A stretch of 64,000 bases of DNA, taken from Bacilli bacterium (GTDB taxonomy: Bacteria; Bacillota; Bacilli; Tumebacillales; Tumebacillaceae). The stretch is from the NCBI GenBank assembly GCA_035776695.1, contig DASTWJ010000190.1, forward strand, positions 9,724 through 73,723, written 5' to 3'. The notes beneath the pieces were generated by a model. It saw only the letters and a list, made by a program, of their open reading frames with translations. It did not search any database and had not been told where the DNA came from. The position numbers and the translations under genes are program-made. Shown piece by piece: positions 1 to 64,000 of this stretch (position 1 is its first letter; every line of letters begins with the position of its first letter).

Positions 1-107
1 AGCACTTGCCAGACAAGGTATGGGACGAGCAGAATTTTTATCAAGATAAACGAGACGATCACGACCTGTGCGCTCAAGGTGTGATACAACAGTGTAAGAC
101 TCCTCAA
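1..107 (-). CDS. Partial (5' end) hydrophobic hypothetical protein running off the window
   Basis: Minus strand GGGGG RBS then TTG at 107; open frame MRSLTLLYHTLSAQVVIVSFILIKILLVPYLVWQV to the window edge. Confidence 0.5.
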   Translation of the reverse strand, partial: MRSLTLLYHTLSAQVVIVSFILIKILLVPYLVWQV

Positions 108-200
108 TGGTCGTTCCCCCTTGCTTGTCAAACCGAACGGTCAAATTCTGTATTAGTGTATGTAGGGGGTTGTCAGGAAAGAAGTACAATCTGTCGAGTT

Positions 201-413
201 CTAGCCCGAGTTGTCTGCGGGCAAGCCGAACAGTTTGCGCTTGAGGTAGCGGTAGAGTTCAAAGGTGGTGACGCCGATCAGGAGCGTGGAGGTGACGGGG
301 TAATGTTCGAGGTACGGAATCTTGCGAACGGTGGAGACGACGACGTAGGAGATCAAGAGCGGCAGAGCGAGACGAGACAGGGTGAGCAGTCGTTCGGTGA
401 GGAGTTGGCGCAT
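201..413 (-). CDS. Small membrane protein (70 aa, 2 predicted TM)
   Basis: AAGGAGG RBS before ATG 413; two hydrophobic stretches. Confidence 0.7.
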   Translation of the reverse strand: MRQLLTERLLTLSRLALPLLISYVVVSTVRKIPYLEHYPVTSTLLIGVTTFELYRYLKRKLFGLPADNSG

Positions 414-468
414 TCGAGGGTGCCTCCTTTTCGGCTTCTACTACTATGTCTATCCAGAAAAGGGCGTG

Positions 469-493
469 AAAAAACCGCTCAGGTGAGCGGTTT
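469..493 (-). terminator. Intrinsic terminator after thyA-folA-serine hydrolase
   Basis: AAACCGCTC-acct-GAGCGGTTT followed by T run on minus strand. Confidence 0.65.
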
Positions 494-598
494 CAGCCGA
501 AGGGACGGACACAAGAAACTGGTCGCATAAGTTGAGTTGAAGCTATCCCCTGTCATAGTGTCATATGTGTCGTTGCTTGCCCGTTGCACATGCCTTTT

Positions 599-1174
599 TT
601 ATCGGGCGGCGTCGTAGAGGATGCGGATCATCTCGCGGCAAGCTTTTTGCGAGACGACTTGCCCGGTGGCGATCTGCGACATCAGGTGCATCATCTCGCG
701 AGCGGTGATTCGGTTGCGGTTCGGGTTGGGCTTGGCGGGGAGGATTTGCAGTTTGTGATGGAACTGGGTCTGCTTCAGGTCGAGGTCGAGCAGCAGGCGT
801 TGGATCGCTTCGATGCCAACGCGGTCGACGAGCAGGTTGGTCGCCGTGTTGTCGCTGTCGATGATCATCAGGGTCAGCAGGTCGTGGATCGTCAGTTCCA
901 AGCCGTGGCTCAGGTGTTGCAACAAGCCGGAGCCGGTAACTTTGTCCTCGTCGTGCATCGCGATCTTGTCTGTGAGCCGCAGGTGTCCGAGGTGCGCCTG
1001 CTCGAAGACGGCCGACATGATCGGAAGCTTGATGATGCTGGCGGCGTACAGCGGTTCGTCGGCGTTGTAAAGGTACTCTTCCCCGCTGTTCAGGTGGCGA
1101 ATCGCGACGCTGAAGTCGGCGACGGCCGCTTCCTGCAGCCGGGACGTGAGAGATGCTTGCAAGTGTTGGAGCAT
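599..1174 (-). pseudogene. Class A beta-lactamase-like serine hydrolase, C-terminally truncated (about 191 aa)
   Basis: AGGAGG RBS, ATG 1174; motifs SIIK (SxxK) and SDN present; ORF stops at ...ILYDAAR before any KTG motif. Confidence 0.6.
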
Positions 1175-1184
1175 GGAAACCCTC

Positions 1185-1673
1185 CTAGTGGATTCGCTCA
1201 TACACGAAAAACGTGTGGGCCTCGCGATTTTTTTCATCCGTCGCCCCTTCTTCCGACGAGACGACCTTCCATTGGCTCTCGTCGATCTCAGGGAAATAGG
1301 CGTCGCCTTCGAAGGAGGCATAGATGCGAGTGATGTAGAGACGATCCGCATAGGGCAGGATCTCGTGAAAAATCTCCGCTCCTCCGATGCAAAAGACTTC
1401 GTCTGACGTATGTTGGTAGGCTTTCAGCTCCTCCAGCGAATGGATGACCTCGCAGCCCTCAACCCTGTAGCCCTGTTGCCGCGTCAAAATGATGTTACGC
1501 CGTCCCGGCAGCGGACGTCCGATCGACTCGAAGGTTTTGCGGCCCATGATCACCGGCTTGCCCATCGTCACTTTTTTAAAATACTGCAAGTCGTTCGGCA
1601 AGTGCCACGGCAGGCGGTTGTCCTGTCCGATCAGGCGGTTCTCGTCCATCGCGACGATCAAAGAGATCGTCAT
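1185..1673 (-). CDS. folA: Dihydrofolate reductase
   Basis: [33 protein letters not shown] motifs; overlaps thyA stop. Confidence 0.97.
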
Positions 1674-2464
1674 ATCGCCACGTCCCCTTTGATCGCCGGA
1701 TGCGGGTTGTAGTCGACCAGTTCAAAGTCCTCATAGCGGAAGGCGAAAAGATCCTTGACCTCCGGGTTGATCTTCATCTTCGGCAAAGAACGCGGTTCAC
1801 GGCTCAGTTGCAGCTTGACCTGCTCGATGTGGTTCGAGTAGATATGCGCGTCCCCCAGCGTATGGATGAACTCCCCCGGTTCCAACCCGCACACCTGCGC
1901 GACCATCATCGTGAGCAACGCGTACGACGCGATGTTGAACGGCACGCCGAGGAAGACGTCGCCCGAGCGTTGGTAGAGCTGGCAGGACAGCTTGCCGTCG
2001 ACGACATAGAACTGGAACAGCACATGGCACGGTTGGAGCGCCATCTTGTCCAACTCCCCTGCGTTCCACGCGCTGACCACGAGGCGGCGCGAATCGGGGT
2101 TGCGCTTGATCTCGTCGATGACGTTTCGAATCTGGTTGACGACGGCACCGTCTGCCGTTTCCCAGCGCACCCACTGTTTGCCGTAAACCGGCCCGAGATC
2201 GCCCTGCTCGTCCGCCCACTCGTTCCAGATCGTGACGCCGTTGTCGGTCAGGTAGCGGATGTTGGTGTCGCCTTTGAGAAACCACAGCAGTTCGTGGATG
2301 ATCGATTTGAGGTGGACTTTCTTGGTCGTGACGAGGGGAAAACCCTCTTGAAGGTCAAATCGCATCTGATGTCCGAACACGGAGACCGTCCCCGTGCCGG
2401 TGCGGTCTTCTTTCCGTGTCCCGTTTTCGAGGATGTGCGCACAGAGTTGCAAGTACTGTTTCAT
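1670..2464 (-). CDS. thyA: Thymidylate synthase
   Basis: DRTGTGT, LQPCH catalytic Cys, YQRSGD, GDAHIY motifs. Confidence 0.98.
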
Positions 2465-2531
2465 GATGTCCCGTCCCCTTTCTCTTCGTCTCTATCTTAC
2501 AAGTTCGTCAAGACCCTGTACAGGGCTCGCG

Positions 2532-2574
2532 AGAAGAAAGAACACCCCACCGCGACAAGCCGCGATGAGGTGTT
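2532..2574 (-). terminator. Intrinsic terminator of the lipase gene
   Basis: AACACCTCATCGCG-gcttgt-CGCGGTGGGGTGTT then CTTTCTT on minus strand. Confidence 0.6.
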
Positions 2575-2600
2575 GGTGGCACGTCTTTTTTTCCAAAAAA

Positions 2601-5399
2601 TCAGTTCAGCGTCAACTGCTGGCCGTTCAGGGCGTTGCTTCCTTCGTACACGCTGGTCACGCCGTTGACTTGTTTGAAGGTCAGCGGCTGTGTCGCGGTC
2701 GGTTGGACTTTGCCGAAGGTGTAGCGGTTGGTCGGGCCGCTGGCGGTCAGGTCGTATTTGGCGACGATGTATTCGTTGCCGTCGGCCGTTTGGACGGTCA
2801 TGTCATAGTCGTCGTACTTGTTGGTAAACCATTGCAGGTTGTAGGTGCCGTCGTCCAAGCGAGCAAACTTCGGCATCAGTTCGGCGGAGGAGTTCTCTTC
2901 GTCGAGCGAGCCGTCGTCGCGGAACTGAATGACTTGATGAACACCCGTCTTCTTGTTGTCGAGGTCGATGCGCATCCCGTTAAACGATACGTCGCTCGAA
3001 GTCAGCGAGTCGGCCGTCAGCTCCGGCATGATCGAGGCATCGGCGGCGGTGCGGATGCCGTTTTCCACCTTCCCGCTCTCCCCTTTCAGGAAATCGAGCA
3101 GTTGCTTGCGGGTCGCGCTGTCCTTCACCAGCCCCGTGTGGTCGGCGGAGGAGTAGTAAAACGTCGAGCTCGCGTTCCCGGTGTCGGTCGCGCTAAGCAG
3201 CGGCACGGTGCCGTCCCCCTTGGTCATCACGTATTCGAGGTAGTGCCAGGTGAACAGGTCTTTCATCACCCAGTAGTTGTAGGCGGTGACGGTGTTTTTC
3301 GTGTCGCCGACGATGTGGTACTGGCGCACGCCGGGGTACGCGCTGTCCCATTGCGCGTGGCGAGCGTCCGCTTGATCGACCAGCGCTTGGTTGGGGTATT
3401 TGGCGGTCAGTTGGTCGTGTGTGTAGTCGGTTTGGTTGCCCCAGATGTCGATGTAGCGGTACGAGGTGCGGCCGAGTTGCGCTTGCAGGCGGTTGTCATA
3501 CTCCTGCGACGGCGTCAGTTGGTAGACGGCCGGCGCGTTCTCGGAGATCACTTCGCCCGTCGAGTCCATCAGGATCGGGATGCCGAAGTTGTAGCCGCCA
3601 AGCGCGACCGCTTTGCTCGCCATCGCCGCGCCGAGGAACGGGGTGCCGACGGTGATCACTTGGTCGAACTTGCTTTGCATCGCGGTGTTGTTGAGCAGGT
3701 AGTCTTTGAGCACCAGACCGCCCATGCTGTGCGCGACCGCTTGCACTTGATCGGCGCCGGATGCGGACAGGGCTTGGTTGATCGTGGAAGTCAGCCGCGC
3801 GTTGTGGCTGTGGTTGTCAAGGCGCCAGTCGTACGGGAAGCCGAACAGGGTCCGGCCCGGCACGTAGCCCGCCTTCTTCAAGTCGGCGATAAACGACTGG
3901 TAGTACGCCGCCATGCTCAGGTGGTAGCTCGACAGGTAGGAGATGCCTTCCAACCCGTAGTCGTTGGTGTTCGGCGTGATCGTCACATCGGAGTTTTTTG
4001 CGACGACATCCGCACAGCCCGAGCAAGCCGGAGCCAGCGCCAAGTTGTGTTTCAGCGGGGCGTTGATGAGCAGCGCGTCCCAGAGGCTGAACCACGTCAG
4101 GTCATCGTTGGCCATCAACTGGGTGCCGCCGATGCCCGGGAACAGGATGACGGGGATCGTTTTCGTACTCAGTTGCAAACGATAGTCGCTGTCCGACGAG
4201 CCGTTGTAGGAATAGACTTTGACCAAATAATAACCGGGATCGAGCGTGTAGTCGATCGCTTCGTCGGTGTTGGACGCATGCAACGAGTAGTCGAGCGTCG
4301 TTTCCTCCTGATCGTACAACCGCACATCATAGTCGGTGTCGGTCGGAATGTTCGTCAGGTCGAGATGGAAGTTGGAGCGCAACGGCACATAGATCCGGTA
4401 GTAGTCCGCATCCGTGGTCGCGTTCAGGTTGGCATAGATCGACGTGTTGTTGGAAATCGAAGTCGCATCGGCAAACGCGTCGTTGTGCTCATACTCGTCC
4501 GCCGTCGTCGACGTGCTCGTCGAAGCGGTCACCCGCAAGTCGTAGGACTGGTTGGCGTCATAGCTGTTGTTGTAGCCGATGACTTTGACATAGTAGGTCT
4601 GGTTGGCGGTGACCGGCAGTGCGCTGATCATCTCGTCATAGTTGCTGCCGCGGATCGAGTAGTCGAGCCGGGTGAGGTTCTGGTCGTACACGTAGAGGTC
4701 GTAGTCGTTGCCGGCCGGAATTGCGCCCAGCCAGAGGTGAGCGGTGCCGTCTTGGTACGATTGCACTTTGTACCAGTCAATGTCGCCCACTTGGTTGATC
4801 TTGCCATAGGTGTCATCGCCGAGCGTGAGGGAGTTCGCGGTGCCTGAGGTGTCGTTGCTTTCGGCTTCGGTGTGGGTGAAGATCGTGAGGGATTGTGTTT
4901 GGGTGGGGTCTAGGATGGTGTTGGTTTGTACGTCGCCCAGTTGCAGGTGAACGTCTGTGGTCTGTCCGGCGGCGTCCTGCTTGGTTTGGAGCACCAGTTC
5001 GCCGGTGTAGGTGAGGGTGACGTTGCTCTTGTTGCCGTGGCCGTCGGTGCTGCGGATGTGGTAGAGGTAGGTCTGACCGGCTTCGAGCCCTTTGATGCGG
5101 AGCGCGTCTTTGCGGCCTTGCAGCTTGCCGGTGTAGAGCGGCTTCTTGCTGCCTTCTGCACTGACCGATACGTCAAAAAGTTGCTGATCCGTGGCGGTCG
5201 GGGCGGTGAACACGGCGTGAAGCTTGCCGTCTTGCCCGACTTCCCCGCTCCAAGCGAACGGCAGGCCGTCTTGCGGCGTTGCGAAGCTGACATCCGAAGA
5301 CGTTGCGCCCGCGTTGCTCGCAGCGGTGGCCGATGCTACACCCGGCGCGAAGGCCAAGGCGCAGGTCATCAAGCCCGCGAGTAGTGACTTGTGTTTCAT
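2601..5399 (-). CDS. Secreted LCAT/LPLA2-like alpha/beta-hydrolase (lipase/acyltransferase) with FN3-like and two PPC-like domains
   Basis: Sec signal peptide (..GVASA); two E.E.ND..A / DxDxY / DYDLxVYD repeats; PVILFPGIGGT, FGFPYDWR, AHSMGG nucleophile elbow, GTPFLGA, GDGTVP. Confidence 0.85.
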   Translation of the reverse strand: MKHKSLLAGLMTCALAFAPGVASATAASNAGATSSDVSFATPQDGLPFAWSGEVGQDGKLHAVFTAPTATDQQLFDVSVSAEGSKKPLYTGKLQGRKDALRIKGLEAGQTYLYHIRSTDGHGNKSNVTLTYTGELVLQTKQDAAGQTTDVHLQLGDVQTNTILDPTQTQSLTIFTHTEAESNDTSGTANSLTLGDDTYGKINQVGDIDWYKVQSYQDGTAHLWLGAIPAGNDYDLYVYDQNLTRLDYSIRGSNYDEMISALPVTANQTYYVKVIGYNNSYDANQSYDLRVTASTSTSTTADEYEHNDAFADATSISNNTSIYANLNATTDADYYRIYVPLRSNFHLDLTNIPTDTDYDVRLYDQEETTLDYSLHASNTDEAIDYTLDPGYYLVKVYSYNGSSDSDYRLQLSTKTIPVILFPGIGGTQLMANDDLTWFSLWDALLINAPLKHNLALAPACSGCADVVAKNSDVTITPNTNDYGLEGISYLSSYHLSMAAYYQSFIADLKKAGYVPGRTLFGFPYDWRLDNHSHNARLTSTINQALSASGADQVQAVAHSMGGLVLKDYLLNNTAMQSKFDQVITVGTPFLGAAMASKAVALGGYNFGIPILMDSTGEVISENAPAVYQLTPSQEYDNRLQAQLGRTSYRYIDIWGNQTDYTHDQLTAKYPNQALVDQADARHAQWDSAYPGVRQYHIVGDTKNTVTAYNYWVMKDLFTWHYLEYVMTKGDGTVPLLSATDTGNASSTFYYSSADHTGLVKDSATRKQLLDFLKGESGKVENGIRTAADASIMPELTADSLTSSDVSFNGMRIDLDNKKTGVHQVIQFRDDGSLDEENSSAELMPKFARLDDGTYNLQWFTNKYDDYDMTVQTADGNEYIVAKYDLTASGPTNRYTFGKVQPTATQPLTFKQVNGVTSVYEGSNALNGQQLTLN

Positions 5400-5510
5400 G
5401 TGGGTAAAATCCTCCTTTTTATAAAACGATTGTATGGTTACACATTTATGATAATATTCGGAAAGTAAGAGATCAACCCTGTAAAACTAAATTTATGTAA
5501 GGCTTGGGCG

Positions 5511-5546
5511 AAAAAAAGACCTGCCGATAGCTAAAACGGCAGGTCT
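5511..5546 (-). terminator. Intrinsic terminator of the lipoprotein gene
   Basis: 10-bp stem AGACCTGCCG/CGGCAGGTCT plus T7 on minus strand. Confidence 0.75.
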
Positions 5547-5584
5547 GACCTTATTCTTGTCAGGAAGAGAGAGGCTGCTCGGAT

Positions 5585-6747
5585 TTACAGGTTGCCCGGT
5601 ACGCGTTTGACGTGGATCGTCCAGTGGAGTTGCATGTCCTCCCCATACGCGACCCAGTGCTCGGACACCCCTCCGACGAGGTCGACTTTTTCACCGCTTA
5701 TCCGTTGCTCGCGGTTGTGGTTCAGATCGTACACGAAGACGTCCGAATTAGGCTTCTTCCCGTTGGTGAACACATCCGATTCGGAACCGCCGCGACGCTC
5801 ATCGGTCCAAGCGACCACAGACCCGCCGACTTGCGGTGTCATTTGCCGGATCTTGTCGTGCGTGACGGGGACGACGACGTGCGTGTCCAAGTTATAGGCG
5901 GTGATGTCCGCTCCGTAGAGGTCCGGGTCGTTGTTGTAATCCTCCCAGACGACCCACGGGTAGGAGAGATCGGGCGCACCGTCCTTGTAGGCTCCCGTCG
6001 CGATGGGGAATTCCTTCTCCGTGGCGATGTCATATCCGTAGATATCCGTGTTGTTCTTCGGCACATTGCCACCTCCTCGCAAGATCGGGTCGTCGACATG
6101 TCGACCGTCTTCCCACACGACGACGCCGTTGTCGATCACCGGATCGGAGTGCTGGCCGGGGGCTGTGGAGATCAGCTTTTCCTTTCCCGTGTCGATGTCA
6201 TAGAGGTAGATCTTCCACCGTTGTTGTGGCCACTCTTCCTTTTTCGTCGCCCGGTCGTCCATCCAGACGAGATAGTGGCTCCAAATTTTCGGCGCGATCT
6301 GGTCGTAGTCATCGTTGGTGATGCGCTTCACCTCGCCTTGGGCCAGGTCGTAGAGGTAGATGTCCCCTTTGATGTTGTTCGGGTCGGACATCGGGTCTTG
6401 CGGATCGGTCGAAGTCGGGATGTCTTCCGCCGACCAGACGACGTATTGATGGTTGAAATCATATTGGTAGTACGAGTGCGGCGTCAACGGTACTTCTTTC
6501 ACCGTCTCGTTCTTGTTCAAGTCGAGGAGTCGCAACCGTTCGGGCTGCTCTTGAATCGCCAGCCAGTCGTCTTTGAGGAGCGTGTGTGTGTGTCCTCGAA
6601 GGTGTACTCTGTCGGGATGGTTACGCCGATCACGTCTGGGTCGAGCTGTGGACTGTCCGTTTGCTTGTCCGATGCATCACTCGCTGTGCAGCCGCTGAGA
6701 ACGATTGCACCAACTAAGACCAGCACCGAAAGAATCTGTTTGAACAA
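5585..6747 (-). pseudogene. Beta-propeller repeat lipoprotein split by a frameshift in an (AC)6 tract
   Basis: Lipobox LSG-C in ORF 6747-6517; repeats such as VVWED.R..DIY.YD in ORF 6535-5585; removing one AC fuses both into 386 aa. Confidence 0.8.
6582..6593. repeat. (GT)6/(AC)6 dinucleotide simple sequence repeat at the frameshift
   Basis: gtgtgtgtgtgt read directly at 6582-6593. Confidence 0.95.
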
Positions 6748-6835
6748 AGAAGAAGCCCCCTATTCCCTCGATCTAAAAAACAGTCGTACCTACTAGACGC
6801 GAACACCCCATCCAAACGTTACACTTTTTTTACAC

Positions 6836-6869
6836 AAAAAAAAGCCCTGCCTAATCCGAGTCAGGCAGG
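6836..6869 (-). terminator. Terminator after aroA
   Basis: CCTGCCT/AGGCAGG stem with T tract on minus strand. Confidence 0.55.
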
Positions 6870-6949
6870 TCCAAGGAGTATGAATAGGAGTGGAGAGAAA
6901 CCAGAACTAAAGCTTACAACTACATAGTAGTCGATCAGCTTGTCCTTTG

Positions 6950-8245
6950 TCAACACATTATTCTGATATTTTGCAAAAGTTCGCCAAATGTCGGAAAAGA
7001 AACATCGACCGTCTCCCAGTCATGAATCGTCGTCGGTGCGTCGGCAACCAGAGCGGCGACGGCCATCGCCATTGCGATGCGGTGGTCATGGTAGGTGTCG
7101 ATTGCCGCCCCGCCGCGCAGAGCCGTTTTCCCCACGATTCGCAGTCCGTCCTCCAACTCTTCGACCTCGGCCCCGAATTTGCGCAGTTCGCGGGCGGTGG
7201 TGGCGATGCGGTCGGACTCTTTGACCTTCAGCTCCTGTGCGTCGCGAATCTCCGTCACGCCGAGCGCTTGGGTCGCGGCGACGGCGAGCACGGGAATCTC
7301 GTCGATCAGGCGCGGGATGGTGGCGCCGCGTACAGTCGTGCCTTGCAGTTCGCTGCCTCGGACGCGAATGTCGGCGATCGGTTCGCCGCCGGACTCGCGC
7401 TCGTTGAGCAACTCGATGTTCGCCCCCATGTCGTGCAGCGCGTCGAGAATGCCGGTGCGCGTCGGGTTCACGCCTACTCCCCGCAACAGCAGGTCAGAGC
7501 CCGGCACGATCGCCGCCGCCACGAGCAAGAACGCCGCCGAAGAGATGTCCCCCGGTACTTCGATCTCCGTCGCCGTCAGTTGCGAACCGCCGTCTACCGT
7601 TATGTAGCCCTCTTCCTCGCGCACTTCCACGCCGAATGCCCGCAGTATCCGCTCCGTGTGATCGCGGGACAACTCCGGCTCGCGCACGCCCGTCTTCCCT
7701 TCCGCAAAAAGACCTGCCAGCAACAACGCCGACTTGACCTGCGCACTCGCCACCGGAGAGTCATAGCGCATTCCTTGCAAACGCCCGCCGCGCACGGAAA
7801 GCGGAGCGAAGCGACCTTCCTCCCGCCCGTCGATCTGCGCCCCCATCGAACGCAACGGCACGGCCACGCGCCCCATCGGACGGCGGCGAATCGAGGCATC
7901 CCCCGTCACCGTGGAGTGAAATGACTGCCCCGCCAAGATGCCCAGCATCAAACGCGTCGTGGTGCCCGAGTTGCCGACGTCCAGCACGTCGGACGGTTCT
8001 TGCAGACCCTGTAGCCCCACGCCGTGTACCTTTAGTTCCGCGTCGGAGAGCTGCTCGATTTCCACGCCCATTTTTCGAAAACAATCCACCGTGCTCAAGC
8101 AGTCAGCCCCGGGCAGAAACCCTTTAACATGCGTCACGCCGTTCGCCAACGCTCCGAACATGACCGCACGGTGGGAAATCGATTTATCACCGGGAACCGT
8201 GACTTCCCCCTGCAACTGCGAAGCCGGTTCAATTTTCATATCCAT
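6950..8245 (-). CDS. aroA: 3-phosphoshikimate 1-carboxyvinyltransferase (EPSP synthase)
   Basis: [38 protein letters not shown]; AGGAGG RBS before ATG 8245. Confidence 0.97.
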
Positions 8246-8366
8246 TGCCCAAAACCTCCTTGTCCACTCTCCATTATGCCACACCACTCCTGCATTTGGA
8301 AAAAGAAGCGCTGCTCTCCTTGAAAGCACCGCTTCTTCCCCACTCCGCCTTCTGCCTTTCGCACGC

Positions 8367-9491
8367 TTACCCGCGCAAATGCACTTTGAACCCGTTGATC
8401 AACAACACCTGCGCCCCCGCATCCAACGCCTCGCGGTTGGGAAACGACAGCAGGAGCTGCCCGATGTCGTCCTCGCGACTTTCCAACAGACCGATGCTGT
8501 GCAGGTTGATGCCGTGCATCCCCATCAGCGTGCCGATCTGCCCGACCACGCCCGGTTCGTCGACCACGTCGATAGTCAGCTCATTGGCCGACCGCACCGC
8601 GCCGCGCATGCGATTGGGCAACGCATCGCGAAACGACGCCGCCGTTTGGAAAAAGTCCTGCATCCCTTCCCCGTTCTCCTGTTCCATCATCGCCAACAGG
8701 TTCCCGACCCCCGCCTGCCACTGCTGCAACAGCTCGCGAATCGGTTCGCCGTTGGTGAGTAGGATGTCCCGCCACATCACCGGATTGCCCGAGGCGATGC
8801 GCGTCAGGTCGCGGAAGCCGCCGGCCGCCAGCTTGGTGTACAAGCCGCCGTGCATGCTCTCGCGGGTAAGGGTCGCCACCTGATCGACCAGTGCCGCCGC
8901 GACGATATGCGGCACATGCGAGATGGCGGCGACGACTTTGTCATGGAGATCGGGTTGAAGCACCAGCACCTGCGCTTGGATCTGCAACAGGGTCGACGCC
9001 CATTTTTGAAAGGCGAGTTGGTCGGTGTCGGGGTAAGGGGTGAGCACCCAGAGGGCGTTTTGAAACAGACGCTCACTCGCCGCCCGCACGCCCGATTTTT
9101 CCGAACCGGCCATCGGGTGACCGCCGATGAAGTGAACGGAGGCGGGCAACACGCGCCGCGCCTCCGTGCAGATGACTTTTTTCGTGCTGCCGACGTCGGT
9201 GAGGATGCAACCTTGTGACAGCGGCAAGGTCGCGACCTCTTGTAACAGGCGGCATGTCTCGCCGACCGGGGTGGCGAAAACGATCAGGTCGGCACCCGGC
9301 ACCGCTTCGGCCAACGTCTCGTAGGCCAGATCGACCACGCCGCGCTCCACCGCCTCGTCACGGCAGGTCGGGTCAGGGTCGACGGCGATCAGTTGACGAA
9401 CGCAGCGATGCGCCCGCAACGCCCGCGCGAGGGAGCCGCCGATCAAGCCGCACCCGACGATCACCGCTTTGGAAAATGTGGGGCTGTGCAT
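8367..9491 (-). CDS. tyrA: Prephenate dehydrogenase with C-terminal ACT domain
   Basis: GCGLIGGS Rossmann motif, [26 protein letters not shown]. Confidence 0.95.
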
Positions 9492-9697
9492 CGGACTCCC
9501 TCCTTTCGTTTTGGAAAAAGGTTCGCTGGGACGGGCTAACCCTCTTTTGAGGATAGGTCGCAGGAATGCACACCGTCGCTTATGAAAAGAGCCGCTAGAA
9601 GGAACCTAGTTCACTGTTTTGAAAACGTCGTTGTGACAGGCGGGGTTTCCTTTTGCTGCACCTTGTTTTGTAATAGGAACGACGTTTTGAACCACTC

Positions 9698-10534
9698 TTA
9701 TACCTGCGCCCTGTTGCTCCGCAACGGCGCTTTCAAGGCAGCCGCGAACTTGATCAGCTCTTTCTTTTTCGTCTGAGCCAATGCTTGATCGCCCGCTTCC
9801 AATGCCTTTGCGATCTCGCCAACGCGCTTGACAATCGCAGACCCGACGATCACGCCGTCTGCGTACTGGCCGATCGTCTCCGCATGTTCCGGCTTACCTA
9901 CGCCGAAGCCGACTGCAACGGGCAAGTCGGTGCAAGCGCGCACGCGCTCGATGACCTGCGGCAGGTCGTCATTTAACGTCTCCCGCACACCGGTCACGCC
10001 CAGCGCGGCGACGCAGTAGATGAAGCCTTGGCCTTGCTCACAGATCTTTTTGATCCGATCTTGCGAAGTCGGTGCGACCAACGGGATCAGATCGACGCCC
10101 GTCGCCTTCGCAGCGGCCAGCGCCTCTTCGCTCTCTTCAAGCGGCAAGTCCGGGATGATCACCCCGTTCGCCCCCACTGCCTGCGCCTTGGCGAAGAACG
10201 TTTCGATCCCCACTTGGAACACGGGGTTCGCATAGGTGAACAGCACCAAGGACGCTTGCACCTGCGGACGCACCCGCTCCACCAGCGCAAACACATCGGG
10301 CAGACGCGTTCCCGCCGCCAACGACCGCAACGCCGCCTCCTGAATCGTCGGCCCGTCCGCCAACGGGTCGCTGTACGGGATGCCGATCTCGATCACATCG
10401 GCCCCTGCGCGGTCCAACTCGACAATCAACTGCTCCGTGATCTCCAACGACGGGTCGCCTGCGGTGATAAAGGGGATGAACGCCTTCTCCCCCGCTGCCT
10501 GCAATCTGGCAAATGTCTCTGCAATCCGGCTCAT
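9698..10534 (-). CDS. trpA: Tryptophan synthase alpha chain
   Basis: PFITAGDP, EIGIPYSDPLADGPTIQ, VGFGV; ATG 10534 directly follows the trpB stop. Confidence 0.97.
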   Translation of the reverse strand: MSRIAETFARLQAAGEKAFIPFITAGDPSLEITEQLIVELDRAGADVIEIGIPYSDPLADGPTIQEAALRSLAAGTRLPDVFALVERVRPQVQASLVLFTYANPVFQVGIETFFAKAQAVGANGVIIPDLPLEESEEALAAAKATGVDLIPLVAPTSQDRIKKICEQGQGFIYCVAALGVTGVRETLNDDLPQVIERVRACTDLPVAVGFGVGKPEHAETIGQYADGVIVGSAIVKRVGEIAKALEAGDQALAQTKKKELIKFAAALKAPLRSNRAQV

Positions 10535-10535
10535 C

Positions 10536-11729
10536 TTAGATCCCTCCCAACGCGTCGGCGACGCTGTGTACGTCTTTGTCCCCGCGACCGGACAGCGAGA
10601 CGACGATGATATGATCTTGCGGCAAGGTCGGTGCCAACTTGACCGTCTGCGCGATGGCGTGGGACGATTCCAACGCCGGGATGATACCTTCCACGCGAGA
10701 CAGCAGTTGGAACGCATCAAGCGCTTCCGTGTCCGTAATCGGCAGATAAGTCGCCCGCTTGGAGTGCGCGAGATGCGCGTGCTCCGGCCCGATGCCCGGG
10801 TAGTCCAACCCCGCCGAGATCGAATGCGCCGGTTGCACTTGCCCGTACTCATCCTGCAACAGATAGGTCAGCGAGCCGTGAATCACGCCCGGCGTGCCCT
10901 TCGTGATCGTGGCGGCGTGCTGTTCGGTGTCGACGCCTTCGCCTGCCGCTTCCACGCCGATCAATCGTACCGCCTCGTCGTTGAGGAACGGGTAGAAAAT
11001 CCCCATCGCATTCGAGCCGCCGCCGACGCAAGCGATGATCGTATCCGGCAACCGCCCTTCATACGCCAGAATCTGTTCGCGCACTTCGTCGCCGATGATC
11101 CGCTGGAAGTCGCGCACCATCATCGGGTACGGATGCGGGCCGACGACAGAGCCGATGATGTAGAACGTGTCTTCCACATGCTCGACCCAGTGGCGAATCG
11201 CTTCGTTGGTCGCGTCCTTCAAAGTGCGGGTGCCGGACTTCGCCGGAACCACTTCCGCGCCCATCAGCTTCATGCGAAACACGTTTAATTTTTGCCGCTC
11301 CATGTCTTCTTCGCCCATGAAGACGGTGCATTCCAAGCCGAGCAGTGCCGAGACGGTGGCGGTGGCGACGCCGTGCTGTCCGGCACCCGTTTCCGCGATG
11401 ACGCGCTTTTTGCCTGTCATCTTGGCGAGCAGACCTTGGGCGAGGCAGTTGTTGATCTTGTGTGCGCCGGTGTGGTTGAGGTCTTCGCGCTTGAGGTAGA
11501 TCTTCGCGCCGCCGAGCTTTTCGGTCAGGTTCTTCGCGTAGTAGAGCGGCGTTTGGCGACCGGAGTAGACGGTCAGGTAGTAGTCGAGCTGCTTTTGGAA
11601 CTCGGGGTCGTTTTTATAGAAATGGAAGTCTTGCTCCAGTTGTTCCAGTGCGTTCATCAGCGTCTCGGGGACGAATTTGCCGCCGAATTCGCCGAAGCGT
11701 CCGCGGTGGTCCGGGAAGGTGACTGTCAT
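10536..11729 (-). CDS. trpB: Tryptophan synthase beta chain
   Basis: [37 protein letters not shown]. Confidence 0.98.
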
Positions 11730-12385
11730 TGGGAAGCCCTCACTTTCTGTACAAAAGCTGTGATTTTCGCTGCGTCTTTTGCGCCTTCGGTCTCGACGCC
11801 GGAAGAGACGTCGACACCGAAGGGACGGTGTGCGGCCAGCAGGTCGCCGACGTTGACGGGGTCAAGACCGCCTGCGACAAACAGGGGCAGGTCACCGATG
11901 TAGTCGCGCAGGGTGGGGATCGCGTCCCAGGAGAACTTTTGCCCTGTGCCGCCGCGTGCGTTGTCGAGCAGGATCGCGTCGACAACCTCGCCATATTCCG
12001 TCAATCGGGCGTCGCGTTCGTCTTGGTGTACGCTCCATGCTTTCCAGACTTGTAGGCCGGATCGTTCGCGCAGTTCGCGGCAGGTGGCAGGCGTTTCATC
12101 GCCGTGCAGTTGGAGCACGTCGAGACCGGCGACTTGGGCAATGCGCAGGATTTCGTCGGGCTCTTCGTTGACGAACACGCCGACGAGTTTTGTAGTGAGC
12201 GGCAGGTCGCGGGTTAGGTCGGCGACTTGCTCGGCGGTGACTTGACGCTTGCTTTTGGCGAAGACGAAGCCGATGTAGTCGGCTGGGAGCGCGTTGACGT
12301 GCGAGATATGCTCGCGAGTATTAAGACCGCAGATTTTGATCGCAGTCGTTTGCGCAAGCGGCTCTTTTTCTACCTCGCGACTCAT
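11726..12385 (-). CDS. trpF: Phosphoribosylanthranilate isomerase
   Basis: [30 protein letters not shown]. Confidence 0.95.
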
Positions 12386-13182
12386 CTTACAGCCTCTTCA
12401 TTCACACGCCCTAGCAACTTGTCAATCGCCGGCGTGATCAGCGGGTCTCGCATCAAGGTCTCGCCAACCAAAATCGCTCCGGCCCCAGCCGCCTTCACCT
12501 CGCGGACATCCTCGTGTGTCGCGATGCCGCTTTCGCTCACCAAAAGCGCCTCCGCCGGAACGCCTTGCGCCAGACGTGCGGTGTTGCCGAGATCGACGGT
12601 GAACGTCCGCAGGTCGCGGTTGTTCACACCGAGGAGAAGCGGCTTGGCTTCCAACGCCCGCGCCAGCTCCTGCTCGTCATGCACCTCGACCAACACATCC
12701 AACCCCAGTTCCTCTGCCAATTCGCTATATTCCTTCATCTGCTCCGTCGACAGGATCGCGGCGATCAACAAAATGCAGTCCGCGCCGATCTGACGGGCTT
12801 CGTAGATTTGCTTGCCATCGATGATAAAATCCTTGCGCAACAGGGGCAGCTCCACCGCTTGCCGAATCTGACGCAGGTACTCTTTTTCCCCTTGAAAAAA
12901 GTTCGTGTCCGTCAGCACCGACAGGCAATTCGCCCCCGCCGCCTCGTAGGTCTTGGCGATCCGCACCGGGTCGAAGTCGGCGCGGATGATGCCCTTCGAC
13001 GGCGACGCTTTTTTCACTTCGGCGATCAGGCCGATGAAGTCGGTCGTCTCGCGCAACGCGTTGGCAAAAGCTCGCGTGGGCGGGAGTTTGGCGATCTCCT
13101 CCCGCACCTGCCCGAGATCGAACGTGCGGGCCAGTTGCGCCACCTCTTCGCGTTTGACATCCACAATGCGGTCGAGAATCAT
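12382..13182 (-). CDS. trpC: Indole-3-glycerol phosphate synthase
   Basis: IAEVKKASPSKG, LSVLTD, LRKDFI, GVNNRDL, VSESGI. Confidence 0.97.
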   Translation of the reverse strand: MILDRIVDVKREEVAQLARTFDLGQVREEIAKLPPTRAFANALRETTDFIGLIAEVKKASPSKGIIRADFDPVRIAKTYEAAGANCLSVLTDTNFFQGEKEYLRQIRQAVELPLLRKDFIIDGKQIYEARQIGADCILLIAAILSTEQMKEYSELAEELGLDVLVEVHDEQELARALEAKPLLLGVNNRDLRTFTVDLGNTARLAQGVPAEALLVSESGIATHEDVREVKAAGAGAILVGETLMRDPLITPAIDKLLGRVNEEAVR

Positions 13183-14219
13183 TACGCCAACTCCTTCGTT
13201 ACGGCAAATCGCTGTGTCGCATCCACCAATTTTTCCAACACGTGCAAAGCGCGTCCGCTGTCCAGCGACTGCTGCGCCAGCGCGACGCCCGCTCGGAGCG
13301 TCGGCACTTGGCCGGCCACATACAGCGTCGCCGCCGCGTTGATCACGACGATGTCGCGCGCCCCGCCCTGCTTGCCTTCCAGCACGCTCAAGGCGATCTC
13401 CGCGTTCACCCGTGCGTCGCCGCCTTTGATCGCATCCAACGGGTGCAGCTCCAAGCCGACCTCTTCCGGCGACAGGGTGAAGACCCGCTCGACATGCCCG
13501 TTTTTCACTTCCGCGATCTTCGTGTTGGCGGTGACGGTGATCTCATCCAAGCCGTCCTCGCCATGCACGACCAACGCGTGCTCGGTGCCGAGGTTCGCCA
13601 AGGCGGCCGCCATCTTCTCCACGAGGTCACCGCTGTACGTGCCGATCACCTGTCGTTTCGTGCCTGCCGGGTTGGTCAGCGGCCCCAAGATGTTGAACAC
13701 GGTGCGAAACCCGAGCTCGCGACGCGGGCCGACGGCGTGCTTCATCGCTTGGTGGTACAACGGAGCGAACAGGAAGCAGATCCCCGCCTGTTCCAAGCAG
13801 ACCGCCGCTTCATCCGCCGTCAGATCGACGTTGACGCCGAGCGCTTGCAGCACGTCGGCGCTGCCGGACTTGGAGGACACGCTGCGATTGCCGTGCTTGG
13901 CGATCGCCACCCCCGCCCCCGCCGCGACAAAAGACGCCGTGGTCGAGATGTTAAACGTATCCATGCCGTCACCTCCCGTCCCGCAGGTGTCGACCAACCC
14001 TTGCAACTTCGAAGCGACAGGCGTGGCGACATTCCGCATCGCCCGTGCAAACCCGGTGATCTCCTCCACCGTCTCGCCGCGCATCCGCAAAGCGGTCAAC
14101 AGCGACGCCGTCTGTGCGTCTGTCGATTCGCCCCCCATGATCTTGCTCATCACCGCTTCCGCTTGGACGGCGTTTAGCACGCCTCCTTCGATCACCGTTC
14201 GCAATGCTTCTCGTACCAT
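13182..14219 (-). CDS. trpD: Anthranilate phosphoribosyltransferase
   Basis: DTCGTGGDG..TFNIST, KHGNRSVSSKSGSAD, FNILGPLTNP; ATG 14219 fits the SD spacing best (GTG 14225 is an alternative). Confidence 0.96.
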   Translation of the reverse strand: MVREALRTVIEGGVLNAVQAEAVMSKIMGGESTDAQTASLLTALRMRGETVEEITGFARAMRNVATPVASKLQGLVDTCGTGGDGMDTFNISTTASFVAAGAGVAIAKHGNRSVSSKSGSADVLQALGVNVDLTADEAAVCLEQAGICFLFAPLYHQAMKHAVGPRRELGFRTVFNILGPLTNPAGTKRQVIGTYSGDLVEKMAAALANLGTEHALVVHGEDGLDEITVTANTKIAEVKNGHVERVFTLSPEEVGLELHPLDAIKGGDARVNAEIALSVLEGKQGGARDIVVINAAATLYVAGQVPTLRAGVALAQQSLDSGRALHVLEKLVDATQRFAVTKELA

Positions 14220-14264
14220 CTCCACTCGCTCCTCTCACTCAGCTCACTTCGTCTTCATGCAAAT

Positions 14265-14294
14265 AAAAAAGGCCGGAGCTCAGACGCTCCGACC
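14265..14294 (-). terminator. trp leader attenuator terminator
   Basis: GGTCGGAGC-gtctga-GCTCCGGCC-TTTTTT on minus strand, about 45 nt upstream of trpD. Confidence 0.85.
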
Positions 14295-14339
14295 ATCGGT
14301 TCCAGAGAAAATTCGCACAAGTGGCTAAAAATGGGCAGT

Positions 14340-14505
14340 ATCCTCCCACTTCGCCGTCCCTGCTTTCTCTGCTCGACTGCTCTCGCTCGTCTCAACTGTT
14401 CTCTTCTAGGCTCTGCTCTCAGGTTGTGCTCTTGCTTACTACTATTGCGCTCAAATCTCACTCATAACAAACGCTCTCAAAAATACGTCTTGCTCTCAGC
14501 TACTT
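14340..14505 (-). promoter_or_regulatory. TRAP-binding (G/U)AG repeat array in the trp leader
   Basis: About 19 GAG/TAG triplets counted by hand; core GAG-cc-TAG-aa-GAG-aa-CAG-tt-GAG-ac-GAG-c-GAG-ag-CAG-tc-GAG-ca-GAG; mtrB present in window. Confidence 0.85.
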
Positions 14506-14546
14506 GCATTTCAAACAAACTTACGATTCTTACCTAACTTATTAAA

Positions 14547-14575
14547 ATCATACGTGTTTTGTGCCAATTCGTCAA
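14547..14575 (-). promoter_or_regulatory. sigma-A promoter of the trp operon
   Basis: TTGACG-N17-TATGAT; -35 overlaps the aroH stop codon. Confidence 0.8.
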
Positions 14576-14961
14576 CCCTCAATTTGCCGGGAAGCTTGCA
14601 GATCGGGACGCAGTTGTCCCGCTTGGCGTAGGTAGATATGGCGGATCTGCCGCTGTTCTTTGTTCGTGTTGACATGCAGCAGCAAGCGAATGCACCGCGG
14701 CAACCCGCCGTCCAGCGGCATCTCCAACGCACACATCAACGGCACGAGATCCCAGCCCTCCAGTTGGCGAATCGTCGTCGCCGGGTTGGCCGCCGTCAAA
14801 TCGGAAGTGACGGTGATCCAGCAGCTGGCGACATCCTGCGGGTTCACCTCGTTTTCACGCACCATGTGCCTTAGTAGTTCTTCCGTTGCTTGGCGAATCG
14901 CGGCCTCTTGGTTGCGTTCCACGGTGATCGCGCCGCGAATTCCGCGCACTTCGGTGCTCAA
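14572..14961 (-). CDS. aroH: Chorismate mutase, AroH class
   Basis: VRGIRGAITV, T.DL.A..PA, PLMCALEM, LPRCIRLL; TTG 14961 with GAGGAG RBS. Confidence 0.93.
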   Translation of the reverse strand: MSTEVRGIRGAITVERNQEAAIRQATEELLRHMVRENEVNPQDVASCWITVTSDLTAANPATTIRQLEGWDLVPLMCALEMPLDGGLPRCIRLLLHVNTNKEQRQIRHIYLRQAGQLRPDLQASRQIEG

Positions 14962-14966
14962 AAACC

Positions 14967-16067
14967 TCACTCCTCTCTCCACTTGTCGATCATCCGGCGC
15001 ACGGCCGCTTCCGGCACGTCATGGACGATCTCCGTCTCGCCGATGTCTCGCAACAGGACAAACGTCAAGGTCGCCCCTGTCGCTTTCTTGTCTTTGCGCA
15101 TCGAGACGAGCAAGTCTTTCGCACCGAGATCCTGCGGAATGCGGGTCGGCAGTCCTGCTTTGATCAGCACGCGCTCCGTGTCGGCGACGAGGTCGGATCG
15201 CTCGCAGTAGCCCAACTCCACGGACAGGTCGGCCGCCGCCACCAGCCCGATCGCCACCGCTTCGCCGTGTACGAAACGCCCATTCGCCAAGCCTTCTACG
15301 GCATGGCCCAGCGTGTGCCCGAAGTTCAAGATCGCACGCAACCCGAGCTCTTTCTCATCCTGCGAGACCACTTCGGCTTTGATCCGGCAAGACCGCGCCA
15401 ACAGCTCGGCCACCACCGCATCCTCACCGCTCAGAATCACATCCATTTTTTCCTCAATCCAGTCAAAAAGATCACGGTCGCGAATCAGCCCGTGCTTGAT
15501 CGCCTCGACCAACCCCGCCCGCCGTTCTCGCAGCGGCAACGTCTTCAACGCCTCCGTGTCATAGAGCACGGCCAACGGCTGATGGAACGCGCCGACGATG
15601 TTTTTCGCTTGCGGCAGGTTGACCGCCACTTTGCCGCCGACGGCGCTGTCGTGTGCCAACAAGGTCGTCGGCAACTGCACAAAGTCGATGCCACGCATAT
15701 AACCCGCCGCCACAAAGCCGGCAAAATCACCGACCACGCCGCCGCCGAGCGCCAGCACCACCGAGCGGCGATCCAACCCGATCTCATACGCGTATTGAAA
15801 AGCCGCACCGGCGCGTTCCAGCGACTTCGACGCCTCGCCCGGGGGGATCACATAGACGTCCGCCTGATAGCCGGCGCTCTGCAACGAAGCCAAAACCGGC
15901 TCCAGATGACCCGCCGCACGGACGTTCTCATCGGTGATCACCAGATGGCGCGACGTTTGTCTCACCTTCAATTCTTGCAAAAACTCCCCCGTTCGTGGCA
16001 ACAAACGGGGGCCGATCACAATCTCATACGTGCGATTCGGTGTGGTGACTCGTTCTCGTATCATCAT
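14967..16067 (-). CDS. aroB: 3-dehydroquinate synthase
   Basis: GGGVVGD, PTTLLAHDSAVGGKVAVN, LNFGHTLGHAVE, HGEAVAIG. Confidence 0.96.
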   Translation of the reverse strand: MMIRERVTTPNRTYEIVIGPRLLPRTGEFLQELKVRQTSRHLVITDENVRAAGHLEPVLASLQSAGYQADVYVIPPGEASKSLERAGAAFQYAYEIGLDRRSVVLALGGGVVGDFAGFVAAGYMRGIDFVQLPTTLLAHDSAVGGKVAVNLPQAKNIVGAFHQPLAVLYDTEALKTLPLRERRAGLVEAIKHGLIRDRDLFDWIEEKMDVILSGEDAVVAELLARSCRIKAEVVSQDEKELGLRAILNFGHTLGHAVEGLANGRFVHGEAVAIGLVAAADLSVELGYCERSDLVADTERVLIKAGLPTRIPQDLGAKDLLVSMRKDKKATGATLTFVLLRDIGETEIVHDVPEAAVRRMIDKWREE

Positions 16068-16085
16068 CTGTCCGCTCAATCCGTT

Positions 16086-17243
16086 CTATCGATCGCTGAT
16101 CGTTTGCTTGTAGTGGGCGAAGTTGGCTTGGATCTCTTCCAGCGAGTCGCCGCCGAACTTCTCCAGAAACGCTTGAGCGATCGTCCAAGCGACCATCGCC
16201 TCCCCGACCACCGACGCGGCGGGCACGGCACAGACGTCCGAGCGCTCGATCGTGGCGCGGTACGCTTCCTTGGTTTGCATGTCCACCGACTCCAACGGCT
16301 TGTACAGCGTGGGGATCGGTTTCATCGCCGCGCGGACGATCACCGGCTGCCCGTTGGTGATGCCGCCTTCGATGCCGCCCGCTCCATTGGTGCGGCGGTA
16401 GTATTCGCCTTGACGGTACCCGATCTCGTCATGCACCTGTGAGCCGGGGATGCGCGCCGCTTCGAACCCGAGGCCGACTTCGACGCCCTTGATCGCTTGG
16501 ATGCTCATCAGGGATTGTGCCAGTCGCCCGTCCAAGCGGCGATCCGGCATCGAGAACGACCCGAGGCCGACCGGCACACCGGTGACGATGATCTCAAAGA
16601 TCCCGCCCAGCGTATCCCCTGCCGCCTTCGCTTCGGTGATCGCGTCGATGATCTTCTTCTCCGCTTCCGGGTCGGCGACGCGCACTTCCGACCGCTCCGC
16701 CCGTTCGGCGATCTCCGGAATCGTGCCTTCCAAGCGGTCGACTTTGATCGGGCCGAGTTCGACGACGTGCCCGAACACCTCGATCCCGAACTGGCTCAAC
16801 AGTTGGCGGGCGATCGAGCCGACCGCCACCATCGTCGCCGTGTTGCGCGCACTCGCCCGTTCCAAGACGTTGCGTATGTCGCGGTGATTGTATTTCAAGG
16901 CGCCTGCGAGGTCGGCATGGCCCGGTCGCGGCTTGTGAATCTCCACGACCGAATCGGGGGCCTCCCCTTCGATCGCCATCTTCTCCGACCAATTGCGCCA
17001 ATCCTTGTTGTGAATCAGCAACGCGACCGGCGTGCCCAGCGTCTTGCCAAAGCGAATGCCGCTCATCACGTCGATTTTGTCCGATTCGATCTTCATCCGC
17101 CCGCCGCGGCCATACCCTTGCTGACGGCGCCAAAGCTGATGGTTCACCTCATCCAACTTGACCGGCAAGTTGCTCGGCAGTCCCTCGATGATCGCCGTCA
17201 ACGCCGGCCCGTGGGACTCGCCCCCTGTCAAATACCTCAACAT
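16086..17243 (-). CDS. aroC: Chorismate synthase
   Basis: GESHGPAL, RRQQGYGRG.RM, PRPGHAD, ERASAR, KPIPTL, RSD.C.VP. Confidence 0.97.
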   Translation of the reverse strand: MLRYLTGGESHGPALTAIIEGLPSNLPVKLDEVNHQLWRRQQGYGRGGRMKIESDKIDVMSGIRFGKTLGTPVALLIHNKDWRNWSEKMAIEGEAPDSVVEIHKPRPGHADLAGALKYNHRDIRNVLERASARNTATMVAVGSIARQLLSQFGIEVFGHVVELGPIKVDRLEGTIPEIAERAERSEVRVADPEAEKKIIDAITEAKAAGDTLGGIFEIIVTGVPVGLGSFSMPDRRLDGRLAQSLMSIQAIKGVEVGLGFEAARIPGSQVHDEIGYRQGEYYRRTNGAGGIEGGITNGQPVIVRAAMKPIPTLYKPLESVDMQTKEAYRATIERSDVCAVPAASVVGEAMVAWTIAQAFLEKFGGDSLEEIQANFAHYKQTISDR

Positions 17244-17305
17244 TCTCCGCTCATCTCCTCTCAGACTGTTGCGCTTTAACGTGCTGTCGATTCTTATCAA
17301 ATTCC

Positions 17306-17335
17306 ATTATATAGTACAGGCGTAGGGAATGACAA
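17306..17335 (-). promoter_or_regulatory. sigma-A promoter upstream of aroC
   Basis: TTGTCA-N18-TATAAT. Confidence 0.65.
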
Positions 17336-17349
17336 CCAAACCCGCCCAT

Positions 17350-17381
17350 AAAAAGACGCTCTGTACGGAACCAGAGCGCCT
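17350..17381 (-). terminator. Terminator of the M42 operon
   Basis: AGGCGCTCTG/CAGAGCGTCT stem plus T tract on minus strand. Confidence 0.65.
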
Positions 17382-17387
17382 TGCCGA

Positions 17388-18386
17388 TTACAGGTTGTAC
17401 TGTTGCAGAGCGAGTACGGTCAGTTGCACCGCCGCTTCCACGTCGCGCAGATCGACCATCTCGGAACCGGTCACGGTGTAGCGCAGCGGCAGCGACAGGC
17501 CACCGGTCGGGATGCCATCGCGGGTGATCAGCATCGCCCCTGCGTCCGAAGTGCCGTCCGGGTAGACTTCCAACTGGTACGCGATGCCCGCTTTCTCGGC
17601 CTGATCGACGAGGAAGTTCTTGATCGGCGGCGGGACGATCACGTTGCGGTCGAGCACTTTCACCGCAACGCCCTTGCCCAAGCCGACCTCGATGCGCTTC
17701 GCACCCGGGTAGTCGCCTGCACGCACGCCGTCGAGCACCAGACCGAAGTCCGGCTCCAACGCGAACGCCGCCGGTTTCACACCGCGCGAGCCGACGCCAT
17801 GTTGGGTCGTGAACACGACGGTCACGTCATGCTCTTGGTCTTTCAAGCGCTTGAGCGCTTCCACCGCCACCGCGCAGCCGACGCGGTTGTCGAGCGCTTT
17901 GCCGACCAACTTGTCGTTGTCCAGTTCGACGACCGGTTGGAGCAGCGTACACATATCGCCTACGCGCACTTTTTCCAACGCTTCCGCTTCGGAAGTAGCC
18001 GCGATGTCGAGGAACAACCCCATGAACGTCACGTCGCCCGCGTCGTTCACGTGGTGGGTACCGACCACGCCGACGGTACCGTTCGGGAACTGCACGCGCT
18101 GGCCGACGAGGTAAGCCGCTTCGAGGTTGCCGACCTGTGCCACTCGCAGATAGCCGTTGCCTTCGATGTGGGTGACGAGCAGACCCGGTTCGTCGATGTG
18201 TGCGACGAGCATCAGGTGCTTGCGGTCAGTGCCTTTGCCCTTTTTTGTGACGATGACGTTGCCGAGCACGTCTTCGTTGATCTCGTCCGCGTAGGAGGCG
18301 ACAGCGTCGCGAATCAGGTCGCGGACATTGTTTTCATGGCCGGACGGGCCGCACGCTTCCGACAGTCGCTTGATCAGTTCTTTCAT
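17388..18386 (-). CDS. M42 family peptidase homolog, predicted non-catalytic subunit
   Basis: AHIDE and LDNR retained; QEE replaced by QHG; RYxH replaced by RYTV. Confidence 0.85.
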   Translation of the reverse strand: MKELIKRLSEACGPSGHENNVRDLIRDAVASYADEINEDVLGNVIVTKKGKGTDRKHLMLVAHIDEPGLLVTHIEGNGYLRVAQVGNLEAAYLVGQRVQFPNGTVGVVGTHHVNDAGDVTFMGLFLDIAATSEAEALEKVRVGDMCTLLQPVVELDNDKLVGKALDNRVGCAVAVEALKRLKDQEHDVTVVFTTQHGVGSRGVKPAAFALEPDFGLVLDGVRAGDYPGAKRIEVGLGKGVAVKVLDRNVIVPPPIKNFLVDQAEKAGIAYQLEVYPDGTSDAGAMLITRDGIPTGGLSLPLRYTVTGSEMVDLRDVEAAVQLTVLALQQYNL

Positions 18387-19408
18387 TGCCCGAGTCCTCC
18401 TTGTTCCACGCTGCGCAAAAACTGCTCCACGAGCGCGATGGTGTTTTCATAATCGTCCAGCGAGATCAGTTGGGCCGGCGCATGGATGTAGCGCGTCGGC
18501 ACGGAGATCACACCGCTGAGAACGCCGGCGCGGGAGATGTGAATCCGACCGGCATCGTTGCCGCCCGCCACCGTCTTGCGGTATTGATAAGGCAGGTTGT
18601 TCGCTTCCGCCACCTGCACCATATGGTCTAAGAATTTGCGGTTGTGAATCGAAGACGAATCGACCACGGACAGCGCCGGGCCGTTGCCTTGGATCGTCGC
18701 TTTGCCATGTCCCGGCGAACCGGGGAAGTCGGCCGCCAGCGTGCCTTCCAGCACCAAGGAGATGTCCGGCTGCACCCGAAATGCCGCCGGTCCCGCCCCG
18801 CGCAGGCCGATCTCCTCCTGCACGGCAAATACATAGACAGTCGGGACGTCGAAGTTTTTCTTCAGCGTTTCGACCATCACGGCACAGCCGATCCGGTCGT
18901 CGAACGACTTGGACTTCGCTTTGCGCTCGCCGATCTCTTCGTACTGCGTCGCAAAAATCGCCACATCGCCCGGCTCGACCAGCGTCATCGCCTCTTCGCG
19001 AGAGGACGCGCCGATGTCGATGCGCAAGCTGTTAAGCCCCACCGGCTGGCGGCGTTCTTCGGGCGACTGGTGATGAATCGGCTTCGAACCGATCACGCCT
19101 GGGATCTTGCTATCGCCGATCAAGACCGGTTGCGAATTCAGAATCTTGTTGTCGATGCCGCCGATGTGGGCGAACTGGAGCAAGCCGTTCGGCTCGATAT
19201 GCGTGATCATCAGGCTCACTTCGTCCATGTGGGCGCAGAGCATCACTTTCGGACCCGGACGGGTGCCGTCCTTTTCCGCGATCAGATTGCCCAGCGCATC
19301 GGTGTAGACGCGGTCGACATGGTCGCGGATCTCTTCGTAGATCACTTGGCGAATCTCTTCTTCAAACCCGGACGGGCCCATCGCTTCGGTCAGTCTTTTA
19401 AGAAGCAT
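18383..19408 (-). CDS. M42 family aminopeptidase
   Basis: AHMDE, FDDRIG, VQEEIG, RYIH. Confidence 0.92.
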   Translation of the reverse strand: MLLKRLTEAMGPSGFEEEIRQVIYEEIRDHVDRVYTDALGNLIAEKDGTRPGPKVMLCAHMDEVSLMITHIEPNGLLQFAHIGGIDNKILNSQPVLIGDSKIPGVIGSKPIHHQSPEERRQPVGLNSLRIDIGASSREEAMTLVEPGDVAIFATQYEEIGERKAKSKSFDDRIGCAVMVETLKKNFDVPTVYVFAVQEEIGLRGAGPAAFRVQPDISLVLEGTLAADFPGSPGHGKATIQGNGPALSVVDSSSIHNRKFLDHMVQVAEANNLPYQYRKTVAGGNDAGRIHISRAGVLSGVISVPTRYIHAPAQLISLDDYENTIALVEQFLRSVEQGGLGQ

Positions 19409-20466
19409 GTCAATCCCTCCACGTACGCCCGATCAACTCCGGCGATAGTATGGGCCAGCAGCTGGCCTGTGCGCTCGATGTCACGGTAGCAGACCGTTTC
19501 GACCGAGGTGTGCATGTAGCGCACCGGAATCGAGACCAGCCCCGTCGGGTACCCTGCACCGGTCAACTGCATCGAGTCGACGTCCGTACCCGATTCGCGC
19601 TGTCCCAACTCCTTCTGCACCGGCATGTTCAGCCGCTTGGCCACGTCGAACATCGAACGCGCCACTTTCAAGGAGATGTTCGGCCCCCAGAAGATGCACG
19701 GCCCGCCGTCCAGCGGGAAGCTCGCATCGTCCGGTGCGCCCGGCATGTCGCCAAACGTCACGTCGATGGCGATGCCGATGTCCGGTTCGATCCCAAACAT
19801 CGACGTCCACGCTCCCAAGCGTCCTCGCTCCTCCTGCACCGTGCCGACGACGATCACGTCCGCTTGATGATGCAAACGCTTCAGCTCCTGCAAGCACTCC
19901 AGCGTCGCCGTCATGCTCGCCCGGTTGTCGAGCGATTTGCCGGAGATGCGGTCAAACGGCAGCTCTAGCGGCGTGCGACGGATCGTGACGAGGTCGCCGA
20001 CGCGCACCTTTTCCCGCACGCGCTCTTCCGGCATCGCCAAATCGATAAACATATCCTCGAGCGGCGCCGACTTGCCACGCTCGCTCGGCGACGTCAGGTG
20101 CGGCGGCATCGAGCCGAAGATCCCGACATAATCGCCGTCGCGGCCGTGTACGACCACCTCTTGCGCCATCTGGGTACGCGGATCGACACCACCCACGGCG
20201 GTCACGCGCAGAAAGCCCTGCGCTTCGATCTTGGTCACCATCAGACCGATCTCGTCCATATGCGCCGCCAACATCACTTTCGGACGCGGTTCGGGGCCTT
20301 CGCCCTTGACGGTGGCGATCAGGTTGCCGAGCTTGTCCACGCGAATGTCATCGGTAAAATAAGACAAAGCTTTGCGAAAACGAGCCGTGATGTTGCCTTC
20401 ATACCCGGAAACACCCCAGTCGGTCAGCAACTCCAGCAGCGTTTCGCGGATGTTCAAGTCGCTCAT
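19390..20466 (-). CDS. M42 family aminopeptidase
   Basis: AHMDE, LDNRA, VQEE.G, IDVT, RYMH. Confidence 0.92.
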   Translation of the reverse strand: MSDLNIRETLLELLTDWGVSGYEGNITARFRKALSYFTDDIRVDKLGNLIATVKGEGPEPRPKVMLAAHMDEIGLMVTKIEAQGFLRVTAVGGVDPRTQMAQEVVVHGRDGDYVGIFGSMPPHLTSPSERGKSAPLEDMFIDLAMPEERVREKVRVGDLVTIRRTPLELPFDRISGKSLDNRASMTATLECLQELKRLHHQADVIVVGTVQEERGRLGAWTSMFGIEPDIGIAIDVTFGDMPGAPDDASFPLDGGPCIFWGPNISLKVARSMFDVAKRLNMPVQKELGQRESGTDVDSMQLTGAGYPTGLVSIPVRYMHTSVETVCYRDIERTGQLLAHTIAGVDRAYVEGLTCFLKD

Positions 20467-20568
20467 GAGTTCATCCCCTTTCGGTAAAGAAAAAGAACGG
20501 TCAAGGCCCGAAAGGCCAGCCGTTCCACCACTCGTATGTATGTTCTCTCGGTGCCCAAGCGGCGGCGA

Positions 20569-20910
20569 CTAGCGTTCCCCTTCGCGCAGCGGTTTGCCCT
20601 CTTTGCGCAGCGGTGCCAACAGCCGGAGCGACAGACGCGCCGAACGCCCATGGATCGACTCGCCGATCAACACGGACAACACGGTCGAGACCAAGCTGAG
20701 TTCCCACGTCGAAGCGTCCGACCAGATCGTGATCGTGTCATACGCGTACAATGTCGCAGACAACGACACGGTCGTTCCCGCCGCCAACGAGCACAGATAT
20801 CCGAACAACTCCAAAGAAGCCCGCCCAAGCAATTGTCCGCGCATCAACAGGCGAATCCCCCAGTAATAGAGCAAATAAGCCACAGCTGCGATCAACAGTA
20901 CATTCAGCAT
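20569..20910 (-). CDS. Hypothetical membrane protein (113 aa)
   Basis: GAGGAGG RBS; three hydrophobic segments. Confidence 0.65.
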   Translation of the reverse strand: MLNVLLIAAVAYLLYYWGIRLLMRGQLLGRASLELFGYLCSLAAGTTVSLSATLYAYDTITIWSDASTWELSLVSTVLSVLIGESIHGRSARLSLRLLAPLRKEGKPLREGER

Positions 20911-21053
20911 GATGCGCTTCCTCCTCTTCCTTGGACAAGACTTGTTTTGGCAATGTCCTCATTCTACCAAGGGGTGAAAAATACGTCAACTTGACTAAGC
21001 CCCGCTCCGTCCGCCCAGACTGTACGAGAAAGCCGAGGAAAGGATGAGAACGC

Positions 21054-21266
21054 ATGAAACTGAATATTTCGGAAGCGATCGACTATCTCGAATCAAAAGG
21101 GTTTCTGGTCAAGGCGTACGGATTCCCCGAAGGCGAGACGGCAAGCGACGGAAGCGCCTCGCTGATCTCCAACCAATACCGGGTGATCCAAGGCGATTAC
21201 GACACAGGCATGCTCTATCCGCACCAACTGGTGGAGGTGGCGGAACAAGTAAAGGGGCGGCACTAA
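21054..21266 (+). CDS. Hypothetical protein (70 aa)
   Basis: Purine-rich RBS; convergent 4-nt overlap with ccdC; normal amino acid composition. Confidence 0.6.
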   Translation: MKLNISEAIDYLESKGFLVKAYGFPEGETASDGSASLISNQYRVIQGDYDTGMLYPHQLVEVAEQVKGRH

Positions 21267-21766
21267 AGCGCCGCTCCCCCTTTTTCTTGGTTGATTTTTG
21301 CTTGGTACACTTTGCGAAACTTCACGAACGAAGTCACGCGCCACAGCGTGATGTAAGTAGCGGCCATGTAGAAAAACAGCATCGACAGCTCTTCCGGCTT
21401 GAGATCGCTCAGGTATTGCCGGAGCCCGAAGCGGATGATAAACAGCCCGAGCAACGAGAAGACAAACCCTTTGCTCACCTTGGCGTAGATCTGCCCGTCT
21501 TCACGTACCTCGTAGTTGGTCGTGTAGATCATCGGAAGCGACAGCACGAGTCCGAGCCCAACTGCTGCCAACACTTCCCCCGTCGTGATCTGCAGCCCGG
21601 GAGTCATCGCAAACGTCCAACCCAGGAAGACGAAAATCAACACCGGTATCAGCAGGACGATGCCTCTCCCCTTGATCGGCTTGCGCATGCGCCGTGTGCG
21701 CAGCCACAGGCCGAGCCCGAGAAAAATCAGGATAAATAAAAGCGTTGTCGGATTGAGATTGTTCAT
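21263..21766 (-). CDS. ccdC: CcdC family (DUF1453) membrane protein
   Basis: R.RRM.KP, YEVREDGQIY, SKGFVF..LGLF.IR..LR.YL pattern. Confidence 0.8.
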   Translation of the reverse strand: MNNLNPTTLLFILIFLGLGLWLRTRRMRKPIKGRGIVLLIPVLIFVFLGWTFAMTPGLQITTGEVLAAVGLGLVLSLPMIYTTNYEVREDGQIYAKVSKGFVFSLLGLFIIRFGLRQYLSDLKPEELSMLFFYMAATYITLWRVTSFVKFRKVYQAKINQEKGGAAL

Positions 21767-21882
21767 TCAAAGTCCCCCATAAAGTTCGATTCTCTCTCCC
21801 TTATACGTACGAACCTTCCTGCCGTTTCAACTTTTTTCCCATTCGAAAAGAGCGTCCCCCTATCGAATTCGAATTGGAAGGG

Positions 21883-23091
21883 TCATGCTGATTCTCCTTG
21901 TTTTTGCGGAATGGTAAAAGGTTCATTTCCCTTGCGTTGCCAAAACCAAATCACGAGGATGAGGAGCGCACTTCCTACCAAATAGACTCGATAGGAAGCA
22001 ACTTCCAAGATCAGCCCAACCACTGAGTAAGAAAGCGGCACGACGACCGCATATAAGGAAGAGCGAACCGCATAGACAGCCGGCAGCTCACCTTGTGGCG
22101 TGATCATCTGCAGATAAGTTCCTGTCGTATTCATGAGAAACATAACGAATACGGTGAGCAACACCATCCCCGCAAGTAACAGGGGGAACCCCGACACAAC
22201 GGCCAACAAGAGCAACATCCCAACCATCCCGTAGATGGAGACTTGCAAATAACGTTGATAGTTTTCCTTCACTTTCAACCAGAAAGCACCATAGACGCCG
22301 AGCAAGGACCCCACGCCCAGACTTACCCGAACCAAAGTCGAACCTGAATCATCACCACCGACTTTGAGAAGAAACGGACCATTGATCCCGGCAAACATCA
22401 TGTTGATGAACACCCCGATCAAGATGCAAAACAAAAGATCGTTTCTTGAGAAGATCATCTGAAGTGTCGCTTTCCATTCTTCCGTAAAATAGGACATGCC
22501 CTTTGCCTTCTTCACCGTCTTCGTCCCGGACAGGGGCACTCGATGATGCAGCACTCGCATCAGGATTGAACTTAGCAAGCAAATCGTGGCGTGACCGAGA
22601 AAGAGGTAGTTCAAGCTCGTTACTTTGAAAAGGAACCCCGCGACCGGAGCGCTGATCTGTACGAGATTAAAAAGAATTGCGTTCAAGCTATTGGCCTTGA
22701 ACAGATAATCACCTTGGACAAGGGAAGGAATAATCGAATTGGTAAACGAACGATTCATCTCTTGCAAGGTGGAGAAGAGAATGGAGAGAACAAAGTAAAA
22801 CAGAACGGTCTCTCCCCAATAGGAATAGCCGACGACGGCCAACATCGCCGAAAGGGAAAGTAGCAAACTGAACCGAGAAGCGACTTGAATCGGCGACCTC
22901 CCTTTCAAGAGCGGGATTAAGAAAAACTCAACGATTCTGGATAAAATGATCGAGATCGCCGTCAAGGTACCCGAATACAAAGTAGACCCCGTTTTTTCAT
23001 AAAAGATCAAGAGAAAACCAAACGTAAAAGCTGCGGAGAAGAAATCTTGAAACTTACTTCCGCAAAAATAGAGTACCAACTGTCTGTTCAT
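21883..23091 (-). CDS. MFS transporter (efflux-like), AT-richer than its neighbours
   Basis: About 12 hydrophobic segments; ..AN...P.LV....L..ANSL pattern; GGAGG RBS before ATG 23091. Confidence 0.8.
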   Translation of the reverse strand: MNRQLVLYFCGSKFQDFFSAAFTFGFLLIFYEKTGSTLYSGTLTAISIILSRIVEFFLIPLLKGRSPIQVASRFSLLLSLSAMLAVVGYSYWGETVLFYFVLSILFSTLQEMNRSFTNSIIPSLVQGDYLFKANSLNAILFNLVQISAPVAGFLFKVTSLNYLFLGHATICLLSSILMRVLHHRVPLSGTKTVKKAKGMSYFTEEWKATLQMIFSRNDLLFCILIGVFINMMFAGINGPFLLKVGGDDSGSTLVRVSLGVGSLLGVYGAFWLKVKENYQRYLQVSIYGMVGMLLLLAVVSGFPLLLAGMVLLTVFVMFLMNTTGTYLQMITPQGELPAVYAVRSSLYAVVVPLSYSVVGLILEVASYRVYLVGSALLILVIWFWQRKGNEPFTIPQKQGESA

Positions 23092-23119
23092 CTCAGCTAT
23101 CCTCCATCTCAATCGACGG

Positions 23120-24169
23120 TTACACGCGCAACTTCTCCGCCAACCGCAGCATATCATCCGGCAGCGGGGATTCGAAGCGCATGTATTCATTTGTTCGCGG
23201 ATGAACGAAGCCAAGCACCTTGGCGTGCAGGGCTTGGCGAGCGATCCAAGCGGTGTCGTCCGTCTCGCCGTAAAAAGAATCGCCGAACAGGATGTGTCCG
23301 ATGTGCTTCATGTGAACGCGAATCTGATGCGTGCGTCCGGTGTGGAGCTTCAATTCGAGTAACGTACCTTGCGCAAATCGCTCACGCACCCAATACTCCG
23401 TCCGCGCCGGTTTGCCCTCGGGACGAACCACACGGACTTTAAAATCCTCGTCGCTGCGGTCGATCGGGCCGTCCACCACGCCGTGATCGGCCGCCACAAC
23501 CCCATGCACGATCGACGCGTAGCTCCGTTCGATGCTGCGCTCCATCATCTGCTGACCCAAAATCTTCAGCGCATAGTGATTTTTCGCGATCACAAGCAAT
23601 CCCGTCGTGTCCCCATCGATGCGATGCACCGGGCGAAAACGCGCCTTGATCCCCCGCTGCTGCCAGTCGTACACCACGCCGTTGGCCAGCGTGCCCGTCC
23701 AATGGCCGAGCGTCGGGTGAACGAGGATGCCCGCCTGCTTGTCCACGACGAGCACATCGTCATCCTCATACACGTTGGTAAACGGAATCGGTTCCGGCAA
23801 GATCGTCTCCGACTCTTCCGTCGGCAGAAGCAACCGTAACACGTCCCCTTTTTCCAAACGGGTGGAGAGCCAGACGTTGTGATCGTTGACGAGCACGCCG
23901 CGTCCTTCGACCAGCTTGCGAATGATCTTGCGGGACATCTGCAGACGACTGCGCATCACGTCGCGCACTTCAAGCCCGATAAAGTCATCCGGTATCTTCT
24001 CGTGATACAGCTCATCATACGCTTCAAGGTCGAGCGCTTCGGCTTGCGGAGGCAAATATCGTCTTGGAGAGTGACTCTCCCGCTTCTCGTCCTCGTCGCT
24101 TGCCTTCGTCTCGTCGACCGCTTCCTCCTGATGCGACAACGCCTTGCCCACGGGATCTTTTTCCTCCAC
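23120..24169 (-). CDS. RluA family pseudouridine synthase with acidic N-terminal extension
   Basis: VHRIDGDTTG catalytic Asp, LHTGRTHQIRVH, QALHA; GTG 24169 with AGGAGG overlapping the pelG end. Confidence 0.9.
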   Translation of the reverse strand: MEEKDPVGKALSHQEEAVDETKASDEDEKRESHSPRRYLPPQAEALDLEAYDELYHEKIPDDFIGLEVRDVMRSRLQMSRKIIRKLVEGRGVLVNDHNVWLSTRLEKGDVLRLLLPTEESETILPEPIPFTNVYEDDDVLVVDKQAGILVHPTLGHWTGTLANGVVYDWQQRGIKARFRPVHRIDGDTTGLLVIAKNHYALKILGQQMMERSIERSYASIVHGVVAADHGVVDGPIDRSDEDFKVRVVRPEGKPARTEYWVRERFAQGTLLELKLHTGRTHQIRVHMKHIGHILFGDSFYGETDDTAWIARQALHAKVLGFVHPRTNEYMRFESPLPDDMLRLAEKLRV

Positions 24170-24171
24170 GC

Positions 24172-25737
24172 TCACTCCTCCTGTTCTTCCTTGTGACGTC
24201 CGTGCCGTTCCCGCCGTGGCGGCAGTTTCATGCCCGGCTCCCACGGTACTGCCTGTTCCCGCAGTTGCTCCGCCACTTCCGGGTGCAACACGGGGTACCC
24301 GACTCGCTGTTGGCGCTTGGTCGCTTGTACCGCCGGCGGCAGTCCCTTCCGGCGACGACCGCCGTTCGGGTCGTGAAACGCGTAGAACAACAGGCGATCC
24401 GTTTGTCGAGACAACTGTAACAGCGTCACCCCCAAGGCGATGACACACCCGACGAGATACCCGCTGCCCGGCGACCATCCGAACGCCATCGCAACGCTCA
24501 CTCCGCACAACAAAGCCAAGACCGTGACGATCACCGACCACACCGCCTGTTTGCGCGCATCAAAATACAGCAGCAACAAAAACGCCGTGATCCACAGCAT
24601 ATGCGGAATCGAACCGATGATCGTCCATTGAAACACGTCGATCACATCGGGGTAGCGGCTTTTCACCTGCTGCGCCAACACCCACGCGATCAAGGCGACG
24701 ACCGACTGCAGCTTGGCCATGCGCATCAGAGCCGTTTTCGTCGCCGTGCGCAAGTCCTCTTCCTGCACCCGTACGATCGCCAGCGTCTCCCCCGACTCGA
24801 TCGCGTCATAAAACCGTCGAAACACCTGATAAAAGTCGGTCTCGATATGCACCGAGAACAGCGTAAACGCCGGAATCAACGCCAGAAACGTCCAGAACTT
24901 CGCCAAGTCATACGACGGCTGCAACCAATAGCTGCCCGCCACCGTCACATGCTCAGGCGACAACCAGCGCATGCTGTTGTCCACCCACAGCGTCAACGCA
25001 TAGAACAGGCCGATCCACAACAGTTGCGGGTAGCGCCGATGGTGCGCTTTGACCCCGTACAGCGAAGGCACATCCCCCGGAAAGTCGCGCACGACAACGC
25101 GCCCCAACCGGATCAGCGTCAGCACCTCCGCACCCGTAAACAGCGCCAGCACCGCCGTCGAACTCGGCGTCTCCCCTTGCCCGTGCAGCCAGAACGTATA
25201 GCCGAACAGCACGACCGCGATCACCAGCAACCCGAACAGAAACCCGCGGGCGATGTCCCGATAGGCCCTCGCCGCCGACAACAGGATCATCGTCAACCCC
25301 ATCTGCGTCAGAACGACGGCCAACAGCACCGTCCAGACCTTATACGCCATCGGCAGCGGCAACAGCGCCTGAAAACCGCCGAACAGCGCGACCGCCGCCA
25401 CCCCCGTGTAGGCAAACACGCCGGAAAACGCGCTCAACAGCCGTTGCGGCGCATCGACATACAACGCATCGGCGAGATACCGCGTCAGGAAAAACTGCGC
25501 CGTCGACGAGATCAGATTCGACCCGATCATGCAGTAGGTCACCGTCGCGAAAAAAAGATCGCGTTGCCCCTGCCCCATGCCGTACGCCATCCCCCACATC
25601 AGGATCAGAAACAGTGACAACAAGGTCAGCAACCACGGTCCGGCCGCCACAAACGATGCCGCGCCGTACAGCTTCCAACGCCGGTAGCGTTCCGCCTCCC
25701 CCAAGGCTTTGCGCAAAGTAAATCCGATGCCTGCCAT
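24172..25737 (-). CDS. pelG: Pel exopolysaccharide transporter PelG
   Basis: MAGIGF.LRK start, AAGPW, YD...F, VHIETDFY..FRRFY; follows pelF. Confidence 0.9.
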   Translation of the reverse strand: MAGIGFTLRKALGEAERYRRWKLYGAASFVAAGPWLLTLLSLFLILMWGMAYGMGQGQRDLFFATVTYCMIGSNLISSTAQFFLTRYLADALYVDAPQRLLSAFSGVFAYTGVAAVALFGGFQALLPLPMAYKVWTVLLAVVLTQMGLTMILLSAARAYRDIARGFLFGLLVIAVVLFGYTFWLHGQGETPSSTAVLALFTGAEVLTLIRLGRVVVRDFPGDVPSLYGVKAHHRRYPQLLWIGLFYALTLWVDNSMRWLSPEHVTVAGSYWLQPSYDLAKFWTFLALIPAFTLFSVHIETDFYQVFRRFYDAIESGETLAIVRVQEEDLRTATKTALMRMAKLQSVVALIAWVLAQQVKSRYPDVIDVFQWTIIGSIPHMLWITAFLLLLYFDARKQAVWSVIVTVLALLCGVSVAMAFGWSPGSGYLVGCVIALGVTLLQLSRQTDRLLFYAFHDPNGGRRRKGLPPAVQATKRQQRVGYPVLHPEVAEQLREQAVPWEPGMKLPPRRERHGRHKEEQEE

Positions 25738-27143
25738 TACAGTCGCACCGCCTCATCGTATAGATTGCGATATTCTTTCATCACGCTTCGCAGCGTGTAG
25801 AACCGACTGACGCGGGTTCGACCGACTTTGCCCATCAACCGCCGCAGCACGAGGTCATCGGCCAGCTCCAACAGGGCGGCACCGGTCTCTTCGGGCGTCA
25901 TCAGTTTGGTGACCAGACCGCACCGCCCGAACTCGTCCCCTTCGCCGCCTTCGATCAGCTCGCGGCAGGCGCCGACATCGGTCGCGACCACCGGCAATCC
26001 GGCCGCCATCGCCTCCAGCATCACCAGCGGCTGCCCTTCGGAGATCGATGTGAGCACGAGGCAATCGAGGTGAGGCAGGTAGTCGCGGATATTCACCGGC
26101 CCCGTCCACTCCACCGCCTCTGCGATGCCCAACGATTCGGCCAGCGCCAAGCACTCCCGCGCATACTCCGCATCCTCATCGAGCGGCCCGAGCAACAACA
26201 GACGCGCCTCGGGCAACCGCCGCAACACGACGGCAAAGGCGCGAAGCAGCGTCTTCACATCTTTGATCGGCACCACCCTTAAAATCGCCCCGACCGTGAA
26301 GCTTCGTCCCGCCGTCGGTTTGATCTCGGCATACAGCTCCGGATCGACCCCGTTGGGAATCAGGCGCAACTTCACCGGCGACGCGCCGTACTCGACCTGC
26401 GCCCGCTGGTTCACTTGCGACAACGTGGTGACAAACCGTGCCGCCGCATACCCCGTCTGCGCCACTCGAATGAAAAAATCATGCCAAAATCGCTTCAGCG
26501 TCAGGGGTACCCAATCGGCCCGCACGATCTCCTCCTCCCGCTCGCGGGTGTAGATGCCGTGCTCGGTGATCACCAGCGGCGTTTTTTGCAAACGGTTCAC
26601 GACCGCTCCGTACCAGCCCGCATAGCCGGTCGACGCGCTGTGCATCAACTGCCCTTGCGGCAACGGCGCCCGCATCAGGCGCAACAGCGGCAGCCACATC
26701 GACCGCCAGTTCCAGACAAAATCGACCAAGGCCGGCGGCGTCGCTTGGCGGCGATAGACGTCCATCGCCGCCTCCCACGCCCACTCCGCTTCCAAGATCG
26801 CCTCGGCGCTCGGGGTCTTGCGCGCGGAACGCACGACCTGCAGGGTGGCACGAGAAGGCAACTCGCCCGTTTGCAAAAAGCGAGTCATCTCCTCTCGCTC
26901 TCGTTTGCGCCACCACTTCAGACGCCCCGTGCCCTTCTCTTCTTCATGCAAGTAAATCTCCTGCACCCCTTTTACGTTCGAAGGCAGTTCGTATTTGTAT
27001 GTCGCATTCTTCATCCGCATCGCGCCGATGTAAACGAGCGTAAACTCACAATCCGGCAGCGAGCGGATCAACTGATGCGTCCAAGAGGACACCCCGCCTT
27101 GCACATACGGGTAGGTGCCCTCCAGGAGCAACGTGATCTTCAT
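25737..27143 (-). CDS. pelF: GT4 glycosyltransferase PelF
   Basis: LEGTYPYVQGGVSSW, HSASTGYAG, TEHGIYTRER, IKDVKT, EGQPLVMLE (EX7E). Confidence 0.93.
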   Translation of the reverse strand: MKITLLLEGTYPYVQGGVSSWTHQLIRSLPDCEFTLVYIGAMRMKNATYKYELPSNVKGVQEIYLHEEEKGTGRLKWWRKREREEMTRFLQTGELPSRATLQVVRSARKTPSAEAILEAEWAWEAAMDVYRRQATPPALVDFVWNWRSMWLPLLRLMRAPLPQGQLMHSASTGYAGWYGAVVNRLQKTPLVITEHGIYTREREEEIVRADWVPLTLKRFWHDFFIRVAQTGYAAARFVTTLSQVNQRAQVEYGASPVKLRLIPNGVDPELYAEIKPTAGRSFTVGAILRVVPIKDVKTLLRAFAVVLRRLPEARLLLLGPLDEDAEYARECLALAESLGIAEAVEWTGPVNIRDYLPHLDCLVLTSISEGQPLVMLEAMAAGLPVVATDVGACRELIEGGEGDEFGRCGLVTKLMTPEETGAALLELADDLVLRRLMGKVGRTRVSRFYTLRSVMKEYRNLYDEAVRL

Positions 27144-28996
27144 CGCTTCACCTCCAGAACCACTTGCGGTCCTGTCACTTTCACCCAGAGCAGGTCGTAC
27201 TCGCCCTGCCGCCCGACGATCTCACCGCCTCGCACCGCCTGCCACCGCTCCGGCGCCTCAAGGTGCAGTTCCAGAAACACGGGACCCGACAGCGGTGTGA
27301 CATAAGCGGTGACGCGCTCGTCTTGCGAGGCGTCGATTCGAACCTCGGCCGCCTGATAGCGGCGCAAGGCGTCGGCCAACTCGGTCGCCGTCACCGGTTG
27401 GAGAAAAGAAAACCTGTCTTGCACGCTCCCCACGACGCCCTCAAACGCATCGCGCAGTTCGTTCCACGTTTTGCCTTGGTTGCGGTCCTCGTTGAACACA
27501 TCGTCCGGGTGGTTGAAATGCGACACGATGCCGATGTCCGCAAGCCCCGCATACAAGTCATGAAGTTCATCCTCGGACAACGCGTAACCATACGTGATCC
27601 GCGGCGTGCCCATCACCTGCGGGAAGTCGGGATCGGGCGCGAATTCCTGCTCCAGCGCCCCTCCCGCCTCATCCGCCTGATACAGCGACGAGATCGTCTT
27701 CAACTCGGGGAACACGCGCAAGAGCACCTGCTTGCCCTCCGGACTGAGGATGTTCGAAGGCGGGATGTAGAACGTCGGCAACCGCCCATACGCCTCCTGC
27801 AACCATCGCGCACGGGCGAATCGCAACGCCTGCTCCATCTCGGCGACGGACGGCCAAGCGGGATAGCCCAAATCCGCCTCCTGCTCCTCCGTATAGGCGA
27901 GCGTCAACGGCATGTGATTGTACCCGTGCAAGCCGAGCTCTCCCGTTTTCTCCATCAAGCTCGTTTCAAACCCATACAGCTTGGCAAAAGGGTCTCTGTT
28001 AAAGGCAAACGGCGGCTTCACCCGGTCGTTGTAGATCAAGATCGCACCGCTCGAATACCGGATGCCGTACTTGCGGGCGATCTCCTGCATGTCGGGGTCC
28101 CAGCGCTGCAAGCGAAACTGAAAGTCGGTCAACCCCGTCCGGTTCCCTTCCGACACGCGATCATAGGCGGGAGAGGGGAAATCGTCGAGAAACCACACCT
28201 GCGCCCCGACCATCAGTTTACCGCCCGCGCCTTGTGCCTTGAGCAGCGTTTGCAAAAAGGGGCCGCGCCACATCTTCTCCTGCAACAGCAGCGTGTTCCA
28301 ATACAAGGTGTGCCCTTTGCCCTGTTCTCTTTGCCACAGGTACGGCTCCACGCGGTCGCCTGTCGATTGCGCCCAGATCTTTACCTGCGGCGACAAACCG
28401 ACCGTCAGCGAAGAAGAAGTCACCCGCTCCGCACTGAGTTCCGCTTCCGACAGACCGGGGTAGATCGGCGCCGTCCACCGCCAGCCGGTCACCTTGCCTT
28501 TGACAAAATCGGGCTCCCCTTCGATGCCCATAAACGCATTGAGCGGCGACTCGGCGCTGCGGATCGCGTTGACGAGCAGACCGCCCTGTTCCCGCACATA
28601 GCGTTCCAGACGTTCGGTGTGCTGCAAGGTTGCCTGTCGTTCCCCGATCAGGATGATCGCGCCGTCTCGATAGGCGTCGAGCTTCCCGTCGAACTTGTTC
28701 CATTCGGCAAATGACATCTCGTCATAAGGCAGCTTGGCATTGGTCAACGCCCGCTCCAGATTCGCTAACGTCAAGTCGGCTTCTTCAATGTCCTGTTTCG
28801 CATGATGCAACAACAGGTACCGCTGGTAGCGACTCTCGGGGATGTCCGTGCGATACGTCTCCCCATAGGTGAGCGCATCGCGTTTCTGATGCGAGGTCTG
28901 CCACCAATCGGTCACCCGCAGCGACGTTGCCGTCACCGCCGTGACGATCAGAAGCAGATACGCGATCTTCCGTCCCTTCGTTCGCCAAAAGGCCAT
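27140..28996 (-). CDS. pelA: DUF2194 protein, Gram-positive PelA deacetylase-like
   Basis: N-terminal TM; FLDDFPSP, ELGLHGYNH.PL, SHFNHPDD; position between pelE and pelF; ATG 28996. Confidence 0.8.
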   Translation of the reverse strand: MAFWRTKGRKIAYLLLIVTAVTATSLRVTDWWQTSHQKRDALTYGETYRTDIPESRYQRYLLLHHAKQDIEEADLTLANLERALTNAKLPYDEMSFAEWNKFDGKLDAYRDGAIILIGERQATLQHTERLERYVREQGGLLVNAIRSAESPLNAFMGIEGEPDFVKGKVTGWRWTAPIYPGLSEAELSAERVTSSSLTVGLSPQVKIWAQSTGDRVEPYLWQREQGKGHTLYWNTLLLQEKMWRGPFLQTLLKAQGAGGKLMVGAQVWFLDDFPSPAYDRVSEGNRTGLTDFQFRLQRWDPDMQEIARKYGIRYSSGAILIYNDRVKPPFAFNRDPFAKLYGFETSLMEKTGELGLHGYNHMPLTLAYTEEQEADLGYPAWPSVAEMEQALRFARARWLQEAYGRLPTFYIPPSNILSPEGKQVLLRVFPELKTISSLYQADEAGGALEQEFAPDPDFPQVMGTPRITYGYALSEDELHDLYAGLADIGIVSHFNHPDDVFNEDRNQGKTWNELRDAFEGVVGSVQDRFSFLQPVTATELADALRRYQAAEVRIDASQDERVTAYVTPLSGPVFLELHLEAPERWQAVRGGEIVGRQGEYDLLWVKVTGPQVVLEVKR

Positions 28997-29000
28997 CGCC

Positions 29001-29999
29001 TCACACCCCCTTGCTCCGCCGCAGTTCGACGAGACCGCGCACGTCGTCCGGCAAGTGCGCCGGGTCTTGCACACCCCGCACCCACTCGCGGACGCCCTCC
29101 TGATCCCCTCGCGCATAGGCGACCCGAATCAGCACGGCGCGGGCACGGTCGAGAATCTGCGGCGCGATATAGGTGGAGAGCCAGTGCATCGCTTCCCCTT
29201 CGGCCTCTTCGATCCGCCCCAAGGCAAACAGCGCGTCCGCTTTTTGCAAGCCGATCATGGGCTGTTCGGGTTGCAACCGCAGGCTGCGCTCCAAGGCAAG
29301 CCATCTTTTTTCCTGATAAAAGCGATTGAGTTCCGCACCCGCGATGTCCTGCACAATCAAGGCGCGGTAGACGGCCGCCAGTTCGTTCCACAAGGTCGCA
29401 TCCTCCGGTCGCCTGTCCAGCTCCCGTTCGATGTCGTTGATGCGGGCGGTGTGTACCGCTTCGGCGTGAGACAGCAGCGAGGCGGCGTAATAACGCACCT
29501 CCGGGTCGGCATCGGATAACGCCTGACGCACGACCTTCGCTTCGATCGAAGAGCGCATCGTCTGCAGATGGAGCAACGTCCGCTTTTTCAAAGCGGTGTC
29601 TTCCCCCTCCAGCACGTCGATCAGCGGCACGACATCGAGCACATCGTTCCAGTCGATCGCCGAGCGGTAGACCGGCAGCTGTTTCGGCATGTCCTGCCAC
29701 GCACCTTGCAAGTTGCCGACCTGACTCGACCAAAACGCCGCGACAAAAGAGCCGACGCCCGGCATCAGCAGCGCGTTGAAACCGATCAGCGCTTGACGAG
29801 AACTCCACGGGCGAACCGAAGAAAAAGGCTGGGCGAGATAGAGAACGAGCAGCATCAACGCCGTCCGCAGAACAAGCGGCCAGAGCGTGGCGGTTCGCAA
29901 GGCGAACACAAGCAGGGCAAGATCGACAAATCCAAACCAGCCAAACAGAAAGATCGAACGCAAATGACGCGACCCGATCGGTCGACGCTCCTCCCGCAT
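29001..29999 (-). CDS. pelE: PelE-like membrane protein with HEAT/TPR repeats
   Basis: 3 TM segments, ALSDADPEVRYYAAS HEAT repeat, TPR-like C-terminus; operon position. Confidence 0.7.
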   Translation of the reverse strand: MREERRPIGSRHLRSIFLFGWFGFVDLALLVFALRTATLWPLVLRTALMLLVLYLAQPFSSVRPWSSRQALIGFNALLMPGVGSFVAAFWSSQVGNLQGAWQDMPKQLPVYRSAIDWNDVLDVVPLIDVLEGEDTALKKRTLLHLQTMRSSIEAKVVRQALSDADPEVRYYAASLLSHAEAVHTARINDIERELDRRPEDATLWNELAAVYRALIVQDIAGAELNRFYQEKRWLALERSLRLQPEQPMIGLQKADALFALGRIEEAEGEAMHWLSTYIAPQILDRARAVLIRVAYARGDQEGVREWVRGVQDPAHLPDDVRGLVELRRSKGV

Positions 30000-30002
30000 T
30001 CC

Positions 30003-31295
30003 TTACACCTCCTTCGGAGCTTGGCATGTGTTGCTGACGATTCTCGCGCCCTTGAGCCGCACCCCGTCACCGCCGATGCGCTCCCAGATGCGCTTGGCGA
30101 CATTCATCGCCCGCTCCGGCTCCAACGTCGGCAAGAGCACGGCGACCGTCCGTTGCTCGCCGTCCCACATCACGAGGTCATAGGCGCGGATGCTCCCCGT
30201 CAACCGCTGGGTGATCAGCTCGGGGAACTCTTCCTCCGAGACGTCTGCGTCCGCCTCCAACTGCGCCTGCAAGATCGAATACGGAATCCCATACCGCTCA
30301 TGCCGCTGATGCTCGATCACACACTGTTGCTCGAAAAACGGCGCCCGCAACACCCGCGAGCGCGGATAGGTCGCCTCTTCGCGAATCGCGTCCTCATAGG
30401 CGGTGGCTCGCTCCAGCGAATCCCCCGCCCACTCGGCAATCACCTTCAGCAACTGCCGCGTGTCGGCCGTCACTTTTTCCAACGGCAGGCGGCGGATGAC
30501 GAGCAGGGCGTAGGTGCGACCTTGGCGCAGCACCGGCACGAGGTAGATCGGCGTCTCCTCGTCCGCTCCCACCTTCGGGAACGCCATCACGCTGTCTTTG
30601 GCAATCGCTTGGGCGAACACCTCATACCGGGCGATCTCCAGCGAATTCGGCCAGACCGCCTCGCCTTTGCGCACCGCCAAGCGCCCCCAGCGCCCGTCGT
30701 CCTCGATGCGGTACAAACTGGCCTGTTCGACTTGCAACAGGTCTTCCAATACGCCCATCAGCTCGAGCAGGATCTTGTCCACCGACAGCACGTTGAGCGA
30801 GCGGGCGATGGCGTACAGACGCGACATCGTCGCCGTCTGCCCGAGCACGCGCCCTTGCAGCTCCAACAACGCCGTCTCCGCTTGGCGCAATCGTTGCCGT
30901 GCTCCTTCCGCCTCCTGTTGTGAAAGATCCGCCTGATCGCGCAACCGCGACACGCGCCGCTCCCACGTCATCCGCATCTCCCCGAACAGATACCCGGCCA
31001 GAAACAAGGTCAACGGCGTCAGGTAGTGGGTCGGGTCGACGATCAGATACTTCCAGAACAGCTCGATCGGATACGGAGTCAAGGAGAGCAACAGCGTCAG
31101 ATAGACCGCCGATGCCAACAGCCCGCTCAGCACCCCGATCAACGTCCCCGCCGTCCACGCGCTATAGATCACGAGGATAAAAAACGGCGAGGGGTTAAGG
31201 CCGAGCAGCGACGACGTCGGAAAAAAGCCGACCAACAGCCCGACCCCGATCACCATCTCCAACACGCCGATCATCCTGCGCCTCCACGAGATCAT
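30003..31295 (-). CDS. pelD: PelD-like c-di-GMP receptor (TM, coiled coil, GAF, degenerate GGDEF)
   Basis: 4 TM, GLNPSPF; RAYD (RxxD I-site) with no GGDEF; AAGGAGG RBS before ATG 31295. Confidence 0.8.
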   Translation of the reverse strand: MISWRRRMIGVLEMVIGVGLLVGFFPTSSLLGLNPSPFFILVIYSAWTAGTLIGVLSGLLASAVYLTLLLSLTPYPIELFWKYLIVDPTHYLTPLTLFLAGYLFGEMRMTWERRVSRLRDQADLSQQEAEGARQRLRQAETALLELQGRVLGQTATMSRLYAIARSLNVLSVDKILLELMGVLEDLLQVEQASLYRIEDDGRWGRLAVRKGEAVWPNSLEIARYEVFAQAIAKDSVMAFPKVGADEETPIYLVPVLRQGRTYALLVIRRLPLEKVTADTRQLLKVIAEWAGDSLERATAYEDAIREEATYPRSRVLRAPFFEQQCVIEHQRHERYGIPYSILQAQLEADADVSEEEFPELITQRLTGSIRAYDLVMWDGEQRTVAVLLPTLEPERAMNVAKRIWERIGGDGVRLKGARIVSNTCQAPKEV

Positions 31296-31320
31296 GCCCG
31301 TCCCTCCTTTCGCCGATGAG

Positions 31321-31350
31321 AAAAACACCCTGCCGTCCGGTCAGGGTGTC
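31321..31350 (-). terminator. Terminator-like hairpin immediately upstream of the pelD RBS
   Basis: GACACCCTG-accggacgg-CAGGGTGTT then T run on minus strand. Confidence 0.65.
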
Positions 31351-31357
31351 GCACTTC

Positions 31358-31564
31358 TTACCACACTTTTTTCCGATCGGACGGCGTGTCCACATCGCGG
31401 CGCACGATCGTGTTCGGCGCGTCCGCATGCTGCCATTCGAAATGCACCCGCGTCTGTTCGCGACGAGCGTCTTCCAGCCCGCGACCGCAACGGATGCAGC
31501 GATCCGCCGTCAACGGGTTTTGTTCATAACAATCAGAGCAGATGATCTTTTGTTCGTTTGCCAT
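31358..31564 (-). CDS. Small zinc-ribbon protein (68 aa)
   Basis: CSDC-x10-CIRCG; ATG 2 nt after the OsmC stop; AGGGGG RBS. Confidence 0.65.
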   Translation of the reverse strand: MANEQKIICSDCYEQNPLTADRCIRCGRGLEDARREQTRVHFEWQHADAPNTIVRRDVDTPSDRKKVW

Positions 31565-31566
31565 GC

Positions 31567-32016
31567 TTATGCTTGTCCCCCTATGACTCCTACTTCGTAC
31601 TGTTCACCGTTCAATTCAAACGTGGTTTTAAACTCCGCATTCAGCGAAGCGGACGCCGAGCAGTACTTGTCCTTGGACAGCACGATGGCGCGCTCCACTT
31701 TCTCCGGCGTCAGGTCCGGGCCTTTGAGGATGTAGTGCATATGTATCGTCGTAAAGCGCTGGGGCATCTCCTCCGCCCGCTCGGCGTTCAGCTCCATCCG
31801 GAACTCCTCCACCGTCATGCGCCCTTTTTCCAAAATCATCGCGATGTCGATGCCGGTGCAACCGCCAAGCCCCATCAAGAGCATCTCCATCGGGCGCGCG
31901 CCGTTGTCCTCACCGCCCGCTTCCGCCTTGGCATCCATCGTCACGCCGTGGCCGGACTGGCCGACGGCGTGGAATTCACGCTTGCCTTTCCAATCGATCC
32001 GAACGTTCATCGTCAT
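31567..32016 (-). CDS. OsmC/YhfA family protein
   Basis: GARPMEMLLMGLGGCTGID, SKDKYCSAS (two conserved Cys). Confidence 0.9.
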   Translation of the reverse strand: MTMNVRIDWKGKREFHAVGQSGHGVTMDAKAEAGGEDNGARPMEMLLMGLGGCTGIDIAMILEKGRMTVEEFRMELNAERAEEMPQRFTTIHMHYILKGPDLTPEKVERAIVLSKDKYCSASASLNAEFKTTFELNGEQYEVGVIGGQA

Positions 32017-32569
32017 CGTTCCGTCCTTTCTCCTTGACCGCCTGCCACTCGCGACGGTCGATCTGCATCATGATCGTAGGCACGCCGTTCTGCTTGAACG
32101 CATACTCCCGGCGCACCCCCGCTTTTTCGTAACAGCGAATCGCCCGTAGGTTGTCCGCCCGCACATACAGCCGCACGATCTGCACCGGCGGCACCTGCGG
32201 GTCGCGTTCCGTGTCCTCTCGAAACGCCTCGTCGATCACCCGTGCGGTGATCAACGTGCCCAACCCGCGCCCTTGCAACGCCTGCGGGCCGATCAGAATC
32301 GAATATTCCGCGACCTCCACATGCGGCGGCTTGCGCACCAACCCGACCCGCCCGATCACCTCGCCGTCGAGCAGGATGGCGTCATAGCGGGCCAGCGGGC
32401 GATGCAGGCGCTTTTGCCAATGCATCATCAGCTCGTCCAACGTATAGGGCGCAAATTCCCGCGTATAGACGATCGCATGCAAGTCGCGGTCGTTGTACCA
32501 AGGAAGCAGCGCAGGCACATCCGCAAGCGTCAGCGGACGCCATGCCCACCGGTTGCACACGCTTTCCAT
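31976..32569 (-). CDS. GNAT (RimJ/RimL-like) acetyltransferase
   Basis: QGRGLGT acetyl-CoA motif, N.RAIRCYEKAG; AAGGAGGTG RBS before ATG 32569. Confidence 0.85.
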   Translation of the reverse strand: MESVCNRWAWRPLTLADVPALLPWYNDRDLHAIVYTREFAPYTLDELMMHWQKRLHRPLARYDAILLDGEVIGRVGLVRKPPHVEVAEYSILIGPQALQGRGLGTLITARVIDEAFREDTERDPQVPPVQIVRLYVRADNLRAIRCYEKAGVRREYAFKQNGVPTIMMQIDRREWQAVKEKGRNDDDERSDRLERQA

Positions 32570-32599
32570 CGCCTCCGCCACCTCCTTCCGCATTTGCTC

Positions 32600-32998
32600 T
32601 TATTTTACAGGAGTTGTCCCCGTTTGTGAACGCTCCTTGAGGATCTCATCCACTAAAAAAAGATCGAGCCCCACGCGCCCTTTGCACCGAAAATGATGGT
32701 TGATCGACCAGACGATCACACTGACCGACAACGTGACGGCCATCAACCACTCCCACCCGTCATGCGGGAAATACTTGTTGAGCTGCGACCCGAAGATCAG
32801 AAACACGATCGGCGTTGTGGAAGCGAGCAGCGGAATGTTGCCGAGCATCTTTTCTCTGCGGGTCAGTTCCGCTTTGATCCACTTCAACTCCTCATCCGAC
32901 TTGCGGCGGTAATAGCGCTCCACCTTGCGGATCAATCCTTCACGCGACTTGTAGTAGGCATCCATCACCCGCGGCCTGGACTCTCGACTGTTCATCAC
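32600..32998 (-). CDS. Hypothetical membrane protein (132 aa, 2 TM)
   Basis: GGAAGGG RBS, two hydrophobic helices. Confidence 0.65.
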   Translation of the reverse strand: MMNSRESRPRVMDAYYKSREGLIRKVERYYRRKSDEELKWIKAELTRREKMLGNIPLLASTTPIVFLIFGSQLNKYFPHDGWEWLMAVTLSVSVIVWSINHHFRCKGRVGLDLFLVDEILKERSQTGTTPVK

Positions 32999-33033
32999 CG
33001 GTCCCTTCCACCCCCTTTCGCTACGTTACTTCC

Positions 33034-33064
33034 TAGTTTTGCCCGCCCTCCCTTTTTCATGTAC
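33034..33064 (-). promoter_or_regulatory. Candidate sigma-F/G-type forespore promoter
   Basis: GTACA-N16-GGCAAAACTA resembles GYATA-N15-GGnrAnAnT. Confidence 0.3.
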
Positions 33065-33087
33065 GGTTGTCGGATCATTGGGCGGTC

Positions 33088-33121
33088 AAAAAAAGACCGT
33101 CTCCCCGAAGGGAAACGGTCT
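33088..33121 (-). terminator. Terminator of the diguanylate cyclase gene
   Basis: AGACCGTTTCCC-ttcg-GGGAGACGGTCT plus T7 on minus strand. Confidence 0.75.
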
Positions 33122-36100
33122 ATTGGCCACCGCCCATCTCCCAGTGGCAGACGATGCGGTTCTTGCCGGTACGCTTCGCAAACGTTTCCGCTTGGTCCGC
33201 TTTTTCGATCAGATCGAGCGGGTCGACCGGCTTGTCCATGTCGACCGACGCGACGCCGATCGAGGCGGTGATCTGGTAGCGATTGCCTTCGATCGGGATG
33301 TTGCGCAGCGATTGCAAGATGCGCTCGGCGACGATCTTCGCCGCATGGCCGTTGGTGTTCGGCAGGATGACGATCATCTCCTCCCCGCCGAAGCGGCCGC
33401 AGATGTCGACGTTGCGCACGGAGCGCATCAACGTCTGCGCCACCGCCCGTAGCACGCGGTCCCCTTCGTTGTGGCCGTAGCGATTGTTGACCAGCGAGAA
33501 ATTGTCGAGGTCGAGCATCAGGAAGGACAGGTCGACCCCGTAGCGGGTACACTTGTTGAACTCCTCCTGCAAGCGCTTCTGGAAGTAGTTGCGCTGGTAG
33601 AGCCCGGTCAGGTTGTCGGTGATCATCACTTCATACATGATCGCGTTCTCCACGTTGGAGGACACCAACTGGGCAAACGAGTTGATGAAGCGCTTGTCCC
33701 GCACGGTGAACGGCGTCTGCAAGCTCAGTTTCTCCAGCACCATCACCGCGATCACCTGCTGGTCATGCGAGAAGACGGGGAGCCCATAGAAGTACGAACC
33801 GCGCCCTTCCTGCTCATACGGCTTCTCCTGGGCGATCACCGTCGAGATCATGTTGTCCACATCCGAGTCGACCGAACTGAGCGCCTGCAACTGCTCGTTC
33901 AGGTGAATCTCCTCCACCCGATCCGGCGAGATGCGGATGTACAGGTGCATCTGGTCGAACAGCAAGTTCTCAAACGCGACGGACGCCACGTTTTCGCAGA
34001 CGGTTTTGACCATGATCGACGAGGAGACGCGACGGATCGCATCGAGCAGGATCTCGTTGTCAGTCAGCGTGTCGACCATCTCCTGCCGCTCAAAGGCGAT
34101 CGTCTGTGCCCATTCTTTCAAGCGGACACCGCCATCGGCGATTTTCATCGAAGCGTCTTCGTCGAGGTGTTCCGTCTCCTGTTGCATCTTGTCGATGATC
34201 GCATCGGCGACGCGCACCATCTCCTGGTTGGTCTGGCGCATCAACTTGTCGATCTCGCCGAGGCGCGTCTGCTGGTTCAGCTTGCGAAAGCCCATCATCG
34301 CCCGCTTGTAGTTCAAGTTGGCGTGGACGAACTGGTGCGTCAGCTGGTACAGGCGACCGAGGTAGAAGTGCGCGCGGGCCAAGTAGCCGACATAGCCTGT
34401 CTTATGAATCAGCTTTTGCAACGATTGCGCCACTTCCAACGCCTCGTGCCAGCGACCCGTATCGAGCAGCCCTTCGATCAGCAACAGGCTGCGCTTGATC
34501 CGAACTTCGGTCGGCGTCTCCTGCTGGTCGTACATCGACATGAACAGGTCGACCACCTTGGACGGATCGCCTTTCGCCAATTGATACTTGGCTCCGAGGA
34601 TCTGACGGTCATTCTCCATCTTGCGGTTGGTGCAAATCCGTTCGACGATCGGCCACATCCGGTCGCATTTGTGCAGTTCCCCTTGCTCGACAAAGCAATT
34701 GAAGCGGTTGAGAAACGCGTAATCGCGCATCTTTTTGCGCCCGGTGCGCTTGGATGCCTTGATCAGCGCATCGATCACCTGATGCGCCTTGGTATAGTCC
34801 TCGATGAACATGAAGTGCTCGATCTCATTTTGCAGAAGCAGCGTGTTGTCGTCCTTAAACACCGCTTCCCCCGTATCCCGCGCTTTGACGATGTACGAAT
34901 AGGAATGGTACATGTCCCCGAGCAGGCGGTAGATCTCGACCAAGTTGATGTACGCGATCGCTTCCTTGCTCTTGTCGCCGAGGTCGGACGCCAACTTGGC
35001 CGATTGCAGGTAATAGTCCTTGGCTTTCAGCGGCTCCGTCTCCTGCAGGCCGATCGCCATGCAGTTGTAAATGCCGACGAGAATCTGACGCAAGTTGTGA
35101 TGCTCCGCCAACGACGCCGCTTCATGCAGGTAGCGGGCCCGCTTTTCCCAACGCACGTTCGGCACGTTGGTGAGCAACACTTGCAAATTGTACAGCCAAG
35201 AGATGTAGTCGCGCACCGGCAACTGACGACGTAGTTCCGCTCCGTTGCGCTCCTGGAACTCCTCCATCACCGAAGTGTACTCGTAATTGCCGTCCACCTC
35301 AATAAAATACATGCCGAGCACGACCATCAGGTAAAGGCGCTGACGGGCACGCAGTTCATTTCCCGACAGTTGGGCTTCGATCAGCGGGACGTACGGCTTG
35401 ATCGAGTGAAAATGCCCCATGTTCACATAGGTCAGGTTCAACGTGGTCAACGAACGCAGCGTGCCGGTGCGTTCATACAATTCCTTGTACGCGCTGGCCG
35501 CTTCCTCCAACGAGCCGAGCATCCGCAAGACGCGGGCCCGGAAGTTCAGCAGCGAATTGGGGCATGGGCGACCGAGGCGGTCGTACAATTCCATCGCCTT
35601 GCGCCCTTGCCATTCGGCGTCCACCAGCAAGTTGCGGATGTAGCAACGCCGAGCGCCCAACAGGTAAAAATAAATCGCTTGCGCCAACTCGTCTCCGCAT
35701 TCGAAATGGTGGGCGATCTCCATATATTCGGTCGTCCCCGTCTCCATCAACCCGTGTGCCAAACGGCGGTGCAGGTCGGCGCGCTCCTCGCCGGAGATCG
35801 ACTCGGCGATGTGGTTTTTCACGTTGTTGGACGGGAAACGGTACAGGTTGTTATTTTGCAGCAGCAAGCCTTGGTCTTCCAACTGCTTCAACAGTTGCAG
35901 AACTTCGGTCAGCGAGTTGACATGAGCCACTTTTGCGATCGCTTCGAAGACAAAAGACCCCTTGAACAAAGCCAGGAGCTGACAAAGTTCCTTCGCCTTA
36001 TCCGGCAACTGTTCCAGTCGATACAGAATCAGCGATTCCAGCGATTCGGGGATGTTCAACTTCTCCACCGACTCCGGCACCATGTGCCAGACATAGCGCA

Positions 36101-37685
36101 ACATGTAGATCTGCTTCGTATCGGACAGGTACTCCAGCAGGTGAAACGCTTTCTCCAGCGAGCCTTGGCTGTGGTGACTGATCCACTGGATGAAATCCGC
36201 GTTCAAAAAGTCGGCATCCCCCAACCGGGAGAGCACCACTTCCCGCAGCTCCTGCGACGACAACGGCTCCAAGTGCAACTGCTCTTGGAACAGGCTCTTC
36301 AACGCCGGCGTCGACTTCTCCGACACGCCGATCAAGCCGAACACCATCGTCTCGCGCTGCAACAGCCGTTTGAAGAAGTTGGATGAGTCGCTGTCGAGCA
36401 GGTGTGCGTCATACAACTCGAACACCATCGGCTCGCCGTACGTCTCGATGACTTCGGTGAAAAAGTCGAACAACAGACCGTCCGGCTCAACCTTGTCCAT
36501 GTCGCCTTCGCGCACGGGGTTCAACAGGTCGCGGTACTCATAACCGATCCGCGGCAGAACGCGGCTGAGCAGGTTGACGTATAATTTGCCGATCTTTTCC
36601 AGCCTCGGCACCGCGAAGCAGAGCTTAAACAGCTTCATCGCGATGTCCTCGACCACCCAATACGAGTAGTCGCGCACCGTGGCCGAGATCGAAGATACGC
36701 TGTGCATGTAGCGCCCCGACACCTCATAGACCAACCGCTTGCGCCCGACGCCGGACATGCCGGTCAACAGCAAGGTGCGACGCTCGCCCTCGACCATCTC
36801 CTCATAGAACTGCGACAGGCGCTTCGTTTCCTCGACCCGTCCGGTGAACTCGGCCGAGAACAACTGTTGCGAGCCGTACGTTCTGCCTTCGATCGGACAG
36901 AGGATGTCGTGGTTGCCGAGCACGCGGCGCAGCTCATCGACCACCTGCCCGATCCATTGGTATCTCGCCGTCGGCTTGCCGTTGATCATCTTCAAGATCA
37001 AACGGTCGAGCTGTGGCGGGATATGCTCGTTAAACTGAGACGGAGGATGCAGCGTCTCCGCTTCATCGCCAAACGGGAATGAACCGGTCAGAACCAGATA
37101 AAGCAACACGCCGAGGTTGTAGATGTCCGTTCGCGCATCGAGCGGACTCATCGTCATCGTCTCCGGCGCGAAGAAATGGATCTCCTGCCCGCTGCCGCAC
37201 GCGTTGTACACAGACAGCGGCGAATCGGTGAACATCGTCAACAAGCGCACTTCCCCGCAAGGCAGCACCCAGATAAACTCCGGCACCAAGCCGCCATGCC
37301 ACAAGGTGTCTTCGTGCAAAGTAGCCACCGCATGGCAGACGTCCTTCAACACTTCCAACACAAGCGTCAACGGCTTGCCTTTTATATACTGCAACAAAGG
37401 CAATGCGCCTTCCATCGCTTCATAAACGATGTACGTCCCATCGGTCGACGGATACACGTCAAGCACGGGCATCATCGGGGTCGCATTTTGAAACAGGCGG
37501 GTCCGCAACACGATCTGCTCATGGCCGATAAACGACAGTACATGTGGCGGGATGCGCTGCAACAGCACCCGGCGCTCCGCTTCTTCGTCATAGCCGGAGA
37601 AACAGTCGCCAAAATAAGGGCTGCCCATCTGCGGCTCCCCTACGCGATATCGGGTTTCTACCAGCGTGCTTTTTGCTTCCGTCAT
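33120..37685 (-). CDS. Large diguanylate cyclase: pseudokinase, degenerate AAA/STAND NTPase, TPR, GAF, GGDEF
   Basis: APE and DIYNLG kinase motifs but HGG/MFT instead of HRD/DFG; GMSGVGRK Walker-A-like; DNLTGLYQR, DLDNFS..N..YGH..GD, RNVD I-site, RFGGEEM. Confidence 0.9.
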   Translation of the reverse strand: MTEAKSTLVETRYRVGEPQMGSPYFGDCFSGYDEEAERRVLLQRIPPHVLSFIGHEQIVLRTRLFQNATPMMPVLDVYPSTDGTYIVYEAMEGALPLLQYIKGKPLTLVLEVLKDVCHAVATLHEDTLWHGGLVPEFIWVLPCGEVRLLTMFTDSPLSVYNACGSGQEIHFFAPETMTMSPLDARTDIYNLGVLLYLVLTGSFPFGDEAETLHPPSQFNEHIPPQLDRLILKMINGKPTARYQWIGQVVDELRRVLGNHDILCPIEGRTYGSQQLFSAEFTGRVEETKRLSQFYEEMVEGERRTLLLTGMSGVGRKRLVYEVSGRYMHSVSSISATVRDYSYWVVEDIAMKLFKLCFAVPRLEKIGKLYVNLLSRVLPRIGYEYRDLLNPVREGDMDKVEPDGLLFDFFTEVIETYGEPMVFELYDAHLLDSDSSNFFKRLLQRETMVFGLIGVSEKSTPALKSLFQEQLHLEPLSSQELREVVLSRLGDADFLNADFIQWISHHSQGSLEKAFHLLEYLSDTKQIYMLRYVWHMVPESVEKLNIPESLESLILYRLEQLPDKAKELCQLLALFKGSFVFEAIAKVAHVNSLTEVLQLLKQLEDQGLLLQNNNLYRFPSNNVKNHIAESISGEERADLHRRLAHGLMETGTTEYMEIAHHFECGDELAQAIYFYLLGARRCYIRNLLVDAEWQGRKAMELYDRLGRPCPNSLLNFRARVLRMLGSLEEAASAYKELYERTGTLRSLTTLNLTYVNMGHFHSIKPYVPLIEAQLSGNELRARQRLYLMVVLGMYFIEVDGNYEYTSVMEEFQERNGAELRRQLPVRDYISWLYNLQVLLTNVPNVRWEKRARYLHEAASLAEHHNLRQILVGIYNCMAIGLQETEPLKAKDYYLQSAKLASDLGDKSKEAIAYINLVEIYRLLGDMYHSYSYIVKARDTGEAVFKDDNTLLLQNEIEHFMFIEDYTKAHQVIDALIKASKRTGRKKMRDYAFLNRFNCFVEQGELHKCDRMWPIVERICTNRKMENDRQILGAKYQLAKGDPSKVVDLFMSMYDQQETPTEVRIKRSLLLIEGLLDTGRWHEALEVAQSLQKLIHKTGYVGYLARAHFYLGRLYQLTHQFVHANLNYKRAMMGFRKLNQQTRLGEIDKLMRQTNQEMVRVADAIIDKMQQETEHLDEDASMKIADGGVRLKEWAQTIAFERQEMVDTLTDNEILLDAIRRVSSSIMVKTVCENVASVAFENLLFDQMHLYIRISPDRVEEIHLNEQLQALSSVDSDVDNMISTVIAQEKPYEQEGRGSYFYGLPVFSHDQQVIAVMVLEKLSLQTPFTVRDKRFINSFAQLVSSNVENAIMYEVMITDNLTGLYQRNYFQKRLQEEFNKCTRYGVDLSFLMLDLDNFSLVNNRYGHNEGDRVLRAVAQTLMRSVRNVDICGRFGGEEMIVILPNTNGHAAKIVAERILQSLRNIPIEGNRYQITASIGVASVDMDKPVDPLDLIEKADQAETFAKRTGKNRIVCHWEMGGGQ

Positions 37686-37987
37686 GAAACCTCACATCCA
37701 TTCATCCGAAACAGATTCTCCTAGCTAAATCTTAACACAAAAATAAATAAAAGTCATATACCTAATATTGAAGTTTATAAGGATAGTCGCTAGAAAAAGC
37801 TATTCTCAGATAATAACATACAACAGCCCGCCACTCGCTGTTAAGGTCAAAAAAGGGGGAAAACGGAATCTCTGCCGCAGCGTTGCGTAAAATGTACGAT
37901 TTTGGACACAAGTTACCAAAAAATCAAGAGTACGGTTTTTCAAAGTAACATGGTACAATGGTTGGGTAGAGAAAGGGGTGTAATCGA

Positions 37988-38323
37988 GTGAGCTTCAAAG
38001 GTGTAGCTATTGTACTCTTCCTTTTCCTGTTGGGCGTAGCTTTTAGTGGTTTTGCTTCTTACCAAAGCACGTTGACCCACGAGGAAATCGCGAAACCGGT
38101 TGACGCAGAGAAACTGGTTAAACAGAACTGCACATCCTGCCACGGCAAGGATCTGAAGGGCGATGTAGGTCCGAACCTGCACGAGCGCGGTCAGTTGTTG
38201 TCTGAGGAAGCGATCGCCGCGATCATCAAGGACGGCGTAAACGGCAAGATGCCGGGCGACCTGATCAAAGGTGACGAAGCCGTTGCGGAAGTCGCAAAAT
38301 ACATCACTTCTCTCGAGAAGTAA
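37988..38323 (+). CDS. cccA: Membrane-anchored cytochrome c550
   Basis: N-terminal TM, CTSCHG heme motif, GPNL, MPG axial Met. Confidence 0.85.
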   Translation: MSFKGVAIVLFLFLLGVAFSGFASYQSTLTHEEIAKPVDAEKLVKQNCTSCHGKDLKGDVGPNLHERGQLLSEEAIAAIIKDGVNGKMPGDLIKGDEAVAEVAKYITSLEK

Positions 38324-38347
38324 TAGCACGTATAGCGCGTGAAACGG

Positions 38348-38383
38348 AAAAGACAGGTGCCGCAGCTGAGCACCTGTCTTTTT
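38348..38383 (+). terminator. cccA terminator
   Basis: AAAGACAGGTGC/GCACCTGTCTTT plus T run. Confidence 0.75.
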
Positions 38384-38420
38384 GATTTTCTTCCCTCTCT
38401 GATCCGATCCCCCCATGTGA

Positions 38421-38453
38421 AAAGGGACTGTCCTCTCAACGGACAGTCCCTTT
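38421..38453 (-). terminator. Perfect 12-bp hairpin with U tract on minus strand
   Basis: AAGGGACTGTCC-N7-GGACAGTCCCTT. Confidence 0.6.
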
Positions 38454-38778
38454 CACGCAATACGACTTGCGCTCTTGCTGACGATGTATAGTGGCAGATT
38501 GAAGAGCTGCATCGGGTGTTTCCTCAAACTCTATATTTAGAGTGCCTCCCAAATGCCCCCGTTTTTATATGTGTTCGCTGGGGGTTTCTCTCTCTTTGGA
38601 GTGACTATAAAAAACCAACGCCGTGTTGTGATTGATTTTTTAATCATCTCCGTTCTCTCTAACAATATTCTAGTCCGAATAGACGGAAAAGTAAAGAGGG
38701 AAATCGCTATTCCTTCAAAATTTGTTCAGCTTTAAATTATGCGACATAAATCGCGCCCGTTCGACAGCGCACAACAAC

Positions 38779-38810
38779 AAAAACCCTCTCCTGCTGTCGA
38801 AGGAAAGGGT
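38779..38810 (-). terminator. cheR terminator
   Basis: ACCCTTTCCT/AGGAGAGGGT plus TTTT on minus strand. Confidence 0.6.
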
Positions 38811-38845
38811 TGATTCATAGGACAAAGCGGTACTCACGTATCTTT

Positions 38846-39631
38846 TTATTGATGTTGATAGAAGAACGTGTCGTAGGTGTTGAACCGGTACGCAGCCGGG
38901 TTGAAGATCTGCTCCGTGCTGCCGACGAACAGGATGCCGCCCGGACGCAGCGCATTCGAGAACTTGTGATAGAGCTGATCCTTCGCTTCCTCCGTGAAGT
39001 AGATGATCACGTTGCGGCAGACGATCAGGTCGTAGTCGCTGTCAAACTTGTCCTCGAGCAAGTTTTGCTTGCGAAACGTGATGCACTTCTTGATCTCGTC
39101 GGAGATCGCATAGGTCTGGTTGTCGATCTTGGTAAAATACTTCTTGACCATCGCCTCCGGAATGAATTGCAGGGAACGCTGGTGATAGACGCCTTGTTTG
39201 GCCTTGGCGATCGCGTTTTCGTCGATGTCGGACGCTATGATCTTGATCTCGGAAAGCGGCAGGAACTGCGAGAGGATCATCGCGATCGTGTACGGCTCCT
39301 CCCCTGTCGAGCAGGCGGCACTCCAGATCTTCAGACGCTTGCTTGTTTTCAGAAACTCCGGAAAGATGCGCTTCTCCACCACTTCCCAGCGGTTGGCGTT
39401 GCGGTAGAACTCGGAGACGTTGATCGTCATCCGGTCGAGAAACTGATGAAACAGCTTCGGGTCGGCTTTCATCGCGTCAAAGTACTCGCCGAAGTTTTTA
39501 AATCCGAGCTTGTCCCGCAACGCGGTCAGACGACGCTGCATCTGCGGGCGCTTGTATTTGCGCAGGTCGATGTTGGCATACTGGTTGATCTTGTCCATAA
39601 ACAGATCAAATTCGTCAACGAGAACCGACAA
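38846..39631 (-). CDS. cheR: Chemotaxis protein methyltransferase CheR
   Basis: TINVSEFYRN, WSAACSTGEEPYT, DLIVCRNVIIYF; TTG 39631 with AGGGGG RBS. Confidence 0.95.
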   Translation of the reverse strand: MSVLVDEFDLFMDKINQYANIDLRKYKRPQMQRRLTALRDKLGFKNFGEYFDAMKADPKLFHQFLDRMTINVSEFYRNANRWEVVEKRIFPEFLKTSKRLKIWSAACSTGEEPYTIAMILSQFLPLSEIKIIASDIDENAIAKAKQGVYHQRSLQFIPEAMVKKYFTKIDNQTYAISDEIKKCITFRKQNLLEDKFDSDYDLIVCRNVIIYFTEEAKDQLYHKFSNALRPGGILFVGSTEQIFNPAAYRFNTYDTFFYQHQ

Positions 39632-39762
39632 GGAAATATCCCCCTTTTTGGCAAACAGCCAATTCACACAGTAAATAAATAAAACCGTCTCTATCCATTC
39701 TCCCTGTATCTCGAAAATCCTTGTGACCGTTTGACGAAATTCGACATGGGAGGTGTGTTCGA

Positions 39763-40698
39763 ATGAAAATCGGAGTGGCTTTGAGCGGCGGGACCCTGCG
39801 CGGTGCGGCGCACATCGGGGTGCTGATGGAATTGCAGGAAGCGGGCATTCGACCGGAGATGATCGCCGGCACCAGCGCCGGCAGCGTCGTCGCCTCGATG
39901 TACGCGCACGGCTTTCATCCGAAGATGATCGCGAAGATCGCCACGCAGTCTTTTGAAGGCAGACAGTTGATCGACTGGACGACCAGCCTCTGGGACCTCG
40001 TGCGCTTTTTCGGTCATCTGCCACTCATCTTCACCGGCCTGTCCAAAAACTTCGAACGCCTCCTGCCGATCGGTTTCATCGCCGGGCGCAAGTTCGAAGA
40101 GTTTCTTGGCCGTACCTTCAAGCTCTCCCCCACGCAAAAGCCGATCCCGCTGCTGTTGAGCGCCGTCGACCTCTACAGCGGCGAGACGGTGGTGTTTCGC
40201 GACTCGCGCATCGCCGACCTGCACACCGGCTCCTACCGTTCCGTCGGCGTGAAAGACCCCGGCACGGTGATCCTGCCGCTCGACGACCCGATCACCGCTG
40301 TCCGCTGCTCCTGCTCGATGCCGGGGGTGTTCACCCCGCGCAAGATCGACGGTCGCACGCTGATCGACGGGGCGATTCGCAACAACCTCCCCGCCGAGTT
40401 GCTCTACGAAGCGGGTTGCGACAAAGTGATCGCCGTCGACCTGCTGAACGCCCGGATGGCCCCCGGCACGATCCGCACCTTTTTCGACGTGTTTATGCGG
40501 GCGTGGGACATCATGATGAACGAGATCACCGTGATGCAGTTGGAGAATGAAAACGTGTTCGTGCTCCAACCGACGATCGAGGATGTCGGCTGGACCGCGT
40601 TTGACAAACTCGACTATTGCATCGAGCAGGGACGACAGGTCGTGCGCGACAACCTGCAAGAGATCCAAGACTATATCAAAAAACCCACTCTGCGCTGA
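39763..40698 (+). CDS. Patatin-like phospholipase
   Basis: SGGTLRGAAHIG, GTSAG, DGA motifs. Confidence 0.9.
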   Translation: MKIGVALSGGTLRGAAHIGVLMELQEAGIRPEMIAGTSAGSVVASMYAHGFHPKMIAKIATQSFEGRQLIDWTTSLWDLVRFFGHLPLIFTGLSKNFERLLPIGFIAGRKFEEFLGRTFKLSPTQKPIPLLLSAVDLYSGETVVFRDSRIADLHTGSYRSVGVKDPGTVILPLDDPITAVRCSCSMPGVFTPRKIDGRTLIDGAIRNNLPAELLYEAGCDKVIAVDLLNARMAPGTIRTFFDVFMRAWDIMMNEITVMQLENENVFVLQPTIEDVGWTAFDKLDYCIEQGRQVVRDNLQEIQDYIKKPTLR

Positions 40699-40710
40699 GA
40701 GTGGGTTTTT
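40679..40710. terminator. Bidirectional terminator between patatin and ndk
   Basis: AAAACCCACTC/GAGTGGGTTTT. Confidence 0.7.
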
Positions 40711-40738
40711 CTTCGCCTCTTGAGAGGTTAGCCGTGGA

Positions 40739-41185
40739 TTAGATCCACTTGTTGATCGCTTTATCGTAGTTCAGCGCTTCGCCGCCGAACCACAGGCCGA
40801 TCTCGCGTTCAGCCGATTCCGGGGAATCGGAGCCGTGGATGATGTTCATGCCGACGGAGATCGCGTAGTCGTTGCGGATGGTGCCCGGTTCTGCGTTCGC
40901 CGGGTTGGTTGCGCCCATCATTTGACGAGCGGTTGCGATCACGTTCTCACCTTCCCACACCATGCCGAATACCGGGGAGGAAGTGATGAAGCCGGTCAGT
41001 TCGCCGAAGAACGGCTTGTCCGACAGATCTTTGTAGTGTTCTTTGGCCAGGTCTTCGGAGACTTGGATCAGTTTCGCGTTGACCAGTTTGAAGCCTTTTT
41101 TCTCGAAGCGGGATACGATTTCACCGATCAGACCGCGTTGTACGCCGTCCGGCTTAACCATGAGGAAAGTGCGTTCTGCTGCCAT
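40739..41185 (-). CDS. ndk: Nucleoside diphosphate kinase
   Basis: [24 protein letters not shown] phospho-His motif. Confidence 0.98.
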
Positions 41186-41331
41186 GTTTCAAGACACTCC
41201 TTTTTCTATGTACGGATACGTTTTGCAATCCTTGTCCATTTTACCAACTGGAGGGGGTTCGAAGCAAGTCTAACTGTATAAAAAAGCGACCTTTCCTCAA
41301 AAGAAAGGCCGCTTTTGTCACATTTCTTCGA

Positions 41332-42297
41332 TTAATGATCGCGTTGGTTGATAAAATGCGCGATGCCTTCCAACTTCTTGCGACTCTCCGTGGCCGGCAA
41401 GCGGTGCAGCATCGCCAGGCACTTGTCCATGTAGCGATCAGCCAACTCGCGGGAGAATTCCAGCCCGCCGGAGCGCTTGACGATCGCGATCGCCTCTTCC
41501 GCTTCGGCATTGGTGATCTCCGGCGAGATCAGTGACCGCAAGCGATCCCGATCCGGCGAATGTTGCAGCGCGTAGAGCACCGGCAGCGTCAAGTTGCCTT
41601 GGCGCAAGTCGGAGCCGACTGGCTTGCCGAGCTGCTTCTCCGTGGCGGTCAGGTCGAGAATATCGTCGATCACCTGAAATGCCATGCCCGCATAATAGCC
41701 GTAGCGCTCCAAATAGCGCACCGTCAACGGCGAGCACTCGGACACCAGTGCCCCGAGCGTGCAGGAGATCGACAAAAGCAACGCCGTCTTGCGCTTGATG
41801 CGACGCAGGTAGGTACGCAAGTTCTGCCGCGTGTTGTACAGATCGCGAATCTGCTCGATCTCCCCTTCGCACATCGCGACGATTGCGCGAGAGAGAAGTT
41901 GATGGACCTGAACCTGCGGGATGTCGGACAGCATGACCAAGGCGCGAGCGAAAATAAAATCGCCCGTGTACATCGCCATCCGGTTGCCCCATTCGGATTT
42001 GACAGTGGGGGTACCGCGACGCAACTCGGCATCGTCGATCACGTCGTCATGTACCAGCGACGCGCTGTGAATCAGTTCCAAGGCGGCCGCCACGGTCGAC
42101 AGGCGACCGATGTCGTAGTTCCCAAACGTGCCGGCGAGCAACACGAAGATCGGACGAATCCGTTTGCCGCCCGCCTTGAGCAGATGGGAGGATGCTTTTT
42201 TCAAGTTATACTGCGGCGTCTGCACTTCCGCATGGAGGCGCTTCTCCACCACGTCCATATCCGATTTGAGCGAGAGATAGATATCCAGCAACTTCAT
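41332..42297 (-). CDS. hepT: Heptaprenyl diphosphate synthase component II
   Basis: GGKRIRP, HDDVIDDAELRRG, FQVIDDILD. Confidence 0.95.
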   Translation of the reverse strand: MKLLDIYLSLKSDMDVVEKRLHAEVQTPQYNLKKASSHLLKAGGKRIRPIFVLLAGTFGNYDIGRLSTVAAALELIHSASLVHDDVIDDAELRRGTPTVKSEWGNRMAMYTGDFIFARALVMLSDIPQVQVHQLLSRAIVAMCEGEIEQIRDLYNTRQNLRTYLRRIKRKTALLLSISCTLGALVSECSPLTVRYLERYGYYAGMAFQVIDDILDLTATEKQLGKPVGSDLRQGNLTLPVLYALQHSPDRDRLRSLISPEITNAEAEEAIAIVKRSGGLEFSRELADRYMDKCLAMLHRLPATESRKKLEGIAHFINQRDH

Positions 42298-42326
42298 TCA
42301 AGAGTCCACCTTATTCAATGTCCGTG

Positions 42327-43436
42327 CTATTTGTTGTACACTTCCAAAATGTTGTATTGCGTGTCGCGCAGAGCCGCCACACGCCCTGCGTCGTGAATCG
42401 TGCGGATCAGCGCCTCCTTGTTCATGCGGTTGTGTGCGCCCGCCGCCGAGACTACGTTCTCCTCGATCATCGTCGAGCCCATGTCGTTACAACCGAACTC
42501 GAGCGCCAACTGACCGATTTTCTCCCCCATCGTCACCCAGGACGATTGGAAGTTGCGCACGTTGTTGACCATCAGGCGGGAGATCGCCAAGTTCTTCAAG
42601 TATTCAACCGCCGTCGCGCGGGTGCCTTTGAGCGCGGTGTTGTCCGGCTGGTAGACCCACGAGATAAACGCGGTGAAGCCACCGGTCAGCGCTTGTTGCT
42701 CGCGAACGCGGATGAAGTGGAGCAGGCGCTCTTCCAGCGATTCGCCAAACCCGATCACCATCGTTGCGGTGGTCTTCATGCCTTGCTTGTGCGCTTCGGC
42801 ATGCACGTTCATCCATTCCTGCCACGACTCTTTCAGGCGGGAGATGCGCATGCGGGTGCGATCGTCGAGAATCTCGGCGCCACCGCCCGGCAAGGAATCA
42901 AGACCCGCTTCCTTCAACTGCTGGATCACTTCGGCCAAAGACAGGCCGGACACTTCGACCATCTTGCGAATCTCCGCCGCGGAGAACGAGTGCATCGTGA
43001 TCCCCGGGAACTTCGCCTTGATCTTGCGGAGCAGGTCGGTGTAGTAGGAGAACGGCAGGTTCGGATGCGTGCCGCCTTGCATCAGAATCTCGACGCCGCG
43101 TTCCTGACCGGCCAACTCGACCGCTTCGGCGATCTTGTTGAAGATCACTTCATCGGACAACACATACGCGTCCGCGTCCTTCTCCGTGCGATAAAACGCA
43201 CAGAAACGGCAGTACGTATCGCAGACGTTGGTGTAGTTGATGTTGCGGTTGATCACAAACGTGCCGAGGTTGTCCGGCACATGCTTCAACATCATTTGTT
43301 TCGCGCCCGCACCGAGCTTGATCAAGTCGTTCGACTCGTACAGCACCAAGCCTTCCTCAAGGGTCAGCGCTTCCCCTTGCAACGCTTTGTCGATCAGCTC
43401 ATCGACTTTGGTGGTTTGCGTATTCACAAAACTCAT
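42327..43436 (-). CDS. mqnC: Cyclic dehypoxanthine futalosine synthase (radical SAM)
   Basis: RNINYTNVCDTYCRFC, QGGTHP, PGGGAEIL, GCNDMGSTMIEENVV. Confidence 0.88.
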   Translation of the reverse strand: MSFVNTQTTKVDELIDKALQGEALTLEEGLVLYESNDLIKLGAGAKQMMLKHVPDNLGTFVINRNINYTNVCDTYCRFCAFYRTEKDADAYVLSDEVIFNKIAEAVELAGQERGVEILMQGGTHPNLPFSYYTDLLRKIKAKFPGITMHSFSAAEIRKMVEVSGLSLAEVIQQLKEAGLDSLPGGGAEILDDRTRMRISRLKESWQEWMNVHAEAHKQGMKTTATMVIGFGESLEERLLHFIRVREQQALTGGFTAFISWVYQPDNTALKGTRATAVEYLKNLAISRLMVNNVRNFQSSWVTMGEKIGQLALEFGCNDMGSTMIEENVVSAAGAHNRMNKEALIRTIHDAGRVAALRDTQYNILEVYNK

Positions 43437-44326
43437 TCCTCGTCACCCCACAGTTCCACCTTTACAGGCTTTGGCAGTAGACCGTGGCGGTACGCAGCGT
43501 CGAAAAACGCCTCCGCGCCCGTCAGCAAGTCTTCATCGAAATCATGGATCAATTTGGCAAAGTAAGTGCGCCAAAACTCTTCCGTCATCCCCATCATCCG
43601 GGTCGCCTCGCGAATCACCGCTTCCATGTCGGCATAGCCTTTGCGCTTGCCGTCGAGGAAGAAACGGTGAATCCGCCGCACTTTGTCCGGGTTGGTCTGC
43701 AACAGTTTCTTCGGCACCGCGACGACGGCAAACGTCATCGACAGACCGGTCAACTTGTTCCACTCTTCCCCGAGGTCATAGCGGTAGTAACCATGCTCCT
43801 GAACCGACCAGTACAACGCATCGTCGGCGATCAGGACGGCCGCGTCCGCTTTTTCCATCATCTTCGGCAAGTCCGACTCATGCGGGATGAAGTTGACTTG
43901 AATCCCCATCTCGCCGAACAGGACTTTCGCCAAGTTGATCGAGGACGCCGACATCGTCGTCAGCGCCACCGTGCCTCCTGCGAGCTCTTCGATCGGCTTC
44001 TTCGAGAACAGGAAGATCGAACCGACCGGACCGCGCGAGGAAACGGAGAGACCGCGCAACGCCACATACTCGTCGGCACGTTCCGCATAGGCGAACGCGG
44101 ACACCAGCCCGCAATCGACCGTCCCCTCCGCCAGCCATTTGTTCAGCTCGGACGGAGCGCCGGGACGGAATTGGATCGTCGGGTCGTTTTTCTCAAGAAA
44201 ATGGCAGATCGGCAGGGCGTTGGTGAACTTGATCTGCCCGACGCGCAAGATGTTGTCCCTAGCGGACGGCGAGTTCGGTCCCGTTGCTGTCTGTTCTGCG
44301 GTGTTCCACTCGGCCACTTGTTTCAT
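43433..44326 (-). CDS. mqnA: Chorismate dehydratase
   Basis: G.I.F.N..P, V.S..LFS, S.SS..L, DLGEEW..LTGL.M.FAV. Confidence 0.88.
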   Translation of the reverse strand: MKQVAEWNTAEQTATGPNSPSARDNILRVGQIKFTNALPICHFLEKNDPTIQFRPGAPSELNKWLAEGTVDCGLVSAFAYAERADEYVALRGLSVSSRGPVGSIFLFSKKPIEELAGGTVALTTMSASSINLAKVLFGEMGIQVNFIPHESDLPKMMEKADAAVLIADDALYWSVQEHGYYRYDLGEEWNKLTGLSMTFAVVAVPKKLLQTNPDKVRRIHRFFLDGKRKGYADMEAVIREATRMMGMTEEFWRTYFAKLIHDFDEDLLTGAEAFFDAAYRHGLLPKPVKVELWGDEE

Positions 44327-44327
44327 C

Positions 44328-45488
44328 TTAGATCACCGGCAATTCCTGGACAGGTTGCTTCGGCGCGTCTTCCGTATCGAACTCGGTGTTGACCACGTTG
44401 TACAGCGTGTCGCGCTCGACCGGCGTACGGCCGGCGTCACGGATCAGGCGCACGAGGTCGCTTTTCAACATGCCCTGCGACGTTTTCGCCCCTGCGGCAT
44501 GGTAGATCTTCTCTTCCACCACGTTGCCGTCGAGGTCGTCCGCACCAAACCAGAGAGCGGTCTGCGCCAATTTGTCACCGACTTGCATCCAGTAGGTCTT
44601 GATGTGGTCGATGTTGTCGAGGAACAGGCGTCCCACCGCAACGACCTTCAAGTCATCCATGCCGGTCGAGGTGTGCAGATGCGGGAACTTCTTGATCAGT
44701 TCGGTGTTATCCGGATGCCAAGACAGCGGGATAAACGTCTGGAAGCCGCCCGTCTTGTCCTGCAGGTCGCGCAGGCGCATCAAGTGGTCGATGCGATCTT
44801 CCATCGTCTCCACATGGTTGTACAGGATGGTGCAGTTGGTACGCAGACCACGGTTGTGGACATACTCATGCACTTCCAACCAGCGTTCCGCGGTCGTCTT
44901 GTGGTCACAGATGACCGCGCGCGGCTCCTCGGCGAAGATCTCCGCACCGCCGCCCGGCATCGAGTCGAGACCGGCTTCGATCAAACGGTCGAGCACCTCG
45001 GCCACCGACAGTTTGTTCACACGGGTAAAATGGTCGATTTCCACGCCGGTAAATGCCTTGATGTGCAGGTTCGGGCGCTTGCGCTTGACCATGCGCAACA
45101 GGTCTTCATAGTACTCCAGACGGAGCTTCGGGTTGTTGCCGCCGACGATGTGTACTTCGGTCGCATCCGGCGTGATCATGTCAACGCGGTGCTCGAGCTC
45201 TTCCATTGTCATCGTGTAGGCGTTCGGATCTTTCATCCGTACGCCGAACGCGCAGAAATCGCACAGCGTCTGGCAGATGTTCGTCGGGTTGATATGGCGG
45301 TTCGTGTTAAAAAACGTCTTGGAACCGTGTTTCTTTTCGCGAACATAGTTCGCCATGTGTCCGAGCGCGATGAGGTCGTTCGACTTCATCAGGCGCACGC
45401 CGTCGTCAAACGTCAGGCGTTCTTCGCGCTGCACCTTCGCCCAAATGTCTGCCAACGGATGTTGGCTGCTGATGATCTCCACAATCAT
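44328..45488 (-). CDS. mqnE: Aminofutalosine synthase (radical SAM)
   Basis: NRHINPTNICQTLCDFC, HIKAFT.VE, HIKTYW, ALWFGADDLDGNVVEEKIYH.AGA. Confidence 0.9.
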   Translation of the reverse strand: MIVEIISSQHPLADIWAKVQREERLTFDDGVRLMKSNDLIALGHMANYVREKKHGSKTFFNTNRHINPTNICQTLCDFCAFGVRMKDPNAYTMTMEELEHRVDMITPDATEVHIVGGNNPKLRLEYYEDLLRMVKRKRPNLHIKAFTGVEIDHFTRVNKLSVAEVLDRLIEAGLDSMPGGGAEIFAEEPRAVICDHKTTAERWLEVHEYVHNRGLRTNCTILYNHVETMEDRIDHLMRLRDLQDKTGGFQTFIPLSWHPDNTELIKKFPHLHTSTGMDDLKVVAVGRLFLDNIDHIKTYWMQVGDKLAQTALWFGADDLDGNVVEEKIYHAAGAKTSQGMLKSDLVRLIRDAGRTPVERDTLYNVVNTEFDTEDAPKQPVQELPVI

Positions 45489-45497
45489 TCCTCCCGT

Positions 45498-46112
45498 CTA
45501 CTCCTGCTCCCGGTCGCCCCAGCGACGAAACAGGGTGTGCTCGACGCGCAACGCGTCAAGCGCTTTGCCGACGACAAAGTCGATCAGGTCTTCCATCGTC
45601 TGCGGGCGGTGGTAAAACCCGGGCATCGCCGGCACAATGCGTGCGCCGGCCGCACTTGCCGCCAACATGTTTTTCAAATGAATCTGGTTAAACGGCGTTT
45701 CACGCGGAACGAGAATCAGCGGCCGCCCCTCTTTGAGATGAGTGTCGGCCGCTCGCTCGAGCAAGTTGTCGGAAGCACCTGTGGCGATCGCGGACAGCGT
45801 GCCCATCGAGCAAGGGATGACGATCATCCCTTCCGTGATGTGCGAGCCGCTGGCCACCGGAGCTCCGTAATCGCGCGCGCCATGGATGTGTAGGTCGGCG
45901 GTCTCCGCAATCCCGAACAACTCAGGAATCGCCGTGAGATCGCCGTGACGCACGGACCAACCCATTTCCAGCGTGAACACCTGCCAAACCGACTCGGACA
46001 AGAGCAGATGCACCCGATGACCTTGCGCACACAGTTCTTGTACCAACCGAATCGCATAGACCGCACCGGAAGCACCGGTCATACCGACGACATACTCTTT
46101 CGGGCGGGTCAT
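45498..46112 (-). CDS. ubiX: UbiX family flavin prenyltransferase
   Basis: GMTGASG, ASGS, PCSMGTL, LVPRETP, PAMPGFYH.P. Confidence 0.92.
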   Translation of the reverse strand: MTRPKEYVVGMTGASGAVYAIRLVQELCAQGHRVHLLLSESVWQVFTLEMGWSVRHGDLTAIPELFGIAETADLHIHGARDYGAPVASGSHITEGMIVIPCSMGTLSAIATGASDNLLERAADTHLKEGRPLILVPRETPFNQIHLKNMLAASAAGARIVPAMPGFYHRPQTMEDLIDFVVGKALDALRVEHTLFRRWGDREQE

Positions 46113-46115
46113 CCT

Positions 46116-46856
46116 CTATTCCCCCGCTCGATTCGGCTTACGGCCGATATGCAACGCACAGATGCCGCCGAAGAAGTTTTTGACGATGACATGCTCCAGA
46201 CCGGCTTCCTCGAACATCGCCTTCAAGCGGTCTTGGTCCGGGAAGTTGGTCAGCGATTCGGGCAACCACGAGTAGGAAATCCCATCGCGCGATGCCAAGT
46301 TGCCGATCTTCGGCAACACTTTATAAAAATAGAAAAAGTACAACGCCCGGAACGGCTTCCAGACCGGACGGTTCAATTCCAGCGATACCACTTGTCCACC
46401 CGGTTTGACCACGCGGGTCATCTCGGACAGCACCTTGCTCACATCCGGCACGTTGCGCAGGGCAAAGCCGATCGTCGCATGGTGGAACGTGTCATCCTCA
46501 TACGGCAACTCCATCGCGTTGCCGTGGATCATCGACGTCTGCTTCTCGACGCCCGCCGCTTCCAGCTTCGGGTAGGCGTGGCGCAACATCTCCTGCGAGA
46601 AATCGAGGCCGACCACCTTGCCTTGCGCCCCGACCGCCTGTGCCAGCGAGACGGTCCAATCGCCGGTGCCTGCGCACACGTCGATCGCCGCATCCCCCGG
46701 CTGAACGTCCATCACGCCCATCGTGTATTTGCGCCAACGCTTGTGAAAGCCGCCGGACAACACCGTGTTCATCAGGTCATAGCGACCGGCGATGCGCTCA
46801 AATACGTAGTGAACCTTTTCTTCCTTGGTCGCGAACTTTTCCATGACTTTCTCCAC
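46116..46856 (-). CDS. menG: Demethylmenaquinone methyltransferase
   Basis: F..IA.RYDLMN..LS.G.H..W, DVCAGTGD, GFALRNV. Confidence 0.95.
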   Translation of the reverse strand: MEKVMEKFATKEEKVHYVFERIAGRYDLMNTVLSGGFHKRWRKYTMGVMDVQPGDAAIDVCAGTGDWTVSLAQAVGAQGKVVGLDFSQEMLRHAYPKLEAAGVEKQTSMIHGNAMELPYEDDTFHHATIGFALRNVPDVSKVLSEMTRVVKPGGQVVSLELNRPVWKPFRALYFFYFYKVLPKIGNLASRDGISYSWLPESLTNFPDQDRLKAMFEEAGLEHVIVKNFFGGICALHIGRKPNRAGE

Positions 46857-46870
46857 CTAACTTTCTGCTC

Positions 46871-47755
46871 CTAGCCTTCTTCCACCGCACGTCGCGGAGC
46901 CGGTTGCACCGCCGTCAAGCGGTCGCACAACTCCTGCAGCTCGATCTGAACACCCGGCAACATCAAAAGCAGCGGTTCGACGACCGCAACCGCGCCTTCC
47001 ACCTGCCGGAAGATCTCAGCCGATGTGCCATATTTCACATGCAGGGATACGAGGCGCTGATCGCTGCGCTTTTCCAGCGGCATGCCTTTCAAGTAACGGC
47101 GTTCCTCGCCGTTCGCTTGTCCGAACAGCAACACGTTGTCAAGCTTGCGCGTCCACGCATGACCGCCGCTTCGCTCCAGTTCCTGCTGCAGCACGACCGC
47201 TCGCACCAACCCGGTGATCACGTCTTCCCACAGCGGGTCCTGCGGCAAAAAGACCTCGCGAATCGCTTGCAACAGCGCGCCGTGAATGCGCTCCTGCATC
47301 AGCAAGTAGCGCCCCGAGCCGATGTTGAACTGAGCCGGGTTCTTCGCCAGTTCCGCTTTGGTCTCATTGATCACTTGGATCGCGGCGGCAAACCGTCCCA
47401 TCAACGCGACATGGCCCACCTCCGCCAGCAGGCGGTAGTATTTGCTCGAATAATAAACGCCGGCCAACACGCCCAACTGGCGGTAGCGCTCGTTCGGCTG
47501 CTTGGCCAGCTCTTCGATCTCCTCGTGAACGGCCAACCCGTGGTAGATGAGAAGCAGGGAAGAGACGACAGTTTCCGTGTCGCGTGCCGATAAGCCGGCC
47601 GCACGCATCATCGCTTCCGCCATCACCAACTGCGCGATCTCCAATTCGGGAGAAGGCAGAAAGTCTGTGAGATATCGATGTTCCATTTCCCGATATATCT
47701 TGGACCGAATGTCCTCTACACGCAGATCCAGATCGGCTTGTTGTTGTACTTGCAC
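46871..47755 (-). CDS. hepS: Heptaprenyl diphosphate synthase component I
   Basis: HEEI, RQL.VLAG.YYSSKYYRLLA motif; upstream of menG; GTG 47755 with AGGAG RBS. Confidence 0.85.
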   Translation of the reverse strand: MQVQQQADLDLRVEDIRSKIYREMEHRYLTDFLPSPELEIAQLVMAEAMMRAAGLSARDTETVVSSLLLIYHGLAVHEEIEELAKQPNERYRQLGVLAGVYYSSKYYRLLAEVGHVALMGRFAAAIQVINETKAELAKNPAQFNIGSGRYLLMQERIHGALLQAIREVFLPQDPLWEDVITGLVRAVVLQQELERSGGHAWTRKLDNVLLFGQANGEERRYLKGMPLEKRSDQRLVSLHVKYGTSAEIFRQVEGAVAVVEPLLLMLPGVQIELQELCDRLTAVQPAPRRAVEEG

Positions 47756-47986
47756 CGTTCCCCATCTCCTACTCTGTCTGCTCACACGCTCTATACATAA
47801 GAAAAAGGTCGAATGACCTTCATGCCAAATGCTATCAATTCAACTGTAACATGTCTGCTTTCTACAGCAAATATGAAAAACCTTCCGCAGACGGCAATTT
47901 GTCATGATTCTAAGCTTTCAAAGACAGTATACCATACTTTCGACAGGCGGAAGACCCCAAAAAAGCGCGAGTTGCCCACCCGCGCT

Positions 47987-48469
47987 TCACCGCCCACTGA
48001 CCACTTCCAGATTCTGTTGGACAAACGTCGGCACGCTCGTCGAACTCGGCTGCGGCGCCCCTTGCATCTTCCGTCCGTCAGCCCGCACGGTCATCGCCAC
48101 CACATCCGGACGCTCGGTCGTTACGAGCTTCACTTCCACCTCGCGCAGATGCGGCGTTTCTACTAAGAAGCGATAGGCGATCTTATAGGCGTCGCTCCAC
48201 GGCTGATCCTGTTGCAGGCGGGCAGAGGAAACGGCCAGCCAGACGGTGAGCCGATCCTGCTCATACTCCACCTTGCGTAACCGCCCTTGCAAAGACAGCG
48301 CCCCCAGTTGGTCGACCACCCCGTCCATCTTCGTCACCGGCACATCCCCCGCCTGTTGCGACCCGTGTACCTTGCCGCCCCAGCGGTCGAGCGCCTGATC
48401 GGGCAGCAGCGACAGGACGAGAGCCAACAGAATGGAGACGAGGAGCGCGCCGAACATTCCTTTTGACAT
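47987..48469 (-). CDS. Membrane-anchored hypothetical protein (160 aa)
   Basis: GGAGG RBS, N-terminal TM helix. Confidence 0.7.
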   Translation of the reverse strand: MSKGMFGALLVSILLALVLSLLPDQALDRWGGKVHGSQQAGDVPVTKMDGVVDQLGALSLQGRLRKVEYEQDRLTVWLAVSSARLQQDQPWSDAYKIAYRFLVETPHLREVEVKLVTTERPDVVAMTVRADGRKMQGAPQPSSTSVPTFVQQNLEVVSGR

Positions 48470-48514
48470 ATCGCTCGTCCTCCTTTGCTCTCATACCTAT
48501 GCGCCACCTCATGC

Positions 48515-48555
48515 AAAAAGGACAGGTCCCCTTTTCGAAAAAAGGAAACCTGTCC
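48515..48555 (-). terminator. mtrB terminator
   Basis: GGACAGGTTTCCTTTT-ttcg-AAAAGGGGACCTGTCC plus T run on minus strand. Confidence 0.7.
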
Positions 48556-48573
48556 TCACGTTGGTCTGCGAAC

Positions 48574-48798
48574 TTATTCACCCGATTCGATCTGCCCGAA
48601 CTTGGTCCAGATCGTCGCTTTGCCGCGGATCTTGACGGCCGAGGTATGTTCGGTGAATTCGGCGATCATCACTTCGCCTCTGTCTAACTTTTCAGCGTGG
48701 TGAAAGCGGGTGTCTTGCCCGCGAGTCAATCCGATCACCTGCACGCCGTTTTCCTTCGCTTTTATCACAAAAGATTCGCATAGATCATTCTGTGCCAT
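48574..48798 (-). CDS. mtrB: trp RNA-binding attenuation protein (TRAP)
   Basis: VIKA.ENGV.VIGLTRG.DTRFHH.EKLD.GEV.IA.FTEHTSA.KIRG. Confidence 0.97.
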
Positions 48799-48830
48799 CT
48801 GCTATCCCCGCCCTCTACAAGATCAGCATC

Positions 48831-48859
48831 AGTATACCATTGCCCTTCCGTTCAAGCAA
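48831..48859 (-). promoter_or_regulatory. sigma-A promoter of mtrB
   Basis: TTGCTT-N17-TATACT with extended TG. Confidence 0.7.
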
Positions 48860-49027
48860 ATCGACACCAAGAAGAGAAAATCTTGCCGATTCCGCTAAAA
48901 AATGTCGGAAAATGTAGCCGAATGGACTTCCATTTTTAACTCGATGCTGTATTATAATAAATAAGTCCTAATCTAACTGCAGATAAATAAGCCACTAGAC
49001 CTAGGTATATGGAGAGGAGAATCTCGC

Positions 49028-49597
49028 ATGGGTATGTTTGAAGGCGCAAATATTCTCGTCAGCTCGACAAATTATTCCAACATGGGGCAGATCTATTTCG
49101 AACAAGGCGAACTGTTCGACGTCGTGTTCCCGACTGCATCGAACCTGAACATCGGCGATCCGGTAACCGCCACCGTTTATCATCAGAACGGGATTCTGAC
49201 TTTCCAATCCACCGTGATCGGCACCTTGGAAGACCGCGTGCTGCTGATCAAACCGCATCGCGAAGCAGGTCTGTCCGACCGCCGCGAATACCCGCGTTAC
49301 AACGTGGAACTGACCGCTACCGTCAACATCCCGACCAAGGGCGAAGTCGCCGCGACGGTCAAGGACGTTTCGCTGGGCGGCGCACGCTTCGAATCGGACA
49401 AGTACCTGGAACAGGGGCAGGAAGTCGACGTGCTGATCGACGCGGAGAACAACATCGAAGGCCGCGGCATCATTCGTCGTGTCCAACTCAAGGACGGCAT
49501 CTTCCACTTCGGCATCGAGTTTGTCCAAACGGACGAACTGCGCAAGAACCTGGAAGAATACCTCAAGCGCATCGAAGGCACCGCTTCGATCAACTAG
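49028..49597 (+). CDS. PilZ-domain c-di-GMP receptor (YcgR/MotI-like)
   Basis: RREYPR (RxxxR) and DVSLGG (DxSxxG) intact. Confidence 0.88.
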   Translation: MGMFEGANILVSSTNYSNMGQIYFEQGELFDVVFPTASNLNIGDPVTATVYHQNGILTFQSTVIGTLEDRVLLIKPHREAGLSDRREYPRYNVELTATVNIPTKGEVAATVKDVSLGGARFESDKYLEQGQEVDVLIDAENNIEGRGIIRRVQLKDGIFHFGIEFVQTDELRKNLEEYLKRIEGTASIN

Positions 49598-49619
49598 AGG
49601 GACCTATTTTCACACAGCG

Positions 49620-49656
49620 AAAGCCCCGACCGCTTCTCGGCAGACGGGGCTTTTTT
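49620..49656. terminator. Bidirectional terminator between the PilZ and SDR genes
   Basis: AAAGCCCCG/CGGGGCTTT plus T run. Confidence 0.65.
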
Positions 49657-49671
49657 ACATAGGCAGTCGGT

Positions 49672-50382
49672 TCAATCCCGCTCTTCGTGACGAAGCACGG
49701 ACGTCGCCCCTTTGACTTCCTCGTTCTGGGTCAACAGCCCCCAGACCGCTTCTGCCACCGACTCCGGCTTCAACCCGTCGGGCTTGTCCGTCGCGGGACG
49801 ATCACCAAAATCGGTCTGCGTCAACCCGGGTGCGACCACCGACACGCGAATACCGTGGGACTGCCCTTCTCGACGCAACGACTCGGACAGCCCGATCACG
49901 CCGAATTTGGTCATGCAAAAAGCGGCGGCCTGCGCAATCGCCTCCAGCCCCAGAACGGCCGCGATGTTAACAAGTTGCCCGCCGCCGCGTTTTTTCATGT
50001 GCGTGAAAGCTGTTTTGCAACAATAATACATCGCTTTCAGATTCGTATCGACCATATCATCCACATCGGCGAGGTCGGTATCCTCGATCGAACCGAACGT
50101 ACCGACACCTGCGTTGTTGATCAGCACCTCGATCCGGCCGAACTCATCGGTCGCCACCTCAAACAGGCGCTCCACTTCCAGCGCATCGCGAATGTCACAC
50201 GCGACGGCCAAAAGCTGTTTGCCGGCGCCCATCTCCTCCTGCAGCCGTTCCAAGCCCAATTCTCCTCGAGCTACAGCCACCACGTTCATGCCTTGCAACA
50301 ACAATTTCCTGACGATCTCCCGGCCAATCCCCTTGCTGGCACCCGTAACGATCGCCGTCAGACCTTCGAGCTGGCGAGCCAT
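49672..50382 (-). CDS. SDR family oxidoreductase with atypical active site
   Basis: TGASKGIG and NNAG present; FCMTK instead of YxxxK; NIAA instead of NISS; ATG 50382. Confidence 0.85.
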   Translation of the reverse strand: MARQLEGLTAIVTGASKGIGREIVRKLLLQGMNVVAVARGELGLERLQEEMGAGKQLLAVACDIRDALEVERLFEVATDEFGRIEVLINNAGVGTFGSIEDTDLADVDDMVDTNLKAMYYCCKTAFTHMKKRGGGQLVNIAAVLGLEAIAQAAAFCMTKFGVIGLSESLRREGQSHGIRVSVVAPGLTQTDFGDRPATDKPDGLKPESVAEAVWGLLTQNEEVKGATSVLRHEERD

Positions 50383-50539
50383 CGCGTTGCCTCCATTTCT
50401 CCCCATTCTATCTCCCTATCAGTATACCAAATTACGCCAGTTGTAAGTAAGAGGTCGCAGAATAAAACGACAGATTGAAGACCATACTGAATTCTGTACC
50501 CACGAGTACCAAAATTTGAACATCAGGAGACAACACACC

Positions 50540-50692
50540 ATGAAGCGAACACGCAACGAATGGAAAGCACCGACGCCGGACGCCCCCGCAAAACCACCGG
50601 AGTATCTTCTATATGAATGGTCCAAAGGGTACCTGCCCACAGAGAACCCCAAACCTGACGTACAGGACCTGCCGCTGGAGCCGCTGAAATAA
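50540..50692 (+). CDS. Small proline-rich protein (50 aa), below the ORF track threshold
   Basis: AGGAG RBS; MKRTRNEWKAPTPDAPAKPPEYLLYEWSKGYLPTENPKPDVQDLPLEPLK*. Confidence 0.55.
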   Translation: MKRTRNEWKAPTPDAPAKPPEYLLYEWSKGYLPTENPKPDVQDLPLEPLK

Positions 50693-50763
50693 TTTCCTGA
50701 CATGAACCCGATGCCCCAAGGAAACCGTATAGACATGGCAGAAGGCAAAAAGGAGGTGGCTTC

Positions 50764-50961
50764 ATGGATCGCATTGCGCTGATTCTGGTTATCGTCGGCG
50801 CGCTGAACTGGTTGCTGGTCGGCTTGTTCCAATGGGACTTGGTGGCAGCGCTGTTCGGCGGGTCGGAATCGATTCTTAGCCGAATCGTGTATTCCCTCGT
50901 CGGATTTGCCGGATTGTACGCGATTACTCTGTTGTTTCGAGACCGTCGAGAAGCCAGATAG
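50764..50961 (+). CDS. DUF378 family small membrane protein
   Basis: ALILVIVGALNWLLVGLFQWDLVAALFGG..SRIVYSLVG. Confidence 0.92.
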   Translation: MDRIALILVIVGALNWLLVGLFQWDLVAALFGGSESILSRIVYSLVGFAGLYAITLLFRDRREAR

Positions 50962-50972
50962 CCTTTTGAGTC

Positions 50973-51011
50973 AAACTCCCGACCCGCTGAATGGGGTCTG
51001 GGAGTTTTTTT
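50973..51011 (+). terminator. Terminator after DUF378
   Basis: AAACTCCC...GGGAGTTT plus T run. Confidence 0.7.
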
Positions 51012-51174
51012 ATGCTCGCTCGCGATCGCAGGCGGGCTTTTTTTAGTGAATAAGACCTATGTTAAACAATCTCTGGATTTTTTCTTGTAGAAATTCATAA
51101 AACCCCTTGCCTTTACGCGGATAAAGTTATAAGATTATTATGAAAATAGACAATAAACAGGGAGGTTCTCCAAC

Positions 51175-52677
51175 ATGTTTAAGCGTACTTCTATCGCGAC
51201 TGCCATCGCAGCCGCTATCGTGATGACCGCTGCTCCGGCAGCAATGGCTCAAACCGGCACCCAAGTGCAAACCACTGCGACTTCCGTAACGGCTGTCGAT
51301 TACAAAGGCGCAGCTGACGCGTTCCTGCAAGCGAACGCTGACCAATACGGCCTGCAAGCGGACCTGTCCGACCTCGCATACGTCACCACCATCGACACCA
51401 ACGCAGGTTCCTACGTTCGCTACCAGCAAACGGTAAACGGCGCAGAAGTATTCTACAACCAAGTGACCGTCACCCTGAACAAGTCGGGCAAGGCGATCTT
51501 CGCGGTTTCTGACTACCAACCGGTCACTTCCGTCGAGCAGGCGAAGAGCAAGATCTCGGAAAACGCGGCTGAAGCAAAAGCGAAAGACTACAACAAGGTC
51601 ACCAAGACCAACAAGCTGACTTCCCGCAAGTTCGGCTACACCATCGAAAACGGCGTAGCGGTTCCGACCTACAAGATCACCACTTCCACCGATGATGCAA
51701 CGTGGGAAACCTACGTTCATGCAACCACCGGCAAAGTCCTGAAGAACAAGGACCTGAACCAAAAAGCATCCGGCAACGTCTTCCTGCCGAACCCGGTTGC
51801 AACCGCCGGTACCGCGTCCGGCTTCACCGACAACCGTGACGCTGACACCTCTGCGCTGACCAACCAACTGAAGGCAGTCACCCTGCTGGGTCTGGACGGC
51901 TCCGGCTACCTGCGCGGCACCTACGTAAACCCGACTCAAAAGCGCAAGAACGTATACTCCGCGACCAACACGTTCAACTACACCCGTTCGCAAGACGAGT
52001 TCGAAGCGGTCATGTCCTACTACCACATCGACTCGCTGCAACGTTACATCCAATCTCTGGGCTTCTCTAACGTCAACAACCGTCAGATCACGGTTAACGT
52101 AAACGGCACGACCCAAGACAACTCTTGGTACTCCCCGTCGACCAAGGAACTGACCTTCGGCACCGGCGGCGTCGATGACGCGGAAGATGCGGGCATCATC
52201 GCACACGAATACGGTCACTCTATCCAGGACAACCAAGTTCCGGGCTTCGGCAACACCTTGGAAGGCGGCGCGATGGGCGAAGGCTTCGGCGATTTCCTCG
52301 GCGCGACCTACGAAGATGCTCTTGACGGCGGTCAGTTCAAAGCTTGCATCGGCGAATGGGACGCTACCTCCTACGCATCCGGCAACCCGCCGTGCCTGCG
52401 TTACCTGAACGAAGACAAAGTCATGCCGCAAGACTGGTACGGTGAAGTACATGCGGACGGTGAAATCTGGTCGCAAGCGGAATACGACCTGGCACAAGCG
52501 ATCGGTCGTGACGCAGCTACCCGGATCATCCTGCAATCCCACTTCTCCCTCACCCCGAACTCCGGCTTCGACGATGGCGGCCGTGCAGTTAAGCAAGCTG
52601 ACGTTCTGTTGAACGGTGGCGCAAACGCAGCGGCGATCGACGCAGCGTTCAACGCGCGTGGCATTGCGACCAACTAA
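51175..52677 (+). CDS. Secreted thermolysin-like metallopeptidase (M4/M36) with FTP/PepSY propeptide
   Basis: Signal peptide, VRYQQTVNGAEV propeptide, DNSWYS, AHEYGH, GAMGEGFGD, GEVHADG. Confidence 0.9.
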   Translation: MFKRTSIATAIAAAIVMTAAPAAMAQTGTQVQTTATSVTAVDYKGAADAFLQANADQYGLQADLSDLAYVTTIDTNAGSYVRYQQTVNGAEVFYNQVTVTLNKSGKAIFAVSDYQPVTSVEQAKSKISENAAEAKAKDYNKVTKTNKLTSRKFGYTIENGVAVPTYKITTSTDDATWETYVHATTGKVLKNKDLNQKASGNVFLPNPVATAGTASGFTDNRDADTSALTNQLKAVTLLGLDGSGYLRGTYVNPTQKRKNVYSATNTFNYTRSQDEFEAVMSYYHIDSLQRYIQSLGFSNVNNRQITVNVNGTTQDNSWYSPSTKELTFGTGGVDDAEDAGIIAHEYGHSIQDNQVPGFGNTLEGGAMGEGFGDFLGATYEDALDGGQFKACIGEWDATSYASGNPPCLRYLNEDKVMPQDWYGEVHADGEIWSQAEYDLAQAIGRDAATRIILQSHFSLTPNSGFDDGGRAVKQADVLLNGGANAAAIDAAFNARGIATN

Positions 52678-52697
52678 TCTATCTAAATAGATGTAGG

Positions 52698-52733
52698 AAA
52701 ACCTCCTGTGCGAAAACGCACAGGAGGTTTTTT
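52698..52733 (+). terminator. Terminator of the protease gene
   Basis: AAAACCTCCTGTGCG-aaaa-CGCACAGGAGGTTTT. Confidence 0.8.
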
Positions 52734-52777
52734 TGATGCATGCGGGAAAGAAACTAGTACAGGAGGTGAGACGAGCG

Positions 52778-53932
52778 ATGATACTAACCCGAACCCTCGC
52801 CGAACAGATCGTCGCCAAGACGATGGAAAGCACGCATCTGCGAATCAACGTCATGAACCGCGAAGGGATCATCCTCTCCTCCAGCGACCCCAATCGCGTG
52901 AACACGTTTCACGAAGCTGCTTACCGCGTCGTACAAACGGGTGACACGATGATGATCTCCGCTGAAGAGTCGGCCGGCCTTACCGGCACGCTTCCCGGTC
53001 TGAACATGCCGATCCTCTTCGGAGCGGACGTGGTCGGCGTCATCGGCATATCCGGTCGCCCCGAAGAAGTCGTACCGTTCGGACAAGCGGTGAAAATGAT
53101 GACGGAGATGATGCTGCAACAGGCGTACCTCATGGAACAATTGATCACCGAACAGCGATCACGCGACTACCTCGCCCAAGAACTGATCACCGGGGGGACT
53201 GCCCTCCCCCGCCAAGCCTTGGTCTCGCGAGGCGATCTGCTGGGCATCGACCTGACTCGTCGCCGCTCCGTCATCCTGCTGCAATTGGATGGAGCGGAAG
53301 AGGAGATCGAACGCTGGGAGAAACAGACGCGACCCGTCAAACAGGTGTCCTCCCTGTTCCCCGACCCGCACCAAGTGCTGGTCACCTCCATCCGCCGCGA
53401 TCGATGGCTGATCATCACCGATCTTTCCCAGCAAAAAGACTCCGTGGCGAGCAAGACTTTCCTTTATCAGATCGTCTCGCGGATGGTCGCTCAGTTGAGA
53501 ACGGGACGCCGTCTGCACGCAACCTTTGCGCTCGGCAATGCCTATGACGACCTGCGCGACCTTCCCTTCTCCTTTCGGGAAGCTTCGCGGGTATTGGATA
53601 TTTTGCAACGCTTCCCCAAGCTCGGGCCGGTCAAGCACGTCGACGATGTCGCCCTCGAACTGATGCTCACGGAAATTTCCGACGCCTCGCGTCAGATGAT
53701 CGTTCGCGAGACGCTCGGCCGCTTGCGGCAACACCCGGACTTGCTACAGACGCTGCGTGCCTTCTTCGACCACAATCTGCAGGTCAAACAAGCAGCCGAA
53801 GCGCTGAAGATCCATCGCAACACCTTCCTCTATCGCTTGGAGCGAATCGAACAACTGCTGGGAGTCAACCCACGCGAATTCCAGCAGGCCGTGCGCTTGC
53901 AAGTCGGCTTGATGCTACTCGAAGAGGCTTGA
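52778..53932 (+). CDS. cdaR: CdaR/SdaR (PucR-type) sugar-diacid-responsive activator
   Basis: INVMN..G.I..SSDP.RV..FHEAA, PG.N.PI, C-terminal IHRNT..YRL.RIE HTH; AGGAGG RBS before ATG 52778. Confidence 0.88.
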   Translation: MILTRTLAEQIVAKTMESTHLRINVMNREGIILSSSDPNRVNTFHEAAYRVVQTGDTMMISAEESAGLTGTLPGLNMPILFGADVVGVIGISGRPEEVVPFGQAVKMMTEMMLQQAYLMEQLITEQRSRDYLAQELITGGTALPRQALVSRGDLLGIDLTRRRSVILLQLDGAEEEIERWEKQTRPVKQVSSLFPDPHQVLVTSIRRDRWLIITDLSQQKDSVASKTFLYQIVSRMVAQLRTGRRLHATFALGNAYDDLRDLPFSFREASRVLDILQRFPKLGPVKHVDDVALELMLTEISDASRQMIVRETLGRLRQHPDLLQTLRAFFDHNLQVKQAAEALKIHRNTFLYRLERIEQLLGVNPREFQQAVRLQVGLMLLEEA

Positions 53933-53992
53933 TTGGATACGATGCACAAAAAAGAGTGAGGATCGCACTCTTTTTTTGTTTATGGAACACAA
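53933..53992 (+). promoter_or_regulatory. Two candidate CdaR operator boxes (TTG-N10-ACAA, 17 bp) flanking the cdaR terminator
   Basis: TTGGATACGATGCACAA (53933-53949) and TTGTTTATGGAACACAA (53976-53992); -10 TATACT at 54015-54020 with no good -35. Confidence 0.5.
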
Positions 53993-54037
53993 TGATTTTT
54001 GTCCCTACATTCGGTATACTGTCTGTAAATTCTGTTA

Positions 54038-54051
54038 TGTAAGCGCTAACA
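54038..54051 (+). promoter_or_regulatory. cre site (CcpA binding)
   Basis: TGTAAGCGCTAACA matches TGWAARCGYTWNCW, just downstream of the -10. Confidence 0.8.
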
Positions 54052-54098
54052 CCTCATAGCCTACAACCAAGATGCGTATGAGATAGGAGTAGATCCCG

Positions 54099-55241
54099 AT
54101 GAAAATCGTTGTAGCACCTGATTCCTTCAAAGGCAGCCTCAGCGCACGGGAAGTCGGACTGGCGATTCGCAAAGGGGTGGAGCGAGCCCTGCCCCACGCG
54201 GACATCCCCGTCGTACCGATGGCGGACGGCGGAGAAGGCACGTTGGAATGCCTGATCGATGCGACGGGCGGAACGTGGCGAACAGCCGAGGTACGCAACC
54301 CGCTAGGCGAACTGATCGAGGCTTCCTACGGCCTGTTGGGTGACGGCGTCACCTGTGCCATCGAGATGGCGCAAAGCTCGGGGTTGTACCTGATCGCGCC
54401 GGAACAGCGCGACCCGCTTCGCACCACCACCTATGGGGTCGGCGAGCTGATCCAAGCGGGACTCGACCAAGGATGCCGCCGCTTCCTGCTGGGACTGGGC
54501 GGCAGCGCCACCAACGACGGCGGGGCCGGGATGTTGCAGGCGCTTGGCGTGGAGTTGCTCGATGCACAGGGAGGCGAGATCGGTCAGGGCGGTGGTGAAT
54601 TGTCCAAGCTGAGGGAGATTCGCACCGCCGGACTCGACCCGCGGCTGGCCGACTGCGAATTCCTGATCGCCTGCGATGTCGACAACCCGTTTGTCGGCCC
54701 CAAGGGCGCCTCCCACGTCTTCGGCCCGCAAAAAGGAGCGACGCCGAAGATGGTGCTCGAATTGGATGCGAACCTGCGCCATTTTGCGAACCTGATCGAC
54801 CAAACGGTCGGTGTAGCGATACACGACCTGCCGGGCACAGGCGCGGCGGGTGGCCTGTCCGGTGCCCTGCTGGCGTTTCTCGGCGGCAAGTTGCAGTCGG
54901 GCATCCAACTGGTGATCGAGGCGGTCGGGTTGGAAGAACAGCTTCGCGATGCCGACCTCGTGATCACGGGCGAAGGGCAGATCGACTTCCAAACCGCCCA
55001 CGGCAAAACTCCGAGCGGCGTCGCCCTGCTCGCTCAATCGCACGGCATCCCGACGATCGCCCTCTGCGGGTCGGTCGGTGACGGTATCGACGTGCTGCAT
55101 GAACAAGGCATTGCGGCTGTCTACAGCATCGTGAACCAACCGATGACGTTGGAAGAAGCGATGGCGCGGACAGCGGAACTTTTGACACACACGGCGGAGC
55201 AAGTGATCAGAACCTGCATCATGACAAAGCAGAAAGGGTGA
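54099..55241 (+). CDS. garK: Glycerate kinase
   Basis: KIVVAPDSFKGSL, PMADGGEGT, GLGGSATNDGG, GAAGG, TGEG..D.QT..GK. Confidence 0.95.
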   Translation: MKIVVAPDSFKGSLSAREVGLAIRKGVERALPHADIPVVPMADGGEGTLECLIDATGGTWRTAEVRNPLGELIEASYGLLGDGVTCAIEMAQSSGLYLIAPEQRDPLRTTTYGVGELIQAGLDQGCRRFLLGLGGSATNDGGAGMLQALGVELLDAQGGEIGQGGGELSKLREIRTAGLDPRLADCEFLIACDVDNPFVGPKGASHVFGPQKGATPKMVLELDANLRHFANLIDQTVGVAIHDLPGTGAAGGLSGALLAFLGGKLQSGIQLVIEAVGLEEQLRDADLVITGEGQIDFQTAHGKTPSGVALLAQSHGIPTIALCGSVGDGIDVLHEQGIAAVYSIVNQPMTLEEAMARTAELLTHTAEQVIRTCIMTKQKG

Positions 55242-55248
55242 GAGTATC

Positions 55249-56706
55249 ATGAGTCCGGAAATTGTACAATTGGGCCCGCTGGTGTTGGGGCTGTTGCTAG
55301 TATGCATTTTGTTTATCGTGTTTGCGACGGCGAAGTGGAAGTTGCATCCGTTCCTGTCGATCATCTCGGCCACGTATCTTTTTGCATTGGGCACGAATTT
55401 GATCGGGGAAATGAACGGCGTGGAGAACCCGATTATCGGGGATATCGGAGGGACGATCACCGGAGGATTTGGCGGCATCATTACGTATATCGGTTTGGTG
55501 ATCATCTTCGGTACGCTGATCGGCAAGATCTTGGAGAAGTCGGGGGCGGCGATCAAGATGGCCGACGTCGTGCTGCGTCTGCTCGGCGACCGTCACCCGG
55601 CGCTGGCGATGTCGATCATCGGCTGGATCGTCTCGATCCCGGTGTTCTGCGATTCGGGGTATGTCATCCTCTCCTCGTTGAAAAAATCGCTGGCAAAGAA
55701 AACGGGTGTCAGCGTGGTCACCCTCGGCGTGGCGCTGGCGACCGGCTTGTATGCGACGCACACCCTCGTCCCGCCGACCCCGGGACCGATTGCGGCAGCG
55801 GCGAACGTCGGCATCGGGCCGGATGCGCTGATCTGGGTGATCCTGTTCGGCATCATCGTGTCGATCCCGGTCGCGGCGGCGGGTCACATCTGGGCGCGTC
55901 TCGTCGGTAGCAAGCTGACGTCGGAGTTGCAAGAGGACAGCGAGACATTTGAAGAGTACAAGGCTCGTTTCGGCACCTTGCCGTCCGGTTGGGCGGCGTT
56001 TGCACCGATCCTGTTGCCAATCGTGCTGTTGGCGATCGGTTCCGTGGCCGACTTCCCGGTGGGCGTGGATGTGGATGGGAACAAGGTTCCGTTGATCACG
56101 GGCTTCCTGCATACCCTGTTGACCTTCTTGGGTACGCCGGTGAATGCGTTGTTTATCGGCTTGTTGGTGGCGATCTTCGGGCTGCTGCCGAAGCGCAATG
56201 AGGAAACGCTGACCAAATGGATGGCGGAAGGTCTGCAAGACGCCGCGATGATCCTGTTGATCACCGGCGCAGGCGGTGCGCTGGGCGGCGTGATCAAGGC
56301 GACGCCGATTGCGGATTATGTGAAGACGTTGTTGGAAGGCAATGTGACGGTGGTGGGTGTCACCGGTTTGGTCGTCACCTTCCTGATCGCGGCGCTGCTG
56401 AAGACGGCGCAAGGCAGTTCGACGGCGGCGCTGGTTATTACGTCGACGCTGATGATGCCGCTGCTCCCCTCTCTGGGGCTGGATGCGATGATGGGTTCGG
56501 TGCCGATCGGGCAGATTCTCACCGTCATGGCGATTGGCGCCGGGGCGATGGTGGTCAGCCATGTGAATGACTCGTATTTCTGGGTGGTGACGCAATTCTC
56601 GGGCATGAAGCTGACGACGGCGTATAAGGCGCAGACCTTGGCGACGTTGGTGCAGGGGATTGTGGGAATTGTGACGGTGGTGATTTTGGGGTTGATTTTG
56701 TTGTAA
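55249..56706 (+). CDS. GntP family permease (probable sugar-acid transporter)
   Basis: IPVFCDSG, LVPPTPGP, KTAQGSST, SHVNDSYFWV. Confidence 0.92.
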   Translation: MSPEIVQLGPLVLGLLLVCILFIVFATAKWKLHPFLSIISATYLFALGTNLIGEMNGVENPIIGDIGGTITGGFGGIITYIGLVIIFGTLIGKILEKSGAAIKMADVVLRLLGDRHPALAMSIIGWIVSIPVFCDSGYVILSSLKKSLAKKTGVSVVTLGVALATGLYATHTLVPPTPGPIAAAANVGIGPDALIWVILFGIIVSIPVAAAGHIWARLVGSKLTSELQEDSETFEEYKARFGTLPSGWAAFAPILLPIVLLAIGSVADFPVGVDVDGNKVPLITGFLHTLLTFLGTPVNALFIGLLVAIFGLLPKRNEETLTKWMAEGLQDAAMILLITGAGGALGGVIKATPIADYVKTLLEGNVTVVGVTGLVVTFLIAALLKTAQGSSTAALVITSTLMMPLLPSLGLDAMMGSVPIGQILTVMAIGAGAMVVSHVNDSYFWVVTQFSGMKLTTAYKAQTLATLVQGIVGIVTVVILGLILL

Positions 56707-56846
56707 AGCTTTGAGTGAAAGCAAAAAGTGGAGTCCATACTCGTGGGCTCCTCTCTTCTTTACGTTCGATTCAGCTTCCGCTTCCTCTTGGACTCCATAT
56801 GACCCGAACACACCACCGCTTTCCAAAGCCGTAGCTTACTCATAGG

Positions 56847-56912
56847 TTACCTCACTGCGATTTTATAGATATCGACCATAGCAAGATGAAATTCTTTCTC
56901 AAGATCTGACAT
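56847..56912 (-). pseudogene. 21-codon gene remnant (MSDLEKEFHLAMVDIYKIAVR*)
   Basis: AAAGGA RBS; resembles, from memory, the N-terminus of a roughly 100-aa uncharacterised family (LE..FH.AM..IY..AK). Confidence 0.3.
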
Positions 56913-57254
56913 GAGAGGTTCCTTTCTAGGATTCGACTAAACTCTAGCCCCACATCGCGATACAATTCATACAACGAGATGCCATATTTTATCGGAGCAT
57001 CTATCGTTTGTGCTTGACTATGCCCTCATGCCAATAGTCGACGTGGATCGTATCTCGTTTGAGGCTTTGAACATCATCGGGTCTTCGCGATCGTGTGTAA
57101 CGAGGTCCACGCGTATGAGGTCGCTCGCGACGGGGCAGTCGTTGATGTGGTCATATATGAGTTGGTGCTAGATTGTGTTTCTAGTTCGTATATGGCTATA
57201 ATAAATTGTTCGTGATTTACAAAACATTATCTATTAGATGAAAGGGTGTATTTC

Positions 57255-58976
57255 GTGAAGGGTATTTATATTGGCAATAACCGCGTTTTGGTGAATACGG
57301 TCTGGGGCGGCTTGCTCATCGTTCCGTCTGATGATCTGAGCATTTCTCCCATGCTCATCAACACTGGTGTTTTCGAGACCCCGCTGACCAACTTTATGAT
57401 TAAGAATGTCAAAAAAGATGATAAAGTCTTTGACATTGGTGCGAACATGGGCTACTTCAGCATCCTATTAGCCATGCTAGTCGGGGAGTCAGGCAGCGTT
57501 GTCTCGTTCGAAGCCAATCCGACCATGTTCCATTTCCTCAAAGACAACATCTCGACGAACTATCTCAAGCTGCAATCGAAAGCGATCAACAAAGCTGTCT
57601 ACTCCGCACATGACAATCTCACTTTCTACGTGACCGAACGCTTCCCAGCTAACGCGTCGCTTTACCAACGCGGCGAAGACTACCTGGAGCACTATGTTGA
57701 CAACATCAATGAAATCAAAGTCGAAACGGTCACGATCGACAGTTTCATCGACACCTATGACAATATCGACATGATCAAGATGGACATAGAAGGCGGCGAA
57801 TACCATGCGTTCCTTGGCATGGAAGGAATGCTGAAGGCCGGTAAGGTCAACACCGTCGTATTCGAATGGAATCAGGATATGCTGCGCGAAAACACGATTC
57901 TGCTTTTCGAATTCCTAAAGGACCTGCGCGATACCTGCGGCATGACTTTCTATATTTTGGACAATCAGGGAGATACAGTTCCGGTCCCCTTGGAGATGCT
58001 GTTGGACCATACGTTTATTCCTTCCGTGGTGATCCGGAAACCTTCGTCTCCCCCCTTTCAAATTAATAATGAATCGGAGTGTAAAAAGCAAGAGCAAGAG
58101 GAGAAAAGAACAGTAAGTGAAACCAACGCTACTCCCTGCCCCATTTGCGGTTCAATTGAGATCACTACGTTCCAAAGCTATGAGCGATTCACGTTGTTGA
58201 GCTGCGGAGTATGCGACCTGGTGTTCCAGAATCAACTGAATCAAGTGCAAGTTCACCAGCTGGTGGAAGAGATCTACGATGCCAATTGGGTTGCCATGCG
58301 GGAGCGCTTCGTACAAAATACATTTCTGGAGCATGCTCAATTCAACAGTATGTTGTTGAACATGTTCAGTAACCAAAAAGGGGATCTGCTAGAGATCGGA
58401 TCCGGCACGGGAGAATTCCTGTTCATGGCTCGTGCTAGCGGATGGAACGTAGCGGGAATAGAAGGTTCTTCGACCTCCTGCACCTATGCGCTGGACAAGT
58501 ACAACCTAGACATCAACAACGAACTGTGGGACATCAGTTTGGTTCCGGATGACATTCGGTTTGACGCCGTGGCGTTCTGGCATGTGCTGGAGCATATCCC
58601 GAACCCCAAACAGTTTCTAAAGGAAGTCGGATCGGTGCTCAAGCCGAACGGTATCATCTTATTCAGTATTCCAAACATGAACTCATTCACCAACGCCATC
58701 CACGGCCCATACTCGCCCCTGTTTACAGAGGTAGACCATCTTTTCCACTATTCCGAAGGCAACTTGCGCCTGTTGCTGGAAAAAGCCGGCTTGGAAATAA
58801 TCACTCTCTTCTCTCGAGAAGAGCAGAACCGTCTGGTCAACGACATCGAAGCGAGCCAGCAGCACTCGACAGAGTTTGCCAACCTCTCGTTCGAACAGAT
58901 GATGGCGACGATGGCGAATCTTCAAGGCAATTTCGAAGGACACGAACTCTTCTGCGTAGCACGGCCGAAACTTTAA
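57255..58976 (+). CDS. Two-domain methyltransferase: FkbM-family plus Zn-ribbon/class I SAM domain
   Basis: FDIGANMGYF, SFEANP, IKMDIEGGE; CPICGS..CGVC; LLEIGSGTG, GIE.S, WHVLEHIPNP; GTG 57255 preferred. Confidence 0.88.
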   Translation: MKGIYIGNNRVLVNTVWGGLLIVPSDDLSISPMLINTGVFETPLTNFMIKNVKKDDKVFDIGANMGYFSILLAMLVGESGSVVSFEANPTMFHFLKDNISTNYLKLQSKAINKAVYSAHDNLTFYVTERFPANASLYQRGEDYLEHYVDNINEIKVETVTIDSFIDTYDNIDMIKMDIEGGEYHAFLGMEGMLKAGKVNTVVFEWNQDMLRENTILLFEFLKDLRDTCGMTFYILDNQGDTVPVPLEMLLDHTFIPSVVIRKPSSPPFQINNESECKKQEQEEKRTVSETNATPCPICGSIEITTFQSYERFTLLSCGVCDLVFQNQLNQVQVHQLVEEIYDANWVAMRERFVQNTFLEHAQFNSMLLNMFSNQKGDLLEIGSGTGEFLFMARASGWNVAGIEGSSTSCTYALDKYNLDINNELWDISLVPDDIRFDAVAFWHVLEHIPNPKQFLKEVGSVLKPNGIILFSIPNMNSFTNAIHGPYSPLFTEVDHLFHYSEGNLRLLLEKAGLEIITLFSREEQNRLVNDIEASQQHSTEFANLSFEQMMATMANLQGNFEGHELFCVARPKL

Positions 58977-59012
58977 AAAAAAGACCGCATCCCCATCACG
59001 GTATGCGGTCTT
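58976..59012. terminator. Terminator after the methyltransferase
   Basis: AAGACCGCAT/ATGCGGTCTT. Confidence 0.65.
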
Positions 59013-59079
59013 ACCATCTGGTAATTGACAGAGCTCACCCCTGATTTTTACAGGAGCGCATTCATGCTACGGAGAAAAC

Positions 59080-59130
59080 AAAAAAACCGTGATATGACCA
59101 TTCGCCCTCGTGCGATGGTATATCACGGTT
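59080..59130 (-). terminator. Long hairpin terminator downstream of the tRNA
   Basis: AACCGTGATAT-ACCAT..ATGGT-CATATCACGGTT plus T7 on minus strand. Confidence 0.65.
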
Positions 59131-59139
59131 ATTTCGTAT

Positions 59140-59216
59140 TGGTCGGAATAGCGGGATTCGAACCCACGACCTCACCCACCCCAAGGGTGCGCGCTACCGG
59201 GCTGCGCTATATTCCG
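59140..59216 (-). tRNA. tRNA-Pro (anticodon GGG), CCA encoded
   Basis: CGGAATA acceptor stem, CACCC-TTGGGGT-GGGTG anticodon arm, GTTCGAATC T-loop, 3' ACCA; 77 nt. Confidence 0.97.
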
Positions 59217-59278
59217 ATGCTCTATGCGGTTGTGTTGCCTCACGATCGGCTCCATCAATCACCGTGTCAGCAAGAATG

Positions 59279-59307
59279 ATTATAACCAAACGCCGAGGCA
59301 ATTGCAA
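59279..59307 (-). promoter_or_regulatory. sigma-A promoter of tRNA-Pro
   Basis: TTGCAA-N17-TATAAT. Confidence 0.8.
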
Positions 59308-59380
59308 CCCCCGATTTTGACAAAATGGAGGGAATGGACGAATCGCCCGTTCCCTCTTCGTGTATGCAGGTTGTTGCGCT

Positions 59381-59899
59381 TTATTTCACCTTGTTGACCA
59401 GAGTGCCTACACCCTCAATCGTGATCTCACAGGTATCCCCCACCTTCAACGGGCCGACGCCTTCGGGAGTGCCGGTGGTAAGGATGTCGCCGGGTTCGAG
59501 CGTCATCACTTGGGAGACAAACGACACCAAGTGATCGACGGAGAAGATCATGTCACTTGTGCGGCTAGACTGCTTCACCTCGCCGTTGATCTTCGTCTCG
59601 ATATGCAAGTCTTGATACTCCAACCCCGTCGCCACACACGGCCCTACAGGAGCGAATGTGTTGAACCCCTTAGCACGCCCCCATTGCCCGTCTTTGACCT
59701 GATAAAAGCGCTCGGAGACATCATTCATCACGGTCACGCCGAAAATGGCGTCACGAGCCTCCTCGGGGCTGATTTGGTAGCACCGCTTGCCGATCACCAC
59801 CGCCAGCTCGCCTTCGAACTCGACGTCTTGGGCGATCGAGGGCAGCACGATCTCGTCACCGGTGCCGATCACGGCGGATGGCGGCTTGAGGAACAGCAT
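59381..59899 (-). pseudogene. Fumarylacetoacetate hydrolase family protein, N-terminally truncated
   Basis: FLKPPS, EFEGELAVVIG, NDVSER, AKGFNTF, PGDILTTGTP; in-frame TGA six codons upstream and no GxNY..H motif. Confidence 0.6.
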
Positions 59900-59992
59900 C
59901 GGCTCCTCGTTGCTTCATCTGCTACGTGTCTCTTGTCAAATCAAAGCGCATCGCGCGTTTTTTCTCATTCCCTTGGAAATAGGATCTCGCCA

Positions 59993-61366
59993 TCACTCGC
60001 CCAAGAAGAAATCCACCACCGAACTGACTCCCTCGATCATCATGTCGAAGAAATCAACGATCCGCTCCAACCACGACAGATCCACTTTGATATCCATGTG
60101 ATACAGCCAGTCAAGCCCCATCGAGTCCCCCTCAGGCTCGGGAGTGTGGGCGACAGGAATCACTTTGCTGTCCGACACGGTGACTTCCGACGGGTCGGCC
60201 ATGTCGACGGTCAACTCATGCGAATCGCTGACCCAGCCGTTCTTGTCAAACGCATACAGCTTAAAATGCCGCTTCCCCTCTTCCCCACCCGGCTCCTCGA
60301 AGGTGTACAAAAAGGCGCCCTTGCGCACCAGCACGGAGCCGTAGCTGACTTCGTGCTTCTCCCCCGGCTTGCGGGTGACGATCGGCTCGCCGAGTTGCTC
60401 GTCGTCTTTGTAGGTGACGAGGGTGTAGGAGTAGGCATCATCCGTCCTCCCGGCGATGTCCCAGGAAAAGTGCAACTGGTACCCAGCCCCTGCCACATCG
60501 GAGTAGGACTCCAGTTTGAGGTTGGGCTTGGCGGGCGGGTGGTAATTGCCGGACTTGCCTTTCATTTTGCTGTAAAAGAAGTCGTACAGGCCGGGGACTT
60601 CGCTCGCCATCGGCAGCAGGTGGTTCTCCTGCGGCTGCACGTTGTACATCGAGCCGTTCCACGACACCGGACCCGGTTCGACGCCCGCCATCGCCTGCTC
60701 GATCCGCGAAGGGAACGCCGTCTGCGCCTTCGACAGCGGCGACCCGAATAGCTGTACGTAATCCTCCGCCGCAATCTCGGCGATCATCCAGCGGTGGTCA
60801 CAACCGCTCACGCAGACGCGGTTGTCTTCCGCCAAGCCTCGCATCGCCGCATAGGTCGTCTTCCGCCAGCGGTTTTCATCGACCAACGAGTAGCCGTCCG
60901 TTTGCAGGGTGTAGTAATGGGTCACATGATGCCCGTACTCATGCGCCAACGTATGGGCAAACGACCCGACGGTGTTGTGCTCCTTCCCCCCGTACAGCTC
61001 GATCTTGCCCGGCTGCATCTGCGGCTTGGAGGGGAAGAAGACGGTCAGGGTCTGGAAGAAATACTGCCCCGCGACCGTTTTTCCATGCGGGTAGTCGTCG
61101 TAGATCACAACCTCGCCGAGCAGGTCGATCTCCTTGCCGTGGACGTTCTGCAAAAGTTCGTTGTACAAGGCTTTCAGTTTGTCTTCCTCCGCCCAAGCCG
61201 GCGAGTAGGAGGTGATCAGCAGCCCGTCGGGAGCTTTGTAGGTCGCCGTGACGTTTGGTGCGGCCTCGACCTGCGGGATCAGTTGTCTCGGTGCGACAGA
61301 TGGGATCAGGCAGAGGAGCATGACGAACAGCACCAACCAGCTCCCGAACGTTTTGCGTTGCCTCAC
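59993..61366 (-). CDS. Secreted zincin-like (HExxH) protein of unknown function
   Basis: Signal/anchor, AHTLAHEYGHH, later EIAAEDY; FN3-like C-terminal region; GTG 61366 with GGAGG RBS. Confidence 0.75.
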   Translation of the reverse strand: MRQRKTFGSWLVLFVMLLCLIPSVAPRQLIPQVEAAPNVTATYKAPDGLLITSYSPAWAEEDKLKALYNELLQNVHGKEIDLLGEVVIYDDYPHGKTVAGQYFFQTLTVFFPSKPQMQPGKIELYGGKEHNTVGSFAHTLAHEYGHHVTHYYTLQTDGYSLVDENRWRKTTYAAMRGLAEDNRVCVSGCDHRWMIAEIAAEDYVQLFGSPLSKAQTAFPSRIEQAMAGVEPGPVSWNGSMYNVQPQENHLLPMASEVPGLYDFFYSKMKGKSGNYHPPAKPNLKLESYSDVAGAGYQLHFSWDIAGRTDDAYSYTLVTYKDDEQLGEPIVTRKPGEKHEVSYGSVLVRKGAFLYTFEEPGGEEGKRHFKLYAFDKNGWVSDSHELTVDMADPSEVTVSDSKVIPVAHTPEPEGDSMGLDWLYHMDIKVDLSWLERIVDFFDMMIEGVSSVVDFFLGE

Positions 61367-61467
61367 TGTACCTACCTCCTCTGTTTTCCGGCTCAGGTCG
61401 TACAAGCTTTCGAGGGACAAAAAAGGGGCCGGTTTCAAGAAACACGGCCACCTCCAAGTGCGATCTC

Positions 61468-62340
61468 TTATGACTTGCTCCGCATGTAGTCGAGGATCTC
61501 TTCGTCGATCTGGTCGTCCGTCCGCCAGCGGGTGTCGAAGTTCTCAACGGCGCAGTAGTTTTCCAGCGCTTTTTTGACCAACTCGTCATACGTGCCATGC
61601 TCTGTGCTGTGCAGGAAGCCCAAGCGATGCAGGTGCCCGATCAACTCGGTCAGCACGTCGCCTTCGATCTTGCGCAGTTTGCTAGGATCAGTTTCGCCCA
61701 GATAGAGGCGATGCAAACCCAGCAGACGCTTCAGTTCTTGCACAGGGGTCGCATGGTCGTCGACACGCAGGTCTACGTACTTGTCGATCAAGCCGTCATA
61801 GGAGCCCTTTTCCTTCACCACGTACAGCGCAGCCCCTTGCCGACCGCGGCGGTCGCCGCCCGCTTCGTCGCCTGCGACCAAAGCCGCCAGCAAGCGGTCG
61901 GCCAAGTCGCCACGGGCGTACTGGAAGGAGATCGCCATCGCGTCGATCACTTCCGGCCCGGCGAGCAGGTTGCCTTGGCAGGTGAAGCCTTCGCCTACGT
62001 GATGACCTTCAAAGGTGTGGCACTTCTTGCCGGTAAACGCAGCCGCGTTGCCGTGGCGGTCGACGAGGCCGACCTGCCGCCATTCTTTGTTCTCGTCATT
62101 CTCCAACAGGGCGTCGAGCACTTCCTGTGCCGTCTTCCCCTCCTCCAACATCTTCAGAGCGTCCGGTCCGAAACCGGTGTTCGCCCACGATTGGGTCGCG
62201 ATCGCGCCGACGTTCGCTTTCGCCCACGGGACGATCGAGCCGACGGCTAAAAATTTCGAAGCGACCGCCACGCCGATCTCCCCCGTCTTGGGGTCGCACG
62301 CGACGATCGAAAAGGTATGGATCAAGCGGTTCGTATTCAA
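61468..62340 (-). CDS. DUF1028 (Ntn-hydrolase-like) protein with C-terminal PG-binding-like domain
   Basis: TFSIVA.D..TGE.GVAVASK.LAVG, GGDRRG.QGAAL, DLRVDDH..PV.EL. Confidence 0.88.
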   Translation of the reverse strand: MNTNRLIHTFSIVACDPKTGEIGVAVASKFLAVGSIVPWAKANVGAIATQSWANTGFGPDALKMLEEGKTAQEVLDALLENDENKEWRQVGLVDRHGNAAAFTGKKCHTFEGHHVGEGFTCQGNLLAGPEVIDAMAISFQYARGDLADRLLAALVAGDEAGGDRRGRQGAALYVVKEKGSYDGLIDKYVDLRVDDHATPVQELKRLLGLHRLYLGETDPSKLRKIEGDVLTELIGHLHRLGFLHSTEHGTYDELVKKALENYCAVENFDTRWRTDDQIDEEILDYMRSKS

Positions 62341-62394
62341 CTCTATGCTCCTCTCGGTGCCAACATGCGTTCTCGTCTGTCTCTACTTCTCAGT

Positions 62395-64000
62395 TTACTG
62401 CTTCTTGCGCCCGTTTTCCAGTTGGCGCAGTTCGATCCGGCGGATTTTGCCGGAGGTGGTTTTCGGCAGGCTTTCCATAAATTCGATCTCACGCGGGTAC
62501 TTGTACGGGGCGGTCAGTTTTTTCACGAAGTCTTGCAGGTCTTTGGTTTTCGCCTCGCGTGCCGCGTCCTCTTGGATCGTCTCCGGTCGCTTCAACACGA
62601 CGAACGCTTTGACGATATGCCCGCGATCCTGGTCGGGCGAAGCGACGGCTGCACACTCGGCGACATCCGGGTGTTGCACGAGCGCATCTTCGACTTCAAA
62701 CGGCCCGATGGTGTAGCCGGAGGAGATGATGATGTCGTCCGCACGCCCTTCAAACCAGATGTAGCCCTCTTCGTCCATCCGCCCTTGGTCCCCCGTGATG
62801 TACCAGTTGCCGCGGAACGCTTTGGCGGTGCGCTCGGCGTCGTTGAGGTAGCCTTTGAACAGGATCGCCGCGTCGCGAGAGACGGCGATGTCGCCGACGA
62901 CGCCGGTCGGGACTTCCTCTCCGTCTTCGTTGATGATCGCCACTTGCACACCCGGCGACGGGCGGCCCATCGAGCCGGGGCGCACGTCCATGCCGACAAA
63001 GTTGCCGACGAGCAGCGAGTTCTCCGTCTGGCCATAGCCGTCGCGCACGGTGATGCCGAAGTACTGCTCGATCTTGTCGATCACTTCGCGGTTCAGCGGT
63101 TCACCGGCGGAGCAGGCGCTGCGCAAGGCTTTCAGCTTGAAGCGTTCGAGGTTGTCGACTTTCGCGATCATCCGGTATTCGGTCGGGGTCGCACAGAGGA
63201 CGGATACCGGATGTTTTTCCATCAGCTTGAGGTACGATTCGGCGTTAAATCGACCCGTGTAGACGAACGCCGTCGCCCCTTTGCCGAGGATCGCGACGAA
63301 CGGCGACCAGATCCATTTCGCCCAGCCGGGGCCGGCCGTCGCCCACGCCATGTCGTCTTCCTGTACGTCAAACCAGTAGGTCGCCGCGATGCGTTGGTGC
63401 GCATAGGGCCAGCCTTGGTTGTGAATGACGCCCTTGGGGTTGCCGGTGGTGCCGGAGGTATAGGAGAGGAACAGCATGTCCTCAGAGCGCGTGTCAGCGC
63501 TTTCAAATTCGGTCGATTGGCCATCCATCAACTGCTCATAGGAGGTCCAACCCTCTTTGTGCTCCCCGAGGATGATAAACATCTCCAACGACGGGGTCTT
63601 GGCGCGCACTTCATCGACCTGCTCGGTGATCGCACCGTACGCGACGACCGCTTTCGCTCCGGCGTGGTTGGCGCGGTATTCGATGTCTTTCGCCCGCAGC
63701 ATCTCCGAGCCCGGCATGACGATGATGCCCGCTTTGATCAGGCCGAGGTAGATGATGTAGGATTCGAGCGAGCGCGGTACGAGCACGATCACTTTGTCGC
63801 CGCGGGTGATGCCTTGTGCCTTGAGCACGTTCGCCCACTGGCTGGAACGTTCACGCAGTTGCCCATAGGTGAGGGTGTGCGTCTCGCCCGCCTCCGTTTC
63901 CAGCACGACGGCCGGCTTGTCGGGGTGAGCGGCTGCATAGGCGTCCACTTGCGCACCGAAGTTGTAGTGTTCCGGGATGTCGAGCGTAAAATTGGCGATG
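62395..64000 (-). CDS. Acyl-CoA synthetase (AMP-binding); the start lies just outside the window
   Basis: YTSGTTGNPKG, AGEPLN, GYGQTE, TGD, GRADD, SGYTIGPFEVE, PKTTSGKI; frame open to the window edge. Confidence 0.93.
   Translation of the reverse strand, partial: IANFTLDIPEHYNFGAQVDAYAAAHPDKPAVVLETEAGETHTLTYGQLRERSSQWANVLKAQGITRGDKVIVLVPRSLESYIIYLGLIKAGIIVMPGSEMLRAKDIEYRANHAGAKAVVAYGAITEQVDEVRAKTPSLEMFIILGEHKEGWTSYEQLMDGQSTEFESADTRSEDMLFLSYTSGTTGNPKGVIHNQGWPYAHQRIAATYWFDVQEDDMAWATAGPGWAKWIWSPFVAILGKGATAFVYTGRFNAESYLKLMEKHPVSVLCATPTEYRMIAKVDNLERFKLKALRSACSAGEPLNREVIDKIEQYFGITVRDGYGQTENSLLVGNFVGMDVRPGSMGRPSPGVQVAIINEDGEEVPTGVVGDIAVSRDAAILFKGYLNDAERTAKAFRGNWYITGDQGRMDEEGYIWFEGRADDIIISSGYTIGPFEVEDALVQHPDVAECAAVASPDQDRGHIVKAFVVLKRPETIQEDAAREAKTKDLQDFVKKLTAPYKYPREIEFMESLPKTTSGKIRRIELRQLENGRKKQ

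What the first reader, a model, noticed from the sequence alone, without database searches (positions are those of the whole stretch)
33120..37685. 1521-aa pseudokinase / degenerate STAND-like NTPase / TPR / GAF diguanylate cyclase beside the Pel operon
Seen: the kinase scaffold keeps APE and subdomain IX but lacks the catalytic Lys (VLLQR), HRD (HGG) and DFG (MFT). Walker A reads GMSGVGRK instead of GxxGxGK[ST]. A long helical repeat region and a GAF domain follow. GGEEM and the RNVD I-site are intact, and no TM segment is evident. Known: kinase-AAA-TPR-GAF architectures usually end in His-kinase outputs, and PelD needs c-di-GMP. Inference: a cytoplasmic oligomerising sensor with two dead enzyme domains that controls a cyclase, possibly the dedicated Pel activator. 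This is the best candidate for an undescribed system here.
Basis: partly seen in the sequence, partly recalled or inferred. Interest (0 to 1): 0.72.

Follow-up and report, generated by a model that had tools for sequence, protein, structure and literature searches.

The report
Dead-kinase, dead-NTPase c-di-GMP cyclase
This is a real 1521-residue cytoplasmic signalling protein of a Tumebacillus-type soil bacterium in which a dead kinase domain, a burnt-out ATPase switch and helical-repeat and GAF sensor parts precede a c-di-GMP-making domain. It is an unstudied variant of a long-catalogued design, and comparative genomics argues against a dedicated switch for the neighbouring Pel biofilm-sugar genes.

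Summary
ORF 33120-37685 (-) encodes a soluble 1521-aa protein with five parts:
- a kinase fold lacking the beta3 Lys, HRD, the catalytic-loop Asn and DFG;
- an AAA_16/STAND module with Walker A GxxGxGR[KR]R and no GxP proline;
- LGN-type TPRs;
- a coiled coil plus GAF;
- a GGDEF domain with GGEEM and an RNVD I-site.

These degenerate motifs are invariant in 16 orthologues. dN/dS is about 0.1, so the dead domains are selected scaffolds, not decay.

New caveat: throughout the clade the GGDEF carries Ser at the position of PleD K332, and K at R446.

The gene is monocistronic. It lies 1.8 kb, four genes and two terminators upstream of pelDEA(DA)FG.

All 9 genomes of the GTDB family keep the gene. 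Only 6 have pel. In the 3 pel-less genomes it remains under strong purifying selection. Three more distant relatives are not next to pel. "Dedicated Pel activator" is therefore not supported; Pel (via PelD) is probably one output among several.

The kinase-TPR-GGDEF architecture was catalogued in 2005, and versions with all kinase and P-loop motifs exist. Verdict: a new variant of a known, unstudied kind, of moderate interest.

The parts
33120..37685 (-). Whole gene: 1521-aa pseudokinase / degenerate STAND NTPase / TPR / coiled coil-GAF / GGDEF protein (P0001)
   Evidence: ORF and translation. Pfam and NCBIfam domains. 18 full-length or near-full-length orthologues at 44-83% identity; the named ones are Tumebacillus or Tumebacillaceae.
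36912..37685 (-). Pseudokinase domain (residues 1-258): bilobal Hanks-kinase fold. Beta3 Lys -> Gln or hydrophobic; HRDxKxxN -> WHG[GA]xxPxx (catalytic Asp and Lys lost in all, Asn kept in only one of 16 orthologues); DFG -> M[FLVY][TS]. FAPE and subdomain IX are kept.
   Evidence: PknB alignment. Family motif table. Comparison with relatives that keep all kinase motifs. AlphaFold model (pLDDT 76) matching PknA/PknB and the Rv3910 pseudokinase. dN/dS 0.09 for the C-lobe.
36336..36851 (-). Degenerate AAA_16/STAND nucleotide-binding domain (residues 279-450). Walker A is GMSGVGRKR (36735-36761), with no invariant Lys in the family. The Walker B acidic residue is mostly kept (YDAH).
   Evidence: Pfam AAA_16 at 27 bits, below cut-off. 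Collinear phmmer matches to thousands of Pkinase-AAA_16 proteins. Motif tables. dN/dS 0.12.
35766..36335 (-). Helical / winged-helix part of the STAND module (residues 451-640). The GxP motif reads G-S-L; the proline is lost in all 16 orthologues.
   Evidence: Alignment with relatives that keep G[NS]P. Secondary structure of the model.
34251..35765 (-). TPR / helical-repeat sensor region (residues 641-1145), LGN/Pins-like TPR_12 repeats
   Evidence: Pfam TPR_12, TPR_14 and TPR_2. Profile search against PDB hits GPSM2/Pins TPRs.
34071..34250 (-). Long helical (coiled-coil-like) linker (residues 1146-1205); the least conserved segment
   Evidence: Model helices 2-72. 39% mean pairwise identity.
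33636..34070 (-). GAF domain (residues 1206-1350)
   Evidence: Weak Pfam GAF_3 hit. Model topology. Foldseek alignment over GAF plus GGDEF of 4zmu, 5llw and 6et7. BLASTP alignment to the GAF of P0020.
33141..33635 (-). GGDEF domain (residues 1351-1515). GGEEM at 33375-33389; I-site RNVD at 33405-33416. Equivalents of PleD D327, N335, D344 and K442 are kept. Clade-specific changes: K332 -> S, D336 -> N, R446 -> K.
   Evidence: Pfam E 1e-41 and TIGR00254 E 7e-45. PDB alignments. Family invariants. Motif survey. Residue roles from PMC7288161 and PMC12943098.
33094..33121 (-). Intrinsic terminator overlapping the stop codon (12-bp stem, 7 G-C pairs, T7 tail)
37686..37987 (.). 302-bp AT-rich divergent intergenic region with the gene's presumed own promoter and ribosome-binding site (GTGAGG, 6 nt before the ATG)
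   Evidence: Sequence. Promoter-like site at 37844-37815. The upstream neighbour is on the opposite strand.
24172..31295 (-). Gram-positive-type pel operon, a possible but not exclusive downstream target:
- pelD: 4 TM + GAF + degenerate GGDEF with RAYD, 30003-31295
- pelE: 28948-30027
- pelA(DA), DUF2194: 27140-29116
- pelF: 25737-27143
- pelG: 24172-25737
   Evidence: Pfam. PelD translation with RxxD. Gene calls in the nearest relative L023. The B. cereus paradigm, PMC7112168.

Best explanation
The gene encodes a soluble, monocistronic, signal-integrating diguanylate cyclase. It belongs to the Pkinase-AAA_16(STAND)-TPR-GAF-GGDEF architecture class. In this clade both ATP-using N-terminal modules have been turned into conserved, non-catalytic scaffolds.

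Shown here:
- the domain order;
- loss of every catalytic kinase residue;
- loss of the Walker A Lys and of the GxP Pro of the nucleotide-binding domain;
- retention of GG(E)EF, the metal- and guanine-binding residues and an RxxD I-site;
- purifying selection on all domains;
- core-gene status in the GTDB family, independent of pel.

Inferred mechanism:
- The pseudokinase, relic nucleotide-binding domain and TPR block act as a docking and oligomerisation platform that reads a protein, peptide or small-molecule cue without ATP turnover.
- The coiled coil and GAF domain transmit that state, and perhaps a second ligand, to set the geometry of two GGDEF domains. Two GTP-loaded half-sites then meet and make c-di-GMP.
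- The product feeds back through the I-site.
- The c-di-GMP pool feeds several receptors: PelD (RxxD) where the pel operon is present, and PilZ proteins and others in all species.
For: - Domains and motifs.
- Folds: kinase fold; coiled coil-GAF-GGDEF resembling Dcsbis and the phytochrome cyclases.
- Collinear homology with P0020, which keeps all kinase and P-loop motifs, over residues 71-767 and over GAF-GGDEF.
- Thousands of Pkinase-AAA_16 relatives.
- Purifying selection: dN/dS is 0.09 (pseudokinase C-lobe), 0.12 (NTPase) and 0.17 (GGDEF) against the closest relative.
- The same dead motifs occur in relatives at 32-36% identity: P0123, P0124 and P0125.
- Monocistronic: divergent cytochrome c gene upstream, strong terminator at the stop codon.
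- Present in 9 of 9 GTDB-family genomes against pel in 6 of 9. Retained under selection in the pel-less genomes.
- PelD here has RAYD.
- PilZ receptors occur in all nine genomes.
- The genome has about 10 GGDEF proteins.
Against: - No biochemical or expression data exist.
- The clade replaces the conserved Lys equivalent to PleD K332 with Ser. One paper calls K332 a transition-state stabiliser (PMC12943098); another says it binds phosphate through its backbone (PMC7288161). R446 is replaced by Lys. Cyclase activity may therefore be weak or changed.
- Oligomerisation and ligand sensing by the N-terminal block are inferred from homology to STAND proteins only.
- The structure models are of moderate confidence (pLDDT 68 and 76, from 7-sequence alignments).
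- The ligand is unknown.
Confidence: 0.55

Rival explanations
1. Dedicated Pel activator: the cyclase exists to supply c-di-GMP locally to PelD of the adjacent pel operon, possibly by direct contact.
For: - In all six pel-positive genomes of the GTDB family, pelG lies 7-16 kb downstream of the gene on the same strand. In the metagenomic contig L023 the whole pel operon follows it, pelD starting 2.2 kb downstream.
- PelD keeps an RxxD site.
- In B. cereus, Pel depends on a cyclase and on PelD (PMC7112168).
Against: - The two are separate transcription units, with four unrelated genes and two terminators between them.
- In T. lacus an RHS toxin gene is inserted between them.
- Three genomes lack pelG, and the pel operon is missing from this locus in all three. 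They keep the cyclase intact, with dN/dS 0.08-0.10 and GGEE and RxxD preserved.
- Orthologues P0017, P0013 and P0123 are not next to pel.
- The adjacency sits inside a block of gene order that is conserved from mqnC to rlu.
Confidence: 0.12
2. Mostly non-enzymatic protein: the GGDEF domain is a poor or inactive cyclase because the K332-equivalent Lys is Ser. The protein would then act as a c-di-GMP or GTP-binding scaffold or effector through its I-site and half active site.
For: - The signature FS / NN / GK[ND] replaces FK / ND / GRN in every member down to 32% identity, but in none of the other nine GGDEF proteins of this genome.
- K332 is described as a transition-state stabiliser.
- Two other enzyme modules in the same protein are already dead.
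Against: - GGEE and the equivalents of D327, N335, D344 and K442 are invariant. Degenerate receptor-type GGDEF domains usually lose the GG(D/E)EF motif (general statement in PMC7288161).
- According to PMC7288161, K332 contacts phosphate through its main chain.
- The GGDEF is the most conserved domain, at 78% mean pairwise identity.
- An I-site next to a dead active site would have nothing to inhibit.
Confidence: 0.15
3. A working STAND switch: the Arg-substituted P-loop (GxxGxGR[KR]R) still binds ATP/ADP or another nucleotide. Nucleotide exchange triggered by the TPR ligand would drive oligomerisation, as in MalT or PknK-type proteins.
For: - The glycines of the P-loop and two or three following basic residues are invariant.
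- The Walker B acidic residue is kept in 14 of 16 orthologues.
- The module is under strong constraint.
Against: - No Lys is invariant in the P-loop: position 316 is K or R, and position 315 is always R.
- The Ser/Thr that binds Mg is replaced by a basic residue.
- The GxP proline is missing in all 16 orthologues. From general STAND literature, not tested here, this proline packs on the adenine.
- P0123 has GTVQES in place of the P-loop end.
- Pfam AAA_16 scores below its cut-off, whereas relatives with intact motifs score 60-75 bits.
Confidence: 0.15

Closest known systems
Kinase + TPR + GGDEF giants (Clostridium thermocellum 1826-aa protein catalogued by Krupa & Srinivasan 2005, PMC1262709; metagenomic P0020/P0021 of 1724-1744 aa)
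   Same: Same collinear order: Hanks-type kinase domain, AAA_16 module, TPR, GAF, GGDEF. BLASTP aligns P0001 residues 71-767 and 1309-1514 with P0020. No member has been studied experimentally as far as I could find.
   Different: P0020 and P0021 keep VALK, HCD..N, DFG, GxxGxGK[ST] and GNP, and have two GAF domains. The Tumebacillus clade has lost all of these motifs, has one GAF, and carries the FS / NN / GK[ND] GGDEF signature.
PknK-type proteins and MalT/LAL-type STAND regulators (Hanks kinase or other effector + AAA_16 nucleotide-binding domain + TPR sensor)
   Same: The N-terminal 700 residues match thousands of Pkinase-AAA_16 proteins end to end. The logic of a helical-repeat sensor behind a nucleotide-binding oligomerisation domain is the same.
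   Different: Kinase and P-loop are both degenerate, and the output is a GGDEF rather than phosphorylation or DNA binding. The ATP-driven switching that defines STAND proteins is probably lost.
B. cereus CdgF / CdgE / PelD circuit controlling pelDEA(DA)FG (Whitfield et al. 2020, PMC7112168)
   Same: A cytosolic cyclase in a Gram-positive bacterium with the same type of pel operon and a PelD with an RxxD site.
   Different: CdgF is described as having GGDEF and EAL domains. Any similarity to P0001 outside the GGDEF domain was not tested here. Here the linkage to pel is not conserved with the gene.
GAF-GGDEF and sensor-coiled-coil-GGDEF cyclases with solved structures (Dcsbis PA2771, 4zmu; Idiomarina phytochrome cyclase, 5llw/6et7); I-site cyclases PleD and WspR
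   Same: The C-terminal 370 residues model as helix / GAF / linker helix / GGDEF and match these structures. The RxxD site lies five residues before GG(D/E)EF, as in PleD and WspR.
   Different: A 1150-residue pseudokinase-STAND-TPR block precedes the module. The K332 equivalent is Ser.
Bacterial pseudokinase domains such as the intracellular domain of M. tuberculosis Rv3910 (MviN), 3otv/3uqc
   Same: A kinase fold without catalytic residues, used as a docking module. It is among the best Foldseek matches.
   Different: No detectable sequence relationship beyond the fold. A different partner and context.

Membership tests
GGDEF diguanylate cyclases (PF00990 / TIGR00254) | Profile match above the curated cut-off | tested here: met
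   PF00990: 142.9 bits (cut-off 23.8). TIGR00254: 152.6 bits (cut-off 37.4)..
GGDEF diguanylate cyclases (PF00990 / TIGR00254) | GG(D/E)EF active-site motif with the two acidic residues | tested here: met
   GGEEM at residues 1433-1437. GGEE is invariant in 16 orthologues; the fifth residue is M, L or I.
GGDEF diguanylate cyclases (PF00990 / TIGR00254) | Metal- and substrate-binding residues equivalent to PleD D327, N335, D344, K442, R446 and K332 | tested here: inconclusive
   The equivalents of D327, N335, D344 and K442 are kept. R446 -> K and K332 -> S throughout the clade. Roles from PMC7288161 and PMC12943098.
GGDEF diguanylate cyclases (PF00990 / TIGR00254) | RxxD inhibitory site five residues upstream of GG(D/E)EF (a feature of many members, not all) | tested here: met
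   RNVD at residues 1424-1427. R and D are invariant.
GGDEF diguanylate cyclases (PF00990 / TIGR00254) | Synthesis of c-di-GMP from GTP | not testable with these tools
   Needs an enzyme assay or a reporter strain.
Hanks-type Ser/Thr protein kinases (PF00069) | Bilobal kinase fold | tested here: met
   The model aligns over 265-290 columns with PknA, PknB and PIM1, with TM-scores of 0.6-0.7 normalised to the target. Pfam Pkinase scores 35 bits.
Hanks-type Ser/Thr protein kinases (PF00069) | Catalytic residues: beta3 Lys, HRD Asp, catalytic-loop Asn, DFG Asp | tested here: not met
   VLLQ, WHGG..F and MFT replace them. The same losses occur in all 16 orthologues, except that one keeps the catalytic-loop Asn. 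P0123-P0125 also lack the beta3 Lys, HRD Asp and DFG Asp. The domain is a pseudokinase, not a kinase.
STAND NTPases (AAA_16-type nucleotide-binding domain, MalT/PknK clade) | Homology of the nucleotide-binding, helical and winged-helix block, followed by a repeat sensor | tested here: met
   End-to-end phmmer matches to Pkinase-AAA_16 proteins. Collinear BLASTP with P0020. TPRs downstream.
STAND NTPases (AAA_16-type nucleotide-binding domain, MalT/PknK clade) | Walker A GxxGxGK[ST] | tested here: not met
   GxxGxGR[KR]R in all 16 orthologues. There is no invariant Lys and no Ser/Thr.
STAND NTPases (AAA_16-type nucleotide-binding domain, MalT/PknK clade) | Walker B acidic residue(s) | tested here: inconclusive
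   One acidic residue (YD/YE) in 14 of 16 orthologues, N or G in the other two; no second acidic residue.
STAND NTPases (AAA_16-type nucleotide-binding domain, MalT/PknK clade) | GxP motif of the helical domain | tested here: not met
   G-S-L or equivalent; no proline in any orthologue. Relatives with intact motifs have G[NS]P.
Pel-dedicated regulator (gene functionally bound to pelDEA(DA)FG) | Co-transcription or co-inheritance with pel | tested here: not met
   Own terminator and promoter region. The gene is in 9 of 9 genomes and pelG in 6 of 9. It is retained under selection without pel. Distant orthologues are not next to pel.

The most novel reading that the evidence does not exclude
The protein would be an NLR/STAND-like assembly platform that has dispensed with nucleotides altogether. 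A pseudokinase and a nucleotide-free relic nucleotide-binding domain, both under strong constraint, would gate second-messenger synthesis purely by ligand-induced oligomerisation (a TPR-bound peptide or protein, or a GAF ligand). The clade-specific K332 -> S GGDEF would be tuned so that it is silent unless assembled. That would be a new way of controlling a diguanylate cyclase, and an example of a STAND module working without its ATP switch.
Probability: 0.25. Interest if true: 0.65.

Novelty: new variant of a known kind. Interest (0 to 1): 0.42.

Why it matters
c-di-GMP cyclases are mostly understood through small sensor domains (REC, PAS, GAF, and membrane sensors such as Cache). How a 1150-residue STAND-like block controls a GGDEF domain is unknown, although the architecture has been in the databases since 2005.

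This clade is a clean natural experiment. Kinase chemistry and the ATP switch are both gone, yet the domains are strongly conserved, so whatever they do is structural or allosteric.

Showing how they gate cyclase dimerisation would extend the NLR/STAND paradigm to second-messenger synthesis. It would also explain a conserved core regulator of biofilm-related physiology in soil Bacillota.

For Pel biology, the comparative data remove an attractive but unsupported candidate for a 'dedicated' activator. They suggest instead that Pel is one of several outputs.

Tried and rejected
1. Operon membership with pel: rejected. There is a strong terminator at the stop codon, then four unrelated genes and a second hairpin before pelD.

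2. A conserved upstream partner gene: rejected. The 158-aa and 325-aa minus-strand ORFs that appeared conserved by tblastn are antisense shadows of a plus-strand cytochrome c gene and a plus-strand patatin gene.

3. Sequence search of PelD against PDB found nothing. This agrees with the published remark that Gram-positive PelD cannot be detected by BLAST or HMMER. PelD identity therefore rests on operon position, the GAF hit and the RxxD motif.

4. A profile search of the NTPase-TPR block against PDB sequences found only LGN/Pins TPRs and no solved STAND relative. Foldseek on the N-terminal model was dominated by kinases, so the fold of the nucleotide-binding domain was not matched independently.

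5. An Rfam scan of the window found no c-di-GMP riboswitch or other RNA near the gene, only a tRNA.

7. Literature: no paper links Tumebacillus and c-di-GMP. No paper was found on pseudokinase-STAND cyclases. The 2016 structural review of GGDEF catalysis is not in the library.

8. A Hypr-type altered product was considered and rejected, because the guanine-selecting Asp (PleD D344) is invariant.
Full report
**1. The object**

The window has an uninterrupted minus-strand ORF at 33120..37685, encoding 1521 residues.

Pfam finds:
- a partial protein-kinase match, residues 72-243, E 1e-8;
- a sub-threshold AAA_16 match, residues 279-447, 27 bits against a cut-off of 32.6;
- TPR_12 repeats;
- a weak GAF_3 match, residues 1293-1347;
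- a strong GGDEF match, residues 1355-1510, E 1e-41.

NCBIfam agrees: TIGR00254 at 153 bits. No named equivalog reaches its cut-off. The highest 19-residue hydropathy mean is 1.43, so no membrane segment is expected.

**2. The kinase-like domain is a conserved pseudokinase**

HMMER alignment to PknB and a MAFFT alignment with relatives that keep all kinase motifs place these substitutions:
- VLLQ where VA(L/I)K stands;
- WHGGLVPEF where H(R/C)DxKPxN stands;
- MFT where DFG stands.

FFAPE and the subdomain IX segment DARTDIYNLGVL are kept.

An AlphaFold model of residues 1-700 has mean pLDDT 76 from a 7-sequence alignment. It gives a complete bilobal kinase fold. The best Foldseek matches are PknA, PknB, PIM1 and the known bacterial pseudokinase domain of Rv3910.

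In 16 orthologues the degenerate motifs are almost invariant:
- WHG[GA];
- M[FLVY][TS]D;
- FAPE;
- a hydrophobic residue or Gln at the Lys position.

**3. The STAND-like module is also degenerate**

The N-terminal 700 residues match Pkinase-AAA_16 proteins end to end. In a search of 1.84 billion representative proteins, 6906 had E <= 1e-10. Against P0020, which keeps all kinase and P-loop motifs, BLASTP aligns residues 71-767 collinearly. Homology to the PknK/MalT type of STAND module is therefore secure.

The nucleotide-binding hallmarks are not:
- Walker A reads GxxGxGR[KR]R in all 16 orthologues. There is no invariant Lys and no Ser/Thr.
- The GxP motif of the helical domain reads G-S-L or similar, without proline, in all of them. 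Relatives with intact motifs have G[NS]P.
- A single Walker B acidic residue survives in 14 of 16.

I conclude, by inference, that the module probably no longer binds or hydrolyses ATP in the canonical way.

**4. The C-terminal output**

A model of residues 1150-1521 has pLDDT 68. It shows about 70 residues of long helix, a helix / beta-sheet / helix unit, a linker helix, and the GGDEF fold. Foldseek aligns it over 340-400 columns with the GAF-GGDEF cyclase Dcsbis (4zmu) and the phytochrome-coupled cyclase of Idiomarina (5llw, 6et7).

Invariant in the family:
- GGEE;
- the RxxD site five residues upstream;
- the equivalents of PleD D327, N335, D344 and K442.

This holds in every member of the clade down to 32% identity, but in none of the other nine GGDEF proteins of this genome.

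- The Lys in question (PleD K332) is called a transition-state stabiliser in PMC12943098. PMC7288161 describes it as contacting phosphate through its backbone.
- I therefore rate cyclase activity as probable, not certain.
- The guanine-selecting Asp is kept, so a Hypr-type product change is unlikely.

**5. The dead domains are selected, not decaying**

Against the closest relative (83% identity, locus L023), Nei-Gojobori dN/dS values are:

| Region | dN/dS |
|---|---|
| Pseudokinase C-lobe | 0.09 |
| NTPase | 0.12 |
| TPR | 0.14 |
| GAF | 0.13 |
| GGDEF | 0.17 |

Mean pairwise identity across 16 orthologues is 61% for the pseudokinase C-lobe. That is higher than for the NTPase (46%) and the TPR region (49-53%).

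Three more distant relatives (P0123, P0124, P0125; 32-36% identity) share the architecture. They also lack the catalytic kinase residues, the Walker A Lys and the GxP proline. P0124 has an added N-terminal EAL domain.

**6. Genomic context**

The gene is its own transcription unit.
- Upstream lies a 302-bp AT-rich spacer, then a divergently transcribed membrane-anchored cytochrome c gene (37988..38323, plus strand).
- The minus-strand '158-aa ORF' there is an antisense artefact.
- A 12-bp-stem terminator with a T7 tail overlaps the stop codon.

Downstream on the same strand come, in order:
- a 132-aa ORF;
- a GNAT acetyltransferase;
- an OsmC-like protein;
- a 68-aa zinc-ribbon protein;
- a second hairpin;
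- the pel genes: pelD (with RAYD), pelE, DUF2194/pelA(DA), pelF and pelG.

**7. Is it the Pel activator?**

| Genomes of the GTDB family (two genera) | With the gene | With pelG |
|---|---|---|
| 9 searched | 9, as an intact frame | 6 |

- In those six, pelG is 7-16 kb downstream of the gene.
- The three pel-less genomes include T. permanentifrigoris. They have the order cyclase, GNAT, rlu, with the pel operon missing from the locus.
- Their cyclases keep WHGA, the Arg P-loop, RxxD and GGEE. Among themselves they evolve at dN/dS 0.08-0.10, and 0.03-0.06 for GAF-GGDEF.
- In T. lacus a 1884-aa RHS-repeat protein is inserted between the cyclase and GNAT-pel.
- More distant orthologues sit elsewhere:
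  - P0017 lies between a HAMP-GGDEF-EAL gene and a sugar ABC transporter.
  - P0013 lies next to a shorter pseudokinase-TPR-GGDEF paralogue and a Wzx-like flippase.
  - P0123 lies next to an integrase.
- Gene order is conserved on both sides of the gene, from mqnC to rlu, in the Tumebacillus loci examined. Adjacency to pel within these genera therefore carries little functional information.
- PilZ receptors are present in all nine genomes, and this genome has about ten GGDEF proteins.

The data fit a core cyclase whose product reaches several receptors, with PelD as one of them where pel exists. They do not fit a dedicated activator.

**8. Comparison with what is known**

- 'Kinase + 6 TPR + GGDEF' was listed for a 1826-aa C. 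thermocellum protein in 2005 (PMC1262709).
- Metagenomic proteins P0020 and P0021 show the same order with all kinase and P-loop motifs intact.
- P0023 has a dead kinase but an intact P-loop.
- Earlier notes of this scan describe similar proteins in Clostridia, Thermotogota and other lineages. One of those notes led me to the 2005 paper, which I read myself.
- I found no experimental work on any member.
- The Pel paradigm in Gram-positive bacteria is PelD binding c-di-GMP at RxxD, with CdgF as cyclase and CdgE as phosphodiesterase. It comes from B. cereus (PMC7112168).

The present protein is therefore a new variant of a catalogued but unstudied kind. It is distinguished by the combined loss of kinase and P-loop chemistry, a clade-specific GGDEF signature, and restriction to Tumebacillaceae and a few uncultured relatives.

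**9. Verdict**

- Observation: confirmed.
- Interpretation: partly supported.
- Best explanation (confidence 0.55): a soluble cyclase, probably active, with feedback inhibition through the I-site. It is gated allosterically by a nucleotide-independent pseudokinase / relic nucleotide-binding domain / TPR platform through a coiled coil and a GAF domain, and it feeds PelD and other receptors.
- Interest is moderate. The mechanism would be new for c-di-GMP signalling, but the architecture is known, the organism is not a model, and nothing here is outside ordinary core-genome signalling.

Noticed in passing
window 37988-38323 (+) and 37940-38416 (-): The real gene upstream of the cyclase is a divergently transcribed, membrane-anchored class I cytochrome c (CxxCH; PF13442). 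The longer 158-aa minus-strand ORF over it is an antisense artefact that still gives tblastn hits in relatives.
   Followed up: yes
window 39763-40698 (+) versus 39691-40668 (-): The same kind of artefact: the plus-strand ORF is a patatin-like phospholipase. The 325-aa minus-strand ORF and the N-terminal 120 residues of the 392-aa 'CheR' ORF are not real. CheR is about 271 aa, as called in L023.
   Followed up: yes
window 49028-49597 (+): A 189-aa PilZ-domain protein (potential c-di-GMP receptor) lies 11.6 kb upstream of the cyclase. A PilZ gene sits 11-13 kb from the cyclase in three other genomes of the genus (G006, G007, G008).
   Followed up: partly
L004 14605-16006; L025 7000-8784; L026 6918-8716: In three Tumebacillus genomes the pel operon, together with the OsmC and zinc-ribbon genes, is missing between GNAT and the pseudouridine synthase gene. 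This suggests one deletion, or a later insertion in the other genomes.
   Followed up: partly
L027 (G000 contig C131) 304-8440 (-): A second, divergent PelF-like glycosyltransferase (DUF3492-GT4 with C-terminal TPRs, 588 aa). It is followed by three proteins of 360, 537 and 664 aa with no family match, and an ATP-grasp enzyme. The PelF-like gene is also present in the three pel-less genomes. This may be a different exopolysaccharide locus.
   Followed up: partly
L001 14775-20429 (+): In Tumebacillus lacus a 1884-aa RHS-repeat / YD-shell protein with a CBM96 module is inserted between the cyclase and GNAT-pel.
   Followed up: partly
L021 5431-8475 (+): In an uncultured relative the cyclase is followed by a 1014-aa paralogue that keeps only the C-lobe of the pseudokinase, TPRs and GGDEF, with no NTPase module. 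A Wzx-type polysaccharide flippase gene lies next to it on the opposite strand.
   Followed up: no
P0124 (1808 aa, metagenomic): A distant member of the same dead-kinase clade carries a full EAL domain fused to its N-terminus, giving EAL-pseudokinase-NTPase-TPR-GGDEF.
   Followed up: no
window 31321-31351 (-): A hairpin with a T-run (gacaccctgaccggacggcagggtgttttt) lies between the zinc-ribbon gene and the pelD ribosome-binding site, as an earlier first-reader note said. If it terminates, pel would need read-through or an unrecognised promoter.
   Followed up: no
genome G000, contig C255: Of the ten GGDEF proteins in this genome, only this one and one other (RPED...GGDEF, on contig C255) have an RxxD I-site in register.
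   Followed up: partly
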